This document shows positions 1 to 64,000 of a stretch of 64,000 nucleotides of DNA, in pieces. The notes beneath the pieces were generated by a model. The model was not told the origin of the DNA. It saw nothing but the letters and a program-made list of their open reading frames with translations, and did no database searches. The position numbers and the translations under genes are program-made. Within the stretch, counting starts at the first letter, position 1. Every line of letters starts with the position of its first letter. The stretch is from an uncultured Gemmatimonadota bacterium (lineage in GTDB: Bacteria > JAAXHH01), in contig OX638340.1 in assembly GCA_951812955.1 (NCBI GenBank), forward strand, positions 1 through 64,000, read 5' to 3'.

Positions 1-264
1 CCCATATGTTCGGAAAGCCCGGGAATGGAACCGGCGTTGGAAGGTGGCTTATTCGTTGGTCCGATGCTGGTACAGCTCCACTGCGCCACGCAGGGAGCGT
101 CCATCGCCTATACCTTCAATGAGGACGACGACCCCCACTGGCTGTTGTACACCGAACCGCTGCGACTGGAATACGGCGAGCATCGATTGAAGGCAAGGGC
201 GATCCGCATAGGATACCGCGAAAGCCGCGAGATCCAGGTGAGATTCGTGGTGCGGGAGACATGA
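1..264 (+). CDS. 3' end of a larger gene whose 5' part lies outside the window; C-terminal chitobiase/beta-hexosaminidase-C-like (Fn3-associated) domain
   Basis: Frame 1 is open from base 1 to TGA 262-264. The tail 'LVQLHCATQGASIAYTFNEDDDPHWLLYTEPLRL..HRLKARAIRIGYRES' resembles the ~70-aa domain at the C-termini of secreted glycosidases. By-eye match only. Confidence 0.4.
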   Translation, partial: PICSESPGMEPALEGGLFVGPMLVQLHCATQGASIAYTFNEDDDPHWLLYTEPLRLEYGEHRLKARAIRIGYRESREIQVRFVVRET

Positions 265-424
265 TCGGAGTGGCCGAGACATGATCGATGTGGTGGTGTA
301 CAGGCGTTCGGAGAAATGGGGCGCCGGGTCCAGTCTCCAAATGGATTGACCGGCGGATCGGGATTGGTTAAGGAAATACAGGCATGAATCGTGCAATTCC
401 GCGCACAGAACCCGGGGGACCGCC

Positions 425-1276
425 ATGGATCCTTCCTGCATTGCCCACTGCCTGACGGAAGCAGAGCGGGACCAATTCGATAAGCAGGGCTATTTCATCG
501 TGGAGAACGTCCTGGCGGACGACATGGTCAAGGCCCTGAACCGCATCGCGGACCGTATCGACGAGGAAAACCGGCCGAAAGAGGGCGACGGCGTCTACCG
601 TGTCCTGAACCACTTCGACATCATCGGCCGGGACGACCTGCTGCTGGAACTGCTTGACTGGCCGAAAACCTTCCCCAAGGTCTGGGGTATACTCGGCTGG
701 CACATTCAGCTGTACCATTCCCATTTAATCGTCTCGCCACCGTGGCCGGCCGGACAGAAACCCAGGAAACGGCGCCTGGGCTGGCACCAGGACAGCGGCA
801 GGCTGAACATCGACCTGGAAACCTCGCCCCGCCCGCGGATATCGTTGAAAGTGGCGTTCTTTTTGAGCGACTGCACGGCAACTGACCGCGGGAACTTCCA
901 CGCCGTTCCGGGTAGCCATCGCAGAGACGAAATCGAGTTTCCCGAGGACGACGAGCTGGATCCGGACGGGGCTGTGCCGATCCAGGCGGCGGCCGGCGAC
1001 GCCGTGTTCTTTGATCGCCGCCTCTGGCACGCTTCGGGGATCAACTATTCCGAGATCAGCCGCAAGGTGCTTTTCTACGGATACAGCTACCGGTGGCTGC
1101 GTCCCCGGGACAACATGACGGTGGATCATTACATGAGCCGCTGCGACCCCATCCGGAGACAGCTTCTTGGCGCCGGACCATCGGGTGGTCATGGTTATAC
1201 TTCGCCCCTGCTCGAAGACATCCCCCTGCGCGAGTGGATCGGCAAACACGCGGGCCGGGAGAACGTGGTCGGCTGA
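425..1276 (+). CDS. Phytanoyl-CoA dioxygenase (PhyH) family Fe(II)/2-oxoglutarate oxygenase
   Basis: 283-aa ORF. It has 'GYFIVENVL' at the N-terminus, 'WHQDS' (the HxD iron ligands) and 'GDAVFFDRRLWHASGIN' (distal His), which are typical of PhyH-family proteins. Confidence 0.8.
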   Translation: MDPSCIAHCLTEAERDQFDKQGYFIVENVLADDMVKALNRIADRIDEENRPKEGDGVYRVLNHFDIIGRDDLLLELLDWPKTFPKVWGILGWHIQLYHSHLIVSPPWPAGQKPRKRRLGWHQDSGRLNIDLETSPRPRISLKVAFFLSDCTATDRGNFHAVPGSHRRDEIEFPEDDELDPDGAVPIQAAAGDAVFFDRRLWHASGINYSEISRKVLFYGYSYRWLRPRDNMTVDHYMSRCDPIRRQLLGAGPSGGHGYTSPLLEDIPLREWIGKHAGRENVVG

Positions 1277-1312
1277 GACGGTGATATGCTTGGACAGTCC
1301 TCAGATAGTCCG

Positions 1313-1420
1313 GTCCACCCAGGTGGTCGGGTCCTCCCAGGTGGTCGGGTCCTCCCAGGTGGTCGGGTCCACCCAGGTGGTCGGGTCCACCCAGGTGGTC
1401 GGGTCCTCCCAGGTGATTGG
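1313..1420. repeat. Tandem repeat, 18 bp x 6 (gtccWcccaggtggtcgg)
   Basis: Units at 1313-1330, 1331-1348, 1349-1366, 1367-1384, 1385-1402 and 1403-1420. Only the a/t at unit position 5 and the last unit (gtgattgg) differ. The array is intergenic and ends at the start of the next ORF. Confidence 0.97.
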
Positions 1421-1422
1421 GC

Positions 1423-1716
1423 ATGAGTGAATCAACCGGAAACATGGCGGAACAGCAGGCCCTGCTCGACCGGATCGCCGAGGCCGTGGTCGCGCGCGAA
1501 CTCACCGCGCCCGCGGTGCTCTTCCTTGAATCTATGAAACCCCTCTCGTTTCTGGGTGGTCAGTTCATGGCGTTTCTCAGTCCCTTCATTCACATGGTGG
1601 TCGATGCGTCAGAATACGACCGGATCGCCGAGGCCATCGAGCGCCGCGAGAACGTGGAATTTCTGATACAACGCATTGAGCATCATGCTTCCGGGAACGA
1701 TGACCCGGCCGACTGA
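1423..1716 (+). CDS. Small hypothetical protein (~97 aa) with one hydrophobic segment; possible first gene of the 1.4-8.0 kb operon
   Basis: ORF 1417..1716 has TTG at 1417 and ATG at 1423 and 1444. Composition looks protein-like, with hydrophobic 'APAVLFLESMKPLSFLGGQFMAFLSPFI'. I recognise no family, and the start is uncertain. Confidence 0.5.
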   Translation: MSESTGNMAEQQALLDRIAEAVVARELTAPAVLFLESMKPLSFLGGQFMAFLSPFIHMVVDASEYDRIAEAIERRENVEFLIQRIEHHASGNDDPAD

Positions 1717-1720
1717 TTTC

Positions 1721-1765
1721 TGTCCAACCAGGTTCTGGCCAATCAGGTTCCGGCCAACCAGATTC
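1721..1765. repeat. Tandem repeat, 15 bp x 3 (yggccaaycagrttc)
   Basis: tgtccaaccaggttc / tggccaatcaggttc / cggccaaccagattc, directly after the stop at 1716. Confidence 0.85.
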
Positions 1766-1835
1766 GTAAGTACGCGCAGACGCTCGGCGTACCGCTTCAG
1801 GTAGATGCTTTCCATGTTCACGTAGAAGAATCCCC

Positions 1836-3638
1836 ATGTCCCTTCCATCGGATATTGAAGTCATTCTGGCCACGGACTGCGGCAGCACGACGACCAAGGC
1901 CATCCTGATCGAAAAACGGTCCGGCGCCTACCGTCTCCTTGTTCGCGGCGAGGCGCCGACGACCGTGGAGGCGCCCTTCGAGGATGTCACGCGGGGCGTG
2001 CTCAACGCGGTGCGCGAGGTGGAGGAGCAATCCGGCCGCGCGATCCTCGACGGGGACCGGATCGTCTCGCCGGGGGCCGGGGGCCGGGGGGTTGACCTCT
2101 ACGTCTCGACGAGCAGCGCCGGCGGCGGGCTTCAGATGATGGTGGCCGGGGTGGTCAAGAGCATGACCGCCGAGAGCGCCGAACGGGCGGCCCTCGGCGC
2201 GGGCGCCATCGTCATGGAAACACTGGCGTCCAACGACGGGCGCCTGCCCCACGAACGCATCGAACGCATCCGGCAACTTCGACCGGACATGATCCTGCTT
2301 TCGGGCGGCGTGGACGGCGGTACAAAGTCCCACGTGGTCGAGATGGCAGAACTAATCTCCGCCGCCGACCCGAGACCCCGTCTGGGAAGCGGATACGATC
2401 TGCCGGTCATATTTGCCGGAAATACAGAGGCCGGCGAGGACGTCAGGCGGATCCTGGACGACAGGACGGAACTCAGCCAGGTGGAGAACCTGCGGCCCGT
2501 GCTCGAGGCGGAGAACCTGGGCCCCGCGCGGGAACGGATCCATACACTGTTCATGGAACACGTGATGGCCCAGGCGCCCGGTTACCGGGCCCTGATGGCG
2601 TGGACCCACGTGCCCATCATGCCCACCCCCGGCGCCGTGGGCAGGATGGTGCGGGTCGTCGCCGACCGCGACGGTATCGACGTGGCGGGCGTGGACATCG
2701 GCGGCGCGACCACCGATGTGTTCTCGGTCTTCGGCGGCGCCTTCAACCGGACCGTGAGTGCCAATCTCGGCATGAGTTACAGCATTTCCAACGTGTTGAC
2801 GGAAGCGGGACTGGAGGCCATTGCGCGGTGGCTGCCGTTCGATATGACCGACGCCGATCTGAAGGACCGCCTCGGCAACAAGATGATCCGTCCCACCAGC
2901 ATCCCCCAGACCATGGAGGAACTGATCATCGAGCAGGCCGTGGCCCGCGAAGCCCTGAGGTTGGCCTTCGAGCAGCACAGGAACTTTGCCGTGACGTTGA
3001 AGGGCGTGCAACAGCTTCGAACGATATCGGACACCTTTGACCAGCAGACGGGCGGACAGACCCTGGTCGACCTGATGAACCTGGACCTGATCATCGGCAG
3101 CGGCGGCGTGCTTTCCCATGCGCCGAACCGGTCACAGGCCGCGTTGATGCTGGTGGACGCCTTTCAGCCGGTAGGCATCACGAACCTGGCGGTGGACAGC
3201 ATATTCATGATGCCCCACCTGGGGGTGCTTTCCACCGTGCATGAGACCGCGGCGCTGGAGGTTTTCGACCGAGACTGCCTCGTATATCTCGGACCCTGCG
3301 TCGCCCCGGCCGGAAGGGGTAACGCGGGTTCGCACAGCGTGACGGTGAAGGCCAGGGCCGATGGCGTGGAAACCGTGTGCGAGGCCGTCGTGGGAGAACT
3401 GGCCGCGATCCCGACAGGGGAAGCGGAGGAAGTCGTACTGGAGGTCATTCCATCCCGCGGTTTTGACGTCGGCGCCGGCAGAGGCACGCCGGTCACCCGT
3501 ACCGTCCGCAATGGCCCGCTGGGCGTGATTATCGATACGCGCGGCAGACCGCTTCAACTGCCGGCCGACGCGGCCGAAAGGGTGGAGGTCCTGAAGCGAA
3601 GTTACCGCGCACTCGAAGTCTATCCGGAGTCCAGTTGA
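1836..3638 (+). CDS. GlmL/MutL-like (glutamate mutase L family) ASKHA-fold ATPase, long 600-aa form
   Basis: The N-terminal phosphate-1 motif 'ILATDCGSTTTKAILIEK' is characteristic of the GlmL/MutL family. A second 'GVDIGGATTDVFS' motif marks the second ASKHA lobe, and 'LIIGSGGVLSHAP' is also present. The stop TGA 3636-3638 overlaps the next ATG. Confidence 0.7.
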   Translation: MSLPSDIEVILATDCGSTTTKAILIEKRSGAYRLLVRGEAPTTVEAPFEDVTRGVLNAVREVEEQSGRAILDGDRIVSPGAGGRGVDLYVSTSSAGGGLQMMVAGVVKSMTAESAERAALGAGAIVMETLASNDGRLPHERIERIRQLRPDMILLSGGVDGGTKSHVVEMAELISAADPRPRLGSGYDLPVIFAGNTEAGEDVRRILDDRTELSQVENLRPVLEAENLGPARERIHTLFMEHVMAQAPGYRALMAWTHVPIMPTPGAVGRMVRVVADRDGIDVAGVDIGGATTDVFSVFGGAFNRTVSANLGMSYSISNVLTEAGLEAIARWLPFDMTDADLKDRLGNKMIRPTSIPQTMEELIIEQAVAREALRLAFEQHRNFAVTLKGVQQLRTISDTFDQQTGGQTLVDLMNLDLIIGSGGVLSHAPNRSQAALMLVDAFQPVGITNLAVDSIFMMPHLGVLSTVHETAALEVFDRDCLVYLGPCVAPAGRGNAGSHSVTVKARADGVETVCEAVVGELAAIPTGEAEEVVLEVIPSRGFDVGAGRGTPVTRTVRNGPLGVIIDTRGRPLQLPADAAERVEVLKRSYRALEVYPESS

Positions 3639-4762
3639 TGGCCCACGCCTATACATCGGGCCTGCGCGTATCGCCCCGGACCGTTGTCGCCCGGACACGG
3701 CGCCTTCCACTGAGTGGACAGGTGGTGGTGCAGGTGGATGACCGGGTACGGCCCGATACGGTGGTCGCAGAGACGTATCTGCCCGGACCGGTGCACAACG
3801 TCAACGTCGCCAATGCCCTGGCCATTGCGCCCGAGGACGTACCAGGCTGTATGCTGAAGCAACGGAACGATTCGGTGGAAAAAGGGGAGTTGATCGCCGA
3901 ATCAAAGGGGATTTTCGGGCTGTTCAAGTCCGCTGTCCGGTGCCCAGAGCGCGGAACAGTCGAAATGGTGTCGGATGTGACCGGCCAGGTGCTTATTCGG
4001 GAACCGTCGACCCCGGTACGGATCAACGCCTATCTCGATGGCAGGATAACCGAACTCCTTCCTGGAGAGGGTGTCATGGTGGAAACAGTCGGAGCCTTCA
4101 TCCAGGGCATCTTCGGCATAGGGGGCGAAGTGCACGCGCCGATAAATCAGATCGTCCAGTCGCCCGATGAGGAGGTCACCGAGGAGATGGTCGATGCGCG
4201 GTGCGCGGGACAGATCGTCTGCGGCGGATCCATGATCACCCTTGACGCGCTGCGTAAGTTGATAAGGGTCGGCGCGTCGGGTGTGGTGGTAGGGGGCATG
4301 CAGTACCACGACATCGGCGACCTCCTGGGTTACCAGATCGGCGTCGCGGTGACCGGCGGGGAAGACATCGGCCTGACCGTGGTGGTCACCGAAGGCTTCG
4401 GGCGGCTGCCCATGGCCGAGCGCACGTTCGACCTGATCGGGTCCATGGAGGGCCGGGAAGCCTCTATGAGCGGCGCCACGCAGATCCGGGCCGGTGTGAT
4501 TCGCCCCGAAATCATCATTAAGACCGACGGCTTCGAAGAACCGCAGGCACGATCGGATCCGGCGGCCCGCGGCCTGGTATCCGGGTCCCTGGTGCGCCTG
4601 ATCCGCAAGCCATGGTTTGGAGAAATCGCCACGGTGGCGTCGTTGCCGGAACAACCCGTCAGGCTTCCGACAGGCGCCCTGGCCCGGGTGCTGGAAGTTC
4701 GCAGGACGAACGGAGAGATCGTGACCGTGCCCCGAGCCAACGTGGAGATCGTGGAGTCCTGA
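3638..4762 (+). CDS. Hypothetical soluble protein (374 aa), translationally coupled on both sides
   Basis: ATG 3638 overlaps the upstream TGA (TGATG). Its own TGA 4760-4762 overlaps the next ATG. The N-terminal 'GQVVVQVDDRVRPDTVVAE' and 'GELIAESKG' resemble barrel-sandwich hybrid strands, and the C-terminal 'GSLVRLIRKPWFGEIATV' is KOW-like. Both resemblances are weak and by eye. Confidence 0.7.
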   Translation: MAHAYTSGLRVSPRTVVARTRRLPLSGQVVVQVDDRVRPDTVVAETYLPGPVHNVNVANALAIAPEDVPGCMLKQRNDSVEKGELIAESKGIFGLFKSAVRCPERGTVEMVSDVTGQVLIREPSTPVRINAYLDGRITELLPGEGVMVETVGAFIQGIFGIGGEVHAPINQIVQSPDEEVTEEMVDARCAGQIVCGGSMITLDALRKLIRVGASGVVVGGMQYHDIGDLLGYQIGVAVTGGEDIGLTVVVTEGFGRLPMAERTFDLIGSMEGREASMSGATQIRAGVIRPEIIIKTDGFEEPQARSDPAARGLVSGSLVRLIRKPWFGEIATVASLPEQPVRLPTGALARVLEVRRTNGEIVTVPRANVEIVES

Positions 4763-5700
4763 TGCGTCTATCCCCGTCACGCCGCAAGCCACACCCTGAT
4801 TCCTTCGCGATCGCGCTGCTGCGTGCTGTCCTCGCGTGTACGGTGTTCGTCGCCATGGCGCAGACGGATCTCCTTTTCGCACAGACTGACACCGAATCCG
4901 GCTGGTTCAACGCGGACCGGACCCAGGCCCTGGTACTCGGGATCGTCCTGACGGGCGCCATTCTGCTTTACGTTGTGCTGGCCGCCTCGGGCCGGCCCCT
5001 TTTCATTCGTAAAATCGCCGGCCTGGAAACGGTCGAGGAAGCCGTGGGCAGGGCGACGGAGATGGGCAAGCCCATCCTCTACGTCCCCGGCCTGAACGAC
5101 ATGGACGAGGTGCAGACCATCGCGTCCATGAACCTGCTGGGTCATCTCGCCACCATCATCGCGGGATACGACTCCAGGCTGCACGTACCCGTACGCAAGT
5201 CCCTCGTCATGAGCGTGGCGCGCGAGACCGTGCAGCAGTCCTACCTGTCCGCGGGGCGCCCCGACGCTTACCAGGAGGACGACATTCACTACGTGTCGGA
5301 CGCCCAATTCGCCTACGCGGCGGCCGTCGATGGCATCATCGTACGTGAACGGCCGGCCGCATGCTTCTACCTGGGCGGATTCTACGCCGAATCCCTTATC
5401 CTGGCGGAAACGGGCAACTCCATCGGGGCCATACAGATCGCGGGAACGGCCAGGCCTCCTCAACTGCCATTCTTCGTGGCGGCATGCGACTATACGCTGA
5501 TCGGCGAGGAACTTTTCGCCGCCAGCGCGTACCTGTCCAAGGAGCCGCGCATGCTCGGCAGCCTGAAGGGCCAGGACGCCGGCAAGGGCATCGCCATCGT
5601 GTTCATCCTGGCCGGCAGCGCGCTGGCCACACTGGAGTCCGTCACCGGAAACGAGACCGTCCGCGAAGTGTCGCAAATCGTCCTCTGGCTTTTCAGGTAG
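4762..5700 (+). CDS. Membrane protein of unknown function (312 aa): N-terminal signal/anchor, one TM, ~200-aa soluble domain, C-terminal TM(s)
   Basis: Trimmed from ORF 4612..5700 to ATG 4762, which overlaps the upstream stop. Hydrophobic segments are 'FAIALLRAVLACTVFVAMA', 'ALVLGIVLTGAILLYVVLAA' and 'GIAIVFILAGSALATL'. The central segment is 'FIRKIAGLETVEEAVGRATEMGKPILYVPG'. Confidence 0.75.
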   Translation: MRLSPSRRKPHPDSFAIALLRAVLACTVFVAMAQTDLLFAQTDTESGWFNADRTQALVLGIVLTGAILLYVVLAASGRPLFIRKIAGLETVEEAVGRATEMGKPILYVPGLNDMDEVQTIASMNLLGHLATIIAGYDSRLHVPVRKSLVMSVARETVQQSYLSAGRPDAYQEDDIHYVSDAQFAYAAAVDGIIVRERPAACFYLGGFYAESLILAETGNSIGAIQIAGTARPPQLPFFVAACDYTLIGEELFAASAYLSKEPRMLGSLKGQDAGKGIAIVFILAGSALATLESVTGNETVREVSQIVLWLFR

Positions 5701-5705
5701 ATCCC

Positions 5706-6386
5706 ATGCGTCGTAAAATACCGCTCATCATCACATTCATCATCGGCGTTGTCCTGGTCACAGGGTATTTCGTGACAAGGGGACCGTTCAACACGCTGTA
5801 TGAGAGTTTCTCCGATTATTTCGCCATCATTACGGTCTTCGCCTTCATCCTCGGCGGCGGCAGTCTGCTAAAGATTCATTTGAAACGCGTTTCCAACCGA
5901 TCCACGGACTGGCCCTACAGTGTGGTAACCCTGGCGGGGTTCCTCGTCACCCTGGTGATCGGACTGTTCAAGGTGGGCAATCCGGATGGGATGGGCGGGG
6001 AGATCCTGGCTGCCGGTTCCTGGCTGCGCTTCCTGTTCGACGGGGTCTACAATCCGCTGTCGGCGACCATGTTCTCCCTGCTGGCCTTCTTTGTCGCCTC
6101 GGCGTCCTACCGGGCCTTCAGAGCGCGTACGAAGGAGGCCACCATCCTCCTTTCCGCCGCCATGGTCATCCTGCTGGGCAGAACCCCCGTGGGCGCCTGG
6201 CTGACGGCCTGGATGCCGGAAATCCTGGGATTTCTCGAACTGCCGAACCTGGCCAACTGGATCATGGCCTGGCCGAACACGGCCGGCCAGCGTGCGATAA
6301 TGATCGGCATCGCCCTGGGGGTCATCGCGACCTCACTGCGCATCATCCTGGGGATCGAGCGCAACTACCTGGGCAGGAGGGAGTGA
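5706..6386 (+). CDS. Polytopic membrane protein of unknown function (226 aa, ~6 TM)
   Basis: Trimmed from ORF 5361..6386 to ATG 5706, 5 nt after the upstream TAG. It contains repeated hydrophobic helices, for example 'IPLIITFIIGVVLVTGYFV', 'YFAIITVFAFILGGGSLL' and 'YSVVTLAGFLVTLVIGLF'. Confidence 0.75.
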   Translation: MRRKIPLIITFIIGVVLVTGYFVTRGPFNTLYESFSDYFAIITVFAFILGGGSLLKIHLKRVSNRSTDWPYSVVTLAGFLVTLVIGLFKVGNPDGMGGEILAAGSWLRFLFDGVYNPLSATMFSLLAFFVASASYRAFRARTKEATILLSAAMVILLGRTPVGAWLTAWMPEILGFLELPNLANWIMAWPNTAGQRAIMIGIALGVIATSLRIILGIERNYLGRRE

Positions 6387-6388
6387 GC

Positions 6389-7288
6389 ATGCGGATTCCC
6401 GATTCCATCCTGCATATCGACCGGCGGATCATCTTCCTGCTCATCGGGGCGGCCGTCTGCATACCCCTGATCCTGCAGCCCCGCTTCCAGGACAGTCCCA
6501 CGCCTATCGTCCAGTCGATTTTCGACACGGTGGAGCGGCTGCCGTCCGGGTCGCGCGTATTCCTTTCCTTCGATTACGGTCCGGACACGGCGCCCGAACT
6601 GGATCCCATGGCCAAGGCCCTCGTGCGGCACACGATGACCCGGGGCCACGAGGTGTCCTTCTTCACCCTGTTCCCCGAAGGGCTGGGACAGATCAAGAAG
6701 ATCACGGACAACCTGCTGCCTGTGGAGTTCCCGGAGAAAGCCTATGGCAGGGATTTCGTGAACCTGGGTTACAAGGCCGGCCTGGGTGGCGCGATTAATA
6801 CGATGGTCGTCAACTTCCGAACGCTGATCAATGCCGACGCGGAGGGCACGCCGCTCGACGATCTGCCCATGACCGCGGATGTCGACGAGATGGTGGACTA
6901 TGCCATTATCCTCAGCCTGACCGCGGGCGACCCGGGACTGAAGGAGTGGATTCAGTTCGCGGGCGATATCGCGGGGATTCCCGTCATGGGCGGGGGCACC
7001 GCCGTGGTGGCGCCGGAACTGTATCCCTACTATCCTCAGCAACTGGTCGGCCTGATGGGCGGCCTCAAGGGCGCTTCCGAGTACGAGTCCGCCCTTGTGG
7101 ACCGGTATCCGGCCTACCGTAACGCCACCATGGACGCCACCATGCGCATGGGGCCCCAGGTCGTCACCCACGTGCTGATCGTCCTGCTGATCCTGCTGGG
7201 CAATCTGGCTTACTTCTTCGGCCGATCTGGCCGACCGGGCCGGAATGACCGGACGGACCGGGCGGACCAGGCGGACCGCAGGCGTTAA
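6389..7288 (+). CDS. Bitopic membrane protein of unknown function (299 aa) with an Arg/Asp-rich repeat tail
   Basis: AGGAGG at 6374-6379 lies 9 nt before ATG 6389 (GTG 6383 is an alternative). It has an N-terminal TM 'IIFLLIGAAVCIPLIL', a ~230-aa soluble domain and a C-terminal TM 'VVTHVLIVLLILLGNLAYFF'. The tail 'GRSGRPGRNDRTDRADQADRRR' is encoded by 9-bp repeats. Confidence 0.7.
   Translation: MRIPDSILHIDRRIIFLLIGAAVCIPLILQPRFQDSPTPIVQSIFDTVERLPSGSRVFLSFDYGPDTAPELDPMAKALVRHTMTRGHEVSFFTLFPEGLGQIKKITDNLLPVEFPEKAYGRDFVNLGYKAGLGGAINTMVVNFRTLINADAEGTPLDDLPMTADVDEMVDYAIILSLTAGDPGLKEWIQFAGDIAGIPVMGGGTAVVAPELYPYYPQQLVGLMGGLKGASEYESALVDRYPAYRNATMDATMRMGPQVVTHVLIVLLILLGNLAYFFGRSGRPGRNDRTDRADQADRRR
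7220..7282. repeat. Tandem repeat, 9 bp x 7 (GRCCNNNNN family), in frame at the 3' end of the CDS
   Basis: ggccgatct ggccgaccg ggccggaat gaccggacg gaccgggcg gaccaggcg gaccgcagg, followed by the stop TAA 7286-7288. Confidence 0.85.
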
Positions 7289-7299
7289 AGGAACGGCGT

Positions 7300-7974
7300 A
7301 TGGATGTTACACTGCAGCTTTGGATCGACGCGGCCCTGACGCTGATGATCCTCAGCTTCCTGTACCGTGACAATCCTTTCTACAAATTCGCCGAACATCT
7401 CTTTGTCGGCGTGTCCGCCGCGTACCTCATGGCAATCGGATTCTGGGACCACCTGGTCCCGAACCTGCTGGGCAAACTGTTCCCCTCGCTCATGTCGGGG
7501 GTCGTGCCCGGCGCCGTCGGCCGGTCGCCGGATTACTACTACATCATCCCCGCCGTCTTCGGCCTGCTGCTTCTTACCCGCCTGGTCGACCGCTGGGCCT
7601 GGCTCAGCCGGTGGGCGCTGGCGTTCATCGTCGGCGGCTCGGCGGGATTCAACCTGCCCCGCTTCCTGGATTCGGACTTCATCATTCAGGTCCAAAGCAC
7701 CATGGTTCCGCTCGTGGTGCTCGACCCGGCTGGCAATCTGCTCTGGGGCGCGAGTTTTTCCCACATTGTACTCGTTCTGGGCGTGATCTGCGGACTGGTG
7801 TACTTCTTCTTCTCCGTAGAACACAAGGGGATACTGGGACACGTGTCTCGTGCTGGGATCTGGGTGTTGATGGTGACCTTCGGCGCCGCCTTCGGATACA
7901 CGGTCATGGCGCGCATCTCCCTCCTCACCGGCAGGATGGAAGCCCTGGGCGCCTGGCTCGCCACCATGTTCTGA
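7300..7974 (+). CDS. Polytopic membrane protein of unknown function (224 aa, ~6 TM); last gene of the operon
   Basis: An AAGGA RBS precedes ATG 7300. The protein is almost entirely hydrophobic helices, for example 'LWIDAALTLMILSFLY', 'LFVGVSAAYLMAIGFW', 'IVLVLGVICGLVYFFF' and 'IWVLMVTFGAAFGY'. Confidence 0.75.
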   Translation: MDVTLQLWIDAALTLMILSFLYRDNPFYKFAEHLFVGVSAAYLMAIGFWDHLVPNLLGKLFPSLMSGVVPGAVGRSPDYYYIIPAVFGLLLLTRLVDRWAWLSRWALAFIVGGSAGFNLPRFLDSDFIIQVQSTMVPLVVLDPAGNLLWGASFSHIVLVLGVICGLVYFFFSVEHKGILGHVSRAGIWVLMVTFGAAFGYTVMARISLLTGRMEALGAWLATMF

Positions 7975-7988
7975 TTGGAGACCGTCGC

Positions 7989-8045
7989 GCGGCCCGGTCC
8001 GATGTCCGGGCGACCCGGTCCGATGTCCGGGCGACCCGGTACCGG
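7989..8045. repeat. Tandem repeat, 21 bp x ~2.7, each unit able to form a GCCCGG/CCGGGC hairpin; possible operon terminator
   Basis: gcggcccggtccgatgtccgg (7989-8009), gcgacccggtccgatgtccgg (8010-8030) and gcgacccggtaccgg (8031-8045). It lies 15 nt after the stop at 7974. Confidence 0.85.
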
Positions 8046-8156
8046 CACCCATGATTTCTGTTGCGCATTGCCATGGCCCGCTGTTATTTACTGAACCGTT
8101 CATTTCGGTCCCGGCCCGTGACGTCGGGACAGGGCGTACACGCGTAATGGAGTCCC

Positions 8157-9134
8157 ATGCAAGCCATCATCCCCGTTGCGGGCAGCGGAAGCCGGTTGCG
8201 CCCGATCACGCCAGGAACCCCCAAGGCCCTGGTTCCCGTCGCGGGGAAGCCGGTGCTCGAGTACATCCTCGAACAGATTGCCGGCCTGGGCATCCGCGAG
8301 GTCATACTGGTCATCTCCCCCTCGGGGGACGCCATCCGCGGCTTTGTCGATCAACGTGATGAGCTCGAGGCCCGGTACGTCGTACAACGCGAGCCGCTCG
8401 GGATCGGTCACGCCGTGTATCAGTGCCGCGGCCTGCTGAATGACGGCCCCGTCCTGGTCGTACTGGGCGATATAATCTACCTGTCGGACTATTCCTTCCT
8501 GGGCAAAGAACCGCCGGGCCACGCTATCGGCGTAAAGCGCGTATCAGGCGATCTTACCGGGTACGGGCTGGTAGAAGTCTTGGACGGGCGGATCACCCGG
8601 CTGGTGGAGAAACCCGATCATCCCATCTCCAATACGGCGATCGCCGGGATCTACTATTTTTCCAGGTCCGGTCCGCTCATGGATGGACTGGAGAACCTTG
8701 TCAAGTCAGATCGAAGGACCCGAAACGAGTATCAGCTAACGGACGCGCTGCAGTGGATGGTGGAAAAGGGCGAGCATCTGTCTCCCTTCGACGTCGACCA
8801 CTTGTACGACTGCGGCACGCCGGACCGTCTGCTGGAGGCCAACCGGCGGCTTCTGGACCTGAACGGGGGGAACTGCAGCATACCGGGCAGCGTCATCATA
8901 CCGCCCGTCGACATCGCCTCCGGCGCCCGGGTGCACCGATCCGTCGTCGGTCCCCACGTCGCCATCTCGTCCCGGGCCTCCGTCGTGCGCACCGTCGTAC
9001 GCGACGCCACCATCGGAACCTGCGCCCGGATCGAAAACTGTGATCTCAGGCGTTCCGTCGTTACGCCGCACGCCGTGTTGGCCGACACCGTAGAACGTGC
9101 ATCGACCGGCGCGCGTTGCGCGGTTTATGTCTGA
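8157..9134 (+). CDS. Sugar-phosphate nucleotidyltransferase (NTP_transferase N-domain plus left-handed beta-helix C-domain)
   Basis: The N-terminal signature 'IIPVAGSGSRLRPITPGTPKALVPVAGKPVLEYIL' is typical of glucose-1-P thymidylyl/uridylyl/mannose-1-P guanylyltransferases. The C-terminal half has hexapeptide-like repeats. Sugar specificity cannot be determined. Confidence 0.8.
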   Translation: MQAIIPVAGSGSRLRPITPGTPKALVPVAGKPVLEYILEQIAGLGIREVILVISPSGDAIRGFVDQRDELEARYVVQREPLGIGHAVYQCRGLLNDGPVLVVLGDIIYLSDYSFLGKEPPGHAIGVKRVSGDLTGYGLVEVLDGRITRLVEKPDHPISNTAIAGIYYFSRSGPLMDGLENLVKSDRRTRNEYQLTDALQWMVEKGEHLSPFDVDHLYDCGTPDRLLEANRRLLDLNGGNCSIPGSVIIPPVDIASGARVHRSVVGPHVAISSRASVVRTVVRDATIGTCARIENCDLRRSVVTPHAVLADTVERASTGARCAVYV

Positions 9135-9192
9135 CCATGTACCGATAACCGATCGTCCCCGATCCTCAGGCAGTTCATTAGGAGCATGACAC

Positions 9193-10335
9193 ATGACACC
9201 TGGTTACCTCTTTACTTCCGAATCCGTTACCGAAGGCCATCCCGATAAAGTCGCAGACCAGATCTCCGACGCCGTATTGGACTCCGTCATCGAGCAGGAC
9301 CCCTATTCCCGGGTGGCCTGCGAGACCTTCGTCACTACGGGCCTGGTGCTTGTCGGAGGGGAGATCACGACAGACGGCTACGTGGACGTGCAACGCGTGG
9401 CGCGCGAGACCGTCAAGTCCATCGGTTATACGGACTCGGGATTCGGGCTGGACTGGGAGTCCTGCGGCGTGGTCGTTTCCCTCGACCAGCAATCGGCCGA
9501 TATCGCCATGGGGGTGGACCGGGAGGGCGCCGGCGACCAGGGCATGATGTTCGGCTACGCGACCAACGAGACCCCTGAAATGATGCCTCTGCCCATTACC
9601 CTCGCCCACCGGCTGACCCGCAACCTCGCGTCGATCCGGAAGGACGGCGTTGCGCCTTACCTGCGTCCCGACGGAAAGTCACAGGTCACGGTGGAATACG
9701 TGGACGGCAGTCCCCGGCGGATCGACTCTGTGGTCATCGCCGCCCAGCACGACCCGGACGTCTCCGGCGAGAAGATCAGGGAGGACATCGTCAACGAGGT
9801 AATCGGTCCCGCGCTGCCGGCCGAGTTGGTTGACCCGGGCCGGATCAAGTACCACGTCAACGCGACCGGCCGTTTCGTTACGGGGGGACCGCAGGGCGAC
9901 GCCGGCCTGACAGGCCGGAAGATCATCGTGGACACGTACGGCGGCTACTGCCGCCACGGCGGCGGAGCCTATTCGGGCAAGGACCCGACCAAGGTGGACC
10001 GCTCGGCTTCCTATGCCGCGCGCTACGTCGCCAAGAACGTCGTCGCGGCGGGTCTGGCGGAGAAGTGCGAGATCCAGCTCGCCTACGTCATCGGCGTGGC
10101 CGAACCGGTTTCGGTCAATGTAGATACCTTCGGCACGGGGACCGTCGACGACCTGGAGATCACGCGCCTGATCCGCAAGCACTTCGACCTGACGCCGCAG
10201 GGCATCATTGAGCGTCTCGACCTGAGGCGGCCGATATACCGTCCCACGGCTTCCTACGGCCACTTCGGACGGAACGAGGCGGGTTTCACCTGGGAGCAAT
10301 GCGACAAGGTGGAGGAACTCAGGAACCACGCCTGA
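9193..10335 (+). CDS. metK: S-adenosylmethionine synthetase
   Basis: '[24 protein letters not shown]', '[12 protein letters not shown]', '[16 protein letters not shown]' and '[17 protein letters not shown]' are canonical MetK motifs. AGGAG lies 9 nt upstream. Confidence 0.97.
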
Positions 10336-10352
10336 GCAGGAAGGGGCTTGGT

Positions 10353-10388
10353 CCGTGAACGCGTTACTGCGGGTGACCGCGTTCACGG
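10353..10388. terminator. Perfect 11-bp inverted repeat between convergent metK and lptG; candidate bidirectional terminator
   Basis: CCGTGAACGCG (10353-10363) pairs with CGCGTTCACGG (10378-10388) around a 14-nt loop. There is no clear U-tract, so intrinsic termination is not assured. Confidence 0.45.
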
Positions 10389-10401
10389 TGTCACGGGGGT
10401 C

Positions 10402-11484
10402 TCATTTCGGCGCCCTGACCAGCAGAATCAGGGCGAGTAGTCCGAAGAGCGCGTTGGCGCCCCATGCCGCCGCCATGGGCGGGAGCAATCCGGCGTGACC
10501 GAAGGCCTGGGCAAATCGGAGCAGTCCCCAGTAGACGAAACAGATCCCGATACTCAGGGCAAATCCCACCGCGACGCCGCCCCGTCTCAGATGGGAGGCC
10601 AGCGCGCCGCCCAGCAGCACGATGATCAGACCCGCGCCCGGAAATGCGATCTTCAGGTTGAGGTCTACCAGGTAGCCCTGCACGTCTCCTCCTCCCCGCC
10701 GTACGTTCTGAATCAACTGGTCGAGTTCGCCGTAACTCATCTCCTCGGGGCGTTTCTGCCCTCGCAGGAAGTCCTCCGGCGTCTCGGACCATCCGTCGGG
10801 TTCCAACTCGGCGAACGAGGTGTATTCGGACAGTCCGCCTCCAACCAGAAACTGTCGTTTAACCCCGTTGAAAAGCAACCAGCGCCCATCCATCCAGACG
10901 GCGCGTTCCGCCGTGAGGACGCTGGTGACGGAGCCGTCGCGGAACTCGGTGACGTGTATCCCCGTGCCCTCCTCGATGCGTCCGTTGAAAACGCGGATAT
11001 AGATCTGGCGCCCTCCATCTCCCCTGAAATACACATCGTACCGGATGTGTTGCCCTGCGCCGCCTTGCATGTCCACGTGTTCCGATTTGATTTCGGCACG
11101 TTTCATGCTCGTGTGGGGAACAAGCCATTCACCGGCCCAGAACAGGCATGCGCATACCACCACGCTGACGAGGAGCATCGGCCGCAGCAACCGGTACAGG
11201 CTGAGCCCCGATGCTTTCATGGCGGTCAGTTCTCCCAGCCTGGTCAGCTGGCCGAAGGTATAAAGACTGGCGAGCAGCAGACTGACAGGAATCGTGAGCA
11301 CGAAGATGTAGGGCATGTAATAGACGTAGTAGAGCGCGATATAACCCGGTGCCACGTTGCGGTCCAGGAATCGGTCCAATTGCTCGATGAGATCGACCAC
11401 GAAGAAGATGCTGACGAAGGCGACCAGGCTGACGGCGATGGCGGTAATGAACAGGCGGAGTACGTACCGGGTGATCAGGGACAT
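10402..11484 (-). CDS. lptG: LPS export ABC permease, LptG-like (YjgP/YjgQ family)
   Basis: 360 aa. The architecture is 3 TM, a periplasmic beta-jellyroll region and 3 TM, and the protein begins 'ITRYVLRLFI'. It is paired with a second YjgP/YjgQ gene 37 bp upstream. Confidence 0.8.
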   Translation of the reverse strand: MSLITRYVLRLFITAIAVSLVAFVSIFFVVDLIEQLDRFLDRNVAPGYIALYYVYYMPYIFVLTIPVSLLLASLYTFGQLTRLGELTAMKASGLSLYRLLRPMLLVSVVVCACLFWAGEWLVPHTSMKRAEIKSEHVDMQGGAGQHIRYDVYFRGDGGRQIYIRVFNGRIEEGTGIHVTEFRDGSVTSVLTAERAVWMDGRWLLFNGVKRQFLVGGGLSEYTSFAELEPDGWSETPEDFLRGQKRPEEMSYGELDQLIQNVRRGGGDVQGYLVDLNLKIAFPGAGLIIVLLGGALASHLRRGGVAVGFALSIGICFVYWGLLRFAQAFGHAGLLPPMAAAWGANALFGLLALILLVRAPK

Positions 11485-11521
11485 GAAGTAGCGTTCCTCT
11501 GGTGATTTCGACGCAATGACG

Positions 11522-12748
11522 TCAGATGCGATCCCTGCCGCTGACCCAGACCAGGACGGCTCCGGGTACGCCTATGACGATGTTCGCGGCCCACATCGCC
11601 CAGACTGGATCGATCAGATCGCGGTCCGCCAGTTCTTCGCCGCCGAGCAGGCAGGCCCAGTACAGGAGGAAGAAGCAGAGGCTGACGCCGACGCTCACGC
11701 CCATGCCGCTCCGGCGGATACGCACACCCAGCGGCGCGCCGATCAGCACGAAGACGAGACACGCCGCCGAAATGGCGTACTTTTTGTGGATTTCGACGAC
11801 GTAGCTGTTCTTCTGCCGCTGCCTCAACGAGATCGTCCGCTGCGCTTTGGCCCTGGCCGCTTCGATGGAATCTGTCTTCGCCTGCGAGTGAACCGGCCCG
11901 GGTACAAGACTTGCCGCGACCTCGTCGATCTCCAGTTGCCATTCATCGATTTTCGCCTGCATCATTTCAATGTTCAATTCGCGGTCGCCCCGGGTTCCCG
12001 CCTCCGACCGCTGGACGCCGCTGGGCGCGGTGCGAATCGAAAACCGCTGCCGCTCGAAGACCTCTTTGAAATACCGCCCCGTAGACTCGTCCTGTTGAAG
12101 GAGCTCTCCGTCATAGAGCATCAGGTTGATCCTGCTGCCCGTCTCGTTGACGTGAAACTCGCCCGACCTGGCCGTCATGATGCGCGGGTAGCGCAGGTTC
12201 TCCGTTTCGTAGATGGTGATGCTTTCAATCTCATTGTTCCTCGGATTGACCCGGTCGATCAATATGCTGTATCCCGGAATGTCCTTCATGAATATGCCTG
12301 CGGTGAAAAGCAGCGTGGGACGGGCGCGGTGGATATCGTTCATGAGCGAACGGGCCCGGTAATTGGCTTCGGGCAGGATGACGTCCATAAAGTACAGGTG
12401 ACTGCCGCCAAGGAGTATTCCCAGAACCAGCACGGGTGAGACCATCTGGTAGAAACTGACGCCGCCCGCCTTGAACGCCGTGACTTCGTTATCGGCCGAA
12501 AGCCGGCCGAAAGCCATGAGACTGGCGACCAGTACGGACATGGGAATCGATACGGCGACGATCCAGGCAAGGTTGAGAAAGAAAACCTCGAGCACGGTAA
12601 GCAGTTCGAGGTTCTTGCCTATGATGAGGTCGGCAATCTGAAATATGATGTCCATCACGAGGATGAACGTGATGATCACGAATGAAAACAGAAAGGGCCC
12701 GACGTGCGCTTTAAGAACGTATCGGTAGAGGTGAACCGGGAGGGTCAT
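11522..12748 (-). CDS. lptF: LPS export ABC permease, LptF-like (YjgP/YjgQ family)
   Basis: 408 aa. It begins 'LYRYVLKAHVGPFLFSFVIITFILVM' and has the same TM / periplasmic domain / TM layout. Assignment of F versus G rests on gene order only. Confidence 0.75.
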   Translation of the reverse strand: MTLPVHLYRYVLKAHVGPFLFSFVIITFILVMDIIFQIADLIIGKNLELLTVLEVFFLNLAWIVAVSIPMSVLVASLMAFGRLSADNEVTAFKAGGVSFYQMVSPVLVLGILLGGSHLYFMDVILPEANYRARSLMNDIHRARPTLLFTAGIFMKDIPGYSILIDRVNPRNNEIESITIYETENLRYPRIMTARSGEFHVNETGSRINLMLYDGELLQQDESTGRYFKEVFERQRFSIRTAPSGVQRSEAGTRGDRELNIEMMQAKIDEWQLEIDEVAASLVPGPVHSQAKTDSIEAARAKAQRTISLRQRQKNSYVVEIHKKYAISAACLVFVLIGAPLGVRIRRSGMGVSVGVSLCFFLLYWACLLGGEELADRDLIDPVWAMWAANIVIGVPGAVLVWVSGRDRI

Positions 12749-12929
12749 GGGCCAATCCGGTGGAATACGGACCGGGGCAGGGTGTTCCGACGAGTTCGGT
12801 GCCGGGCATCGTCGACGATAGTTTCGATGTTATTGATGGTCCCTCGACTATATGAATATACCGCGTGGTATCGAGGGGAAGCAAGCTGTTTTATACTGAG
12901 CGACGCTCCCGATTTGCCGGGAATTTCGC

Positions 12930-12958
12930 TTGACTTGCCGTACGTGCCGCGCTATACT
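12930..12958 (+). promoter_or_regulatory. Sigma70-type promoter for ssb: TTGACT - 17 nt - TATACT
   Basis: TTGACT at 12930-12935 and TATACT at 12953-12958, with exactly 17-nt spacing. AAGGAG at 12979-12984 lies 8 nt before ATG 12993. Confidence 0.6.
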
Positions 12959-12992
12959 CATTTCATTCATTTACAGATAAGGAGCATCCTTG

Positions 12993-13430
12993 ATGGCCAG
13001 TTTAAACAAAGTCATTCTGATCGGTAATCTCGGCGCTGATCCCGAAATGAGGTACACGCCTTCCGGCCGGGCCGTGGTCAATTTCCGCATGGCCACTACG
13101 CGCCAGTGGAACACGCAGGACGGAGAACGGCGGGAAGAAACGGAATGGCACCGGATCGTAGCCTTTTCCAAACTCGCGGAGATCTGTGGCCAATATCTCA
13201 AGAAAGGCGCTCCGGTGTATGTTGAAGGACGGCTGCAAACCCGTTCCTGGGAGGATCAGAACGGGATGAAGCGATATATGACGGAGATCGTAGCGAACGA
13301 GATGCAAATGCTGAGTGCCCGCCAGCAGAGCGAGGTTTCATCGGACGCGCCCGGTGGAATCGGAAATACCGCGACGGAAGAGCCGCCTTCTTCGCCAGGG
13401 ACCGATTCCGACGACGACCTTCCGTTTTGA
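12993..13430 (+). CDS. ssb: Single-stranded DNA-binding protein
   Basis: '[34 protein letters not shown]...EWHRIVAF' is an OB-fold, and the acidic tip 'DSDDDLPF' is the canonical SSB C-terminus. Confidence 0.95.
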
Positions 13431-13499
13431 CGTCATTCGAGGGATAGTCCGTTTTCGCAGCCGGTTGATCCATACATCGTGGGCCAGTAGTGAGAACCC

Positions 13500-14198
13500 A
13501 TGACCGTTAGACTTAGCGGCAACGGACTTCCTCGAATAACGATCCTTATCGCCCGGCAGGAACCCGTCGATTCGCTGATCAGGTGGCTTCGCGGCGCGGG
13601 TTACCCTTTGACGGAACTGCGTTACACCGTCGTCGAAGACCTCCACGCCCGAATTCCCGATTCGGACATCCTGCTCTTCCATACGGATCGTCCAAGTTCG
13701 GACCTCCCCATTGTGATGGATGAATTGAAGTCTCGGCAGATACTGCGGGCTCCCGCGGTCATTGTGCTGACCGGCTGCGATGCCATCGGTGACTTGGACG
13801 TAACCCGTGGAATCGACGATTTCATTTGCGCGCCATACGATATCCGCGAGTTCGACCTGCGCATCAAGAACGTCCTCTGGCGCCGGCACAGCGTGCGGAT
13901 TCAGGATATGATCGTCTGGGGCGACCTGCTAATCAACCTGGGCAACTACGAAGTCACGATCCGGGGCAAGTCGATCGACCTGACGCTCAAGGAATACGAG
14001 TTGCTCAAGCACCTGGCCAGGCACCGGGGGAGGGTGTTCACCCGGGATGAACTGCTGACGGCCGTATGGGGATATGATTACTTCAGCGGTACGAGGACGG
14101 TGGACGTGCACGTGAGGCGGCTGCGGATGAAGATAGAACGCCACGGCGTTCATATCATCACGACCGTCCGGGGGGTCGGGTACAAGTTCGGAGACTGA
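13500..14198 (+). CDS. OmpR/PhoB-family winged-helix regulator with a degenerate (pseudo-)receiver domain
   Basis: The C-terminal 'LTLKEYELLKHLARHRGRVFTRDELLTAVWGYDYFSGTRTVDVHVRRLRMKIE...ITTVRGVGYKF' is a standard OmpR effector domain. The N-terminal ~120 aa have the receiver layout but lack key residues (see findings). Confidence 0.8.
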   Translation: MTVRLSGNGLPRITILIARQEPVDSLIRWLRGAGYPLTELRYTVVEDLHARIPDSDILLFHTDRPSSDLPIVMDELKSRQILRAPAVIVLTGCDAIGDLDVTRGIDDFICAPYDIREFDLRIKNVLWRRHSVRIQDMIVWGDLLINLGNYEVTIRGKSIDLTLKEYELLKHLARHRGRVFTRDELLTAVWGYDYFSGTRTVDVHVRRLRMKIERHGVHIITTVRGVGYKFGD

Positions 14199-14199
14199 A

Positions 14200-15942
14200 A
14201 TGCGCAGGACCGCGTTGATCATACTTACATCCGCGTGCGTGATTTTCGGGTGCGCGTACTACAATACCTTCTACAACGCCAGGAAAGCGTTCAAAGAAGG
14301 GGAGCGCATTCGGCTCAGTCAGCAGACGCCCGACGGCGGCTTGCCTCCACAGGCCATTGCCTCCTACGAACTCGCGATCGAAAACGCGGGTCTTGTCCTG
14401 CGGGACCATGCGGGAAGTTCCCTGGTCGACGACGCATTGGTCCTGATCGGCGACGCACTGGCGATCCAGGGGCGGCACGAACAGGCCGTTAAGAGATATC
14501 AACAAGTCCTGAGGTTGTTCCCGGACAGCGAATTTACCGGCCACTGCGTTTTTTCACTCGGTCTCGGCTTGCTCAACGCGGGTGATTCCACACGGGCAGA
14601 TGAGCTGCTGGATCGCTTCGTTCGCGAATATCCCGGCAGCGACCGAATCCCGGACGCCTTCATGCTGCGGGGGAAGATCTCCTTCGGCGGCGCCCGCTAC
14701 GAAGAGGCCGTCTCGCGGTTTCAAGATATTCTGGAACAGCATACGAGCCACGATATGAAAGCGGAAGCCAGGTACTACATCGCACGGTCCAAGCTGGAAC
14801 TGAGTCTATACGCCGATGCAAGGGAACACCTGGAACAAGCCATCGAGCAGGCCCGGTCGAACAGGTTGAAATTTCAGGCCAGTTTCATGCTGGGTGAAAG
14901 TATGCGGCGCGAAGGGAGTATTACCGGCGCGCTGGAGGTGTTCGAATCGCTGTTGGATCTGCGCGCCTACCGAGATTACCACCCCGAGGTCATGCTGGCG
15001 ATGGCGGCCTGCCTTGCCGAACTGGACCGGCATGAAGCGGCCGTTTCCAGGTACGAGTCCGTCATTTCGTTATACGAATCAGACCGAAATCACGCGGAGG
15101 AAGTCTCGCGTGCCATGTTCGAACTGGGGGAATTGTACCGGATCGCAGGCGACCTGGAGTTGGCGGAACAAAGGTACGCCGACGCGCGGCGCGCGAGTCC
15201 GCGTTCGTTCTGGGTCGGTGACGAGTCCGATCGCAAGTTCCGAGCCATCGGTGAACTGCGTCGTCTGAGCCAGAACCTTGGAAACATGCAGGTCGCGTTG
15301 GAATCGGTCAGACCTTCCGGCGATACCGAATCGACAAGCCCATCGAACTTCGCGAAGTTGATGGATAGCGTGATCGGGCTTCGATTCCAACTGGCTGAAC
15401 TTTATCTGTTCAGATTGGAGATGGCCGACTCGACATTGAGCCAGTATCGTGCCATAGAAAAGGAGTCGGCCGATCCCTCCATGGCCGCCAAGGCGGCCTT
15501 CGCGAGGGCCTGGGTACTCGAGGAAATATTGAAGGACAGGGTAAACGCGAGATCGGTCTATGACGCCATCGCCGTGCTGTATCCCGGGACTGCTCACGCC
15601 GTGGAGGCATCCATCGCACTATCGAAACCGATTGAAGGCGAACTTCCTCAGGACCGGCTGTTTGCGGAGGCGGAACGGCTGCTTTTCGAAGCGGACCAGC
15701 CGGACTCCGCGCGTGGCCTGTACGAACTGGTCATTCGCCGGTATCCGGATGGAGCATTCGCGCCGCGTGCGCTCTTTGCCCTTGGATGGCTCGCCGAGAC
15801 GCGTTTCGACGATCCGGAAACGGCCCTCGGACACTTCCATGAAATCGTGGAACGCTATCCCGGGTCGGAACAGGCGGAGTCCGTCCGCGACAAGATTCGC
15901 CTCATGGAAGAACTGCGTCCAGCGGCGGATCCGGACAAATGA
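14200..15942 (+). CDS. TPR-repeat lipoprotein (580 aa)
   Basis: ATG 14200 lies 1 nt after the regulator's stop. The signal with lipobox-like 'LTSACVIFGC' is followed by many 34-aa TPR-like units, for example 'EQAVKRYQQVLRLFPDSEF' and 'YEEAVSRFQDILEQHTS'. Confidence 0.75.
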   Translation: MRRTALIILTSACVIFGCAYYNTFYNARKAFKEGERIRLSQQTPDGGLPPQAIASYELAIENAGLVLRDHAGSSLVDDALVLIGDALAIQGRHEQAVKRYQQVLRLFPDSEFTGHCVFSLGLGLLNAGDSTRADELLDRFVREYPGSDRIPDAFMLRGKISFGGARYEEAVSRFQDILEQHTSHDMKAEARYYIARSKLELSLYADAREHLEQAIEQARSNRLKFQASFMLGESMRREGSITGALEVFESLLDLRAYRDYHPEVMLAMAACLAELDRHEAAVSRYESVISLYESDRNHAEEVSRAMFELGELYRIAGDLELAEQRYADARRASPRSFWVGDESDRKFRAIGELRRLSQNLGNMQVALESVRPSGDTESTSPSNFAKLMDSVIGLRFQLAELYLFRLEMADSTLSQYRAIEKESADPSMAAKAAFARAWVLEEILKDRVNARSVYDAIAVLYPGTAHAVEASIALSKPIEGELPQDRLFAEAERLLFEADQPDSARGLYELVIRRYPDGAFAPRALFALGWLAETRFDDPETALGHFHEIVERYPGSEQAESVRDKIRLMEELRPAADPDK

Positions 15943-16090
15943 TGCGTTGACATCCGGCCCGGCCGGCTGTATCGTAGAGGAGCGAAAGCTGGAAGGCCAT
16001 GCGGTCCGGCAATGATGCGAATCCATGGAACTGGACGATCCGCGGTATCCGGATGCGACCTGAATCCCGTCCGCCTCACAGCAAGCGAGC

Positions 16091-16951
16091 ATGTCGACCA
16101 TCCCCATCTGCCAGTATGACGCCGAGATCCTGTCCAACCGTCAAATCGGTCCCGGTCTTTACTGGATCGACCTGCTGGCACCCGAAATCTCACGCCACGC
16201 CCAGCCCGGTCATTTCGTACACCTGATCGCTTCCGACGTCTCGAAGGACAGCAGCAGGCAGACCTGGCTCCGTCACACCCCCCTGCTCAGGCGCCCCTTC
16301 AGCATTGCCGAACGCGATCCAGAAAAAGGCGTTTTCGGACTCATCTACCGGATCGTCGGCGGCGGAACAGAGATCCTCGCCACACGGCGCGAAGGAGAAC
16401 GCGTAGATGTACTCGGTCCGCTGGGAAGGACATTTGAGCCGATACGCGCGGGACGGCCGGTGATCATGGTCGCGGGCGGGGTCGGGGTAGCGCCCTTTCT
16501 CTCCCTGGCACAGGAGACGGTAAGAGATGGGCGGTCGGACCCGGCGGAAATGACGGTGCTGTTCGGCGCGGCGACGGCTGGCCTGTTGAGCGGGGAAGAG
16601 AAATTCCGCCAACTGGGGGTCGACGTCAAGCTGGCAACCGACGATGGCACGACCGGTCACCACGGCCTGGTGACGGATATGCTGGAACGGGAACTTGCCC
16701 GGTCGCCCCGGCAGTGCGCTTATCTCTATGCCTGTGGACCCACGCCCATGATGCGGCGCTGCCAGGCAATCGCCCGGGAGGCCGGTATCGACGGACAGGT
16801 TTCCCTGGAGGGGATCATGCCCTGCGGCGTGGGGGTCTGCATGGCCTGTGTCGTTCCCTGCGTCATCCCCGGCGATCGATCGTCACCCCGCCGCTACGAG
16901 CGGGTTTGCGACACCGGTCCGGTTTTCGATATGGAGGAGGTCGTGTTGTGA
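16091..16951 (+). CDS. pyrK: Dihydroorotate dehydrogenase B electron-transfer subunit
   Basis: It has an FAD/NAD-binding ferredoxin-reductase fold ('RRPFSIA', 'GGVGVAPF') and a C-terminal 2Fe-2S motif 'CGVGVCMACV'. It sits directly upstream of pyrD and overlaps it. Confidence 0.85.
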   Translation: MSTIPICQYDAEILSNRQIGPGLYWIDLLAPEISRHAQPGHFVHLIASDVSKDSSRQTWLRHTPLLRRPFSIAERDPEKGVFGLIYRIVGGGTEILATRREGERVDVLGPLGRTFEPIRAGRPVIMVAGGVGVAPFLSLAQETVRDGRSDPAEMTVLFGAATAGLLSGEEKFRQLGVDVKLATDDGTTGHHGLVTDMLERELARSPRQCAYLYACGPTPMMRRCQAIAREAGIDGQVSLEGIMPCGVGVCMACVVPCVIPGDRSSPRRYERVCDTGPVFDMEEVVL

Positions 16952-17898
16952 AGGCACAACCCGATTTATCGGTTAGCATCGGAGCGCTGAAACTCAGAAA
17001 CCCCGTCCTCGCCGCGTCGGGTACCTTCGGATACGGATCTGAATACGGCCGGTTCGTGAATCTCTCTGACTTCGGCGGAATCGTCACCAAGACACTCACG
17101 CCGGAACCCTGGCCCGGCAATCCTCCACCGAGGGCCGCGGAAACGGCCGCCGGCATGCTCAATTCCATCGGACTGCAGAACGTGGGCGTAGAGGCTTTTG
17201 TCCGGGACAAGATGCCGTATCTGAGAAAAATGGATACCGCGTTAATCGTCAACGTGGGCGGGGGGCCGGTCGAGGAATTCGTCTACGTGACCGAACGCCT
17301 GTCCGACTGTGAAGGCATCGATGCGCTGGAGATCAACATGTCCTGCCCAAACGTGTCGGGGGGGTTGGACTTCAGCACCGATCCGCGGCGCGCGGGAGAA
17401 CTCGTTTCCGCGCTGCGCAGCATCACGGACCTGCCGGTCATCGCAAAACTCACGCCGAACGTTACGGACGTCGGGGAAATCGCCCGCAGCGTCGAAGATG
17501 CCGGCGCCGACGCGATATCTGCAATCAACACGCTACGTGGCATGGCGGTGGACATCCGCACGCGCCGTCCCGTACTGGGCGCAGTCACGGGCGGTCTTTC
17601 GGGGCCGGCCATCAAGCCCGTGGCAATAGCGGCCGTTTACCGGATCGCAAGCCAGGTGGACGTTCCGGTCATCGGAATCGGCGGTATCATGAGTGGCGAA
17701 GACGCCGTAGAATTCCTCGTGGCCGGCGCCACGGCCGTTCAGGTTGGAACGGCCAACTTCGTCGAGCCCCGCTCAGGCGCGTCCGTCGCGCGGGAGTTGG
17801 CCGGCTGGTGCGCCGCGTCGGACATACACTCGGTCCGCACACTGATTGGAAGCATGCGGATCCCGTCACAAGAGGACGTTCCATGTCACCCTTTGTAG
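16948..17898 (+). CDS. pyrD: Dihydroorotate dehydrogenase, catalytic subunit (class 1B)
   Basis: Trimmed from ORF 16714 to GTG 16948, which overlaps the pyrK stop. Motifs are 'LKLRNPVLAASGTFGYG', 'GGIVTKTLT', 'NSIGLQN', 'LEINMSCPN' and 'GIGGI'. Confidence 0.9.
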   Translation: MKAQPDLSVSIGALKLRNPVLAASGTFGYGSEYGRFVNLSDFGGIVTKTLTPEPWPGNPPPRAAETAAGMLNSIGLQNVGVEAFVRDKMPYLRKMDTALIVNVGGGPVEEFVYVTERLSDCEGIDALEINMSCPNVSGGLDFSTDPRRAGELVSALRSITDLPVIAKLTPNVTDVGEIARSVEDAGADAISAINTLRGMAVDIRTRRPVLGAVTGGLSGPAIKPVAIAAVYRIASQVDVPVIGIGGIMSGEDAVEFLVAGATAVQVGTANFVEPRSGASVARELAGWCAASDIHSVRTLIGSMRIPSQEDVPCHPL

Positions 17899-18695
17899 AC
17901 AGTTTGAACCGTGCTCGCGACAGGACGAACAGCCTGGTCTGCGTGGGACTCGATCCGGACGTGGATCGGTTTCCGGAGCACTTGAAATCGGGAAATGATG
18001 CGGTATTCGAGTTCAACCGGTCGATCATCGAGCACACATCGGACCTCGTATCGGCCTATAAGCTGAACATCGCATTTTTCGAAGTCATGGGTGCCCGGGG
18101 CTACGAGGTGCTCGAGCGCACGCTCACGGTGATCCCGGAAGAGGTCGTGGTGATCTGCGATTGCAAGCGGGGCGACATGGGGAATAGCGCGCGCATGTAC
18201 GCGAAGGCGCTGTTCGAGCACTTCGGATTCGACGCGGTGACGGTCAATCCCTACCAGGGGCGGGATTCCGTTCAGCCCTTCCTGAATTACACCGACCGTG
18301 GGGTCTTCATCCTCTGCCTGACTTCCAACGAGAGCTCGCGCGATTTCCAGCACCTGTCCGTCAACGGACATCCACTGTATATCGAGGTGGCCAGTGCGGC
18401 AGAGTCCTGGAACACCGCCCGAAACGCGGGGCTGGTGGTGGGCGCTACGCAGGCGGAGTCACTGGCGGAGATACGTGCCGTCTCCCCCGACATGCCTCTG
18501 CTGATACCGGGGATCGGCGCCCAGGGCGGCGACCTGGAAACCGTCATCCGCGCCGGCGCCGACACCAGCGGCGGTGGACTGCTCATCAATTCCTCCCGGA
18601 GCATACTTTATTCCTCCGGCGGCCTCGATTTCGCCGAGTGCGCCCGGGCGGCGACGCTAAGGCTCAGAGCAGAGATCAACACCCTGCTTCCCTGA
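17883..18695 (+). CDS. pyrF: Orotidine 5'-phosphate decarboxylase (long type-2 form)
   Basis: Trimmed from ORF 17808 to ATG 17883. Motifs are 'LVCVGLDPD', 'AYKLNIAFFE', 'CDCKRGDMGNS' and 'LIPGIGAQGG'. It overlaps the pyrD 3' end by 16 bp. Confidence 0.85.
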   Translation: MSPFVDSLNRARDRTNSLVCVGLDPDVDRFPEHLKSGNDAVFEFNRSIIEHTSDLVSAYKLNIAFFEVMGARGYEVLERTLTVIPEEVVVICDCKRGDMGNSARMYAKALFEHFGFDAVTVNPYQGRDSVQPFLNYTDRGVFILCLTSNESSRDFQHLSVNGHPLYIEVASAAESWNTARNAGLVVGATQAESLAEIRAVSPDMPLLIPGIGAQGGDLETVIRAGADTSGGGLLINSSRSILYSSGGLDFAECARAATLRLRAEINTLLP

Positions 18696-18813
18696 ATACC
18701 ATGCTCGGTCCGGCGTCAGGCCACGCCACGGTTTTTCGGACCCTGCGTAACCGGATGTATCGACACGGGCGTAAATCCCGTGTTTCAAGGAACGTCGACC
18801 GATGCGGAACAGG

Positions 18814-18936
18814 ATCAATCGGACCAATCGGGCCAATCGGACCAGTCCGGCCAGGCGGACCGAGTGGGCAAATCTGGCCAAGCTGGCCAAGCTGACTAGG
18901 CGGACCAGGCGGACCGAGCTGACCAGGCGGACCAGA
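18814..18936. repeat. Degenerate tandem repeat, 9 bp x ~14 (GRCCRRNNN family), immediately 5' of the methyltransferase gene
   Basis: ..gaccaatcg ggccaatcg gaccagtcc ggccaggcg gaccgagtg ggcaaatct ggccaagct ggccaagct gactaggcg gaccaggcg gaccgagct gaccaggcg gaccagaga, followed by ATG 18940. It is stop-free and in frame with an upstream ATG at 18802. Confidence 0.9.
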
Positions 18937-18939
18937 GAC

Positions 18940-19479
18940 ATGGAGACCAACTTCGAGGTACGCAGTTTCGATGCGGAGATCACAAAGGAAGCGTACGACA
19001 GGCTGCCCAAGCTGCCGCTGTATTTCGTACTGGACAACCTGCGCAGCGCATTCAACGTGGGTTCCATATTCCGGACCTGCGACATCCTGCGGGTTAAAAG
19101 CCTCTTTCTGTGCGGTTACACGGCCTGTCCGCCCCACGCGAAGCTGGAGAAGACGGCCCTGGGCACCATAGATTACGTCCCCTGGCGTAATTTCGAGTCG
19201 GCCGTCGACGCGGTCGACTACCTGCGAGACAGAAGCGTCGCGGTGTGGGCCGCCGAAACGGCTTCGGGTTCGGTTCCGTATGACGAGGCGGTATTTCCGG
19301 ACGAATTGGCGATCGTCCTGGGTAACGAGGCGCTGGGCGTGAGCCGCGACGTGCTGGAACGGTGTGACGGCCTGGTCGAAATCCCCACGCGGGGCTACAA
19401 GAATTCGCTCAACGTGGCGTCCGCCTGCGCGGTCCTGGGATTCAAGGCGCTGGAGCAAATGGAAGGGAAATCGAACTGA
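18940..19479 (+). CDS. SpoU/TrmH-family RNA 2'-O-methyltransferase
   Basis: 'LDNLRSAFNVGSIFRTCD', 'AIVLGNEALGVS' and 'VEIPTRGYKNSLNVASACAV' are SPOUT motifs 1-3. The start is either ATG 18940 (179 aa) or ATG 18802, which would add a 46-aa Arg/Thr-rich repeat-encoded extension. Confidence 0.8.
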   Translation: METNFEVRSFDAEITKEAYDRLPKLPLYFVLDNLRSAFNVGSIFRTCDILRVKSLFLCGYTACPPHAKLEKTALGTIDYVPWRNFESAVDAVDYLRDRSVAVWAAETASGSVPYDEAVFPDELAIVLGNEALGVSRDVLERCDGLVEIPTRGYKNSLNVASACAVLGFKALEQMEGKSN

Positions 19480-19505
19480 CCGGGTCGAATGATCCTGCGG
19501 GAAGG

Positions 19506-20285
19506 CTACGGGTCGCTCGACCAGGTCTTCCTGCCCACGAAGAACGGTCCCAGCGAATCGATGTACAGGGCGGTCTGCTGGGTCTTACGCATGTCCTGGA
19601 CGACCCGTGAGAGCGGGTAAAGTTCCTTGCCGAGCAGTCCGATGACGAAGTCGTTGTCCGCCTCGTCCAGCCCGTAGCAAGCCAGGCGGATGTCGTGGGC
19701 GAAGTCGGCCCGGCCGTAGGCTCGGCCGATGTGGGCGTGCTCCATCAGGATCTGGCGCTGCTCCTTGTGTTCAAGGCGGGCGAAGGCGCCGTTCCGTCTC
19801 AGGGGATACCAGATAGCCCAGGGCCAGTCGGGATTGAGCACGGTGTTGCGCGGCCGGTGTATGAGCGATTCCTTCAGGTCCGGTTCGTATCCCATGGAGT
19901 AGGTCCTGCCGAACATCGTCATGTTTCCGCGTAGTTCCATCGCATCGAACGGACTGACAGTCAACAGGTTCCGGACGTCCGTTACGAAGGCATCCGGATC
20001 TTCGGCCAGGAACAGCACGCCGATACCCGTGGGATCGTTGACATCGAGATACACCGCGGAATCCAGACCGGATTTCCGCAGCGCGACGATGCATTCGCCG
20101 GTTATGTCCGGGGCCCGCCGGACGGATTCCCGGCTGGACACGGTGAACACATTGAGCTGCATGTACAGCCGTGTTTCGGCCGTCTGGGCCTGGCCGTTTA
20201 CTGGCGCTCCGCGTTCGAGTATATCTGGGGTCCTGCCGGTGTCTTCGTTCACGTCGCTTCCCTGCCTTCTCTTTGACGATTCCAT
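19506..20285 (-). CDS. Chlorite-dismutase-family protein, most likely coproheme decarboxylase (HemQ/ChdC)
   Basis: 'WAIWYPLRRNGAFARLEHKEQRQILMEHAHIGRAYG...CYGLDEADNDFVIGLL...VVQDMRKTQQTALY..LGPFFVG' follows the HemQ/Cld pattern. It is divergent from hemH. The start is uncertain (ATG 20285 chosen; the ORF extends to 20411). Confidence 0.65.
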   Translation of the reverse strand: MESSKRRQGSDVNEDTGRTPDILERGAPVNGQAQTAETRLYMQLNVFTVSSRESVRRAPDITGECIVALRKSGLDSAVYLDVNDPTGIGVLFLAEDPDAFVTDVRNLLTVSPFDAMELRGNMTMFGRTYSMGYEPDLKESLIHRPRNTVLNPDWPWAIWYPLRRNGAFARLEHKEQRQILMEHAHIGRAYGRADFAHDIRLACYGLDEADNDFVIGLLGKELYPLSRVVQDMRKTQQTALYIDSLGPFFVGRKTWSSDP

Positions 20286-20380
20286 CCCAAAACCCGTGGC
20301 TGGACGCGGGTAAATTACGGAGGAGACGGCAGCATGGCAAGCAAATCCGGGGTTATGAGATCTGACAGGGAGGAAGCCCG

Positions 20381-21430
20381 TTGAACTACGACGCATTGCT
20401 CCTGGTATCATTCGGGGGCCCGGAAGGCGCCGCCGACGTCCTCCCCTTTCTCGAGCGCGTGCTCAAAGGCCGGCGCGTTCCCAGGGAACGAATGATGGAG
20501 GTCGCGGAACACTACCACCATTTCGGTGGGGTCAGCCCGATAAACAGCCAGAACCGGGCACTGATCTCCGCCCTTGAAAGCGCGTTGGCGAACCGCGACC
20601 TTCCCCTCCCGATCTACTGGGGAAACCGGAACTGGCATCCCTTGCTGGCGGATACGGTCCGGCGGATGGCCGCGGACGGGATCCAACGGGCGCTGGCCCT
20701 CGTTACGTCCGCCTACAGCTCCTATTCGAACTGCAGGCAGTACCTCGAGAACATCGAGGATGCCCGGCGCGAGGTGGGCGGCGGCGCCCCGAAAATCGAC
20801 AAGATCAGGCCCTTTTTCCATCATCCGGGTTATATCGAAACGATGGAGGCACGCGTTCGTTCCGCCCTGGACCGCTTGCCGGAAGCGCGCCGCGCCTCGG
20901 CGCACCTGGTGTATACCGCCCACAGCATACCCCTGGCCATGGCTCGGGGATGCGCGTACGAAGCGCAACTCCGGGAAGCCTCCCGGCTCATCAGCGCGCG
21001 CGCGGGCGCTTCCTCCTGGACGCTGGCATTTCAAAGCCGCAGCGGTCCGCCCGCTCAGCCCTGGCTGGAACCCGATGTCTGTGATTACATCCGGTCGTTC
21101 CACGAGACTGGCGCGGGCCGGGCGGACCGAGCGGACCGAGCGGGCCGGGCGGACCGGGCGGACCGGGATATCGTGTTGATCCCCGTAGGATTCATCTCGG
21201 ACCACATGGAAGTGGCCTACGACCTGGACATTGAAGCGCGGGCGTGTTGCGATGAGCTCGGGGTACGCATGGTCCGGGCGGAAACGGCGGGGACTCATCC
21301 CCGCTTCGTGGAAATGATCGTGGAACTCGTCGAAGAACGCCTGTCCCTGACGACGGCCAGGGCGGCCGTGGGTGTCCTGGAACCGTGGCCCGATCGATGC
21401 CCGCCGGACTGCTGCCCTTCCGGCAGGTAG
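20381..21430 (+). CDS. hemH: Ferrochelatase (probably coproporphyrin ferrochelatase) with a repeat-encoded loop insertion and a Cys-rich C-terminus
   Basis: TTG start 20381 lies behind GGGAGGAAG. Motifs are 'LLLVSFGGPEG', 'SPINSQ', 'YTAHSIP' and 'PVGFISDHMEVAYDLD'. The C-terminus is 'DRCPPDCCPSGR'. Confidence 0.85.
   Translation: MNYDALLLVSFGGPEGAADVLPFLERVLKGRRVPRERMMEVAEHYHHFGGVSPINSQNRALISALESALANRDLPLPIYWGNRNWHPLLADTVRRMAADGIQRALALVTSAYSSYSNCRQYLENIEDARREVGGGAPKIDKIRPFFHHPGYIETMEARVRSALDRLPEARRASAHLVYTAHSIPLAMARGCAYEAQLREASRLISARAGASSWTLAFQSRSGPPAQPWLEPDVCDYIRSFHETGAGRADRADRAGRADRADRDIVLIPVGFISDHMEVAYDLDIEARACCDELGVRMVRAETAGTHPRFVEMIVELVEERLSLTTARAAVGVLEPWPDRCPPDCCPSGR
21117..21170. repeat. 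Tandem repeat, 9 bp x 6 (GRCCGRGCG), in frame inside hemH
   Basis: ggccgggcg gaccgagcg gaccgagcg ggccgggcg gaccgggcg gaccgggat. It is translated as 'GRADRADRAGRADRADRD' just before the conserved PVGF motif. Confidence 0.9.
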
Positions 21431-21455
21431 GTCATGTGGGAAGAACCGGCCATCC

Positions 21456-22490
21456 TCAGACCGGGACCTCCCACCGGTCCATGGGTTCGGTGGAACGTAC
21501 CCGGCGCATGCCCGCGTCGGCGAACCGGCCGAAGGCCTTCTCCGCCTCCCCAGTAAAATCGATCACACCGGGAACGACGACCGGTGAGGTGCAGTCCTCC
21601 AGCAGGCAGACTTTCGCGGTCATGGACGGCTTGCGCGCCTCGAACTCCGTCCGGAGATCTTCCACCGTCCACGCCACGCAATGACTCTTGGCCTGCCCGG
21701 CCACGATGACGGCGTCGAAGGTCATCAAGTGATCGACCAGCGGCGAATTCCTGTCACCCACCGGATGGCCGCCGGCGTCTTCCATTACGTCGGGGCGCAA
21801 CACGGAGTAGTTCTCTGTGAGGGCATGATTCCCTTTGAGTTCGAAGCGGGCCTGACGGACTCGCGCGATGCTGTGAAAGAAAACCGCCTCCTCGACCGCG
21901 GACACCAGGGCGTGGCCGATGCCCCCGAGCATGGCGTGGTACGGCCAGATCATGAGCGGATACTTGCCATCGCGCGCGAGGCGCCGGACGTAATGCAGCG
22001 CGTAGGCGGAAAGATCGATCCGGCCGCCGAACCAGGCCTCCACCGTGGGATTCACACGCCAGGTTCCCTGTTCTACGTCGTCCGGGGTGATGACCGTTTC
22101 GCCGCCTATGGGATGTCCGCCCCCTTCGTCGACCCAGAACATCGGGTGGAAGATCTGCTGGGCCGTGTGGGTGTCCATCGTGGGGATAATCTCCGTAATG
22201 GAATGGAGGTTGCGGTAGATGAAGGTGCATAGGCGGTCGTTGTCCTCCACGGCGCCACGTCCGCTCCGTCCACCGACGAAAAGCTCGAATCCGGGAAGAC
22301 AGAAAGTGTTCTGGCAGTCCACCAGGAGCAGGGCGGTTCGAAAGGCATCCTCGACCGAGGGCCGGATCCCGCGTTCTTCCGCCCAATCTCGGGCATCCGC
22401 GGCCCGTTCTCCGTATGGGACGCGCCAGACCGTCTCGACGGACCCCGACGTGTAGTGGGGCGGAACGTCTCCGAGTGGTTTAAAGTTCAT
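21456..22490 (-). CDS. Isochorismatase-family hydrolase, nicotinamidase-like (long 344-aa form)
   Basis: '[10 protein letters not shown]' holds the catalytic Asp region and '[17 protein letters not shown]' the nucleophile Cys. Its start overlaps the nadE stop by 11 bp, so the two are co-transcribed. Confidence 0.65.
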
Positions 22491-24549
22491 CGGGGATGCG
22501 ATCTAAATCCGACAGCCAGACCGCCGGAGAAGCATCGGACGGCATCCGCCAGTCGCCACGGGGGGATATACAGGTCATGCCGACCTTGGGCCCTTCCGGC
22601 AGGCAGTTCCGTTTGAACTGGTTCTGGAAGAACCGGACGATAAAGACGCGCAGCCAGGTCTTGATCTCCCGGAGTTCGTACTTTCCCTCGAATGCATGCA
22701 TTGCCATCCGGGCGATACGCGAGGGCGAGAAGCCGAATCGCATGAAGTAGTAGATGAAGAAGTCGTGCAGTTCGTAGGGACCGATTTTCTCTTCGGTTTT
22801 CTGGGCGATCTCCCGCTCGCGCGGTGGCAGCAATTCCGGTGAAATAGGCGTGTCGAGAATGTCCAGCAGCACGTCCCTCACTGCCGACTCCTGTTCGAAG
22901 ACCTCGTCGGCGGTCCAGCGGATCAGGTAGGAAATGAGGGTCTTGGGAATCCCTGCATTGACGCCGTAATGGCTGGCATGGTCGCCGAACATGGTGCACC
23001 ATCCCAGCGCCAGTTCCGAAAGGTCGCCGGTACCGAGTACGATACCCTTGACCTGGGCGGCCGTGGCGAGTTCCTCCAGTTTCCGGGTCCATGCCTGGGT
23101 GTTTTCGTAGACGAGGTCTTTCTTGTCTTCCGAATGCCCGATATCCCCGAAGAACTGCCGCACCGCGGGTTTGATGTCGATCTCCCGGAAAGTGGCGCCG
23201 ACCGCCCGGATCAGCGTACATGCGTTCGAGTAGGTTCGCTCCGTAGTGCCCAGTCCCGGCATGGTCAGGGCCACGATGCGGGACCGCGGCAGGCCGAGCA
23301 GGTCCATGGTGTGTACTGCGACATTCAGGGCGTGGGTCGAATCCTGGCCCCCTGACACCGCCACGACGACCCTCCGGGCATCCTCGGGCAGCGATCTCAG
23401 CTTGGTCGCGAGTCCGGTGGACTGGATCATGAACACTTCGCGGCACCGCTGGCTGCGATCCGCGAGATTTTGCGGTACGAAGGGATGAGAGGGTATATCG
23501 CGCTCGAAGGTCCGATGCGCTACTCCGGGCGCCTTCCCGGCATTCTTCGAACCCTCTTCTCCAGCGTGGCCGGCATCTTTCGAACCCTCTTCTCCATCGT
23601 GGCCGAACCGGAATCCCGGAAGGTAAGCGGACCGCCAGGATGACTTGTAGTCCATGGCGTTCTGACGGAAAGAGCCCTGGACGCCCCGCTCCAGCGTCAG
23701 CGCCTCCACGTCGACGTCCGCGACGATGCAGGCTCCATCAAGCTGGAAGCGTTCGGTTTTCGCCAGCATGTAGCCTCGTTCGGCGATGAACCCGTGGCCG
23801 TCCCAAACCACGTCCATGGTCGACTCCCCGAATCCCGCCGCGGCGTACATGTGGACGGCCTCGTTGCGGCCCGATGAAGCCAGGACGAGGTCCTCCCGGT
23901 ACTGCGCCTTGCCGATGACGATGTTGGAGGCCGACAGGTTCGCCAGAATGCTCGCGCCCGCCAGCGCCGCCCTGCTGCTCGGGGGCACCGGAACCCAGTC
24001 GTCTTCGCAGATCGTCGGATATATCACGACCCTGGGATCATCCGTACGCAACAGCACGTCGGGTCCGAATGGCGCTTCCCGGCCACAAAGAGATACAGAG
24101 TCGGTCTGCGCTTCCGCGGCCCGGGCAAAATACCGCGTCTCATAAAACTCGCGATATTGCGGGAGATAGGTCTTGGGCGCAACGGACAGGATGTCTCCGC
24201 GGCTGCAGGTTACCGCGACGTTGAAGACCGCGTGATCGATCCGCAGGGGCATGCCGAAACTGAAAGCCAGGCCGGTTTCCCTGGTCTGGTCCAGCAGTTC
24301 CTCAAGCGCCTTCAGCGCACCGTCCAGCAGCGCCTGGGAATGGAAGAGGTCGGCGCAGGTATAACCGGTCAGACTCAATTCCGGGAAAAGGACATAGGAA
24401 GCTCCCTTCCCGCCTGCCGCTTCGATCTGCTCCAGGTGATGCGCCACGTTCGCCGCGGGGTCGCCCACGCGAATACGGGGTACGGCGATGGCCAGGCGCA
24501 CGAAGCCGTGGCTGCGCACATCGAGAAACTGTTCGGGGCTGAGTTCCAT
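22480..24549 (-). CDS. nadE: Glutamine-dependent NAD+ synthetase (CN-hydrolase plus NAD synthase domains, 689 aa)
   Basis: The N-terminal nitrilase-like domain has '[16 protein letters not shown]' and 'ICEDDW'. The C-terminal ATP-PPase has '[13 protein letters not shown]'. The linker between them carries an 11-aa duplication. Confidence 0.9.
23538..23603. repeat. Tandem duplication, 33 bp x 2 (30/33 identical), in frame in the nadE interdomain linker
   Basis: cggcattcttcgaaccctcttctccagcgtggc / cggcatctttcgaaccctcttctccatcgtggc. On the minus strand it encodes '[22 protein letters not shown]'. Confidence 0.9.
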
Positions 24550-24727
24550 GGCCTCTGTATCCCGGACGATAACTAATGGACCGTTGCGAACCGGTGACCG
24601 TTACGATCCTATATCTTTGCAATCGGCTTATACTGGTCGCCGGCTGCCGGGCGTCACGAAAAAGATAAGGGATATGCGATCGGGCAGGCAAGACGCAATT
24701 TCCGGCGCGCCAAAGGGTTTCGGACGG

Positions 24728-25612
24728 TCAGTCTGCCTCGATCAGCCGCCCCTTCACGTCATGGCCGACCTCCACGGCGTCGCGGCCCTGCTGTTTTCTC
24801 CGCATCCGGTCGCGGTACCTCAGGGGCATTTCGCGGCGGCGCCAGGAAAGGAATCCCCGTTCGTGCCGGTCCCGGTTCCGGATCGATGCTGGCGCAGGAA
24901 CGGCGATGATTCCATGGGTAATCGAGGTCATCTTGCGGGACATGGCGATGATTTCCCCTTTGCTCACGATAAGGGTCACGCCGACGTTGGCTTCTACGAT
25001 GGGCACGCCGTTCTCCCTCGCGCGGGCGAGCACGGCCCGGTCCTGTGCGCGGAACCTCGAACCGAAGGAGGGAATGAGCAGGTACCGGGCGCCGTCGAGC
25101 ACCGGTATCCGCGCGATGTCCGGGTTCCACCGGTCGTTGCAGATGACCATGCCGGCCCGGCCGAAGGGGGTGTCGAAGGCGCGACTGTGCCTGCCCAGGC
25201 GGTTGAACCACCAGGAACGGTGATGGCCCTCGGCCAGTTGCATCTTGTGGTACTTGCCACGCAGGCGCCCCCGATGATCGAGGAACACGGCGCAATTGTA
25301 GACTTCGTCGTCGATCCGCTCCGCCAGGCCGAACACGAGGCACATGCTTAACGATCTCGCGAGCTCCCGGAACCGGGCGATGGTTCCGCTGCGCATGGTC
25401 AGCGACACGCGGTTCATTTCTTCCGGCGGGATCTCACCGTCTATGATTTCGTTGACCACATACCCTTCCAGCACGCCCTCCGGCGCGACGGCCAGTTCGG
25501 CACCCCCAGCCGCGGCCTCGCGGAACATCTCTTCCAGCCGTTCCGCATTTCCTTCGAGGTCCAGCTTGACGGGTTTGAACGAGATCGCCGCAACCCGTAC
25601 ATCTCGAAACAT
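24728..25612 (-). CDS. Carbon-nitrogen hydrolase (nitrilase superfamily)
   Basis: 'VAAISFKP...AELAVAPEGVLEGY' holds the catalytic Glu region, 'YHKMQL' the Lys and 'MVICNDRWNP' the Cys. GGAGG lies upstream of the ATG. Confidence 0.8.
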   Translation of the reverse strand: MFRDVRVAAISFKPVKLDLEGNAERLEEMFREAAAGGAELAVAPEGVLEGYVVNEIIDGEIPPEEMNRVSLTMRSGTIARFRELARSLSMCLVFGLAERIDDEVYNCAVFLDHRGRLRGKYHKMQLAEGHHRSWWFNRLGRHSRAFDTPFGRAGMVICNDRWNPDIARIPVLDGARYLLIPSFGSRFRAQDRAVLARARENGVPIVEANVGVTLIVSKGEIIAMSRKMTSITHGIIAVPAPASIRNRDRHERGFLSWRRREMPLRYRDRMRRKQQGRDAVEVGHDVKGRLIEAD

Positions 25613-25918
25613 GGTTCGCCTCCAGTTTTATCGGTCACGTCCCGGTTGGCCGGCTGGCCCGTCGGGTCAAAACGGACAACCTTCTCACGGTCTTTTGCAG
25701 GAATCGGTGCTCCGGGCCACGGGCTACAAGCATTGCGGTTTTTAGACTAATGGAATATACTGCCGACATTCACTACCGCGCAACGGTGGCCTGGTCTTCC
25801 CTCGGTCGCAACTCAGGACGGGGGATCGTCTCGCTTACCGGAACGATCTTCAATTCGAAGGCAAGATCGCAGTATACGAAGGCAAGTTCGCGCAAAATAG
25901 AGCCGAAAGGTGGTACCC

Positions 25919-26638
25919 ATGCCATCAACGGACACCCGAAACGAATCTGTAACGAAGGTCGCCGTCGTCCTGCTCAGCGGCGGGGTCGATTCGGCGACGG
26001 CGCTCGCCATCGCCCGGCACGACGGTTTCGACTGTCACGCCATCACCTTCGACTATGGACAGCGACACCGGTTTGAACTCGAGTCGGCCAAAAGGGTCGC
26101 CAGATCCATGGGGGTCGGTCGCCACGTAACCATACCTTTTGACCTGCGGGCAATCGGAGGGTCTTCGCTGACGGACGACTTACCCGTGCCCAGGGACCAG
26201 GATCCGGCGTCCATGGCCGCGCAGATACCTTCTACTTATGTCCCGGCCCGCAATACCATATTCCTTTCCTTCGCACTGGGTTGGGCTGAAGTACTTGGCG
26301 CATTCGACCTGTACATCGGCGCCAATGCCATCGATTACAGCGGCTATCCCGATTGCCGCCCCGAGTATATCGCGGCCTACGAGAACCTGGCGAACCTGGC
26401 CACGAGAGCGGGAGTGACCGGAGAGGGCAGGTTCAATATCCACGCGCCGCTCATCGAAATGTCCAAGGCGGATATCCTTCGCACCGGGGTCCGGCTCGGG
26501 GTGGACTACGCGCTCACGACAAGTTGCTACGACCCGGCGAGTGACGGGGCGGCCTGCGGCGGATGCGATGCCTGCATCCTGCGGCGAAACGGTTTTGAAG
26601 AAGCCGGCATCGTGGATCCGACGCGATACGCCTCATGA
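25919..26638 (+). CDS. queC: 7-cyano-7-deazaguanine synthase
   Basis: '[14 protein letters not shown]' is the PP-loop, 'FDYGQRH' is conserved, and the C-terminal Zn motif is 'CYDP...[11 protein letters not shown]'. ATG 25919 is preferred (GAAAGG lies 8 nt upstream) over GTG 25910. Confidence 0.9.
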
Positions 26639-29600
26639 GGACTCCGACGCGCGGGAGTCCGCTTCAATCCCGGCCAGCATTTCCCGCAGTCTTTTCGGGG
26701 AGACCGTCCTTGCGGTTCCGAGTTCCTGGGCGAAAACCGACACACGGTACTCTTCGAGCATCCATCTGAATTCACTGAGCAGGGCGGGATTCACGTCTTC
26801 CCGGTTGATCAACGCCCTCAGCGCGTCATCGAAGGGCCGGACCAGCGCGGCTTTTTTAAGGTCCTTCGAACGATCTTCCCGCGCCCGGAGATTCCGCGTT
26901 TCTACTGCCTTCAGAAATCGTACCAGGTTAGGCAATTCCACAGCCGGCGTTTTCAGCAGGAAGTCGCGCGGTATCAACCGCTTCAGATCGTCTTCCATGC
27001 CCGGGTACGCATCGGCCGTTCGCAGTTCTCCCCAGGAAACACTTTCCAGCTCCTGCATCTGTTGCCGAAACCAGTCCGGGAGTTTCTTCAAAAGCAAGCG
27101 CGCTGTCTCCACGTCTTCTTCGAAGCGCCGGGCCGTCAGGGGATACAGGGGCTCGCGGGTAAACAGCGCGCCCAGGAGGTGGCCGTAGGCGTAATCCAGC
27201 AGCGCTTCGAATCCGCCTGCATGTTCCGCCAGCCCGGGAAGATCCCGCAGGAATGCCAGGTCCCGGCGCATCCATGCCAGTTCGTCGCTCATCCGCCGTT
27301 CGAGCAGGCGGATCAGTCCCGTTCTCGTCTGCCGGTATGCCTCGTGCCGGTCCCGGAACAGGCGCAGATCCACCACGTCATCGTCAGCCTGCAGTCCGGG
27401 ATAGGCGTACTTCGGCAACGACCCCGACAGACCGGTTTCAATTTTGTCGGGCAGGTCGCCGGCCGGCCAGTCCCGCAGGTCATATCTTTCCCAGGTCTCC
27501 ACCGCCTTGCTCCAGTCTTCTGATTCGGCGGCGTTGGTACGGACCACGATTTCATTGCGGACCCGTTCCGGGTCGCGGGTCGTAAGGACGGTGCCGCCGT
27601 CCTCGCCGGTCACCAGGACGCGCATCCGGAGGTGATCCGGTATCGTGCCTGCCTCCCAGTCCGACCGGTCTATTTCGATTCCGTTATGTCTTGCGATGTA
27701 CTCCGTAAGCGCGCTGGCCAGGGAAGTATCAGTCGGGGACAGGTCCTCCGCGATCTTCCTGGCCGTATCGGGAATCGGTACGAGTAGCTTGCGTTTCCTT
27801 CCGGGCAATCCCCTCAGCATCGCCTCGATTTTCTCGCACAGCAGGCCCGGCACAAGCCAGTCCAGCGAATCGGGATTCAGCAGGTGTACCTTGTCCTGCG
27901 GCAGCGAAATGGTGACGCCGTCTTCTTCCCGGCCCGGTCGGCAGGCATACCGCAGGGGCAGCTTGTCGCCTTCCAGGTTGAAGTGTTCCGGAAAGTCCTC
28001 CGGCCAGTCTGGCAGGCCCGGACGGTCAATACGGTCCGGTTCATCCCCGGTTCCCGTGAGATCCTGAATCTCCATGCGAAGGAACGAGGCGTTTCCCTTC
28101 CCGCCGGTTTTGATCAACCGGTTGAGATCGTGTACCGAAGAAACCCTGGAAATCCGTTTCTCATAGAACCTGAAGGCGACCTCATCGAGATCGACACGAT
28201 AGGTGTTACGATGTTTCAATTGCCAGGTCTCGGCATCCCGGCGGATTTTGCGGTTGTGGTCCATGAAGCCGTAATGCGACCGCAGCTCGTCGTTGACCAG
28301 GGCCTCCCGGATGAAAATACGTGTCGCGTCATCGGGTTCGACCGCCTTGTAGTCGATCGTCCGGCGGTCGACCATCAGGCCGTGGAGGTGCAGCGTTTCG
28401 GTGACGGTCACCCGCTCGGCGGATCCGTCCCACCCCGGGTCCGTATGCGAGGCCCGGCACAGATGGCGGCCCAGTTCCGCGGCCCATCCAGGTTGTATTC
28501 GCGCCACGGTGCGCGCATAAAGCCGGTTGGTTTCGACCATTTCCGCGGCGACGATCCACGGCGCCGCTCCTACTCCCTCCCTTTGTCCGTCCTCTCCATC
28601 CTTCCCGTTATCGACGTCAAGCTGTCCCGTCGGACGCTTTCCTTGGCGTTTCGCGTCCGGCTTCCTTCGAAAGAGGACGGAACCGGGGAAGATCATGGCC
28701 GTTCGGTTCCGGGATCCGGTGTAGAGATTGCCTTCCCGCTGCTCGGCGACCTGGCTGAGCAGTCCGCTCAGGATCGAACGGTGGATTGCGTCGTAGTGCG
28801 CGCTACCGGATCGTCCCGACCGGCCGCGGAAACCGCCGGTTTCCCGGAGCGAGCGACGAAGTTGCACGTAGATGTCGCGCCATTCCCGCATGCGGTTGTA
28901 GGACAGATAGTGTTGCCGACAGAACCTGCGCATGGCCGCCTGGGTCTGCAGGTGCTCGAAAGTATTGTGAAAGGCATCCCAGATATTGAGCAGGGTCAGG
29001 AAATCCGAGGCCCCGTTCCTGAATTTGCGGTGTTCCCTGTCCGCCTGTTCCTGCTGGTCCAGGGGCCTTACCCGGGGATCTTGAATGCTGATGGCCGATG
29101 CGATCACGAGGATCTCCTGCAGGGCGCCTTCCTCGCGAGCCTGCAGCAGCATGCGCGACACCGTGGGCGACACCGGCAGTCTGGCCATGTCCCGCCCACG
29201 GCCGGTCAGCTTCCGTTCCCGGTCGATGGCGCCCAGTTCGGCAAGCAGCTGGAATCCGTCCCGTATGGCCTGGGGCGTGGGCCGGTCCAGAAAGGGGAAG
29301 GCGTGGACGTCGCCCAGTTTCAACACCAGCATGCGCAGGATGACCTCGGCGAGATTGGCGCGCTGCAACTCGGGCGTGGTATACTCTGCCCGGTTCGCCA
29401 GGTCGGATTCGCTGTAGAGTCTCAGGCAGACGCCTCCGGATACGCGTCCGCAGCGTCCCGCCCGCTGCAGGGCGCTGCTCTGCGCGATGGGCTCGATGGG
29501 CAGCCGCTGGGTGCGGGTCCTCGAGGCGTAGCGGCTTATCCGTGCGAAACCGGTGTCGACGACGTACTTTATGCGGGGTATGGTCAGCGAGGTCTCCGCG

Positions 29601-30676
29601 ACGTTTGTTGCCACCACGATGCGGCGGTTGTTGCCAGGCCGGAAGACACGTTGCTGGTCCGCGTTGGTCAGCCGGCCGAAAAGCGGCAGCACGTCGGTGT
29701 GCCGGTAGGACCTTCCTACGAGCCGCCTGCGTGTCTCGTGTATGTCCTTCTCCGTGGGAAGAAAAACAAGGATGTCGCCCTGGCCCGGTTCTTCCATTAT
29801 CCGGTCGACCGCGTCCACCGCCCCGTCGACATAGGTATAGTCCTCGGTTTCGCCCCGGGTTTCTTCGAGGGGTAGATAGCGTATTTCCACCGGGTACAGG
29901 CGTCCGGAAACCTCGATGACCGGTGCCTGGCCGAAGGCGTCTGAGAACGCGGTCGCATCGATCGTCGCCGAGGTGACCACGATTTTCAGATCCTTCCTGC
30001 GTCGGATCAGCAGCCGCAGGTATCCCAGCAGGAAATCGATGTTCAGGCTGCGCTCGTGGGCCTCGTCGATGATGATCGTGTCGTATTCCAGCAGGTCGGG
30101 ATCGTGCTGTATCTCGGCAAGCAGCATGCCGTCGGTCATCATCTTGACGCGGGTCTCGGCCACGGTCTCGTCCGTGAACCGGATCTTGCACCCGACTTCC
30201 CTTCCCCAGGTCACGTCGAGCTCTTCGGCGATGCGACGCGAGACTGACAGCGCGGCGACCCGGCGGGGCTGCGTGCACGCGATGCGTCCGTACACGCCCC
30301 GGCCCGCTTCGAGACATATTCTGGGCAGTTGCGTCGTCTTGCCCGAGCCGGTCTCTCCCGTTACGATGACGACGGGATGACCGCGCAGGGTTTCGAGTAT
30401 TTCATCCTTCTTTGCCGCAATGGGAAGTTGGGCGTCGATGGAGATGGACGCGTGGGACTGGAGGCGCTGATCCACGAGCGCGGCCGAAGCCTCGGCCCGA
30501 TTCTTCAACCTGGCAAGCCGGTCGTGGTCCCCTCGCCGAGCGCCGCGCAGCTTCTTCAACTGCCGCTCTATTTCGCGGCGGTCGTTCAGCGTGCACCGCG
30601 CGAGAAGTCCCCTTATTTCATCCGGCAAGTGATGACCGGGTGCCGGCATCCTGGAATGCGTAGTCTTGCCGTTCAT
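26633..30676 (-). CDS. hrpA: ATP-dependent RNA helicase HrpA (DEAH/RHA family, 1347 aa)
   Basis: '[14 protein letters not shown]', '[10 protein letters not shown]', 'TSAT', '[12 protein letters not shown]' and 'QRAGRCGR' are followed by the long HA2/OB/HrpA C-terminal region. Confidence 0.9.
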
Positions 30677-31189
30677 GAGTATCCGTTTCTTGCACGATTA
30701 AGGTTGACTCCGACCGAACCTGGCTGTTACGCAAGTAGGCCGGTACGACAAGGCTCGCTACGGTACCGCCGCAAAAAGTCACTGATGCGCACCAGTTTCG
30801 AATAGATGCTGATGGACCTGGTGAGCGGGGATGGGCGCGAATGCTCGCAGCGCGATAAATGACAGATTACGAATTAAGATCTCGGAATCAAAACCCATTC
30901 TTAACGTGTGTTAGGGAAAAGAAGAGGGGTAAATGCGCGACACGCTGGTTTTTAGGCTACCAAATGAACGCGTATTTTGATTTCTATTCGATCACCAGGA
31001 GCTAAATCAGTCTGCATGGGTTGACGGGAATAACACTTTACTGTAAAAATGGTTTGGTTTAATAACTTACATTACAAATTCTGCTACTAACGTAAGTCTG
31101 ACTCCAATTAGCATTCCACGTAGCCCGAACTCACGTAGCGTATCAGGAGTGCTATTCTTCCACAACCTGCCCGTGAGGAGAACGCAAAG

Positions 31190-32464
31190 ATGAATCCGGC
31201 GCAGCGATTGGTTTCTCACTTGATACCCCCTCTTGTGATGATTGCGGGGTTGCTGCCGGCGACCTTTAGCATGGCCTGTCGGGGCGGGCAGGATGCCCCC
31301 GAGCCAGATGCCGGCGGACGAGGAATGAATACGCCGCACCCGGCAACAGCGCAGGGTGAAGGCCGGGAGGACCCCGGGTTTTCCGACGGCCATGTCCTTT
31401 TTGGCCAGTCCGCCGCGTTCACCGGACCTGCACGGGAATTGGGCCAGGCGATGCGCCTTGGTATCGAGGCGGCATTTCTCGAGGCCAATCAGGGTGGAGG
31501 GGTCTATGGCCGCGAACTGCAGCTCAGGGCGTTGGATGACGGATATGAAACCTACTTTGCCGTTTCCAATACGCAACAGTTGATTGAGAATGAAAAGGTC
31601 TTCGCGCTGATCGGCGCGGTGGGCACGCCCACGTCCCGTGCCGCATTGCCGCTGGCCCGATCAGCCGGGGTGCCTTTCCTGGCTCCGTTCACGGGGGCGG
31701 AGTTCCTGCGCGACCGGGAACTGGACAATGTGCTCAACGTCCGGGCTTCGTACTACCAGGAAACCGAAGAGATGGTGTCGAGGCTCACCGAGGACCTGGG
31801 GATCACCCGCGTTGCCGTCCTCTATCAGGACGATTCCTTCGGCATGAACGGGCTGGAGGGCACGCGATTGGCGCTGGAACGCAGGGGACTGGCGCCGGTA
31901 GCGGCCGCGCATTACCCGCGCAATACCCGCGCGGTGAAGGGAGCATCACTCAATATCACGGCGGCCAATCCGGAAGCCGTGATCATGATCGGTTCCTACA
32001 GGCCGGTGGTCAGGACCATAGAGCTGGTGCGGCGGGAGATGGAACCGGTATTCATGACGGTCTCCTTTGTGGGGAGCAACGCCCTGGCGAACGCGTTGGG
32101 GTCCTCCGGGACCGGCGTGTACGTTACGCAAGTAGTCCCTCTCCCCAATGATGAAAACATCCCCGTGGTGGCTCGATATCAACGCGCCCTCTCCGAGTAC
32201 GACCCCAAGGCCGAGCCCGGTTTCGTTTCACTGGAGGGTTACCTGGCCGGACGCCTGGCCGTCGCCGGTCTCAAGGCTTGCGGCCCCGACCTGAGTCGAG
32301 CGTGCCTGCTCCAGTCGGTACGAAATGCCGGCGCCATAGAAATCGACGGCATCCAGCTCGAATACGGGCCGGACGATAACCAGGGTTCCAATGCCGTGTT
32401 CTTGACCGTGATTGGTGCGGACGGCAAGTATCACGGGGTCGAAGACCTGAGAGGCTCGTACTGA
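31190..32464 (+). CDS. Periplasmic substrate-binding protein, LivK/branched-chain-amino-acid type (type I PBP)
   Basis: GAGGAG RBS. A signal/lipoprotein-like N-terminus ('LLPATFSMAC') is followed by 'VLFGQSAAFTGPA...LGQAMRLG', 'VFALIGAVGTPTS' and 'PFLAPFTGA'. No cognate permease or ATPase genes are adjacent. Confidence 0.75.
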   Translation: MNPAQRLVSHLIPPLVMIAGLLPATFSMACRGGQDAPEPDAGGRGMNTPHPATAQGEGREDPGFSDGHVLFGQSAAFTGPARELGQAMRLGIEAAFLEANQGGGVYGRELQLRALDDGYETYFAVSNTQQLIENEKVFALIGAVGTPTSRAALPLARSAGVPFLAPFTGAEFLRDRELDNVLNVRASYYQETEEMVSRLTEDLGITRVAVLYQDDSFGMNGLEGTRLALERRGLAPVAAAHYPRNTRAVKGASLNITAANPEAVIMIGSYRPVVRTIELVRREMEPVFMTVSFVGSNALANALGSSGTGVYVTQVVPLPNDENIPVVARYQRALSEYDPKAEPGFVSLEGYLAGRLAVAGLKACGPDLSRACLLQSVRNAGAIEIDGIQLEYGPDDNQGSNAVFLTVIGADGKYHGVEDLRGSY

Positions 32465-32499
32465 AGTCCCCCTGAACTGCACCAGTGGAGAACCACAAG

Positions 32500-34257
32500 A
32501 TGTCCATGGAAGGCTTCTCGCTCCAAGAGATAGTGGATCTGTTCAGATTAGCTGAGCACACGCCCGAACTGCACCAATCGTTGCTGACGCTCGGTATGCT
32601 CATCATCGTTGCCAAGTTGGCCGAGGGCGCTTTTCGCAGGCTGCGGCTGAACTCCATCATAGCCTATGCAGCGACAGGTATGTTCCTTGGTCCGGTTTTG
32701 GAATTGACCGGTGTCTGGTGGATTGAGTCTACGCTGCACCTCGAGTTGGTTTTGGCGCTGGGCGTGTTCATCTTTTTTTTCCTGATCGGCCTGGACGAAG
32801 TGGATATTTCCAGTTTCATGTCGTCCCTCAAGGGCCATTACTTCCTCGCGGCTATACTGTCCGTGATCGTGTCACTCGGCATATCTATGCTGGTCACCAC
32901 CGAATTGGTTTTCGATTTCGGTCTGAAACTGAATTTCACCGAGTCGCTGGCGCTGGCCGGCGTACTGTCGATGACCAGTCTGGGCATCGTGGCCAAAGTG
33001 CTGACAGATGGTGGATACCTGAAACAGCCGGTCGGACTGCAGATTTTCACCGTGGTGATCATCGCCGAGTTGATTGCCCTGCTGCTGATCGGCTTCAGCA
33101 TCGGTGAGCACGCCCACCAGGTTTCACCTCTCGGCATTCTGGTTTTGCTGTGCAAAGTGGCCGGTTTTTCGGTGGTGACCTGGATATTGTCGTCGCGGGT
33201 GCTGCCGCCGTTGGTGGCGCTGTTGCAGCGGGTGATCCAGGTGCCCCAACTCTCCCTGGGTCTGCTGCTTGGCATGCTCTTCCTGATCGTGTACGGCGCG
33301 GAAGCAGTGGGGCTCCACGGCTCACTCGGCGCTTTACTGTTCGGAGCGTCGCTGTCGAGCCTTCCCTACCAGGTGCAGCGGGAGATTATTCCTGGGATTC
33401 GCAGCGTGGCCGAAGGGTTTTTCGTACCGCTCTTCTTTGCTTCCGTCGGATTGAGCTTCAGCTTTACCTTCGTAACCTTGCCGCTGGCGGCCATGGCGGG
33501 GTTGGCGCTGATCCCTCTAATTGGCAATTTCACCGGCGCCTTCATCGGGGCATACGTGTCGCGCCTCACCGTTCCCTACGCCGTGGCAACCGGGTTGATG
33601 GGCAAAGGAGTGGCTGAAATCGCGCTGTTGCTGGTTATGTGGGGATCTGGAATCATCGACGAGGTGGTATTCTCATTCCTTGTGCTGGTCATGTTCTGCT
33701 ACATCCTGTTCATGCCGGCGGTGATTAACTACGCGGTAGGCCGGGCCAGCCGCAGGACCGACCTGCCAGCGCAACTTGACGACATTCCGATGGGAATAGT
33801 CCGCTTCGCGCTGGAAGACATCAGGATTGATGACATTCTGGACCGCTCGCATGGGTATCCTGCGTCTTCGGTCTCAGTGCGTGATTTCACTGAGCAGTGG
33901 GTCGTTCCGCACCAGTCCCACTATGTCGTGGCAGATAAGGAAGCGCTGGTTGGGATCGTGTCCCTGGAGATGCTCCGCTACCTGCCTAAGGACGATTGGG
34001 GCAAGACCAGGCTAGACACCGTGGTACGCCGCCAAACCCCCAAGGCCTGGCCTGATGAGCAAGTCGAAGACATACTGCACCGAATGTCGGAGAGTTCTCT
34101 TTCCGTCATGCCCGTCGTGGAAAGGGATACGGAAAAGTTCATAGGCGCGGTCACCAGCAGCGACATCATCCAGCTCATGACCATGGATGCCATGGGCGAG
34201 AGCAGACCGCCGCACCGCTCGGTCAACACCTCGACAAGATCCCTGCAGGACCATTGA
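32500..34257 (+). CDS. Cation:proton antiporter (CPA2/Kef-like membrane domain) fused to a C-terminal CBS pair
   Basis: About 12 TM with 'LLTLGMLIIVAKLAEGAFRRLRL' typical of the Na_H_exchanger N-terminus. The C-terminal ~150 aa contain two CBS-like units ('HYVVADKEALVGIVSLEML' and 'LSVMPVVERDTEKFIGAVTSSDII'). ATG 32500 is preceded by GGAG. Confidence 0.8.
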   Translation: MSMEGFSLQEIVDLFRLAEHTPELHQSLLTLGMLIIVAKLAEGAFRRLRLNSIIAYAATGMFLGPVLELTGVWWIESTLHLELVLALGVFIFFFLIGLDEVDISSFMSSLKGHYFLAAILSVIVSLGISMLVTTELVFDFGLKLNFTESLALAGVLSMTSLGIVAKVLTDGGYLKQPVGLQIFTVVIIAELIALLLIGFSIGEHAHQVSPLGILVLLCKVAGFSVVTWILSSRVLPPLVALLQRVIQVPQLSLGLLLGMLFLIVYGAEAVGLHGSLGALLFGASLSSLPYQVQREIIPGIRSVAEGFFVPLFFASVGLSFSFTFVTLPLAAMAGLALIPLIGNFTGAFIGAYVSRLTVPYAVATGLMGKGVAEIALLLVMWGSGIIDEVVFSFLVLVMFCYILFMPAVINYAVGRASRRTDLPAQLDDIPMGIVRFALEDIRIDDILDRSHGYPASSVSVRDFTEQWVVPHQSHYVVADKEALVGIVSLEMLRYLPKDDWGKTRLDTVVRRQTPKAWPDEQVEDILHRMSESSLSVMPVVERDTEKFIGAVTSSDIIQLMTMDAMGESRPPHRSVNTSTRSLQDH

Positions 34258-34296
34258 AGCGGCAGTCTTTCTGCGGCCACCGCGCCAGGGATATTC

Positions 34297-35496
34297 CTAC
34301 ATCAGCAGGCCCGCCACGGTGGCGGTCATGTTGGCGGCCAGGGCGCCGCCGATCATGGACCGTATACCGAACCGGGCGATGTCCTTGCGACGCTCCGGCA
34401 CCAGCCCGCCGATCCCCCCGATCATGATCGCGATGGTACCGAAGTTGGCGAAACTGCACAGCGCGTAGGTGGCGATGACGAATGATCGCTCCGACAACTG
34501 TGCCTCCATCGCGCTGAGGTCCTGGTAGGCAAGAAATTCGTTCAGAATGGTCTTCTTGCCGATCAGCATGCCCACGGCCTGGGCGTCTTCCCACGAAACG
34601 CCCATGAGCAGCGCCAGCGGCGCGCAGACCCATCCCAGGATGCGTTCGAGGGACAGCGGCGCGCCGTCCAGATGGGGGGCGAGTCCCACAGCCCAGTTGA
34701 ACAGGCTGACGAAGGCGATGGCCACGATAAGCATGGCGGCCACGTTCAGTGCCAGTCTCAAACCGTCCGACGCTCCGCTGCAGGCTGCGTCGATAAAGTT
34801 GACGCCCGGTTTCGGCACGTCCACGGTCACCACGCCCAGGGTACGTGACGTTTCGGTCTCGGGCGTCATGATCTTGGCGATGACCAGCGCCGCGGGCGCC
34901 GACATGAGCGATGCGGCCAGGAGATGGCCCGCGTCGGCGCCCAGGGCGACATAGGCGGCGAGCACGGATCCGGCCACGGTCGCCATGCCCGAAGTCATCA
35001 TGGCCATGATCTCGGACCGGGTCATGGTCTTCAGGTAGGGCAGGATGACGAGGGGCGCCGTGGAGGCGCCGAGATAGACGTTCGCCGCCGCAGCCATGGA
35101 TTCCGAGCCGGACGCGCCCATGGCGCGCACCATGACCTTGGCCATCTGCCGGACGACCCACTGAATCCACCCCAGGTAGAACAGGATCGAAGTGATGGAG
35201 GAAACGAAGATGATCATCGGGAGCACGGAGAAGCCGAACAACGCCGTTTCCACCAGGTCGCCGAAGACGAATCGCGCCCCTTCGTTGGAGAAGGCGATTA
35301 CCTTGTTAATGGCCAGCCGGGCCAGGTCGAAGACCAGTTGGCCTGGCGCCGTGTGCAGCAGCAGCAGGGCGAGCAGGGCTTGAAGACCCAGGCCGCTTCC
35401 GATCAGCCGCCAGTTCAATCGCCGCCGGTTCTCCGAGAGAAGCCAGGCTATACCCAGAAGGACCAGCAAGCCTAAAAGGCCAATTACGCGTTCCAT
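34297..35496 (-). CDS. nupC: Concentrative nucleoside transporter (NupC/CNT family)
   Basis: 'GLLGLLVLLGIAWLLSENRR.INWRLI' is the characteristic CNT N-terminus, and the C-terminal 'FANFGTIAIMIGGIG' region is conserved. The start lies 3 nt after the GT2 stop. Confidence 0.85.
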   Translation of the reverse strand: MERVIGLLGLLVLLGIAWLLSENRRRLNWRLIGSGLGLQALLALLLLHTAPGQLVFDLARLAINKVIAFSNEGARFVFGDLVETALFGFSVLPMIIFVSSITSILFYLGWIQWVVRQMAKVMVRAMGASGSESMAAAANVYLGASTAPLVILPYLKTMTRSEIMAMMTSGMATVAGSVLAAYVALGADAGHLLAASLMSAPAALVIAKIMTPETETSRTLGVVTVDVPKPGVNFIDAACSGASDGLRLALNVAAMLIVAIAFVSLFNWAVGLAPHLDGAPLSLERILGWVCAPLALLMGVSWEDAQAVGMLIGKKTILNEFLAYQDLSAMEAQLSERSFVIATYALCSFANFGTIAIMIGGIGGLVPERRKDIARFGIRSMIGGALAANMTATVAGLLM

Positions 35497-35499
35497 TGG

Positions 35500-36981
35500 T
35501 TATCCCCGGCTGGCGGTTCGCGGCCACAGGGAGGCCAGGCCGACGTACAGGAATCCGGCGAAAAACAGGCAGAGGAAGGGGATGGAAGGGTAGATGCCGT
35601 TGATGGCCGTGTAGTATATCAACAGGCCGAAGTGCACGGCGAACAGCAGCTCCAGCGCCGGAAGCCAGTTCCGGATCCCCCGGTAGCGCAGCCTGCGCCA
35701 CCGGACCGCCTGCTCCGTCCTGCTTAGGATGCCGTATTTCGGCGTCCGTTGAAAACCCGACTTGAGGTTCAGCAGCGCTTCCATGACGGCCCGCGTGTTG
35801 TTGAGGCAGATGCCAATGCCGATGGACATGAGCACAGGGAGATAAAGGGGACACCAAATCCACCGGGTGCGGTTTATTTCGAACTGCGCAAACAGGTAGA
35901 AGAGCGATACGGATACCGTGGCCGCGCAAAGAAAGGGCAGGTCGATCCAGAAGGAATTGATCCACCCGGCCTGCACCCGGATTACTATTGATGGAAAGAT
36001 CAGGACCGACAGCAGCAGCATGAGCATGTAGGCCATGTTGTTGGTGAGGTGATAGGTCGCCTCAAGCTTGTTGCGGAAGGGCAGCGAGCTGCGCCATACC
36101 GATGGAAGCATTTTCTTCGCGGTCTGGATGGATCCCTTGGACCACCGGTGCTGCTGGGTCTTGAATGCGTTCATTTCCACCGGGAGTTCAGAGGGGGTGG
36201 ATACATCTTCCAGGAACAGGAACCGCTGGCCCTGGAGTTGCGCCCGGTAGCTGAGGTCGAGATCCTCGGTCAGCGTGTCGTGCTGCCAGCCGCCCGCCGC
36301 ATCGATGCAATCCCGCCGCCAGATCCCCGCCGTCCCGTTAAAGTTGAAGAACCTGCCCGACCGGTTTCGCGCGCCGTGCTCCATGACGAAGTGTCCGTCC
36401 AGCATGATCGCTTGGACTCTGGTCAGGATCGAGTAGCCGCGGTTGAGATAGGACCAACGGGTCTGCACCATGCCCACCCGTTCGTCACCGAATCGGTGCA
36501 TCGTGTTCCTCAGGAATCCCGTAGGCGGGATGAAGTCTGCGTCGAAAATGGCGATGAATTCTCCCCTGGCCGCCTGCATTCCCGCCTGCAACGCACCCGC
36601 TTTGTAGCCCGTACGATCCGTCCGGTGCAGGTAGTGGATGTCGAAGCCGGCTTCCCTGTATCTTGTCACGCACCGGGCCGCTATTTCGCGGGTCTCGTCG
36701 GTAGAGTCGTCCAGGACCTGGATTTCCAGGCAATCGCGTGGATAGTCGATCCGGCAGACGGCGTCGATCAGCCTTTCCACCACGTACTGTTCGTTGTAAA
36801 GGGGTAGTTGTACGGTAACCGAGGGGGGCGGATCTGCGAGGGCTTCCGGCTTTACAGGCCGGGCCCGTTTCTTATATTTATAATACAGATACACCATGAG
36901 GTAACGGTGCATGCCGTAGACTGCGAGCAGGAACAGGACGAAGAAGTAGAGGATAATGAAGATCAGCGAAAGATAGCTCAT
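35500..36981 (-). CDS. Family-2 glycosyltransferase, processive beta-glycan-synthase type (CslA/cellulose-synthase-like)
   Basis: An N-terminal TM is followed by 'VTVQLPLYNE', 'QVLDDSTD', 'IFDADF', 'TEDLDLS' and 'QQHRWSKG' (a QxxRW motif), then C-terminal TMs. Confidence 0.85.
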   Translation of the reverse strand: MSYLSLIFIILYFFVLFLLAVYGMHRYLMVYLYYKYKKRARPVKPEALADPPPSVTVQLPLYNEQYVVERLIDAVCRIDYPRDCLEIQVLDDSTDETREIAARCVTRYREAGFDIHYLHRTDRTGYKAGALQAGMQAARGEFIAIFDADFIPPTGFLRNTMHRFGDERVGMVQTRWSYLNRGYSILTRVQAIMLDGHFVMEHGARNRSGRFFNFNGTAGIWRRDCIDAAGGWQHDTLTEDLDLSYRAQLQGQRFLFLEDVSTPSELPVEMNAFKTQQHRWSKGSIQTAKKMLPSVWRSSLPFRNKLEATYHLTNNMAYMLMLLLSVLIFPSIVIRVQAGWINSFWIDLPFLCAATVSVSLFYLFAQFEINRTRWIWCPLYLPVLMSIGIGICLNNTRAVMEALLNLKSGFQRTPKYGILSRTEQAVRWRRLRYRGIRNWLPALELLFAVHFGLLIYYTAINGIYPSIPFLCLFFAGFLYVGLASLWPRTASRG

Positions 36982-36983
36982 AC

Positions 36984-38363
36984 ATGTCCGTTTCTGCTTA
37001 CAGATTCCATGCCCGTCTCCCCGGCCGGATCGCGATCCCCGGAATCCTGCTCGTGGCCGCCTGTGTCTGCATAGCGGCCATCGGGGACCTGAGGACCGGA
37101 CTGTTCGATCCCAACGCGTACCTGCCCGGGTTCGCGGCCACCCTGGTAACCCTGCCCGACGCCCTGCTGCTTTTCTGGATTCCCTTTGCCGCTGCTTTCG
37201 TCGTCTATACGATCGCCGTCGTACACCAGGTCCGTGCCGACGCTACGCCGGATCGGAGTCCACTCTGGTTCATCCTGGCCGCGGCCATCCTCTGCCGCAT
37301 CGTCCTGCTGTTCAGTCCACCCACGCTTTCCGACGACATCAACCGGTATTTGTGGGACGCCCGGATGCAGTTCCACGGCGTCAATCCCTATGTATATGCG
37401 CCGGAAAGCGAAGATATCGCCCACCTTCGCGATGAATTCCATGGGGGAATCAACAACAAGGATGTCCCGACGGTCTATCCGCCCCTGATGCAGACGGCTT
37501 TCATGGTCGCCGCGTACCTGTGGTACAGTCCAACTTCCATGAAACTGTTCTTCACCCTGTGCGACGTGGGCGTGATCGTGCTCATGATCCTGGTACTCGG
37601 TCGTCGAAACCGTCCGCCGGAGCGGGTGCTCATCTACGCCTGGAATCCCCTCGTCCTCGTTGAAATCTCCGGTAGCGGGCACAACGATTCGCTGCCCGTA
37701 GTCCTCATGCTCGCCGCGTTGCTGGCGGTAGACGGTCAGCGGTCTTACCGGGCGGTAGCCTGGCTCGCCCTTTCCATGCTCGCCAAATGGTTCACCGTCA
37801 TGCTTGTACCGGCCTTCTACCGCAAATTTCGCAGCCTGAAGCCGTTCTGGATCCTGCCGGCCCTGATCTTCGTCTCCTACCTGCCCTATCTCGACGCCGG
37901 TCCGAGCCTGTTCGGCGGACTCCTGGTCTACGGCGACAAATGGCGGTTCAACGACAGTATCTTCTCGATCTTGTTCTATCTGACGGATTCGCTGAACGTG
38001 TCCAAGATCATCGTGGCCACGCTCTTCGCCGGCCTGGTTGCGTATTGCGCGGCCTGGATACCAGATCCATTCCGTTCGGCTTTCATTCTTCTCGGTGCCT
38101 ATCTCGCGCTTACGCCCACGGTGCAACCCTGGTACCTGGTCTGGATCATCCCGTTCCTCTGCCTCTACCCCAACCCGGCATGGATCCTGCTTTCTGGCCT
38201 GGCCGCCCTTTCATACCATGTCGTGATCGGGTTCGTACTCAGCGGGACCTGGCACGAAGAAACCTGGGTTCGCTACGTGCAGTACGTCCCCTTCTACGGC
38301 CTGTTGATCGCGCAGTTTCTGAGGAACGGTTCGTGGCGGAACGCGCTGAAACCGGTTTCCTGA
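36984..38363 (+). CDS. Polytopic GT-C-like glycosyltransferase (DUF2029/GT87-like membrane protein)
   Basis: 459 aa with more than 10 TM. The first-loop motif 'LSDDINRYLWDARMQFHGVNPY' resembles polyprenyl-phosphate-dependent mannosyltransferases. It is divergent from the GT2 gene. Family call is by eye. Confidence 0.6.
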   Translation: MSVSAYRFHARLPGRIAIPGILLVAACVCIAAIGDLRTGLFDPNAYLPGFAATLVTLPDALLLFWIPFAAAFVVYTIAVVHQVRADATPDRSPLWFILAAAILCRIVLLFSPPTLSDDINRYLWDARMQFHGVNPYVYAPESEDIAHLRDEFHGGINNKDVPTVYPPLMQTAFMVAAYLWYSPTSMKLFFTLCDVGVIVLMILVLGRRNRPPERVLIYAWNPLVLVEISGSGHNDSLPVVLMLAALLAVDGQRSYRAVAWLALSMLAKWFTVMLVPAFYRKFRSLKPFWILPALIFVSYLPYLDAGPSLFGGLLVYGDKWRFNDSIFSILFYLTDSLNVSKIIVATLFAGLVAYCAAWIPDPFRSAFILLGAYLALTPTVQPWYLVWIIPFLCLYPNPAWILLSGLAALSYHVVIGFVLSGTWHEETWVRYVQYVPFYGLLIAQFLRNGSWRNALKPVS

Positions 38364-38592
38364 TTCACGCTGAAACAAGCGGGAAAACCCGGGCTGCGCA
38401 CGCATCCCGGCGCACCGGCGTAAATTAACCGGCACAGGGGTCGGATGCAAGGGCTAACGCGTCGCGCCGTGCGATGGCAACAGCCGATTTCGATTGACGA
38501 AATCCCGCCGTGAATGTACACTTCTCCGCCGAATTCGGCACCTTGACCGTTTCGATTACATGACCCCGACCACGTGCATCCCGGAGGAATCC

Positions 38593-39360
38593 ATGCCCGA
38601 TACATCCCTGTTCTCCCTGGAAGGCAAAACCATGATCGTTACTGGTGCGAGCAAGGGCATCGGCAAGGCCGTCGCGCTTGCGGCCGCCAGCGCCGGCGCC
38701 GACCTGGCGATCGGAAGCCGCACCCGGGCCGACCTGGAACTCGTGGCTACCGAGATCCGGTCGATGGGCCGTAGTTGCGCCGTTCATACGGTGGACGTGG
38801 GCAAGGTAGACTCGATCCGCGCGTTCGCGGACAAGGTGCTCGCTGAAGCAGGGGAAATCGACATCCTGGTCAACAACGCCGGGTGCAACCGGATCATGCC
38901 GGTGCTCGAAGTCACCGAAGAAGTGTACGACGAGATTATTGATGTGAACCTGAAAAGCGTATTCTTCCTCAGCCAGGCTCTCGCAGCCCACATGATCGAA
39001 CGAGGCCGCGGCGGCCGCATCATCAACGTTTCCTCCCAGGTGGGCGTGGTCGGCGGTCCATTGCGCGCGGCCTATACCGCGGCCAAGGGCGGCGTGTGCA
39101 CGCTGACCAAATCCATGGCGGCCGAATGGGCGGAGCACGGAATCACCGTGAATGCCGTGGCGCCGACCATGACGCGGACTCCTATGGTGGAGAAAGCGAT
39201 GGAGAACCCGGGATTCCGGGCCAATATCAAGAAGATTCTGCTGGGCCGGATTGCCGAACCGGAAGAAATCGCCAGTTCGATCATCTACCTCGCGTCCGAC
39301 GCCAGCGCCATGGTAACCGGCCACACCATGGTCGTGGACGGCGGATATACGGCCGTCTAA
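38593..39360 (+). CDS. Short-chain dehydrogenase/reductase (classical SDR)
   Basis: Trimmed to ATG 38593, with GGAGG 5 nt upstream. Motifs are 'IVTGASKGIGKA', 'NNAG', 'SS..G' and 'YTAAKGG' (YxxxK). Confidence 0.85.
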   Translation: MPDTSLFSLEGKTMIVTGASKGIGKAVALAAASAGADLAIGSRTRADLELVATEIRSMGRSCAVHTVDVGKVDSIRAFADKVLAEAGEIDILVNNAGCNRIMPVLEVTEEVYDEIIDVNLKSVFFLSQALAAHMIERGRGGRIINVSSQVGVVGGPLRAAYTAAKGGVCTLTKSMAAEWAEHGITVNAVAPTMTRTPMVEKAMENPGFRANIKKILLGRIAEPEEIASSIIYLASDASAMVTGHTMVVDGGYTAV

Positions 39361-39398
39361 CGGCGCGCAACGGCCCACACGGCTACTGCGCGGCCGTT
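39359..39398. terminator. Imperfect GC-rich stem-loop followed by TTT between a convergent gene pair
   Basis: AACGGCGCGCA (39359-39369) pairs with TGCGCGGCCGTT (39387-39398) with a one-nt bulge, followed by 'ttc'. Confidence 0.35.
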
Positions 39399-39465
39399 TC
39401 CTCACCGCTTCCGGTTCATCCCACATCGAGGCCGGTACCGCATCAAGTTCGGTACCACATCAAGG

Positions 39466-40461
39466 TCAGTTCCGCTGGCTTTTGACCAGGGCCCGGGCCC
39501 GGTTGTGCTCGCGGTTGGTGGTGGAGAAGATGTGCGTGCCGTCGCCTCGGGCTACGAAGAAAAGGTAGGGAACCTCCCGGGGATACAGGGCGGCGTGTAT
39601 GGATGCCATCCCGGGGCTGCAGATCGGTCCCGGCGGCAGCCCGTCATGCACGTAGGTGTTGTAGGGCGACGGGTCCGAAAGGTGCTTCTGGTACAGCCTC
39701 ATGTTGGGTCTTCCGATCCCGTATTGGACCGTTGGATCGGCCTCCAGACGAATGCCCCTTCGCAACCTGTTGTGAAACACCCCCGAAATTACCTCCCTTT
39801 CGTCGTCCACCATCGCTTCCTGTTCAATGATGGATGCCAGAGTAACGATCTCGTGTATGCTGTACCCCAGTTCCTCGGCCCGATTTCGGTACTCCGCCGT
39901 AATGGTTTGCAAATAACGGGACGTCATTTGCTTGAGGATGTCATCGACCGTCATGTCGGGGTACATGTTATAGGTCGCGGGATACAGGTATCCTTCCAGG
40001 GTAGACGCGTCGATCCCCAGCGATCGCACTACAGCCGGATCGGCGGACCGGTGTACGAATGCGGTGGAGTCTATACCTATCTTCGCTCGTAGAGTTCGGG
40101 CCGTTTCCGGTATGGTCAGGCCCTCCGGGACGTTGATACGATTGGCCGCGATCCTGCCCTCGGTGAGCATGCTCAGGATCTGGCCGGGGTCCATGTACGC
40201 CTCGATCTCGTAACGGCCCGCGTTGATCCCATGCTCTACCCCCTTGTAACGCGCCACGAATTCGAACAGGATCGCGTGACGTACGACGCCATGGTCTTCC
40301 AGTCCCCGGGCGACCTCGGACAGGGTCATGCCGGGGTCGACGTTGAAGATCAGGGCGTCTTCGCGGGGTACGGGCGTGGTAATAGACTGGTATGCCGCCG
40401 TGAGCAAGGCCGCTCCGGATAGTACGGCAAGTGCGATGACGCCAGGGATCAGTTTCTTCAA
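39466..40461 (-). CDS. mltG: Endolytic murein transglycosylase MltG (YceG family)
   Basis: An N-terminal TM is followed by 'RINVPEGLTIPE', 'LEGYLYPATY', 'LASIIEQEA' and 'NTYVHDGLPPGPICSPG', which are typical YceG motifs. Confidence 0.85.
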   Translation of the reverse strand: MKKLIPGVIALAVLSGAALLTAAYQSITTPVPREDALIFNVDPGMTLSEVARGLEDHGVVRHAILFEFVARYKGVEHGINAGRYEIEAYMDPGQILSMLTEGRIAANRINVPEGLTIPETARTLRAKIGIDSTAFVHRSADPAVVRSLGIDASTLEGYLYPATYNMYPDMTVDDILKQMTSRYLQTITAEYRNRAEELGYSIHEIVTLASIIEQEAMVDDEREVISGVFHNRLRRGIRLEADPTVQYGIGRPNMRLYQKHLSDPSPYNTYVHDGLPPGPICSPGMASIHAALYPREVPYLFFVARGDGTHIFSTTNREHNRARALVKSQRN

Positions 40462-41060
40462 TCTAGGGATTCCGTTTCGTCCGCCGTCCGCCGGCGGGCA
40501 TCCAGGTAGTTCTGCAGCATGATCGTGGCGGCGATTCGGTCCAGGCCGCCCTTGTTCCCCCTGACCTCCATGCCCATTTCGTCCATAGCGCGGCGGGCCG
40601 ATATACTGGTCAGTCTTTCATCCCAGGTACGGACTTCACAGGAAACCCGGTCGCGCAGTTGTCTGGCGAAGGCCTCGACCTTTTCGGCCATTCGGCCCGT
40701 GGTCCCGTCCATGTTAACCGGCAGCCCCAGGACGATTTCGAGGACCTGCTCCGCCTCCGCGGCCTCGGCGATGTGCTCGACGGATTCGCCGACACTCCGC
40801 GTAGCCTTCGTTTCCAGGCCGTGGGCGATCAGACCGGCCGGATCGCTCAGGGCGAGACCGATCCGGCGTTCTCCGAAATCGACGCCGAGTATCCTGCCCT
40901 CCGTGACGCGGCCGATCCCGGCGCTCGCGGACGGGTCGGCATAACCGGGATCAACGGGAATCCCGTCCACATGTTGCCGGGACCCTCCGTAACGCCGCTT
41001 GCGCGACGCCCTGCGTCTCCCTTCCGTCGCGGCACTGTTCGTCCTGTTCTTCCTGGGCAT
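40458..41060 (-). CDS. ruvX: Putative pre-16S rRNA nuclease / Holliday-junction-resolvase-like YqgF, with a ~55-aa basic N-terminal extension
   Basis: The core 'ILGVDFGERRIGLALSDP' and 'VLGLPVNMDGT' are present. The stop overlaps the mltG start. The start is uncertain (ATG 41060 or GTG 40970). Confidence 0.75.
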   Translation of the reverse strand: MPRKNRTNSAATEGRRRASRKRRYGGSRQHVDGIPVDPGYADPSASAGIGRVTEGRILGVDFGERRIGLALSDPAGLIAHGLETKATRSVGESVEHIAEAAEAEQVLEIVLGLPVNMDGTTGRMAEKVEAFARQLRDRVSCEVRTWDERLTSISARRAMDEMGMEVRGNKGGLDRIAATIMLQNYLDARRRTADETESLD

Positions 41061-41096
41061 GTCTTTCTCCCTGTCTCAGCCGGCAGCGGTACCCGT

Positions 41097-41984
41097 TCAG
41101 TGCTTCATAGCCCGTTCCCGCTCGATCATCGGCGGCAGCCCGGTCACGCTGATGCGCCAGAGCAGGCGGCTGTCACGGGGACCGGTGGCGGGTTCCAGCA
41201 CCGTGGCCTTGTGCAGGGTCGAAAAGGTATCCCACGCCCCCGCTTCGCCCACCCTGAAGTCGTACTCCGTCACGTATTCGGGCTTGATGGCGTGGGCGGC
41301 CAGTTCGTCCAGCAGATCGAAGGCCTCGTCATCCGGCATGCCGACGATGCCGAAGGAACTGCCGCAGACGCCGTATAGCGCCTTTCGTCCGGTGACCGGG
41401 TGGCGTTTGACCAGGGGATGATAAACGTTTTCGATCCGGTCCTTCTGGTCCAGCGTCAGTTTTTCCGCGGAGGTCGTTGATTCTTCGTTCAGGTCCGCCC
41501 GGTTGCCATAGTGATGCAGGACGGTCATGCGGTCTATGGCGTCTTTCGTCTTCGCGGGCAAATCGTCGTAGGCGGCCATCTGGTCGGCGAAGTAGGTCGG
41601 GCAGCCCCCATCGGGCCACTGCCTGCCGTACACGACCGTGGAACTGTTGGGCGGGTCCTGGTAGGCCACGTCCGTGTGCCAGAAGGCCGCGCCTTCATAA
41701 ACGCCGATGGGCTGTCCGTCTTCGAAAATGTTGGAGAGGTTGAGTATGGCCGGGTGGTTTTCGTGGCGCAGATGGTCCAGGAAATGAGGCTTCTGCACGC
41801 CGAACTCCCTGGTGAACGCGTCGTAGCGATCGAAGGTCATTTCCTGACGCGGGATCACGATCAGCCCATGGACGTGAAACACCTGGAGGATTTCCCCCAT
41901 GACGGCGGGCTCCAGCGGGCTGGACAGGTCGACCCCGGAGATCTCCATGCCGAATCCGGGCAGAGGTTTAGTGGAAATACGCAT
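41097..41984 (-). CDS. TauD/TfdA-family Fe(II)/2-oxoglutarate dioxygenase
   Basis: Trimmed to ATG 41984 behind GGGAGG. 'FGMEISGVDLS' is the N-terminal family motif, 'WHTDVAY' holds the HxD ligands, and the distal His/Arg region is 'WDTFSTLHKA'. Confidence 0.8.
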   Translation of the reverse strand: MRISTKPLPGFGMEISGVDLSSPLEPAVMGEILQVFHVHGLIVIPRQEMTFDRYDAFTREFGVQKPHFLDHLRHENHPAILNLSNIFEDGQPIGVYEGAAFWHTDVAYQDPPNSSTVVYGRQWPDGGCPTYFADQMAAYDDLPAKTKDAIDRMTVLHHYGNRADLNEESTTSAEKLTLDQKDRIENVYHPLVKRHPVTGRKALYGVCGSSFGIVGMPDDEAFDLLDELAAHAIKPEYVTEYDFRVGEAGAWDTFSTLHKATVLEPATGPRDSRLLWRISVTGLPPMIERERAMKH

Positions 41985-42030
41985 GGCCTTCACCTCCCGT
42001 ACTTCAAGGCGCCATCCGCAATACGCCAAT

Positions 42031-43014
42031 CTATGTCGGCGCGCCGTAGGGACTGTCCTGAAACATCGACTTGAGGTCCTGCGCCCACCCCGTGTCCGGC
42101 AGAAAACGGACACAGTCGTTCCAGCCCGATTCGAGACCCGCGCGGAACAGCGGTTCCGCGGAATCCCGCGGCCATGCGCCTATCAACCGGAACAGCGAAG
42201 GCGAATAAGCGGTGGGTCTCTCCAATTTAACCGCTTCCGGCCGGATCATGCAATGGGCGGCTGCCGGGCTCAACCGGTTTCCGTACCGCGCAAGCAACTC
42301 GTCTACCGGTGTTCCGGTATTCGGCGCCGGTTCGCCTTCCGTTAGGTAAAGCAGTCGCAACAGGGGGAGCATGGCCCCATCGGGCAGCGCGTCGTCCGGA
42401 CATTCGAGCAGGGAGGCATAGACCTCGTCGCCTGCATATTCCGAACCCAGGTCACCCAACCGGCCGTACCGGTCGACGATTTCCGGCGGCGCGGCGCACG
42501 GAACCGGCGCCAGGGTCCTTTCCGGAGGCAGCTCCGTTCCGGCGTCCGATGGGAAAACCTCCCGGTAAGCCGAAAGGGTGGCCCGCTTGACCTCGTACGG
42601 GTACATGTCCGGGTGGAAGTCCTGGACGCGGTCCGCGGCGTACGTGAGCCATCCAGGCGCGTATACGGCCTCGTCGCGGTAAAGACCGGCACGGACAGGA
42701 ACCGTGGCCTCTCCAGCCAGGACCCGCAACTCGCCGGGATCCAGGGGCAGGCCGCGGATGGCCCGGTGCGCCACGTCGAACAGTATCGCCACCCTGGACA
42801 GATCATCGTCCTCTTCGAGCCGCAATGTTGATCTAATGATCTTCTCGGCAGCTCTTCCAAGCCTGCCCAACGGTTCCACCACCGTCCAACTGCCCTTGAT
42901 TTCAGACTGACCCCGGCCGATCCAGCCGCCCCTGTTGAACCAGTTCGCGATCGATCGGACGAGCATGATGGCGACCACTACGAAGAGAGCGACGATGAGT
43001 ATGCGTTGGAACAT
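42031..43014 (-). CDS. Hypothetical membrane-anchored protein (327 aa)
   Basis: An N-terminal TM 'ILIVALFVVVAIMLV' is followed by a soluble domain with no motif I recognise. It sits between the M20 and TauD genes with 6- and 46-bp gaps. Confidence 0.55.
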   Translation of the reverse strand: MFQRILIVALFVVVAIMLVRSIANWFNRGGWIGRGQSEIKGSWTVVEPLGRLGRAAEKIIRSTLRLEEDDDLSRVAILFDVAHRAIRGLPLDPGELRVLAGEATVPVRAGLYRDEAVYAPGWLTYAADRVQDFHPDMYPYEVKRATLSAYREVFPSDAGTELPPERTLAPVPCAAPPEIVDRYGRLGDLGSEYAGDEVYASLLECPDDALPDGAMLPLLRLLYLTEGEPAPNTGTPVDELLARYGNRLSPAAAHCMIRPEAVKLERPTAYSPSLFRLIGAWPRDSAEPLFRAGLESGWNDCVRFLPDTGWAQDLKSMFQDSPYGAPT

Positions 43015-43020
43015 GATGTT

Positions 43021-44196
43021 CTACGGGGCGATTCCCAGCATGTCGACGACGATCCCGCAGTAGGCCCGGGCGACGCGGAGCGTGGATTCGATACTGACGA
43101 ATTCGTTGGCCTGGCAGGTGTTCCCCCCTTCGGGTCCGTACACCAGCGTCGGGATGCCTCCGGTCACGGCAAAATGATTCGTGTCGGCCACGCTTCGCGC
43201 CAGGGCGTAACGCACCGGCCGGCCGAGCTGCTCTTCGACCCGCTTCCTGGCGGACCGGACGAACTTCGAACCGGGATCCACGATATACGGCGCCGGAGCG
43301 GGTGTGGGACGGTCATCCCACGAGACGCGCCACTTCGACTCGATCGACAGGGATTGGATCAGTGCCTCGATATTCTCCACGGCCTGGCCGACCGACTGGC
43401 CGGGCAGAATGTGCCGGTCGAGGACGATCTGCGCGTGTTCCGGTACGAGGATGATGTTCCTCCCACCGCTGATTTCGATTACACAGATCGTACCGCCCAG
43501 GTCGTACTCGTCATTCCATCCCAATTCGATCCGATCCAGCGCGGCAATGATCATGGCCGCGTCATGGACCGCGTTGACGCCTTCGCCCGTGTATGCGGCG
43601 TGCGCCGTCTTGCCCGACAGGTCGATCTTGATCACGTGCCGTCCCCGCGAACCGATGCGGAGTCGGCCGGGCGGCGTGGGTTCGGGTATGAGGCAGCCCT
43701 CGCATCCTTCCAGCAGTCCGCTCTCGATCAGCGCGTGGGCGCCCCGCGACCAGTTCTCCTCGTCCGTCGTGGCGGAGACGATCAGGTCGCCGGAGAGTTC
43801 CGCACCGGACCGCACGATGGCCTCCACCGCGGCGAGCACGGCCGCCGCGCCGGCCTTCATGTCGTGGGCGCCGAGTCCGTATAGACATCCGTCCTTCACC
43901 ACCGGAGACCACGGGTCCGTCTCCCACCCGTCACACGCGTCGAAGGTGTCCTGGTGGAAATTCAGCATGAACGCGCGGCCGTTGCCGCGGCCGGTTATCC
44001 GCGCCGCCAGGCTGTCTCCCGATTCGGCAACCGGAATCCGGCGCACGTCGGCAAGCCCGATCTCCTCCAGGTGTCCGTGGATCATGTCGCCCAGGGCCTT
44101 TTCGTTTCCCGTGACCGATGGCACGGAAACCAGCGCCTCAATCAGTTCCGTAATCCGTTCCGCGGTAATGGTGTTGTAGATGGCGCCTGGGGTCAT
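43021..44196 (-). CDS. M20-family metallopeptidase (ArgE/DapE/CPG2-like)
   Basis: Trimmed to ATG 44196. Motifs are 'LVSVPSVTGNE', 'HQDTF', 'GLGAHDMKAG', 'TTDEE' and a dimerisation-domain insert. Confidence 0.8.
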   Translation of the reverse strand: MTPGAIYNTITAERITELIEALVSVPSVTGNEKALGDMIHGHLEEIGLADVRRIPVAESGDSLAARITGRGNGRAFMLNFHQDTFDACDGWETDPWSPVVKDGCLYGLGAHDMKAGAAAVLAAVEAIVRSGAELSGDLIVSATTDEENWSRGAHALIESGLLEGCEGCLIPEPTPPGRLRIGSRGRHVIKIDLSGKTAHAAYTGEGVNAVHDAAMIIAALDRIELGWNDEYDLGGTICVIEISGGRNIILVPEHAQIVLDRHILPGQSVGQAVENIEALIQSLSIESKWRVSWDDRPTPAPAPYIVDPGSKFVRSARKRVEEQLGRPVRYALARSVADTNHFAVTGGIPTLVYGPEGGNTCQANEFVSIESTLRVARAYCGIVVDMLGIAP

Positions 44197-44295
44197 GTCC
44201 CGTAGTATCGTCTCTGTAGAATTTCGTCCGTATCTGCAGGTCTTTCGCTCATTTTCATGATACAACGTAACGTCCTGTCAGACAAGAGAATTATC

Positions 44296-44324
44296 TTGAC
44301 ATTCAGGGCCCCGATCGTTAGTTA
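44296..44324 (+). promoter_or_regulatory. Possible promoter for lpdA (TTGACA - 17 nt - TAGTTA)
   Basis: There is a perfect -35 TTGACA at 44296-44301, but the -10 candidate TAGTTA at 44319-44324 is poor. GGAG lies 6 nt before ATG 44375. Confidence 0.3.
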
Positions 44325-44374
44325 TACCAGCGCTTTCAAGGCATTTCGGGTTCATCTATTTTATGGAGTAAGAC

Positions 44375-45769
44375 ATGGCATCAGCGCACTATGACGTGGC
44401 GGTGGTCGGCGGCGGTCCCGGCGGGTATGTTTCGGCGATTCGCGCCGCCCAGCTCGGATTGAAATCGGTTGTGATTGAAAAGGACAAACCCGGCGGCGTG
44501 TGCCTGAACTGGGGATGCATACCCACCAAGGCGTTGCTCAAGAACGCCGAACTCGTCCTTACCATGCGTCACGGGGAAGACTACGGCATCTCCTGCGACA
44601 ACCTCCGGTTCGACATGGGCAAGGCCGTGCAGCGAAGCCGGAAGGCCGCCAACACGCTCGCCGGCGGCATCAAGTTCCTACTCAAGAAGAACAATGTGGA
44701 TCTCGTCAGCGGCCACGGCCGGCTGGCATCGGCCGATTCCGTCGTAGTAACCGATGCTGGGGGTGAAACGCAGACCTTAAAGGCCCGTTCGGTCATTCTC
44801 GCGACGGGTTCGCGGTCCAAGGCCATCCCCGCCGTCCCCGTGGACGGAGAGCGTATCATCACCAGTACGGAAGCCATGCTGATCGAAGAACCGCCCGTTT
44901 CGATGACCATTATCGGAGGCGGCGCGATCGGCGTGGAGTTCGCCTACTATTACGCTGCCTACGGGACGAAGGTCACCATCGTCGAAATGCTGCCCCACCT
45001 CCTGCCCGTGGAAGACGAAGAGATCAGTGAAACGCTGGAGAAGAGCTTCGCGAAGCTGGGTATCGAAATCAAGACCGGGGCGCGTGTCGAAACGGCCGAA
45101 TCGGGTCCGGACGGAACGGCCGTGACCGTTACCGTCAACGGGGAACAGGAGACCCTGAAGGCCGACGTTACGCTGCTGGCCATAGGACGCGACGCGAACG
45201 TCGAGGATATAGGGCTGCAGGAACTCGGCGTGGAGACCGACAGAGGTTTCATCAAGGTGGATGAAAACTGTCAGACGTCGGTATCCGGTGTATACGCCAT
45301 CGGCGACGTCACGGGACCGCCCCTCCTCGCCCACAAGGCCTCTGCGGAAGGGATCAACCTGGTGGAACGGCTCGCGGGCCATTCAGCCCCGCCCATCGAT
45401 CGGGGAAACATCCCCGCGTGCACCTATTGCCAACCCCAGGTAGCCAGTGTCGGACTTACCGAAGCCCAGGCCGCAGAAGAACGCGAAATCCAGGTGTTCC
45501 GCATGCCCTACCGCTCCAGCGGCAAGGCCGTGGCCGTCGGGCAGACGGACGGCATGGTCAAGCTGATCGCTGACGCAAAGTACGGCGAGATACTCGGCGC
45601 GCACATCATCGGCGCGGACGCCACCGAACTGATCGCGGAGATCTGCACCGCGCGCACGTTGGAATCGACCACCCGGGAACTGCACAAGACCATACACGCC
45701 CACCCCACGCTGTCGGAACTGGTCATGGAAGCCGCCGCCGGGATGGAAGGCGCCGCGATCCACATCTAG
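44375..45769 (+). CDS. lpdA: Dihydrolipoyl dehydrogenase (E3)
   Basis: 'DVAVVGGGPGGYVSAIRAAQLG', the redox disulfide 'GGVCLNWGCIPTKAL', 'IIGGGAIGVEFA' and the C-terminal 'HAHPTLSE' are present. Confidence 0.93.
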   Translation: MASAHYDVAVVGGGPGGYVSAIRAAQLGLKSVVIEKDKPGGVCLNWGCIPTKALLKNAELVLTMRHGEDYGISCDNLRFDMGKAVQRSRKAANTLAGGIKFLLKKNNVDLVSGHGRLASADSVVVTDAGGETQTLKARSVILATGSRSKAIPAVPVDGERIITSTEAMLIEEPPVSMTIIGGGAIGVEFAYYYAAYGTKVTIVEMLPHLLPVEDEEISETLEKSFAKLGIEIKTGARVETAESGPDGTAVTVTVNGEQETLKADVTLLAIGRDANVEDIGLQELGVETDRGFIKVDENCQTSVSGVYAIGDVTGPPLLAHKASAEGINLVERLAGHSAPPIDRGNIPACTYCQPQVASVGLTEAQAAEEREIQVFRMPYRSSGKAVAVGQTDGMVKLIADAKYGEILGAHIIGADATELIAEICTARTLESTTRELHKTIHAHPTLSELVMEAAAGMEGAAIHI

Positions 45770-45866
45770 GATACCCGCGGTCAACCCGCGCTTCGATCCG
45801 TTCCGTTTCCGCGGGGGCTGGCGCGTCGCCCGATGACGGCCTCCACAGGCCAGGGCGGGTTCGACC

Positions 45867-48398
45867 ATGATACTCGGAAAACCGCCATACGCGGCCCGGA
45901 TGCGTAGCAAATCCCCTTTCCTGGCCGGCGTGTTGTTCTCCGCCTGCGTCTTCATCTCCGGAGTCGCGGGACAGGGGTGCGATTCCGGTTCCGAGCCTCA
46001 CCTGAACAGACTGGCCGGAGAAGCAAGCCCCTATCTGCGCGGCCATGCCCGGAACCCGGTGGATTGGTATCCGTGGGGCGCGGAAGCGATCGGACGCGCC
46101 CGCCGGGAGGGGAGGCCCATCTTCCTTTCCATCGGTTACTCGACCTGCCACTGGTGCCACGTCATGGAACGCAGGGTGTTTTCCGACCCCGGTATCGCCG
46201 CTTTCATGAATGCCCATTTCGTGAACATTAAGGTGGACCGCGAAGAACGCCCCGATGTAGATGAGATCTACATGGCGGCCACCCAGCTCATCACGGGCGG
46301 CGGCGGCTGGCCCAATTCGGTGTTCCTTACACCGGAACTCGAACCGTTTTTCGCCGGTACGTATTTCCCGCCGGAGGACCTGCCCGGCCGGCCCGGTTTC
46401 CCCCGGGTGCTGAACCTGTTGAAGGAGGCGTGGGACGCCCGCAGGGATGACCTGGTCGGACAGGCAGGCCGAGTGGCGGAAGCGATCCGGTCGCTTCAGC
46501 GCGACCAGGTCGCAGGAGACGGGACGGCGGTCCTGGACGAAGGAATACTCTCCGGTGCCCAATCGCACCTGAAAACGCGATACGATGCCGAAAACGGAGG
46601 ATTCGGCCCTGCGCCCAAGTTCCCGGCCCCTTTGCGAATTGAACTGGCGCTGAAAGAATACGAACGCACCGGCGACGGATCCCTGCTGTCCATGGCCACC
46701 CATACGCTGGACGTCATGATGAACGGCGGACTGTACGACCACGTGGGCGGCGGATTTCACCGGTATGCTACAGATTCCGGGTGGCGCATTCCCCACTTCG
46801 AAAAGATGTTGTATAACCAGGCAGACCTGGCCCGTGTCTACCTGCTGGCCTTCGAAATTACCGGCGAAACAGCCTACCGGGCCGTAGCCGAAGACGTGCT
46901 CGCCTTCGTCCAACGGGAGATGCGGGACCCCGGGAGCGCTTTCTATACCGCTGTGGATTCCGAGACCGACACCGTTGAAGGGCGTTACTACCTCTGGTCC
47001 GAGGAGGATATCAGGAAAACGCTTGGCGCAGACGCGGACGTCTTTCTGACACACTACGGCCTGGCGCCCATTTCCGGGACGGTCGCCGGAATCCCTGCCG
47101 TGGGTGACGTGGAAGGTGACGCGGTGGGCGTCGTGGATGGAGGCACGATAGGAGACGCGGAAGGAGATGCAGATGGTGACGCGGATGGTATCACCGGCGC
47201 GGGTGTCCTGTACGTAAGAACGGATAGGGATTCGGTCGGACCGCCCGACGGCCTGGATGAGCTGCGTGAAACGCTCCGATCGGCGCGTTCGAACCGAAAG
47301 CCTCCCGTGGTGGACACCAAGGTAATCACGGCCTGGAACGGCCAGATGATCGACGCCTTCGCCTACGCGGGGCTCGTGACGGACAACGGGCGTTACGTCG
47401 ACACAGCGGCGCGGGCCGCGGACTTCATCCTCGACCGCCTCTGGGACGACGGGTCCGGCCTCCACCGGATCTACCTGGAAGGAGCGGTTCATCGGGAAGC
47501 ATTTCAGGAGGACTACGCCTGCCTGATCCAGGGCCTGCAGAGACTGCATGAGGTCAGTGCGGAGCCGCGTTGGCTCGCCGCGGCCGAAATGCTCACGAAC
47601 CGGATGAACGAACGCTTCTGGGATACCGAGCGGGGCGGGTACTTCTTCGCGGAAGGCGGAGAATACCAGATCGTTCGCACGCGAAACGCCTTTGATGGCG
47701 CACGGGCATCCGGGAACGGCATGGCCGCCCGGTCACTGGTCTCAATGGCGCGCCTCACCGGCGACTATCGGTACCGGGCGCGAGCCGCACGCCTGTTCAA
47801 CGCATATGCTTCGTCGATGCATGAGATCCCCGGCCGGTTTACCTCCATGATCCTTGCGCTGCGGGACTATCTACACGACGAACGGATTCCGGTACAAATG
47901 GCTGGCGCGGATGGAGGGTCCCCCGCCGGGGAGCACGGGCGGAACGGAAGGACAGGCCCGGGAGAGGGGACGGACCCTTCGGGTGCGGGATTCGGCGGCG
48001 AACCAAAGGTCGTGGCCCGGCTGAGCGTCGTGGCGGGCCCGCGCGAGGAATCCTTCAACGCGACCGTATCGATCTCCATCGAGGACGGTTGGCACATTAA
48101 TGGCAATACGACTTCTGTCCCGGGACTGGTTCCCACGGCCCTTACTTTCAACGCGGATATCCCCATCGAGGCCGCCGCGATTTCTTACCCACCGGCTGAG
48201 ACGATGCGGTTCGCATTTGCCGACGCCCCGCTGGAGGTCTATCGTGGCGACGTCCGGCTGGGTGCCGATATCGATGTGGATCCCGGGTCCCTGGCGGAAG
48301 GCATGCTACTCTACGCGACCCTCTACTACCAGCCCTGCGACGACGCCGTGTGCCTCGAGCCGGCGGAGATCACGATGTCGGCCCCGATGCATCCGTGA
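45867..48398 (+). CDS. Thioredoxin-domain (DUF255/YyaL-type) protein with (alpha/alpha)6-barrel middle region and a C-terminal DsbD-alpha-like domain (843 aa)
   Basis: '[25 protein letters not shown]...[21 protein letters not shown]' is the DUF255 signature and '[25 protein letters not shown]' marks the barrel. The C-terminal 'GWHINGN...[13 protein letters not shown]' is DsbD-N-like. A signal-like N-terminus suggests the start could be ATG 45900. Confidence 0.8.
47100..47195. repeat. In-frame low-complexity Gly/Asp/Val repeat insertion in the DUF255 gene
   Basis: It encodes '[33 protein letters not shown]', with reiterated ggtgacgcgg / ggagacgcgg / ggtgacgcgg blocks. Confidence 0.6.
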
Positions 48399-48623
48399 TC
48401 GGGTTGAAGTGATCCGCAAGGAGAGTCCGGCACCGGGAGCGCGGGAGGATCGAGCGCGCCGGGAGCGCGGGAAAGAAGTTGCCGGATCCCCATGTACCGG
48501 TGTACAGTACAGGGATAACCGGGCGCGCATGAGGTTTTGGAACATCGCGATCCACGACCCGCGCCAGAGGTATATACCGTCACGTGGCCCCTTCCGGTCA
48601 CTTCGCCTTACGTACGAACCGCC

Positions 48624-50330
48624 ATGTCTGAAACGAACTTTGATCCCGATCCGCGGCTGAGCGCGCCGATGCGCCGGCATCTCCGTACCCTCGATCTGGA
48701 TACGGTGGATGCCTACAGGAACTGGTGCCGTGAAAACGGATTCAACGCCCGCCTGAACAAGACTCTGCCACAGCGCCGAAAGGAACTGGCCTCGGCGCGG
48801 AGGACCACGAAACAGCATCGGATCGATTCCGAACTCGAGGCGCATATCCGTGCGCTGGCTCTCGGCACGATCGCGGAGTACCAGGCCTGGTGCCGGACGC
48901 ATGGCGTGGGAGACGGCCTTCAGAAGAGCAAGGCCCAGCGGCGCCAGGAGATCACGCTTGCGCGGCAGTCGCGAAACCGCGAGTTCGCCGAGCGGTCGAC
49001 CACCAGCCAGCACAGGCGTCGCCGAAAGGACATGTTGAAACGGATCGCCGCCGGTGAGATCGGCGACATGGAGCTCACCAGCCCCGTTCTGCTCAGGGTG
49101 CATCACCTCTTTCACAACGCGCCGTTCGATCCGGAGGCCAGGACGGCCTTCCTGTCGCTTCTTCTGCACGTCGAAAAACATGGAAGACTTTTTCATATCA
49201 AACCCGCCGTGCCTCAATACGGGCCGCAGCCGTACAACAATTTCGTGGACGGACTCGCGTCGCTGGCCGCCTGGCATGACCGCTGGATCCGGAAGGTCGA
49301 GGACTGGAAACCGGATAGCCACAACGGAAGGCGGCAGTTCGGCGCGTTGGCGCGCCATCTCCTGGCCGAATACGACGTGCCGTCGTGCATGGATACGGCG
49401 TACTTCACCGGATTGGATCCAGGCGCGAGAATCCGGCAGGGTTGGTTCGTTCACGTCGGTGGAGGCAAGAACATCAGGAAGGCTTCCATTCCGTTGCGAT
49501 TTACGAAGCGCATGGCCCACGAATTCATCGTTTCCGCCCCGTCTCAATACACGGTGGACGCGGCCCTTCGCTGGGCACAGGTGATCGGGATGGGAGGAGA
49601 CGACCTGTTAGCGGAGGCGGTCTGCGACTCGATGCTTGGGGAAGCGGTCGGGGAGGAGCCTTTCTGGGAGACCGTCCTGCACTTTTTCGTGAACAATCCC
49701 ATGCTCGACGTGGCGCATGTCGGTCCGATCATCGATTATGTCCATCACCAGCGGCATGTCGGTCAGGAGCGGCGGAATCCGGACGGAAGCGTTCGTCTCA
49801 TCGATCCCCCCGATCCGGATTTCACCATGAAGGGCCGTACGCCCGAATCCATGTTGCGGCGGGTGGAAGCCTGGCACGCCTCGATATCCAAGGCCTCGGT
49901 GAAGACGCCCAGAACCTGGCCGTCGTCCGGGATCCAGGGATTCGAGTGGGTGGATGAGGACGAAAGGGCGGGCGAGATCCGCAATTGGGCGATCGAGGAG
50001 GTTCTCAACGAACGGGCCCTATCGGAAGAGGGCAAGGCCATGCGGCATTGCGTGGCCACCTACAGGACCTCGTGCGCCAACGGCCACCGGTCCATCTGGT
50101 CATTGAAGGTGAGTTACACGAGTTCCGGCACCGTTCGCCGCGTCCTGACCATAGAACTGATCAATAACAGGAGGTACATCCGGCAGGTGCGCGGCAAAAG
50201 CAATTCCCGGCCCCTGGACGCCCACAGCGGTCGCGCCCAGGAAGGGTGGGACGTATTGCTCCGGTGGGCAAACCAGGAAGGCCTGACGCTACCTAGGGAA
50301 GGGTCGCCGTTCATGAGGAGATTGCATTAG
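48624..50330 (+). CDS. PcfJ-like domain protein (568 aa) with a duplicated N-terminal ~38-aa motif
   Basis: Trimmed to ATG 48624. The C-terminal 'EGKAMRHCVATYRTSCANGHRSIWSLK...TIELINNRRYIRQVRGKSN' resembles the PcfJ-like family, which has an invariant Cys. The N-terminal tandem motif is described in findings. Confidence 0.55.
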   Translation: MSETNFDPDPRLSAPMRRHLRTLDLDTVDAYRNWCRENGFNARLNKTLPQRRKELASARRTTKQHRIDSELEAHIRALALGTIAEYQAWCRTHGVGDGLQKSKAQRRQEITLARQSRNREFAERSTTSQHRRRRKDMLKRIAAGEIGDMELTSPVLLRVHHLFHNAPFDPEARTAFLSLLLHVEKHGRLFHIKPAVPQYGPQPYNNFVDGLASLAAWHDRWIRKVEDWKPDSHNGRRQFGALARHLLAEYDVPSCMDTAYFTGLDPGARIRQGWFVHVGGGKNIRKASIPLRFTKRMAHEFIVSAPSQYTVDAALRWAQVIGMGGDDLLAEAVCDSMLGEAVGEEPFWETVLHFFVNNPMLDVAHVGPIIDYVHHQRHVGQERRNPDGSVRLIDPPDPDFTMKGRTPESMLRRVEAWHASISKASVKTPRTWPSSGIQGFEWVDEDERAGEIRNWAIEEVLNERALSEEGKAMRHCVATYRTSCANGHRSIWSLKVSYTSSGTVRRVLTIELINNRRYIRQVRGKSNSRPLDAHSGRAQEGWDVLLRWANQEGLTLPREGSPFMRRLH

Positions 50331-50336
50331 ACGTGT

Positions 50337-50391
50337 AAAGCGACGGCATATGGGCGGCCGCGTTGGAAGCGGCAAGGTATGCCGTCGCTTT
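50337..50391. terminator. Perfect 14-bp inverted repeat 7 nt after the PcfJ-like stop codon
   Basis: AAAGCGACGGCATA (50337-50350) pairs with TATGCCGTCGCTTT (50378-50391) around a 27-nt loop, and the right arm ends in TTT. Confidence 0.5.
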
Positions 50392-50569
50392 GTGATTGGG
50401 TATGCTCCCGCGGGGCGCCGGAGTCATACCGAATCCTTTGACCATTGGCAGGCAATCGATCGTGCCCGTGATGCGATCACAGGTCTCGTTTCCTGCCCTG
50501 TACTACACCATTAGACGCCGAAATGCAAAAAAAGATGCACTAAATCGCTCATCGGGCACCTGATCCCGC

Positions 50570-51130
50570 ATGCGCCAATCCAGGGACCTTTCGGGAATGC
50601 CATATATCGAATCAATAACCTTTCTCGCCGCGATCACAGGCTTTGCCGGGTTGACCGCAAATATGGTCCTGGTCGCGGCAAACCGCCACCGGCGATATCA
50701 CATGATTCCGGTCGCTCTGATCGTTTTCGCCCATGTCCTTCTCGTCTGGCACTTCAGGTACGAATGGGAGATCGCCCAGGCCACGAGAAACGGCTACGCG
50801 GGGTTCGTGATATTTCATACCGCCCTGCTGGGCATCCTGTCCGCCCCGCTGGTCGGAAGCCGGCTGGCAAGGCGGCTCGTGGCCTTCTCGTTCTGCGTCG
50901 CCGCCATGGGCGCCAGCGGAGCCGTACTGCGCTACGAAGAAGTGGCGATCTATCGCCTGCCGGTTCTTGTTTTCGACCTCGCGGGACTAACCGCGCTGGC
51001 CTATTGGATGTTCAGGCCATGCGGACCAGCGAACGAGTTTTACAGACGGTATTTTGGCGTGAACCGGTACGAAAGGGAACCGGGCCGCAGCGTAGGGGCT
51101 GAAAACCGGCAAAACGACCGGGGAGACTGA
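50570..51130 (+). CDS. Hypothetical membrane protein (~5 TM, 186 aa)
   Basis: Hydrophobic helices are 'ITFLAAITGFAGLTANMVLVAA', 'MIPVALIVFAHVLLVW', 'FVIFHTALLGILSAPLV', 'LVAFSFCVAAMGASGAV' and 'LPVLVFDLAGLTALAYW'. I recognise no family. The start may be ATG 50597. Confidence 0.55.
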   Translation: MRQSRDLSGMPYIESITFLAAITGFAGLTANMVLVAANRHRRYHMIPVALIVFAHVLLVWHFRYEWEIAQATRNGYAGFVIFHTALLGILSAPLVGSRLARRLVAFSFCVAAMGASGAVLRYEEVAIYRLPVLVFDLAGLTALAYWMFRPCGPANEFYRRYFGVNRYEREPGRSVGAENRQNDRGD

Positions 51131-51162
51131 ATCGACCACAGCGATCCGGGAGGGGATGCTAG

Positions 51163-51972
51163 ATGATGAACCTGGCTGAACAGAAGGCCTTTTTCGAGGA
51201 AGAGGGATACCTGATCGTCGAGGACCTGCTGTCGGAAGACGAATTGGCCGGATGCCGCGAGGAAATCGAACGGCTGCACCGGTTTTCCGCGGAACTCGAG
51301 GCCGCCGGCGATCCGAGATCTTCGCGTTTCCAGCGCGAACCCTACGCGAAGGGCGCCAACCGTGCGGACGGCCTGCCCGTGCTTCGGAAAATCGAAAACA
51401 CGCGGGAAACCTCGGCGTTTTTTCGCGATCTCTCCGTCCATCCGAACCTGCTTAGCGTGGTGGGAGGGCTGCTCGGTCCCGACCTGCTGCTGTTCCGAAG
51501 CACCCTGATGCTCAAGCCGGCTTTTCACGGCTCCGCACACGCGCCGCACCAGGATTCGGCCTACTGGCCGATAGAACCACCCGTGCTCGTAACCGTCAGC
51601 ATTGCCCTGAACGATGCCACGACCGAGAACGGCTGTTTCTACGTCATCCCCCGAAGCCATACCTGGGGCATGAAAGACTGGGGACATATCGCACAGGCGC
51701 AGGATACGGAGCCGGCGCATGGGCACGACTTGAAGGAGGCGCCCCAGCTCGAGGTGCCGCTGAAGGCTGGAAGCGCGCTGTTTTTCCACAGCCTGATGGT
51801 GCACGGATCCGGTCCCAACAGGTCTCCCGATCCACGCAATACGGCGCTTTACGCCTACTTTCCGCCCGGCGTCCGCTACGTTCCGGGGGAAGGCAGCCCC
51901 AGGGTGAAAACCTATCCGGTGGCGTGCGGTCTGGACGGAAAGAAGACCTTCACGCTTGAGGCCGCGGGTTAG
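51163..51972 (+). CDS. Phytanoyl-CoA dioxygenase (PhyH) family oxygenase, second copy
   Basis: 'FFEEEGYLIVEDLL', 'PHQDSAYW' (HxD) and 'GSALFFHSLMVHGSGPNRS' are present. Confidence 0.8.
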   Translation: MMNLAEQKAFFEEEGYLIVEDLLSEDELAGCREEIERLHRFSAELEAAGDPRSSRFQREPYAKGANRADGLPVLRKIENTRETSAFFRDLSVHPNLLSVVGGLLGPDLLLFRSTLMLKPAFHGSAHAPHQDSAYWPIEPPVLVTVSIALNDATTENGCFYVIPRSHTWGMKDWGHIAQAQDTEPAHGHDLKEAPQLEVPLKAGSALFFHSLMVHGSGPNRSPDPRNTALYAYFPPGVRYVPGEGSPRVKTYPVACGLDGKKTFTLEAAG

Positions 51973-52216
51973 GGTCGTATTCCGGTTCCGTTACGGCCAT
52001 GCTTGCCTACAAACACACATTTATCGATTTATAGTTCCGGTTACAATAAAAATAAACTATATTATAATTATAAATCACATTTAATGATGGCATCCCGGGT
52101 CCGAAGCGGAACGCCATGGCGAGGGCGATTGGCAGGCAAACCAAGCTCCCGCAATGGATGCCGTCCTTATCGGTTCGTTTTCCTGAGACCAGTCAGCACC
52201 GAGTCGGGGAGATTTC

Positions 52217-52396
52217 ATGCGAAACACAGAAGCGCAACAGATCAACGCGGCACTGAATGAATTGCGTGGAGAACTACGCGAGGTAGTCATCCTGTTGTCG
52301 ACGATAGCCAGGTACATAGACGATTTCCGGTACGAGACGCACAAGTTGAACCGGTACTTGCGGAGAATCCCCCGCGAAGATCAGTCCGGGGCCTGA
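52217..52396 (+). CDS. Small ORF (59 aa), below the ORF-track cutoff; hypothetical helical protein
   Basis: ATG 52217 lies 5 nt after GGGGAG (52206-52211), and the stop is TGA 52394-52396. The product is 'MRNTEAQQINAALNELRGELREVVILLSTIARYIDDFRYETHKLNRYLRRIPREDQSGA'. The only evidence is the RBS and an open frame. Confidence 0.4.
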   Translation: MRNTEAQQINAALNELRGELREVVILLSTIARYIDDFRYETHKLNRYLRRIPREDQSGA

Positions 52397-52519
52397 CCCG
52401 CGGTTCCAAGCTGTCCGCGCTGCAGGTGCGCCCCCGTGCTGACCGTGCGATCCATGGAACCCTTGCCGTCCTTGCCCGTCCTTGCCGTCCAGACGATACG
52501 CACCTTCCGTGAGCTTCCT

Positions 52520-53530
52520 ATGTACTATGACCAGGGTTCGTTCGATATTCGATGCGAGTGGGGTGAGGAAGGGCTTCAGGAACTGCTGTCCGGCAGCAGG
52601 GCCGTGGTCATCGTCGACGTCCTGTCGTTTTCCACCAGCGTAGACATCGCGGCGGGCAATGGCGCCCTGGTCTACCCGTGCCGAACGAGGGACCATACGG
52701 CGGCTGCCTATGCCCGGTCGCGTGACGCGCTGTTGGCCAACACCACCCGGGAATTCGAAGGAGGCGGATATTCTCTGTCCCCTTCGTCCCTGGTGAACAT
52801 TCCCGCCGGTACCGCCCTGGTCCTGCCCTCTCCCAACGGGTCGACGCTCTCCCTGTCGACCGGCGATACGCCGACATTCGCGGGTTGCCTAAGGAACGCA
52901 ACGGCCCTTGCGGGCATTTTGCGGCGATACGGAACCGGCATCAGTATAATCCCCGCGGGAGAACGGTGGAAGGAACAACAGACGCTCAGACCGGCGATCG
53001 AAGACCTGGTCGGCGCGGGGGCCGTCATTCACGCGCTGGAGGGCTCCCGTTCACCGGAGGCCGAAACCGCCGCCAGCGCATTTGCGGCGTTCAAGGATGA
53101 CCTGCCGTCGGTCATTGGCGCATCGGGGTCCGGCAAAGAACTGATAGGCAGGGGTTTCGAGGAAGACGTGCGGCTGGCAGCGGCCCTGGACGCGAGCGAC
53201 AGTGTTCCGGTTCTGAAGGATGGGCCTACCGGTCGTCCCGCGAATCCGGCGTCGTGGAGTTGTGACTGCAATGCGGTCTTTGCGGCGGATTCCTTACACT
53301 TCGTAAGCCTTCCACGCACCCAGGCAACCGTGCCCTCGACGGACGTGAAGAAGCCGTTTTCCGGGCTCGGCGATGTACCCGGAAATCGAGTGCATCCCGA
53401 CCGCGCCGTGCCGGCAGATCCCGCTCGGGTCGTTCTCGTGATCGGCCAGAATCTCCTTGATCGTGTCCACGTTGATCGTCCCCCAACGCGACCGGACAAG
53501 CTGCCGGATGCGGTCCAGGCGCGGACATGA
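52520..53530 (+). CDS. 2-phosphosulfolactate phosphatase (ComB) family protein with an anomalous ~100-aa C-terminal tail
   Basis: 'AVVIVDVLSFSTSV', 'SPNGS', 'IIPAGERW', 'EDLVGAGAVI' and 'DVRLAAALDASDSVPVLKDG' match the ~235-aa ComB fold. The frame then stays open to 53530, antisense to the next gene. The start is uncertain (52436, 52454 or 52520). Confidence 0.6.
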   Translation: MYYDQGSFDIRCEWGEEGLQELLSGSRAVVIVDVLSFSTSVDIAAGNGALVYPCRTRDHTAAAYARSRDALLANTTREFEGGGYSLSPSSLVNIPAGTALVLPSPNGSTLSLSTGDTPTFAGCLRNATALAGILRRYGTGISIIPAGERWKEQQTLRPAIEDLVGAGAVIHALEGSRSPEAETAASAFAAFKDDLPSVIGASGSGKELIGRGFEEDVRLAAALDASDSVPVLKDGPTGRPANPASWSCDCNAVFAADSLHFVSLPRTQATVPSTDVKKPFSGLGDVPGNRVHPDRAVPADPARVVLVIGQNLLDRVHVDRPPTRPDKLPDAVQART

Positions 53531-54325
53531 GTCGGGCAGGTGTCCGGATTCGTGATCGGCGAACTCGGAAGTCAGGTAATGGTTGGTATGCAGGCAGGCG
53601 TCCGGATGGGCGTCCTGGTACCGGGCAATCCCTTCGGGCCGTATTTCCACGGTATCGATGCTTCCCTGTCCGTCGCACAGTACCAGGTTGGCGGCCGAGC
53701 AGGTGCGGTGCCTGGCAAGAAGTCCCACGCAGTCCCCGACCGTCCGCTGTTCCAGGACCAGACGCTTGATCGGGTAGTGGGGCAATCCCATCCGCCACGT
53801 ACATCCGTAGAGGGCATTGGCGAAATGGGCTACGCCGTACTCGTTCATTCCTGAATAACCCAGCTGCCCGGCGAATGTGAACATCAGCGCACGGGGCCGG
53901 CCATCGCAGGGTTTTACCCGCAACAGGATCGCGACATCGGCGTATTCCGGCTCTAGATCCTGGTTTTGTCCGGCCAGCGTGTTCCCATCCGCTGTTGCCG
54001 ACCGCGTGAGCGCGAAGGCGGTACAGGCCCCGACCGCCATTTGCGCGGCTTCGGCGCGGGCCTGGCACAGCACGGCTTCCTCCAGGCTGATGCCCGCGCC
54101 AGCCGCCAGTCCTCGCACCTCTTCGGCGAAGGCAGGACTCAGTTGCTCGAACAGCGGCCAGAAACCCATGGCGTTCCGGCACAGCGCATCCCGGGGCCTC
54201 CCGGTCAGCCGCTCGATCCAGAGCAGGTACCGCTGGACGGGACCGGCTGCCTGCGCGCCATGCTGGTAACCCATTTCGTAGCCGCTGCCTTCGACTTCAA
54301 TCAGGGGGAAAGTATGATCGTTCAT
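53294..54325 (-). CDS. Peptidase C45 family (acyl-CoA:6-aminopenicillanic-acid acyltransferase-like Ntn hydrolase)
   Basis: 'IEVEGSGYEMGYQHGAQA' is the N-terminal family motif and 'VGACTAFAL' is a candidate Ntn Cys. 'NQDLEPE', 'GMNEYGVA' and 'HTNHY' are also present. Confidence 0.75.
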   Translation of the reverse strand: MNDHTFPLIEVEGSGYEMGYQHGAQAAGPVQRYLLWIERLTGRPRDALCRNAMGFWPLFEQLSPAFAEEVRGLAAGAGISLEEAVLCQARAEAAQMAVGACTAFALTRSATADGNTLAGQNQDLEPEYADVAILLRVKPCDGRPRALMFTFAGQLGYSGMNEYGVAHFANALYGCTWRMGLPHYPIKRLVLEQRTVGDCVGLLARHRTCSAANLVLCDGQGSIDTVEIRPEGIARYQDAHPDACLHTNHYLTSEFADHESGHLPDSCPRLDRIRQLVRSRWGTINVDTIKEILADHENDPSGICRHGAVGMHSISGYIAEPGKRLLHVRRGHGCLGAWKAYEV

Positions 54326-54379
54326 GGTGCTCTCCTCCGGTTTTGTCCGGGCCCGGTCTGACTGCCGAGCAAAGTGCCT

Positions 54380-57300
54380 TCAACGCGGGTTCCCGGTGTA
54401 CGTCCAAGCCCTCCATCCTTGCAGCATCGGGAAATAAAGACCCAGGTTTACCGGTCCGGAATACATTGACTGCAAGACGCTCGCATAGCCCTCCAACTGG
54501 TCGCGGTACCGCCGCTGTTCATTGTCCAGGAACCCTTCGAGGTCCCCGCCGGTATGGGCGCTGGTCTTGTAGTCGATGATCCAGCGCCTGCCCTCGGACA
54601 CGAAAGTCCGGTCCACGACGTATCGTTGGATCCTTCCGTCTAGAAACGTGGTAAGGGCAAGCTCTCTTTCGTCGCTCGGGTGCCGCGTCAGGATCCAGCG
54701 GCCTCGTTCGTCAGCGACGGTATTGCCGAGGGCGGACGTCGCCCTAGCAACCGCCTCGTCCAGCTTCTCACCGGCCAGTCCTTCCTGCCTGAGCGCAATG
54801 CGGAGCGTGTCCTCCCGGAAGTTCAGAAGATCCGGTGCGTACATGCGCTGAAGCATCCGATGCACGACAACCCCGACCCGGCGCTGAAGTTCGGTTACCC
54901 ACTCGAAGGTGGGATGCGCCGATTCGTGGCCTACCGGATCCGAGGGGTCAAGCCGCGGTTTAAGGTCGACGTTTTCAGGTAAAGGTCCGGGCGTCCAGCC
55001 CGCAACCAGGCGGCGGAGCGGCACGCCCCGGGGCTTCGCGTCGGCCAGATCTTCCTCCGGTTCCTGCTCTCCGCGGTCCTTCATCATCGACTGGAATTCA
55101 GGCTCTACCGCGTTCCAGATTCTTGCCAGCAGCGTTCGTGAGCCCGGCGTTTTCAGCGTTCCGCGCTCTGGATCGGTTTCGGCGTGACCGAGCAGATGCA
55201 GGCATTTCCGCGCCCTGGTGGCAGCTACATAGAGCAGGCGGGTCCGTTCGTGGTCGCGCTTTCGAGATTCAATGCCACCCAGGTAGGCGTAAAGCGGGTC
55301 CTTATCGCCGCCAGTCGCGCGAATAGGCGCCAGCAGAAGCCGGGACCGATCGCCGCGGGCATATTCGTGCCACAGGAGTAATTTCGGATCCTCCGCCCGG
55401 GGAAGCCGGCCCAGCCCCGGAAGGATGACGGTATCGAATTCCAGCCCCTTGGCCCGGTGAATCGTCAGCAATTGCACGTCCCCGCCGGCTTCGACGTCTG
55501 AAGGAGCGAAAAGGCGCTCGACGTCATCGGCGAATTCCTTCTCGTCCGGGATGCCCAGTCCGTCCTGGGCCCGTTCCAGGAGATCGAGAAAAGCGGAAGC
55601 GTCTTCACGTTCCGTCCGCGTTTCCAGACACTCCGGTCCGCCCAGCGCGGTCCAGGCGCCTTCCACCAGCCGTCGTGGCGGCAACCTGCCCCGCAGGGTG
55701 AACGCGTCGGCGAAAATGGGTATCAGGCGGCCGATCCTGGATACGGCGTCAGGAGACAGCCGCTCCCGTCTCTCGCGGTCCTGCAGAAGGTCCCATACGG
55801 CGGATGCGGCGTTGCCTCCAACCAGGATTTCCAAATCCTTCAACGTGAGGCCGCACCACGGAGCGCGCAATATCGCCAGCCAGGCCAACCGGTCGCCGGG
55901 ATGCAGGAGCGCCTGTGTCAGTGACATCAAGTCCCGCACCACCGGACGGTCCCCCAGGGCGTCGATCTCCACGGCCCGGAATCTCTTGCCGTTTTCTCGC
56001 AGGGCGGAAACGATACCGGTCAGATGACTGCGGGCGGAGACCAGGACGGCGATGGTCTCGCCCGGTCGCTCCGCCTGCGCCTCGGAGATAACTTCGACCA
56101 CCCGTTCGGCTTCGGCGTCCTGGTCACGGACCAGGAAGGGGTGGAAGCGCACGCAACTGTCCGCTTTCTCGGACTTGAAGGCCACGGAAGGCTCGTAAGT
56201 TACCGCGCCCGACAGGATGTCCTCGTCAGGGGGGAACGCGTCACGCAGCGCGCGGTTCACCCAGACCACGACCCGAGGATACGAGCGGAAGTTCACCGAC
56301 AGCGCGAGGGGGATCGGCCGGATGGCGCCGACCCCGTTTTTCCGGGCCTGAAGAAAGAGCCCCACCTCCGCTTCGCGGAAACCGTATATCGACTGCATGG
56401 GATCGCCCACCAGGAACAGCGTCCGGCCGTCTCCGGGGCGCCAGTCCCTGATCAGGCTGGTGAGCAGGCCGTACTGGCTCTGGGAGGTATCCTGAAACTC
56501 GTCGATGAGCAGGTGCCGGATGTGAAAGTCCAGGCTGCGGGCCAGGTCGGTGGGCACCTTGTCGGGACCCAGCGCGGCCCGCGCCCCGATGCCGATCTCC
56601 GTGAAGTCGACGCACCCTTCTTCCCGGAACACGAGCCTGAGCTGCGCCACGGCCACGGGCAGCAGGAGCATCAGCGCGTTCAGGACGTCCCACTGTCCAT
56701 CTTCGAAACGCGGAGCGGGCAGCGACCGCAGCTCATGCAACGACTCGGCGAATACCGGGTCCAGGTCGATGCGGGCGAGCCTTTCTTTGGCGGCGCGTCC
56801 GGCATCGGTGGGGGGGAATCCATGGTTCCTGTTGACCGCCCTGCGCCGGGTTCCCTGAGCGGTCAGGAACAATTCCGCGAAACCGATCCAGCAGGGAAGG
56901 GATTCGGCATCGGAACCTGGAAATCCGGAAAGTCCGATGCATGCATCTATCGCGCTCGCCCGGTTCTCCGCACGCAGATTCTCTGCCGCGAAACCGGCGA
57001 GTTCAACGGTTTCGTTTCGGTGCTGTTCCGCGAATGCGCTGCGGACATGCTCCAGGGCGCTTTCGATAACCAGCCTGAGGGATGACTCCAGGTCCCTGCG
57101 CAATGCTTCGTGCTTTCGAGGCGCCGCGGATTCGCTCATCGCACCGGGATTCGCAGGATCGGACAGGTGCCGCATCCACTGGTCCCGGGTGCCCAGCATG
57201 ATACTCAGCAGACGCTCGACTCTACCGAAGTGGTTGTCCAGGTGGGAAAGCAGTCTGGACAAAGCCCCCGTCACGTCTGGCGGTGTCTCATCTGCGTCCA

Positions 57301-57787
57301 GCATGGCCACTGTGCGGCGTGCCGCACGGGCGTACAGGTGTCCTGCATTGTCCACCGGCCGAGGCGCCGCGCCCATGCGTGAAACCCAGGGCATCCGCCG
57401 TACCAGCATGGCACAGAGCGAATCGATCGTTTGTATTCGAAGGCGCGCGGGATGCTCGGCCAGCCGCCAGTCCAGCGCGTCGTTGCGGGCAACGGCATCC
57501 CTCGCAAGCTGCCAGGTATGGATTTCGTGAGGCGTCGCAGGGCGCGGTCCCGCGGCGCTTCTCAGGGCCGCGACGATCCGATGGCGCATCTCCGCGGCCG
57601 CCTTCCTGGTAAAGGTAATGGCCACGACGGCCTCCGGACGGTCCACCTGTGCCAGCAAGGCCAGGTATCGCTGTATAAGCAATTCGGTCTTGCCGGACCC
57701 CGCGGGCGCCTGGACGATGAACGACCGGGTATGGTCGAGCGCTTGTAGGCGTTGCGCCTGGTCTGCCACGCGTTCAGCCACGGTCAT
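54380..57787 (-). CDS. addA: AddA-type UvrD-family helicase with C-terminal PD-(D/E)XK nuclease
   Basis: Trimmed to ATG 57787. Motifs are 'VQAPAGSGKTELLIQR', 'LLIDEFQDTS', 'LSVNFRS', 'TIHRAKGLEFD', 'LLYVAATRA' and the C-terminal 'IIDYKTS' nuclease motif. Confidence 0.85.
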   Translation of the reverse strand: MTVAERVADQAQRLQALDHTRSFIVQAPAGSGKTELLIQRYLALLAQVDRPEAVVAITFTRKAAAEMRHRIVAALRSAAGPRPATPHEIHTWQLARDAVARNDALDWRLAEHPARLRIQTIDSLCAMLVRRMPWVSRMGAAPRPVDNAGHLYARAARRTVAMLDADETPPDVTGALSRLLSHLDNHFGRVERLLSIMLGTRDQWMRHLSDPANPGAMSESAAPRKHEALRRDLESSLRLVIESALEHVRSAFAEQHRNETVELAGFAAENLRAENRASAIDACIGLSGFPGSDAESLPCWIGFAELFLTAQGTRRRAVNRNHGFPPTDAGRAAKERLARIDLDPVFAESLHELRSLPAPRFEDGQWDVLNALMLLLPVAVAQLRLVFREEGCVDFTEIGIGARAALGPDKVPTDLARSLDFHIRHLLIDEFQDTSQSQYGLLTSLIRDWRPGDGRTLFLVGDPMQSIYGFREAEVGLFLQARKNGVGAIRPIPLALSVNFRSYPRVVVWVNRALRDAFPPDEDILSGAVTYEPSVAFKSEKADSCVRFHPFLVRDQDAEAERVVEVISEAQAERPGETIAVLVSARSHLTGIVSALRENGKRFRAVEIDALGDRPVVRDLMSLTQALLHPGDRLAWLAILRAPWCGLTLKDLEILVGGNAASAVWDLLQDRERRERLSPDAVSRIGRLIPIFADAFTLRGRLPPRRLVEGAWTALGGPECLETRTEREDASAFLDLLERAQDGLGIPDEKEFADDVERLFAPSDVEAGGDVQLLTIHRAKGLEFDTVILPGLGRLPRAEDPKLLLWHEYARGDRSRLLLAPIRATGGDKDPLYAYLGGIESRKRDHERTRLLYVAATRARKCLHLLGHAETDPERGTLKTPGSRTLLARIWNAVEPEFQSMMKDRGEQEPEEDLADAKPRGVPLRRLVAGWTPGPLPENVDLKPRLDPSDPVGHESAHPTFEWVTELQRRVGVVVHRMLQRMYAPDLLNFREDTLRIALRQEGLAGEKLDEAVARATSALGNTVADERGRWILTRHPSDERELALTTFLDGRIQRYVVDRTFVSEGRRWIIDYKTSAHTGGDLEGFLDNEQRRYRDQLEGYASVLQSMYSGPVNLGLYFPMLQGWRAWTYTGNPR

Positions 57788-60425
57788 CCTCCGGTTCCTC
57801 CGTCCCCTGTCCAATTCGGCACAGCGACGGCAGCGCGCAGTGCCTGCAGGTCTGAGCCGGGTCTTTGGGATCCACATGGGCCCGGCCCTCCCGGAAGTCG
57901 CGGCCGAGGCGGTCCAGCACCGTCCTCCAGTCGCCTATGGTCTGTTCCATCGGCGGCTGCTCCTCGGGTACCCGGACCCCCGGCACGATGCCCGGGGACT
58001 CGGCCAACCCCCTGAATCCGGCTTCTCCCGTCCTCAGCCTGGCGAACACGACACCCGCTACCGGCGCATCCGCGCAAACGGCGTATATGGGCAGCTGGGG
58101 ATCATCCGGTCTCGCGCCTTTCCAGTCTGATGGCCCGCATTCGCCGGTCTTGTAATCGAGGATGACCAGTTTCCCGTCCTCCAGGCGATCCACCCGGTCC
58201 GCCCGTATATTCACCTCGATGCCGCCGACTTCAACCGTCCGTCTTTCCTCCTGGTCGACGACCGTGAAGGGCTGCCGAAGGCGTTCCAGGCGCAGCCAGT
58301 CTCCGATGACGGAAATCAACCTGGCCTGCTCGATTTCCGCGAACCGGGGATTTCGCAGGATCCGGCCGCCCAGCATGCCCCGGACTTCGGGTTCGACGTG
58401 CGAACGCACGATTTCCGTCAGCTCCTCTTCAGTCACTTCGAGCAGCCCCCCGTGAGACTTGAGCCGTCCCCACACCCGTTCGAGAACGCGATGGACGAGC
58501 AGTCCCCGCTCGAGTGCGTTCAGTCCGGATTCAGGTTCCTCCAGCGCCCTGGCGCCAAGGCGCATTTCTGCAAATGCCTTGAATGGACAGGCCGCCTGGA
58601 GCTTGAACAGGAAGGTCCCGCCCCCGAGCGCCATATCGTCGCACGGCGGTCCGTAGTGGTCGTCCACCATCTCCAGCACGGAAGCGCTTCGGAGTCGTTC
58701 CCCGTCACCGGGCGACAGCTGGATCCCCAGTTCAGCAGCCGAGGTTTCGGGCAACATGCTTACGAGCGGGCTGACGCGCAGGTCCGTGTCCTCTTCCCGC
58801 TCCGGATAGCTGACGACGACGGAACGCGCGGCCGAAAGAAGGCGTCCTGTGAGCGTCCGGGTGAGTTCGAGTTCCCGTTCAGGCGACGATCCGGGGAGGT
58901 CGTAACGGCGTTGAAGACGAAGTGGAATGAACGGATCCGGTGCGGGATCGGCCGGCCACGCGCCGTCATGCATGCCCATCATCCAGAGCCGGTCGAAACG
59001 CAGGCCCGAGCTTTCTAAAACACCCAGAATCTGCACGGGGGCCGGCGTGGATTCCGGTTGAAACAACCTGGCCGAAGCGAGATTTCTCAGCATGGACACC
59101 GCCGCGTGGCGTGTTACGCGGCCGGACACGGCGTCCAGACCGGCCAGCTCGGAGAGCAACTCGTGCCAGACTTCCAGGGTCTGGTATTCGATACTGTCGA
59201 GCGTGCGGTCACCGGGCCATCCAATGTCGCGTAGGAACCCCGACAGGACCGGAGCCCAGTCGCTTGGCAGCCGCGGGGCCTGAATCGCCTTGTACTTCTC
59301 TGCCCATGTCCCACACAGGGACGTGAATACGGGACACCCGTCGGCGTCCCCTCGTCTGCCGGCCAACCCGATCAACTCCGATATGGAGACATCCGGTGCT
59401 CCTCGGGCGCGCAGAGCGGCGTCCAGCATGGCCCGGCGGGTCATTTCCTCCGCGGCCCCGGGTAGAAACGGAGACCGGAGTACACGGCCCGCAAGCTCGA
59501 CGGCGATATCCCCGGGGTCGATACCGAGGAACAGCAACGCCGTCTCGATTACGGGGTATTCATCGAGAGGCAGCCCCAGGGAGATGTTGAAGCATCGCGC
59601 CGGGTCGAGGTCAGGCCGGAGCCGGTCGCGGGGATGAAACACCTCGCCGAATACGCGCTCGATCTCACTTCTACGCCGTTCCAGTCCGGGCACGATGATG
59701 CCGATTCGGTACGCCGGGTCATGGGCGTCCGGATCGATTTCCACACACCCGCGGGCCCATTCTGCGGCGGCACGGAGCTCGCGGCCGGCGTCGGCAAGGC
59801 CCAGGCGCGCGGCGTCGCCGGCTTCATCAGGGCGCGCGCTTTCCCGGATCTCCACGCCGCGCCTTGCGAGGGCGTCGATCAGGCTCTGTTGGACAGGCGA
59901 GAGTTCCAGGAATCCCGCGAATTCGACTTCTTCGGGAACGGGAAACGCTTCCTGGTCGATGAGGTCACCCACAGCCGCGGTCAGTTCGGCGTTCGAAATC
60001 CAGTCGTTGCGGCGGCAACGATCGCGAAACGCTTCGGCCCAAGACAGAAAGGTCCGGGCGTCCGCGGATTCATTCCACGCCTCGTCGTCGACCGGCAGCG
60101 CCCAGCCGCACAGATGGTCCCAGGACCTGGTGGCGGCCTCAACGGTCGAAGGGACGTCCAGCAGGCTTTCAGATTCTACAGGCCCATCAGGCCCGGATCG
60201 AATGATGTTTTCCCAAATCAACCGTTCTTCAGCCGGCCGGAGCAGGCGTGCCAGCGTGGCCGGGTGATCGTAGAACAGCCCGTTCTGCCAGGTCTCCGAA
60301 AGCCATGCGGAGAGCGGCAGGATCTGTGCGGTTGGCCACGTGGTTTGCCCCGCCGTCTCCTGGTCCCGGTCATGGCTCAGGCGGAGATCGCGTGCGAGGC
60401 GCGTGGTCGCAGTGATAACGGTCAT
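57774..60425 (-). CDS. addB: AddB-type PD-(D/E)XK nuclease subunit with a C-terminal Fe-S Cys cluster
   Basis: The C-terminal 'ADRVDRLEDGKLVILDYKTG' nuclease motif is followed by 'CRHCALPSLC'. The stop overlaps the addA start by 14 bp. The start is ATG 60425 or 60452. Confidence 0.8.
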   Translation of the reverse strand: MTVITATTRLARDLRLSHDRDQETAGQTTWPTAQILPLSAWLSETWQNGLFYDHPATLARLLRPAEERLIWENIIRSGPDGPVESESLLDVPSTVEAATRSWDHLCGWALPVDDEAWNESADARTFLSWAEAFRDRCRRNDWISNAELTAAVGDLIDQEAFPVPEEVEFAGFLELSPVQQSLIDALARRGVEIRESARPDEAGDAARLGLADAGRELRAAAEWARGCVEIDPDAHDPAYRIGIIVPGLERRRSEIERVFGEVFHPRDRLRPDLDPARCFNISLGLPLDEYPVIETALLFLGIDPGDIAVELAGRVLRSPFLPGAAEEMTRRAMLDAALRARGAPDVSISELIGLAGRRGDADGCPVFTSLCGTWAEKYKAIQAPRLPSDWAPVLSGFLRDIGWPGDRTLDSIEYQTLEVWHELLSELAGLDAVSGRVTRHAAVSMLRNLASARLFQPESTPAPVQILGVLESSGLRFDRLWMMGMHDGAWPADPAPDPFIPLRLQRRYDLPGSSPERELELTRTLTGRLLSAARSVVVSYPEREEDTDLRVSPLVSMLPETSAAELGIQLSPGDGERLRSASVLEMVDDHYGPPCDDMALGGGTFLFKLQAACPFKAFAEMRLGARALEEPESGLNALERGLLVHRVLERVWGRLKSHGGLLEVTEEELTEIVRSHVEPEVRGMLGGRILRNPRFAEIEQARLISVIGDWLRLERLRQPFTVVDQEERRTVEVGGIEVNIRADRVDRLEDGKLVILDYKTGECGPSDWKGARPDDPQLPIYAVCADAPVAGVVFARLRTGEAGFRGLAESPGIVPGVRVPEEQPPMEQTIGDWRTVLDRLGRDFREGRAHVDPKDPAQTCRHCALPSLCRIGQGTEEPEDDRG

Positions 60426-60734
60426 GGAGGCAATATCCGGATTACACGGCAAGCGGTCTCAGGAATAGATTGGGCGGCGGTGCTGGCAGTCCGCTCGATT
60501 GTGCAGAAAATGCGGGGATAGACGCGCTTGAGGAAAGCAGTTTTTGACCTGGCCGGAATTTGGGGTTGTAATCGAAAGCATTCGCAGATCAAGAATCTCA
60601 TTACGGACCATGTTTGAAATAGATGCGTTACGTCGAGTATAACCGTACAGAAGCTATCTTGCGCAAAAAATTAAATAAAATACATCTAAGTTAAAAATAT
60701 TTGTTACGTATTATTCATTTATCGGATATATTGC

Positions 60735-60770
60735 TTGACATAGCCTAATTGTCACCGGCATAAGTATATA
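60735..60770 (+). promoter_or_regulatory. Possible marR promoter/operator: TTGACA with partial inverted copy TGTCAc, then TAAGTATATA
   Basis: TTGACA at 60735-60740 and 'ttgtcac' at 60749-60755 (5/6 inverted match). The AT-rich -10 candidates at 60761-70 give non-ideal 20-24 nt spacing. Confidence 0.25.
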
Positions 60771-60895
60771 TGAAACCCATGCATGTCGTGTTCCGGTCCG
60801 CTCCGCGCTGCGGTACAGACCGGATTTCGGAACTGCAAGAGATCTAATATCCTGTGGTTGGCGTGACGGGACATGAGCAGCGCGAGCGAGTCATC

Positions 60896-61369
60896 ATGAA
60901 TAAACATCAGAGAAGGAAGTTAACGGACAGGTTCGTGTTTGCCGTGGAACAGCTGAATCGCCAGATGTCCGGCGGGCATTGGGTAAAACTGCGGACAATG
61001 AACCTGAATGTTCACCAGGTCAACACGCTTCTGGTACTGAACCATTACGGTCCGCTGTGCATGAGCGCGATTGCCGGGCTGTTGGGCAGTACGCAGTCAC
61101 ACACCACGAACGTTGTGCGTAAACTGGTCGGCAAGAAGTACATGAAGCGAAAATCGGACCCGAATGATCGAAGAGTCGTGATCGGTGAAATCACAGACCT
61201 GGGTAAGCAAGCCGCGAATCGGTACCAGGATATCATCAGGCAACGAGCGACCATGGTGTCCGAAAGATGGGACGTGGAGCAATTGGAATCCGTTGTCACC
61301 TCATTGGAGTTACTGGGGCGCGGCGATGGGGAATCACAGTACAAGCCCGATTCCGGCCAATCCGGATGA
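60896..61369 (+). CDS. MarR-family transcriptional regulator
   Basis: The winged-HTH layout is 'LNVHQVNTLLVLNHYGPLCMSAIAGLLGSTQSHTTNVVRKLVGKKYMKRKSDPNDRRVVIGEITDLGK'. ATG 60896 is preferred over GTG 60854. Confidence 0.8.
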   Translation: MNKHQRRKLTDRFVFAVEQLNRQMSGGHWVKLRTMNLNVHQVNTLLVLNHYGPLCMSAIAGLLGSTQSHTTNVVRKLVGKKYMKRKSDPNDRRVVIGEITDLGKQAANRYQDIIRQRATMVSERWDVEQLESVVTSLELLGRGDGESQYKPDSGQSG

Positions 61370-61437
61370 GCACGAAGCATGTCGAGGCCGACTGGTCATC
61401 CGGTTAGGTGAACGTGAACATAGCTCCGGGATTACTT

Positions 61438-62574
61438 TCAGGCCGTCTCGCCGGCCAGGGTCGTGATTGCCTCCACCAGCGTATTCAACTCGGAATCACT
61501 GGTGTAGAACGCCACCGAAATCCGTACACCGGTCGGTTTGTTGATGTGGGTAGCCCGCTGGGTGATTTGCCAGCGGTTGCGGAGCGCTTCCGAGACCTCG
61601 TTTCCCTCCATGCCCTCGATTGCGAAAGCGACGATGCCGGACTGGGTTTCGGCGTGGCGTGAGCTGGTGACCCGCACGCCGGGAATGGCGTCGAAGCGCG
61701 AGCGCAGTGATTCCGCCTTTCGTCCCGCCTCCGCGGCGATGGCTTCCGGCCCGCCGATGCCGGTCATGAAGTCAAGGCTGGCGGCAAGACCCTGGTAGAG
61801 CATGCAGGCCGGGGTTCCTGTCTCGTACTGACGGGCCGTGCCATCGGGCTCGTGCGGCCGCCGCAGCGGTTTTAGTACTTGCTGCGCGCCTTTCCGAACA
61901 AATAGAAACCCGGTGCCCATCGGCGAGAGCATCCACTTGTAGCAGTTGGTGGCGTAGAAATCGCAACCCATATCGTGCAGATCCACCGGAAACTGTCCAA
62001 TGGCCTGGCAACCGTCCCAGAGCGTGAGAATGCCGCGTTCTCGAGCCAGTGCGCAGATCTCCCTGGCGGGCAGCCGGGTCCCGGTATCCGTCGTGACGTG
62101 GCTGAAACAGAATAGCCGGGTACGGGGGGTGATGGCCTGTTCCAGCCGATCCAGGATCAGGTCCGTATCCTGGTCGATATCGACCACCTTGATGACCGCC
62201 CCTTCCCGGTCTGCCAGACCCTCGGCGGCCTGCAGGGGGACCGGATGTTCTTCGTTGGTAATAATCACTTCGTCGCCCGGTTGCCAGCGAAGCCCGCCGA
62301 GAACCATGCCGTAACCCTCGCCGGTGCTCATCGACAACGCGATCTCCTCTGTTTCGGCGCCGAAGAAGCCGGCGATCGTGGCCGGCATTTCGGAAGCCGC
62401 CCGCTCCATCTCGGTGTACCAGTCGAACGTGCTCACACTGCCGCTGAGCAACTGCTGATAGCTATCGGCTATCGCTCCGTTCACGCTGACAGGGGGCTGA
62501 CCGAATCCTCCAGTGTTGAAATAAACACCGTGTTGCAGGCCCGGAATCTGATCTCGTATCCGTGCGACATCCAT
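61438..62574 (-). CDS. Class-V aminotransferase (cysteine desulfurase / isopenicillin-N-epimerase-like PLP enzyme)
   Basis: Trimmed to ATG 62574 behind GAGGAG. Motifs are 'GVYFNTGGFG', 'FSHVTTDTG', 'WDGCQAIG' and 'ATNCYKWMLSPMGTGFL' (PLP Lys). Confidence 0.8.
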   Translation of the reverse strand: MDVARIRDQIPGLQHGVYFNTGGFGQPPVSVNGAIADSYQQLLSGSVSTFDWYTEMERAASEMPATIAGFFGAETEEIALSMSTGEGYGMVLGGLRWQPGDEVIITNEEHPVPLQAAEGLADREGAVIKVVDIDQDTDLILDRLEQAITPRTRLFCFSHVTTDTGTRLPAREICALARERGILTLWDGCQAIGQFPVDLHDMGCDFYATNCYKWMLSPMGTGFLFVRKGAQQVLKPLRRPHEPDGTARQYETGTPACMLYQGLAASLDFMTGIGGPEAIAAEAGRKAESLRSRFDAIPGVRVTSSRHAETQSGIVAFAIEGMEGNEVSEALRNRWQITQRATHINKPTGVRISVAFYTSDSELNTLVEAITTLAGETA

Positions 62575-62591
62575 GGGCTTCCCTCTCCTCG

Positions 62592-63479
62592 TTAAATCGC
62601 CAGATGTTTCCTGAAGAATCCGACGGTGCGGTTCCACGCCAGCGCGGCCGCCGTCTCGTTGTACCGGGGTGTCGAGTTGTTGTGGAAACCGTGCAGCGTC
62701 CCCTCGAACATGTGCATTTCGTAGGTCACGCCGTTCGCTTCGAGTGCCGCTTCGTACTCGGGCCACATGGCGTTGATACGCGGATCGGTTCCCGCGTAGA
62801 TGATCATCAAGGCCGCCTCGATCTTCGGCACGTCCTCGCTCGCGGCCGTGGCACCGTAGTACGGCACGCCGGCGTTCAGTTCGCTGCCGAGGGCGACCGC
62901 CAGGCGATTGGTCATCCCCCCTCCCCAGCAGAATCCCGTGGCGCCGAGGCGCCCGTTCGACAGTTCGTGCGCCTTAAGATACCGGGCACTGTTGATCATG
63001 TCCTGATCCAGCTTCGCCGGGTCGAGACTCCGCTGCAAGGTACGGCCATCGTCATCGTTACCGGGGTACCCGCCGACCGGAGCCAGTCCATCCGGTGCCA
63101 GCGCGAGGAATCCGGCCACGGCCGCGCGCCGCGCCACGTCCTCGATGTAGGGATTGAGGCCGCGATTCTCGTGGAAAACCACGACGGATGGAAAGGGCCC
63201 GTCGCCGGTGGGTTGCACGAGGTATCCGCGCATAGTCCCGGACGTGCCTCCGGGAGACGGGTACTCGACGTACCTGCCCTTGATCCGCCGGTCGGTGAAG
63301 GAGATCGTCTGGGCCTCGGCGTAGCGCGGCAGGAGCGATTCGGCCATCCAGAGCGCGGAGGCGCCGCCGATCGTGATCGCCGAGGCGCGCTTGAAAAACG
63401 TGCGCCGGTCGATATGGCCGTGACAATATTCGTCATACAGGACGAAGATGCGCGGGTCGATCTTTTTTTCAGAAGACAT
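62592..63479 (-). CDS. Dienelactone hydrolase family protein with a Tat-type signal
   Basis: 'IDRRTFFKRASAITIGGASALW' is a twin-arginine signal. 'VVVFHENRGLNPYIEDVARR' and 'GATGFCWGG' (nucleophile elbow) are present, along with the C-terminal 'HGF' His. Confidence 0.8.
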   Translation of the reverse strand: MSSEKKIDPRIFVLYDEYCHGHIDRRTFFKRASAITIGGASALWMAESLLPRYAEAQTISFTDRRIKGRYVEYPSPGGTSGTMRGYLVQPTGDGPFPSVVVFHENRGLNPYIEDVARRAAVAGFLALAPDGLAPVGGYPGNDDDGRTLQRSLDPAKLDQDMINSARYLKAHELSNGRLGATGFCWGGGMTNRLAVALGSELNAGVPYYGATAASEDVPKIEAALMIIYAGTDPRINAMWPEYEAALEANGVTYEMHMFEGTLHGFHNNSTPRYNETAAALAWNRTVGFFRKHLAI

Positions 63480-63816
63480 GGGTCTTTGCTCCTTAAGGCT
63501 GGCGATTTGCTCACTTGCTCACTCGTTCGCGCCGCACGGCCGAGATTCGCACCGGATGAGGTTCTGCACCGGGCTAGGTCCTTCCAGGACTATTGCCTAC
63601 TCCAATAGTGACTAACCGGCATTTTAGTGACGAATAACGGCATGCCCAACGGATCACCAGTATAAAATACAATCTGGACCCGCGATTTCAAGGAGGATGC
63701 AGGGGACTTGCCAGAATGGATAGTGCTTGATGTTGGCATTGTCCGCTGTAATTTGCATGACCGTTCACCTGTTATACTAGTGGATACTGGTAGAGGAGTA
63801 TTGTGTATGACAAGCA

Positions 63817-64000
63817 CGCTTCCGGATCTCACGGCAAAACTCGTTTCGATTGACTCGACGAACCCCTCGCTGGTCTCGTCCGGAGCGGGCGAAGCGGAAA
63901 TTGCCGCCTTCGTAGCGGACTGGTGCCGGGATCAGGCCCTCGATGTTCGAATCATAGAGGCCGATGGGCGTCCGAACGTGGTTGCTGTCGCGAAGGGTAC
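63817..64000 (+). CDS. 5' end of an M20-family peptidase/deacylase gene (continues beyond the window)
   Basis: GAGGAG at 63804-63809 lies 7 nt before ATG 63817. 'LVSIDSTNPSLVSSGAGEAEIAAFVADW...GRPNVVAV' is a typical M20 N-terminus. It is absent from the ORF track because there is no stop in the window. Confidence 0.6.

Follow-up and report, generated by a model that had tools for sequence, protein, structure and literature searches.

What lies between the PhyH-type dioxygenase gene and the ComB-like phosphatase gene of this uncultured bacterium, and does it include a regulatory RNA? We addressed this question in a contiguous stretch of 64,000 nt (the window; mean GC 61.6%), for which a sequence-only reading had proposed an AT-rich promoter-like tract, a structured leader of ~75 nt and a 59-aa ORF, and had taken these as a possible cis-regulatory RNA or a small regulatory or toxin-like peptide. 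Comparison with relatives from three clades (A, B and C) upheld the overall arrangement, in which a promoter-like AT tract and a long leader precede a small ORF; the coordinates of all features are collected in the table below.

The small ORF was confirmed as described, below the usual ORF cut-off, with an ATG at 52217 that follows a Shine-Dalgarno (SD) sequence GGGGAG (52206-52211) after a 5-nt spacer, 59 codons and a TGA stop at 52394-52396. It is conserved in relatives: database searches returned 21 homologs (identity 76-97%, mostly 59 aa) whose alignment contains 25 invariant columns, and orthologs were found intact in 30/30 fetched loci (identity 78-98%, a range that matches those of PhyH, ComB and C45), where gene callers place the ORF at the same spot each time. 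Start, stop and length are conserved among homologs, and an SD sequence of the form GGGAG/GGAGAG lies 5-7 nt 5' of the start in all loci. Comparison with 15 orthologs (dS up to 1.8) gave dN/dS values of 0.04-0.16, and variable columns were distributed over codon positions 1/2/3 as 22/9/36, with the third position varying most. Because the ORF is under purifying selection (by these dN/dS values) and its start, stop and ribosome-binding site are conserved, it is a genuine protein-coding gene. The gene is single-copy and syntenic, evolves at the rate of the neighbouring enzymes and has a GC content of ~0.50-0.58 vs 0.62 for the window. Its family is restricted to one narrow lineage, which is known from sponge/coral MAGs labelled Latescibacterota or Gemmatimonadota. 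Long minus-strand ORFs overlap the small ORF.

The AF2 model of the 59-aa protein (pLDDT 90.8) is one helix spanning residues 2-50, with an unbroken 3-4 heptad (L13, L16, L20, V23, L27, I30, I34, F37, T41, L44, L48) whose a/d positions are invariant or nearly so in the homolog alignment. With a continuous heptad pattern on a long helix, which is the criterion for a coiled coil, the product is predicted to be a single long amphipathic helix and a coiled-coil-type subunit. The polar surface is highly conserved (R17, G18, E22, S28, T29, R32, D35, D36, R38, Y39, E40, T41, N45), which suggests binding of a conserved partner. The longest apolar run (VVILLSTIA, 9 residues) lies inside the charged helix, and neither the sequence nor the AF2 model contains a membrane-spanning segment.

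No Pfam, NCBIfam, PHROG or PADLOC family matched the small protein above curated cut-offs. Scans of Pfam, PHROG and PADLOC at E ≤ 10 returned noise only, and the best sub-threshold family match (DUF6674, E = 0.007, for 11/22 members) is typical coiled-coil noise. A profile search of the PDB found no relative, and Foldseek of the model against the PDB gave 0 matches, as expected for a lone helix. An exhaustive profile search of 1.84 billion representatives recovered the protein's own family only, plus one match (P0022) that was rejected as a spurious 1228-aa tandem-repeat translation.

ZapB, SlyX and mature Lpp are small coiled-coil proteins of ~55-80 residues that consist essentially of one amphipathic helix and are expected to be partner-binding homo-oligomers. 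The 59-aa protein is likewise one predicted amphipathic helix with a continuous heptad, but it has no detectable sequence relationship to these proteins by Pfam, NCBIfam, PDB profile and exhaustive profile searches, its polar face is unusually conserved (RYETHKLNRYL, IDDFRYE) and, unlike Lpp, it has no signal peptide or lipobox. With type I toxin-antitoxin systems the locus shares a small unannotated ORF, a long 5' UTR with predicted structure and a putatively sequestered SD. The earlier suggestion of a toxin-like peptide nevertheless finds no support in a protein that is a charged amphipathic heptad helix and not a hydrophobic membrane helix, or in a single-copy, vertically inherited, syntenic gene that evolves like its enzyme neighbours and has no evident antisense RNA gene.

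The small gene belongs to a conserved block of four same-strand genes, which has the same order in 30 loci: a 186-aa membrane protein, the PhyH-type dioxygenase, the small gene and the ComB-like phosphatase. The small ORF does end shortly before ComB, but the gap, previously given as 40-120 bp, is 123 nt in the window, where the conserved ComB start is ATG 52520 rather than GTG 52436; relatives have spacers of 25 nt (L007, L008) to >170 nt, with differing numbers of repeats. A 1-nt deletion near 53223 extends the ComB reading frame. A scan of 51500-53000 found no terminator after the small ORF, and because of this transcription would continue into ComB. The spacer lengths and the missing terminator suggest that the small gene and ComB are co-transcribed in clades A and B, with ComB probably the downstream member of the small gene's transcription unit. 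No regulator gene is adjacent to the small gene.

Table. Features of the small-gene locus, in window coordinates.
Feature	Position	Strand	Basis
AT-rich module of fixed length (62 nt): putative promoter plus AU-rich initial transcribed region	52024..52085	+	ungapped alignment, 23 orthologs, three clades
-35-like hexamer TCGATT	52024..52029	+	same position in three clades
Window-specific sigma-70 match GTTACA-17-TATAAT, 10/12	52040..52068	+	promoter scan
-10-like element TAAAAAT (consensus ATAAaAAT; ATAAAAAT)	52047..52053	+	≥80% per column, three clades
5' box TTAATGATGGCATCCCGG, most conserved non-coding element	52081..52098	+	clade A vs B identity 0.89
P1 5' arm GATGGCATCC	52086..52095	+	kept in clades A and B
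Internal domain inside P1 (~47-50 nt), holding the previously proposed inner hairpins	52096..52145	+	
Motif CTCCCGCA, directly 5' of P1 3' arm	52146..52153	+	clade alignments
P1 3' arm GGATGCCGTC	52156..52165	+	pairs with 52086..52095, 10 bp
Pyrimidine tract TTTTCCTGA (UUUUCCUGA), candidate anti-Shine-Dalgarno strand	52178..52186	+	
Conserved block GACCAGTCAGCACCGAGTCGGGGAGATTTC, includes SD GGGGAG	52187..52216	+	clade A vs B identity 0.81-0.82
Small gene, 59 aa MRNTEAQQINAALNELRGELREVVILLSTIARYIDDFRYETHKLNRYLRRIPREDQSGA	52217..52396	+	homologs, dN/dS, AF2, synteny
Spacer between small gene and ComB, with 9-nt tandem repeats CCTTGCCGT at 52461-52490	52397..52519	+	
ComB-family (2-phosphosulfolactate phosphatase-like) gene	52520..53530	+	PF04029, E = 7.6e-20

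Positions 52003-52085 had been singled out as the most AT-rich of the window, which is correct at a scale of 40 nt (52045-52084, 92.5% AT) but not at 60-100 nt, where the patch ranks second after 60655-60754. The distance from the -35-like hexamer to the conserved box TGATGGCATCCCGG (GATGG box) is exactly 62 nt in 23/25 orthologs, the two exceptions being tandem duplications of 11-16 nt, and this spacing holds across genomes with saturated synonymous sites; unlike this module, the flanking spacer and the downstream leader vary freely in length (downstream by >100 nt). The -35-like hexamer reads TTGAAT/GTGAAT in other clade A/B members and TTGACT in clade C; the subclade to which the window belongs has a degraded version. 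The conserved -10-like element sits 17-18 nt after it and lacks the canonical final T (TAAAAA) or first T (AAAAAT). Hexamers with the 16-18-nt spacing of sigma-70 promoters were thus found, as TTGAaT-17/18-(T)AAaAAT at a conserved position in three clades, and in L010 the promoter scan independently called TTGACT-18-AAAAAT. Taken as an alignment result, the AT tract is a conserved promoter-like module of fixed length.

GTTACA-17-TATAAT, which scores best among sigma-70 matches in the window, is one match, about the number found in shuffled sequences (mean 0.7). Its position is not conserved: the scan calls nothing in L001, the L022 match GTTACA-18-TATATT is shifted, and clade B has AGTAAC at the aligned position. 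The window's subclade may use it as an alternative promoter or as a replacement. A sigma-54 promoter was rejected: the 5' box does contain TGGCAT, but the GC required at +10 spacing is missing. Transcription would start near 52060 (predicted 52059-52062) from the conserved promoter; in the window's subclade the local TATAAT may direct the start to near 52075 instead. The predicted 5' UTR of ~140-155 nt would begin with ~25 AU-rich nt, followed by the P1 hairpin (52086-52165).

Within the leader, two blocks stand out, with clade A vs B identities of 0.89 (5' box) and 0.81 (the SD-containing block, which is as conserved as coding sequence) vs 0.3-0.5 in neutral spacer. The 5' box was found in 25/26 loci, including the short-leader forms L018, L020 and L029, which keep the box and have no 3' arm to pair with it. 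The whole AT module, P1 and the 5' half of the leader are missing from L025, in which the small gene is intact. Because L025 does without the AT module and P1, the leader structure is dispensable for the small gene. The internal domain is present in clade A and its core GGGCGATCGG is common to clade C; clade B and the short clade C forms lack it (A vs B identity 0-0.18). In clade B the motif at 52146-52153 forms an 8-nt loop, CUUCCGCA. When the clade A and B leaders were turned into a covariance model, it detected those of clade C (E = 3e-7 to 8e-5) and, across 237 kb, no further copy.

We also considered a repeated or mobile element, and rejected it: the window and every locus carry one copy each of the 5' box, internal domain and SD block. 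A flanking inverted repeat (51954-51973 / 52392-52411) has the self-complementary CCGCGG at its core and is not kept in clade B, and a direct repeat (CACATTTATCGAT / CACATTTAATGAT) that might have been a target-site duplication stems from the -35 region together with the 5' box. No tRNA or tmRNA was found.

The closing helix previously drawn between GGCATCC (52089-52095) and GGATGCC (52156-52162) is present and extends to the 10 bp of P1. Duplex energies of the P1 arms were -12 to -20 kcal/mol in clades A and B, and the 3' arm stays complementary at differing distances, across an 8-nt loop in clade B and 55-95 nt in clade A; P1 is weak in clade C. The 80-nt P1 element of the window folds at -34.6 kcal/mol (z = -1.94, 8/200 shuffles as stable), so its stability beyond chance is borderline. 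Folding z was -2.1 to -3.5 for the clade B hairpins, -0.05 to -1.9 for the full P1-enclosed domain and -0.18 for the whole 146-nt leader, which is no more stable than shuffled sequence.

The hairpin persists in two clades, but its pairing equals that of shuffled controls. Pair counting over 18 sequences gave 91.8% paired cells vs 91.8 ± 0.5 in shuffles and one compensatory pair vs 1.0 expected, in a comparison of limited power (effective sequence number of the covariance model, 2.1); one A-U to G-C double change occurs in P1 (L007, L023). RNAalifold run per clade returned covariation terms of about 0 or positive. The inner hairpins TCCG-aag-CGGA and TTGG...CCAA do form in the window sequence but are not kept in its closest relatives: the first is broken or wobble-only in L003, L007, L022 and L028, and the second pairs in the window sequence only. 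An alternative inner stem, CCAUGGC/GCCAUG, was found in L023 and L028 and was rejected as disrupted and uncompensated in the window's own subclade; predicted inner-domain pairs in general are mostly broken and not compensated. Rfam 15 gave 0 matches at the gathering threshold over the whole 64-kb window and, at E ≤ 10 in 51900-52600, sub-threshold eukaryotic snoRNAs and a plant-virus UTR only, none of them relevant. Because covariation does not exceed that of shuffles, RNA structure is unproven: the leader is conserved in sequence, and the predicted fold is compatible with the data. The proposal of a structured ~75-nt cis-regulatory RNA is therefore not borne out by the Rfam, covariation and inner-hairpin results.

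In partition-function calculations the SD paired with the pyrimidine tract at P > 0.8 in ~10/16 folded leaders (most of clade A, part of clade B), though not in the window itself; RNAalifold pairs CCUGA with UCGGG. This pairing is 95% kept in clades A/B, only through sequence conservation, and in clade C a double change from U.G to GxA breaks it. CUCCCG of the 52146-52153 motif is complementary to the ribosome-binding-site sequence CGGGAG in most clade A/B sequences, and in L024 UUCCUG matches CAGGAG.

With moderate confidence, we interpret the region as an independent small-gene transcription unit (promoter, leader with P1, SD pairing and run-on to ComB) inside the conserved four-gene block, probably with translational or stability control. 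In such a unit P1 would work as part of the RNA, a hairpin near the 5' end that stabilises the transcript or binds a regulator, and the pyrimidine tract (52178-52186) and/or CUCCCG may pair with the strong SD UCGGGGAGA and damp translation initiation. Stabiliser hairpins and SD-sequestering operators are found in 5' UTRs as ompA-type stem-loops and as the ROSE and fourU thermometers. The leader resembles these in its length, its stable promoter-proximal hairpin and a pyrimidine tract able to pair with the SD, but its hairpin would begin ~10-25 nt from the predicted 5' end and not at the end, its UUUU run is confined to the window's subclade, and its pairing is kept by sequence conservation alone, shows no covariation and is broken in clade C.

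The persistence of the 5' box without its 3' partner would also fit a DNA operator, in which TAATGATGGCATCCCGG binds a transcription factor at a fixed distance 3' of the promoter and complementarity to the 3' arm is secondary or incidental. We consider this unlikely, although the rigid 62-nt promoter-to-box spacing (23/25, against >100 nt of variation downstream), the absence of covariation in P1 and the location of the invariant part in TAAnGAnGG, not in the paired positions 6-9, all agree with it. Against it speak a 3' arm that remains complementary across distances of 8 nt (clade B) to 55-95 nt (clade A), the A-U to G-C double change and the consistently low z of the clade B hairpins, and the box has no conserved palindrome or repeat symmetry and no regulator gene beside it.

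Conservation of the leader could alternatively reflect a new cis-regulatory RNA that senses a ligand or a protein, either riboswitch-like or as an operator for autoregulation. P1 would then enclose its ancestral sensor domain (core GGGCGAUCGG), and access to the SD would be switched by the CUCCCGCA motif or by the pyrimidine tract. Like the cis-regulatory families in Rfam (riboswitches, ribosomal-protein leaders), the leader lies 5' of a gene and has a multi-branched predicted fold with a long-range closing helix; it has a UTR of >130 nt with blocks conserved like coding sequence, an internal domain common to clades A and C, two possible SD complements (CUCCCG for CGGGAG, UUCCUG for CAGGAG in L024) and, in most leaders of clade A and some of clade B, a predicted pairing of the SD. 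It differs from those families in scoring below every gathering threshold, in lacking covariation and in a core domain that sister clades dispense with, deleted as it is in clade B and the short clade C forms, with the 5' half gone from L025 and the gene intact. Together with uncompensated breaks in the inner-domain pairs, the poor folding z of the full domain and an element that is single-copy and 5' of one gene only, this makes a sensing RNA quite improbable. A further reading, that the small protein and leader form a lineage-specific autoregulatory pair or that the internal domain is a new ligand-sensing RNA, is a long shot; in the former case the Arg/Tyr/His-rich, almost invariant polar face would bind the 5' box and CUCCCGCA of its own mRNA, or promoter DNA.

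Very unlikely is a role of P1 and the following U-containing tract as an attenuator or terminator that controls read-through into the small ORF, or as a short independent sRNA. The hairpin is stable, GC-rich and of 10-13 bp, and is followed by GUCCUUAU in the window, by GUUUCUG in some clade B members and by GUUUUGU or GUUUUUCU in clade C. The tail after P1 (UCCUUAUC), however, does not reach the ≥5 U in 8 nt of an intrinsic terminator, and a scan found no terminator-like site in the leaders of the window, L001, L022, L010 and L018. In clades A/B, where the hairpin is strongest, the U tract is short, with 3-4 U in 8; it is longest in clade C, where the hairpin is weakest. There is no conserved anti-terminator alternative.

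Extremely unlikely is a regulatory uORF (leader peptide) that opens at ATGATGG in the 5' box and controls the main ORF. An ATG or GTG does occupy the box position in all but one sequence (ATA in L024), mostly as ATGATG in clades A/B, but its frame relative to the main ORF is 0, 1 or 2, its stops are scattered, the earliest at codon 5 and the latest past codon 58, a 3-nt periodicity is absent from the variable columns (22/24/23) and no SD lies upstream. The idea that the small ORF is a chance frame or type I toxin-like peptide, conserved through an overlapping RNA or antisense gene, draws on its small size, low GC and the long minus-strand ORFs, but is left with a negligible probability by the strong SD at 5 nt, the fixed start, stop and length, the charged heptad helix without a hydrophobic transmembrane stretch and the single-copy syntenic setting, and is effectively refuted by the dN/dS analysis with its third-position variation in the plus frame.

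On present evidence the small gene is ordinary, if uncharacterised, and its control region looks ordinary too. For annotation, it is a real, strongly selected gene below the usual ORF cut-off that public assemblies miss or label 'hypothetical'. It defines a family without relatives outside one uncultured lineage of sponge/coral bacteria, and its gene invariably lies between those for a PhyH-type dioxygenase and a ComB-like phosphatase. We know of no mapped promoter in the phylum, and the rigid 62-nt module is a useful example for defining promoter architecture there. If the leader is regulatory, it would offer a clean, single-gene study system, and if the protein is autoregulatory, it would be a small nucleic-acid-binding regulator of a new type, restricted to sponge/coral symbionts.

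The Shine-Dalgarno motif (SD; GGGGAG), 5-nt spacer and 59-codon ORF proposed between the PhyH and ComB genes are all present. Searching 5.8 billion proteins with a word index gave 21 homologs of this small ORF, mostly 59 aa long, with 76-97% identity and 25 invariant columns; a Pfam domain was found in 0 of the 21, and the sole name given was 'hypothetical protein'. We collected 30 orthologous loci (L-numbers below) from public assemblies, namely MAGs labelled Latescibacterota or Gemmatimonadota (sponges, one coral) and long-read MAGs. The small gene was intact in every fetched locus, always after a PhyH-type dioxygenase gene, and the gene order 186-aa protein (a putative membrane protein, judged by how hydrophobic its sequence is), PhyH, small gene, ComB was kept wherever flanks were available. 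Identity of the small protein across loci (78-98%) equalled the range of the neighbouring enzymes. Against 15 orthologs, dN/dS was 0.04-0.16 (dS up to about 1.8) and variable columns at codon positions 1/2/3 numbered 22/9/36. Together these settle the coding strand and frame and rule out the overlapping minus-strand ORFs as coding frame; by this comparative evidence, which we regard as firm, the small ORF is a real gene under purifying selection.

Coordinates of features in the window
Feature	Position	Strand	Remark
597-aa protein	48537-50330		C-terminal PcfJ-like domain (E = 5.5e-10), synteny conserved
186-aa protein	50570-51130		no family match, synteny conserved
Inverted repeat arms	51954-51973 / 52392-52411		20 nt, 80% complementary
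AT module	52024-52085		62 nt
-35-like hexamer	52024-52029		TCGATT
Top sigma-70 match	52040-52068		GTTACA-17-TATAAT
Most AT-rich 40-mer	52045-52084		92.5% AT
ATAAaAAT element	52047-52053
5' box	52081-52098		conserved, non-coding
P1 5' arm	52086-52095		GATGGCATCC
Internal domain	52096-52145
CUCCCG	52146-52151		complementary to CGGGAG
P1 3' arm	52156-52165		GGATGCCGTC
UCCUGA strand	within 52178-52186		predicted second helix
SD	52206-52211		GGGGAG
Small ORF	52217-52396	+	ATG at 52217, 59 codons
Sub-threshold GlsR16 match	52381-52446		treated as noise
Spacer tandem repeats	52461-52490		9 nt, CCTTGCCGT
ComB frame	52520-53530
Missing base in ComB	53223/53224		within ...AAGGATGG-GCCTACC...
C45 acyltransferase gene	53294-54325	-	convergent to ComB
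AT-rich island	31016-31115		67% AT over 100 nt
892-aa ORF	57774-60452	-
AT-rich island	60655-60754		76% AT over 100 nt
Divergent ORF	from 60854	+

AlphaFold2, run with the family alignment, predicted a single helix over residues 2-50 (mean pLDDT 90.8), and hydrophobic positions follow an unbroken 3-4 heptad (L13, L16, L20, V23, L27, I30, I34, F37, T41, L44, L48). Helix and heptad are well established, and as modelled the protein would be a coiled-coil-type subunit. Relatives were sought in Pfam, NCBIfam, PHROGs, PADLOC, PDB sequences and PDB folds with no significant match, and an exhaustive HMMER scan with the family profile, covering 1.84 billion cluster representatives, found only two representatives of the family itself; one other match, a 1228-aa tandem-repeat translation, was rejected as matching by composition. 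Because all these searches were negative, the family can be firmly classed by sequence as an orphan, confined to a sponge/coral-associated lineage. A toxin-like peptide had been suggested; the protein lacks any hydrophobic stretch of membrane-segment type, which leaves the type I toxin reading unsupported.

The AT-rich patch 5' of the gene had been called the most AT-rich stretch in the window (mean GC 61.6%), which is true of a 40-mer, and at 60-100 nt it ranks second to the island at 60655. This island lies in the divergent intergenic region between the 892-aa ORF and the plus-strand ORF from 60854; it contains TTGACA, and the scan called no full sigma-70 match there. The top sigma-70 match in the window is not conserved: L001 gave no call, L022 has a shifted GTTACA-18-TATATT, and clade B (clades A, B and C being groups of the loci) has AGTAAC at the position aligned with the window's TATAAT. 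In 23 of the 25 orthologous sequences compared, with all three clades represented, a -35-like hexamer stands exactly 62 nt 5' of the GATGG in the 5' box; it reads TTGACT in clade C and either TTGAAT or GTGAAT in clades A and B. The spacing is broken only in L013 and L017, by small tandem duplications of 11-16 nt (CGTTTATTGTC) just 5' of the box. In an ungapped alignment ATAAaAAT is conserved 17-18 nt 3' of the hexamer, followed within the module by conserved TATAT, AAtTATAaaT and TTtAaTGATGG, and in L010 the promoter scan independently called TTGACT-18-AAAAAT at the positions of the conserved hexamers. The spacer from the PhyH stop to the module is variable in length, with between-clade identity of only 0.3-0.5, and the leader 3' of the 5' box spans 49-171 nt across loci. 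The rigidity of this promoter-like module is firmly established, and we read the patch as an AT-rich upstream tract, -35, -10 and an AU-rich initial transcribed sequence of ~25 nt, with a predicted start near 52060. The -35 is degraded in the window's own subclade, and there the local TATAAT may now act instead. L025 (2862-3000) has lost the entire AT module, 5' box and P1 5' arm. Its leader survives in the 3' part, with the SD and an intact small ORF that lies 140 nt after PhyH; transcription of the gene must therefore come by read-through of PhyH in this locus.

With moderate confidence, we favour a self-standing transcription unit in which a conserved sigma-70-type promoter in the AT module would drive the small gene, probably strongly, with a 5' UTR of about 140-155 nt; its promoter-proximal hairpin (P1) and a pyrimidine tract could mask the strong SD, and transcription would continue into ComB. 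The start site, the RNA-level action of P1 and the masking are what we infer here.

The leader takes several forms. In clade A (the window and 9 others) P1 encloses the internal domain of ~47 nt; in clade B (8 sequences) it is a plain hairpin with an 8-nt loop, CUUCCGCA; clade C comprises four long forms, with a long domain of different look and a weak P1, and short forms (L018, L020, L029) with only ~50 nt from 5' box to ATG. Identity between clades A and B is 0.89 for the 5' box, 0.81-0.82 for 52187-52216 and 0-0.18 for the internal domain. That the leader blocks are conserved in sequence is secure. The main rival explanation, that the 5' box is a DNA operator, fits at least as well as an RNA reading both the fixed distance from promoter to box and the persistence of the box where a short leader has no 3' arm; we give it roughly one chance in five. 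When clades A and B were used to build a covariance model, it detected the leaders of clade C where homology places them (E = 3e-7 to 8e-5) and no other leader copies in 237 kb, the whole window included. Since model-guided alignment identifies a core, GGGCGATCGG, common to clade A and clade C internal domains, the domain is ancestral, with loss in clade B, and not a recent insertion. The leader is prone to slippage: L012 (3915-3965) has 3-4 copies of a 16-nt unit, CCTGTTCCTGCACGCA, and L007 (3890-3925) duplicates CACCGGGCTC(T/C)CG. An inverted repeat brackets the cassette from PhyH stop to small-ORF stop; its centre is CCGCGG, which is self-complementary, and clade B does not share the repeat, so chance is the probable explanation.

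The helix GGCATCC/GGATGCC of the sequence-only reading exists and extends to 10 bp as P1; the inner hairpins fail in the closest relatives of the window. Folding z was -1.94 for the 80-nt P1 element alone (8/200 shuffles equally stable) and -0.18 for the whole 146-nt leader; judged on the single sequence, structure is borderline at best. Clades A and B both retain P1 (duplex energy -12 to -20 kcal/mol; z = -2.1 to -3.5 for clade B hairpins), with one pair changed from A-U to G-C in L007 and L023. Pair counting over 18 sequences gave 91.8% of cells paired, where column shuffles gave 91.8 +/- 0.5; a double change was seen in 1 pair, with 1.0 expected. The leader helices are conserved only as far as their sequences are. 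RNAalifold predicted that UCCUGA pairs locally with UCGGGA, the latter in the ribosome-binding site. Partition-function folding gave this second helix for the majority of clade A leaders and for part of clade B, not for the window. All that speaks for the helix is that each strand is conserved as sequence in clades A and B; in clade C it is broken by a double change, U.G to GxA. CUCCCG is complementary to CGGGAG and might pair with it. No Rfam family matched the leader; the top local sub-threshold match in the region, the Giardia snoRNA GlsR16 (21.5 bits versus a gathering score of 100, E = 0.024), spans a GC-rich hairpin directly 3' of the small-ORF stop. With neither an Rfam family nor covariation above shuffles, the proposed structured RNA is not borne out and a riboswitch-like sensor is unlikely. 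An attenuator or sRNA is more doubtful still, as a terminator scan found no terminator-like site in the leader. A uORF from the ATGATG of the 5' box is very improbable, since no reading frame is conserved (frames 0, 1 and 2 occur, stops range from codon 5 to beyond 58, periodicity is 22/24/23).

Returning to the favoured transcription unit, read-through into ComB is proposed because no terminator was found and because the spacer between small ORF and ComB shrinks to 25 nt in L007 and L008. This spacer consists of short tandem repeats, with units of 9-18 nt elsewhere (L021, L023, L016, L001, L003) and a copy number that differs in each genome; the repeat and the P1 3' arm (52159-52168) have TGCCGTCCTT in common. 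ComB is missing in L003 and L004, N-terminally deleted (first ~93 codons) in L005 and L019 and only partially matched in L011, with small ORF and PhyH intact in these loci, which indicates that ComB is decaying in parts of the lineage. Near the 3' end of ComB the window has one base fewer than L021, so that the frame passes over its usual stop, which gives 248 aa in relatives, and continues for another 88 codons into the C45 acyltransferase gene. Either the assembly is wrong at this point or the C-terminal frameshift is genuine. Clade C carries a separate conserved non-coding block 5' of ComB (L010 1336-1365; homologous ~110 nt in L013, L017, L018, L020, L024, L025 and L029). It contains TTGACC-18-TACATT, which is promoter-like, and repeated GATCATTGACCGC units lie ahead of this. 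The block is absent from clades A and B, and ComB in clade C thus seems to have its own promoter.

Small coiled-coil proteins are known elsewhere, as are mRNAs that carry 5' hairpins and SD-masking tracts, and the small-gene unit is similar to these. Its assignable traits are generic (protein-coding gene, sigma-70-like promoter, heptad helix), and all other family-membership tests run on it were negative. It is an ordinary kind of feature, new and uncharacterised, whose main value lies in annotation and in its promoter, which is comparatively well defined and of a kind rarely available for an uncultured phylum.
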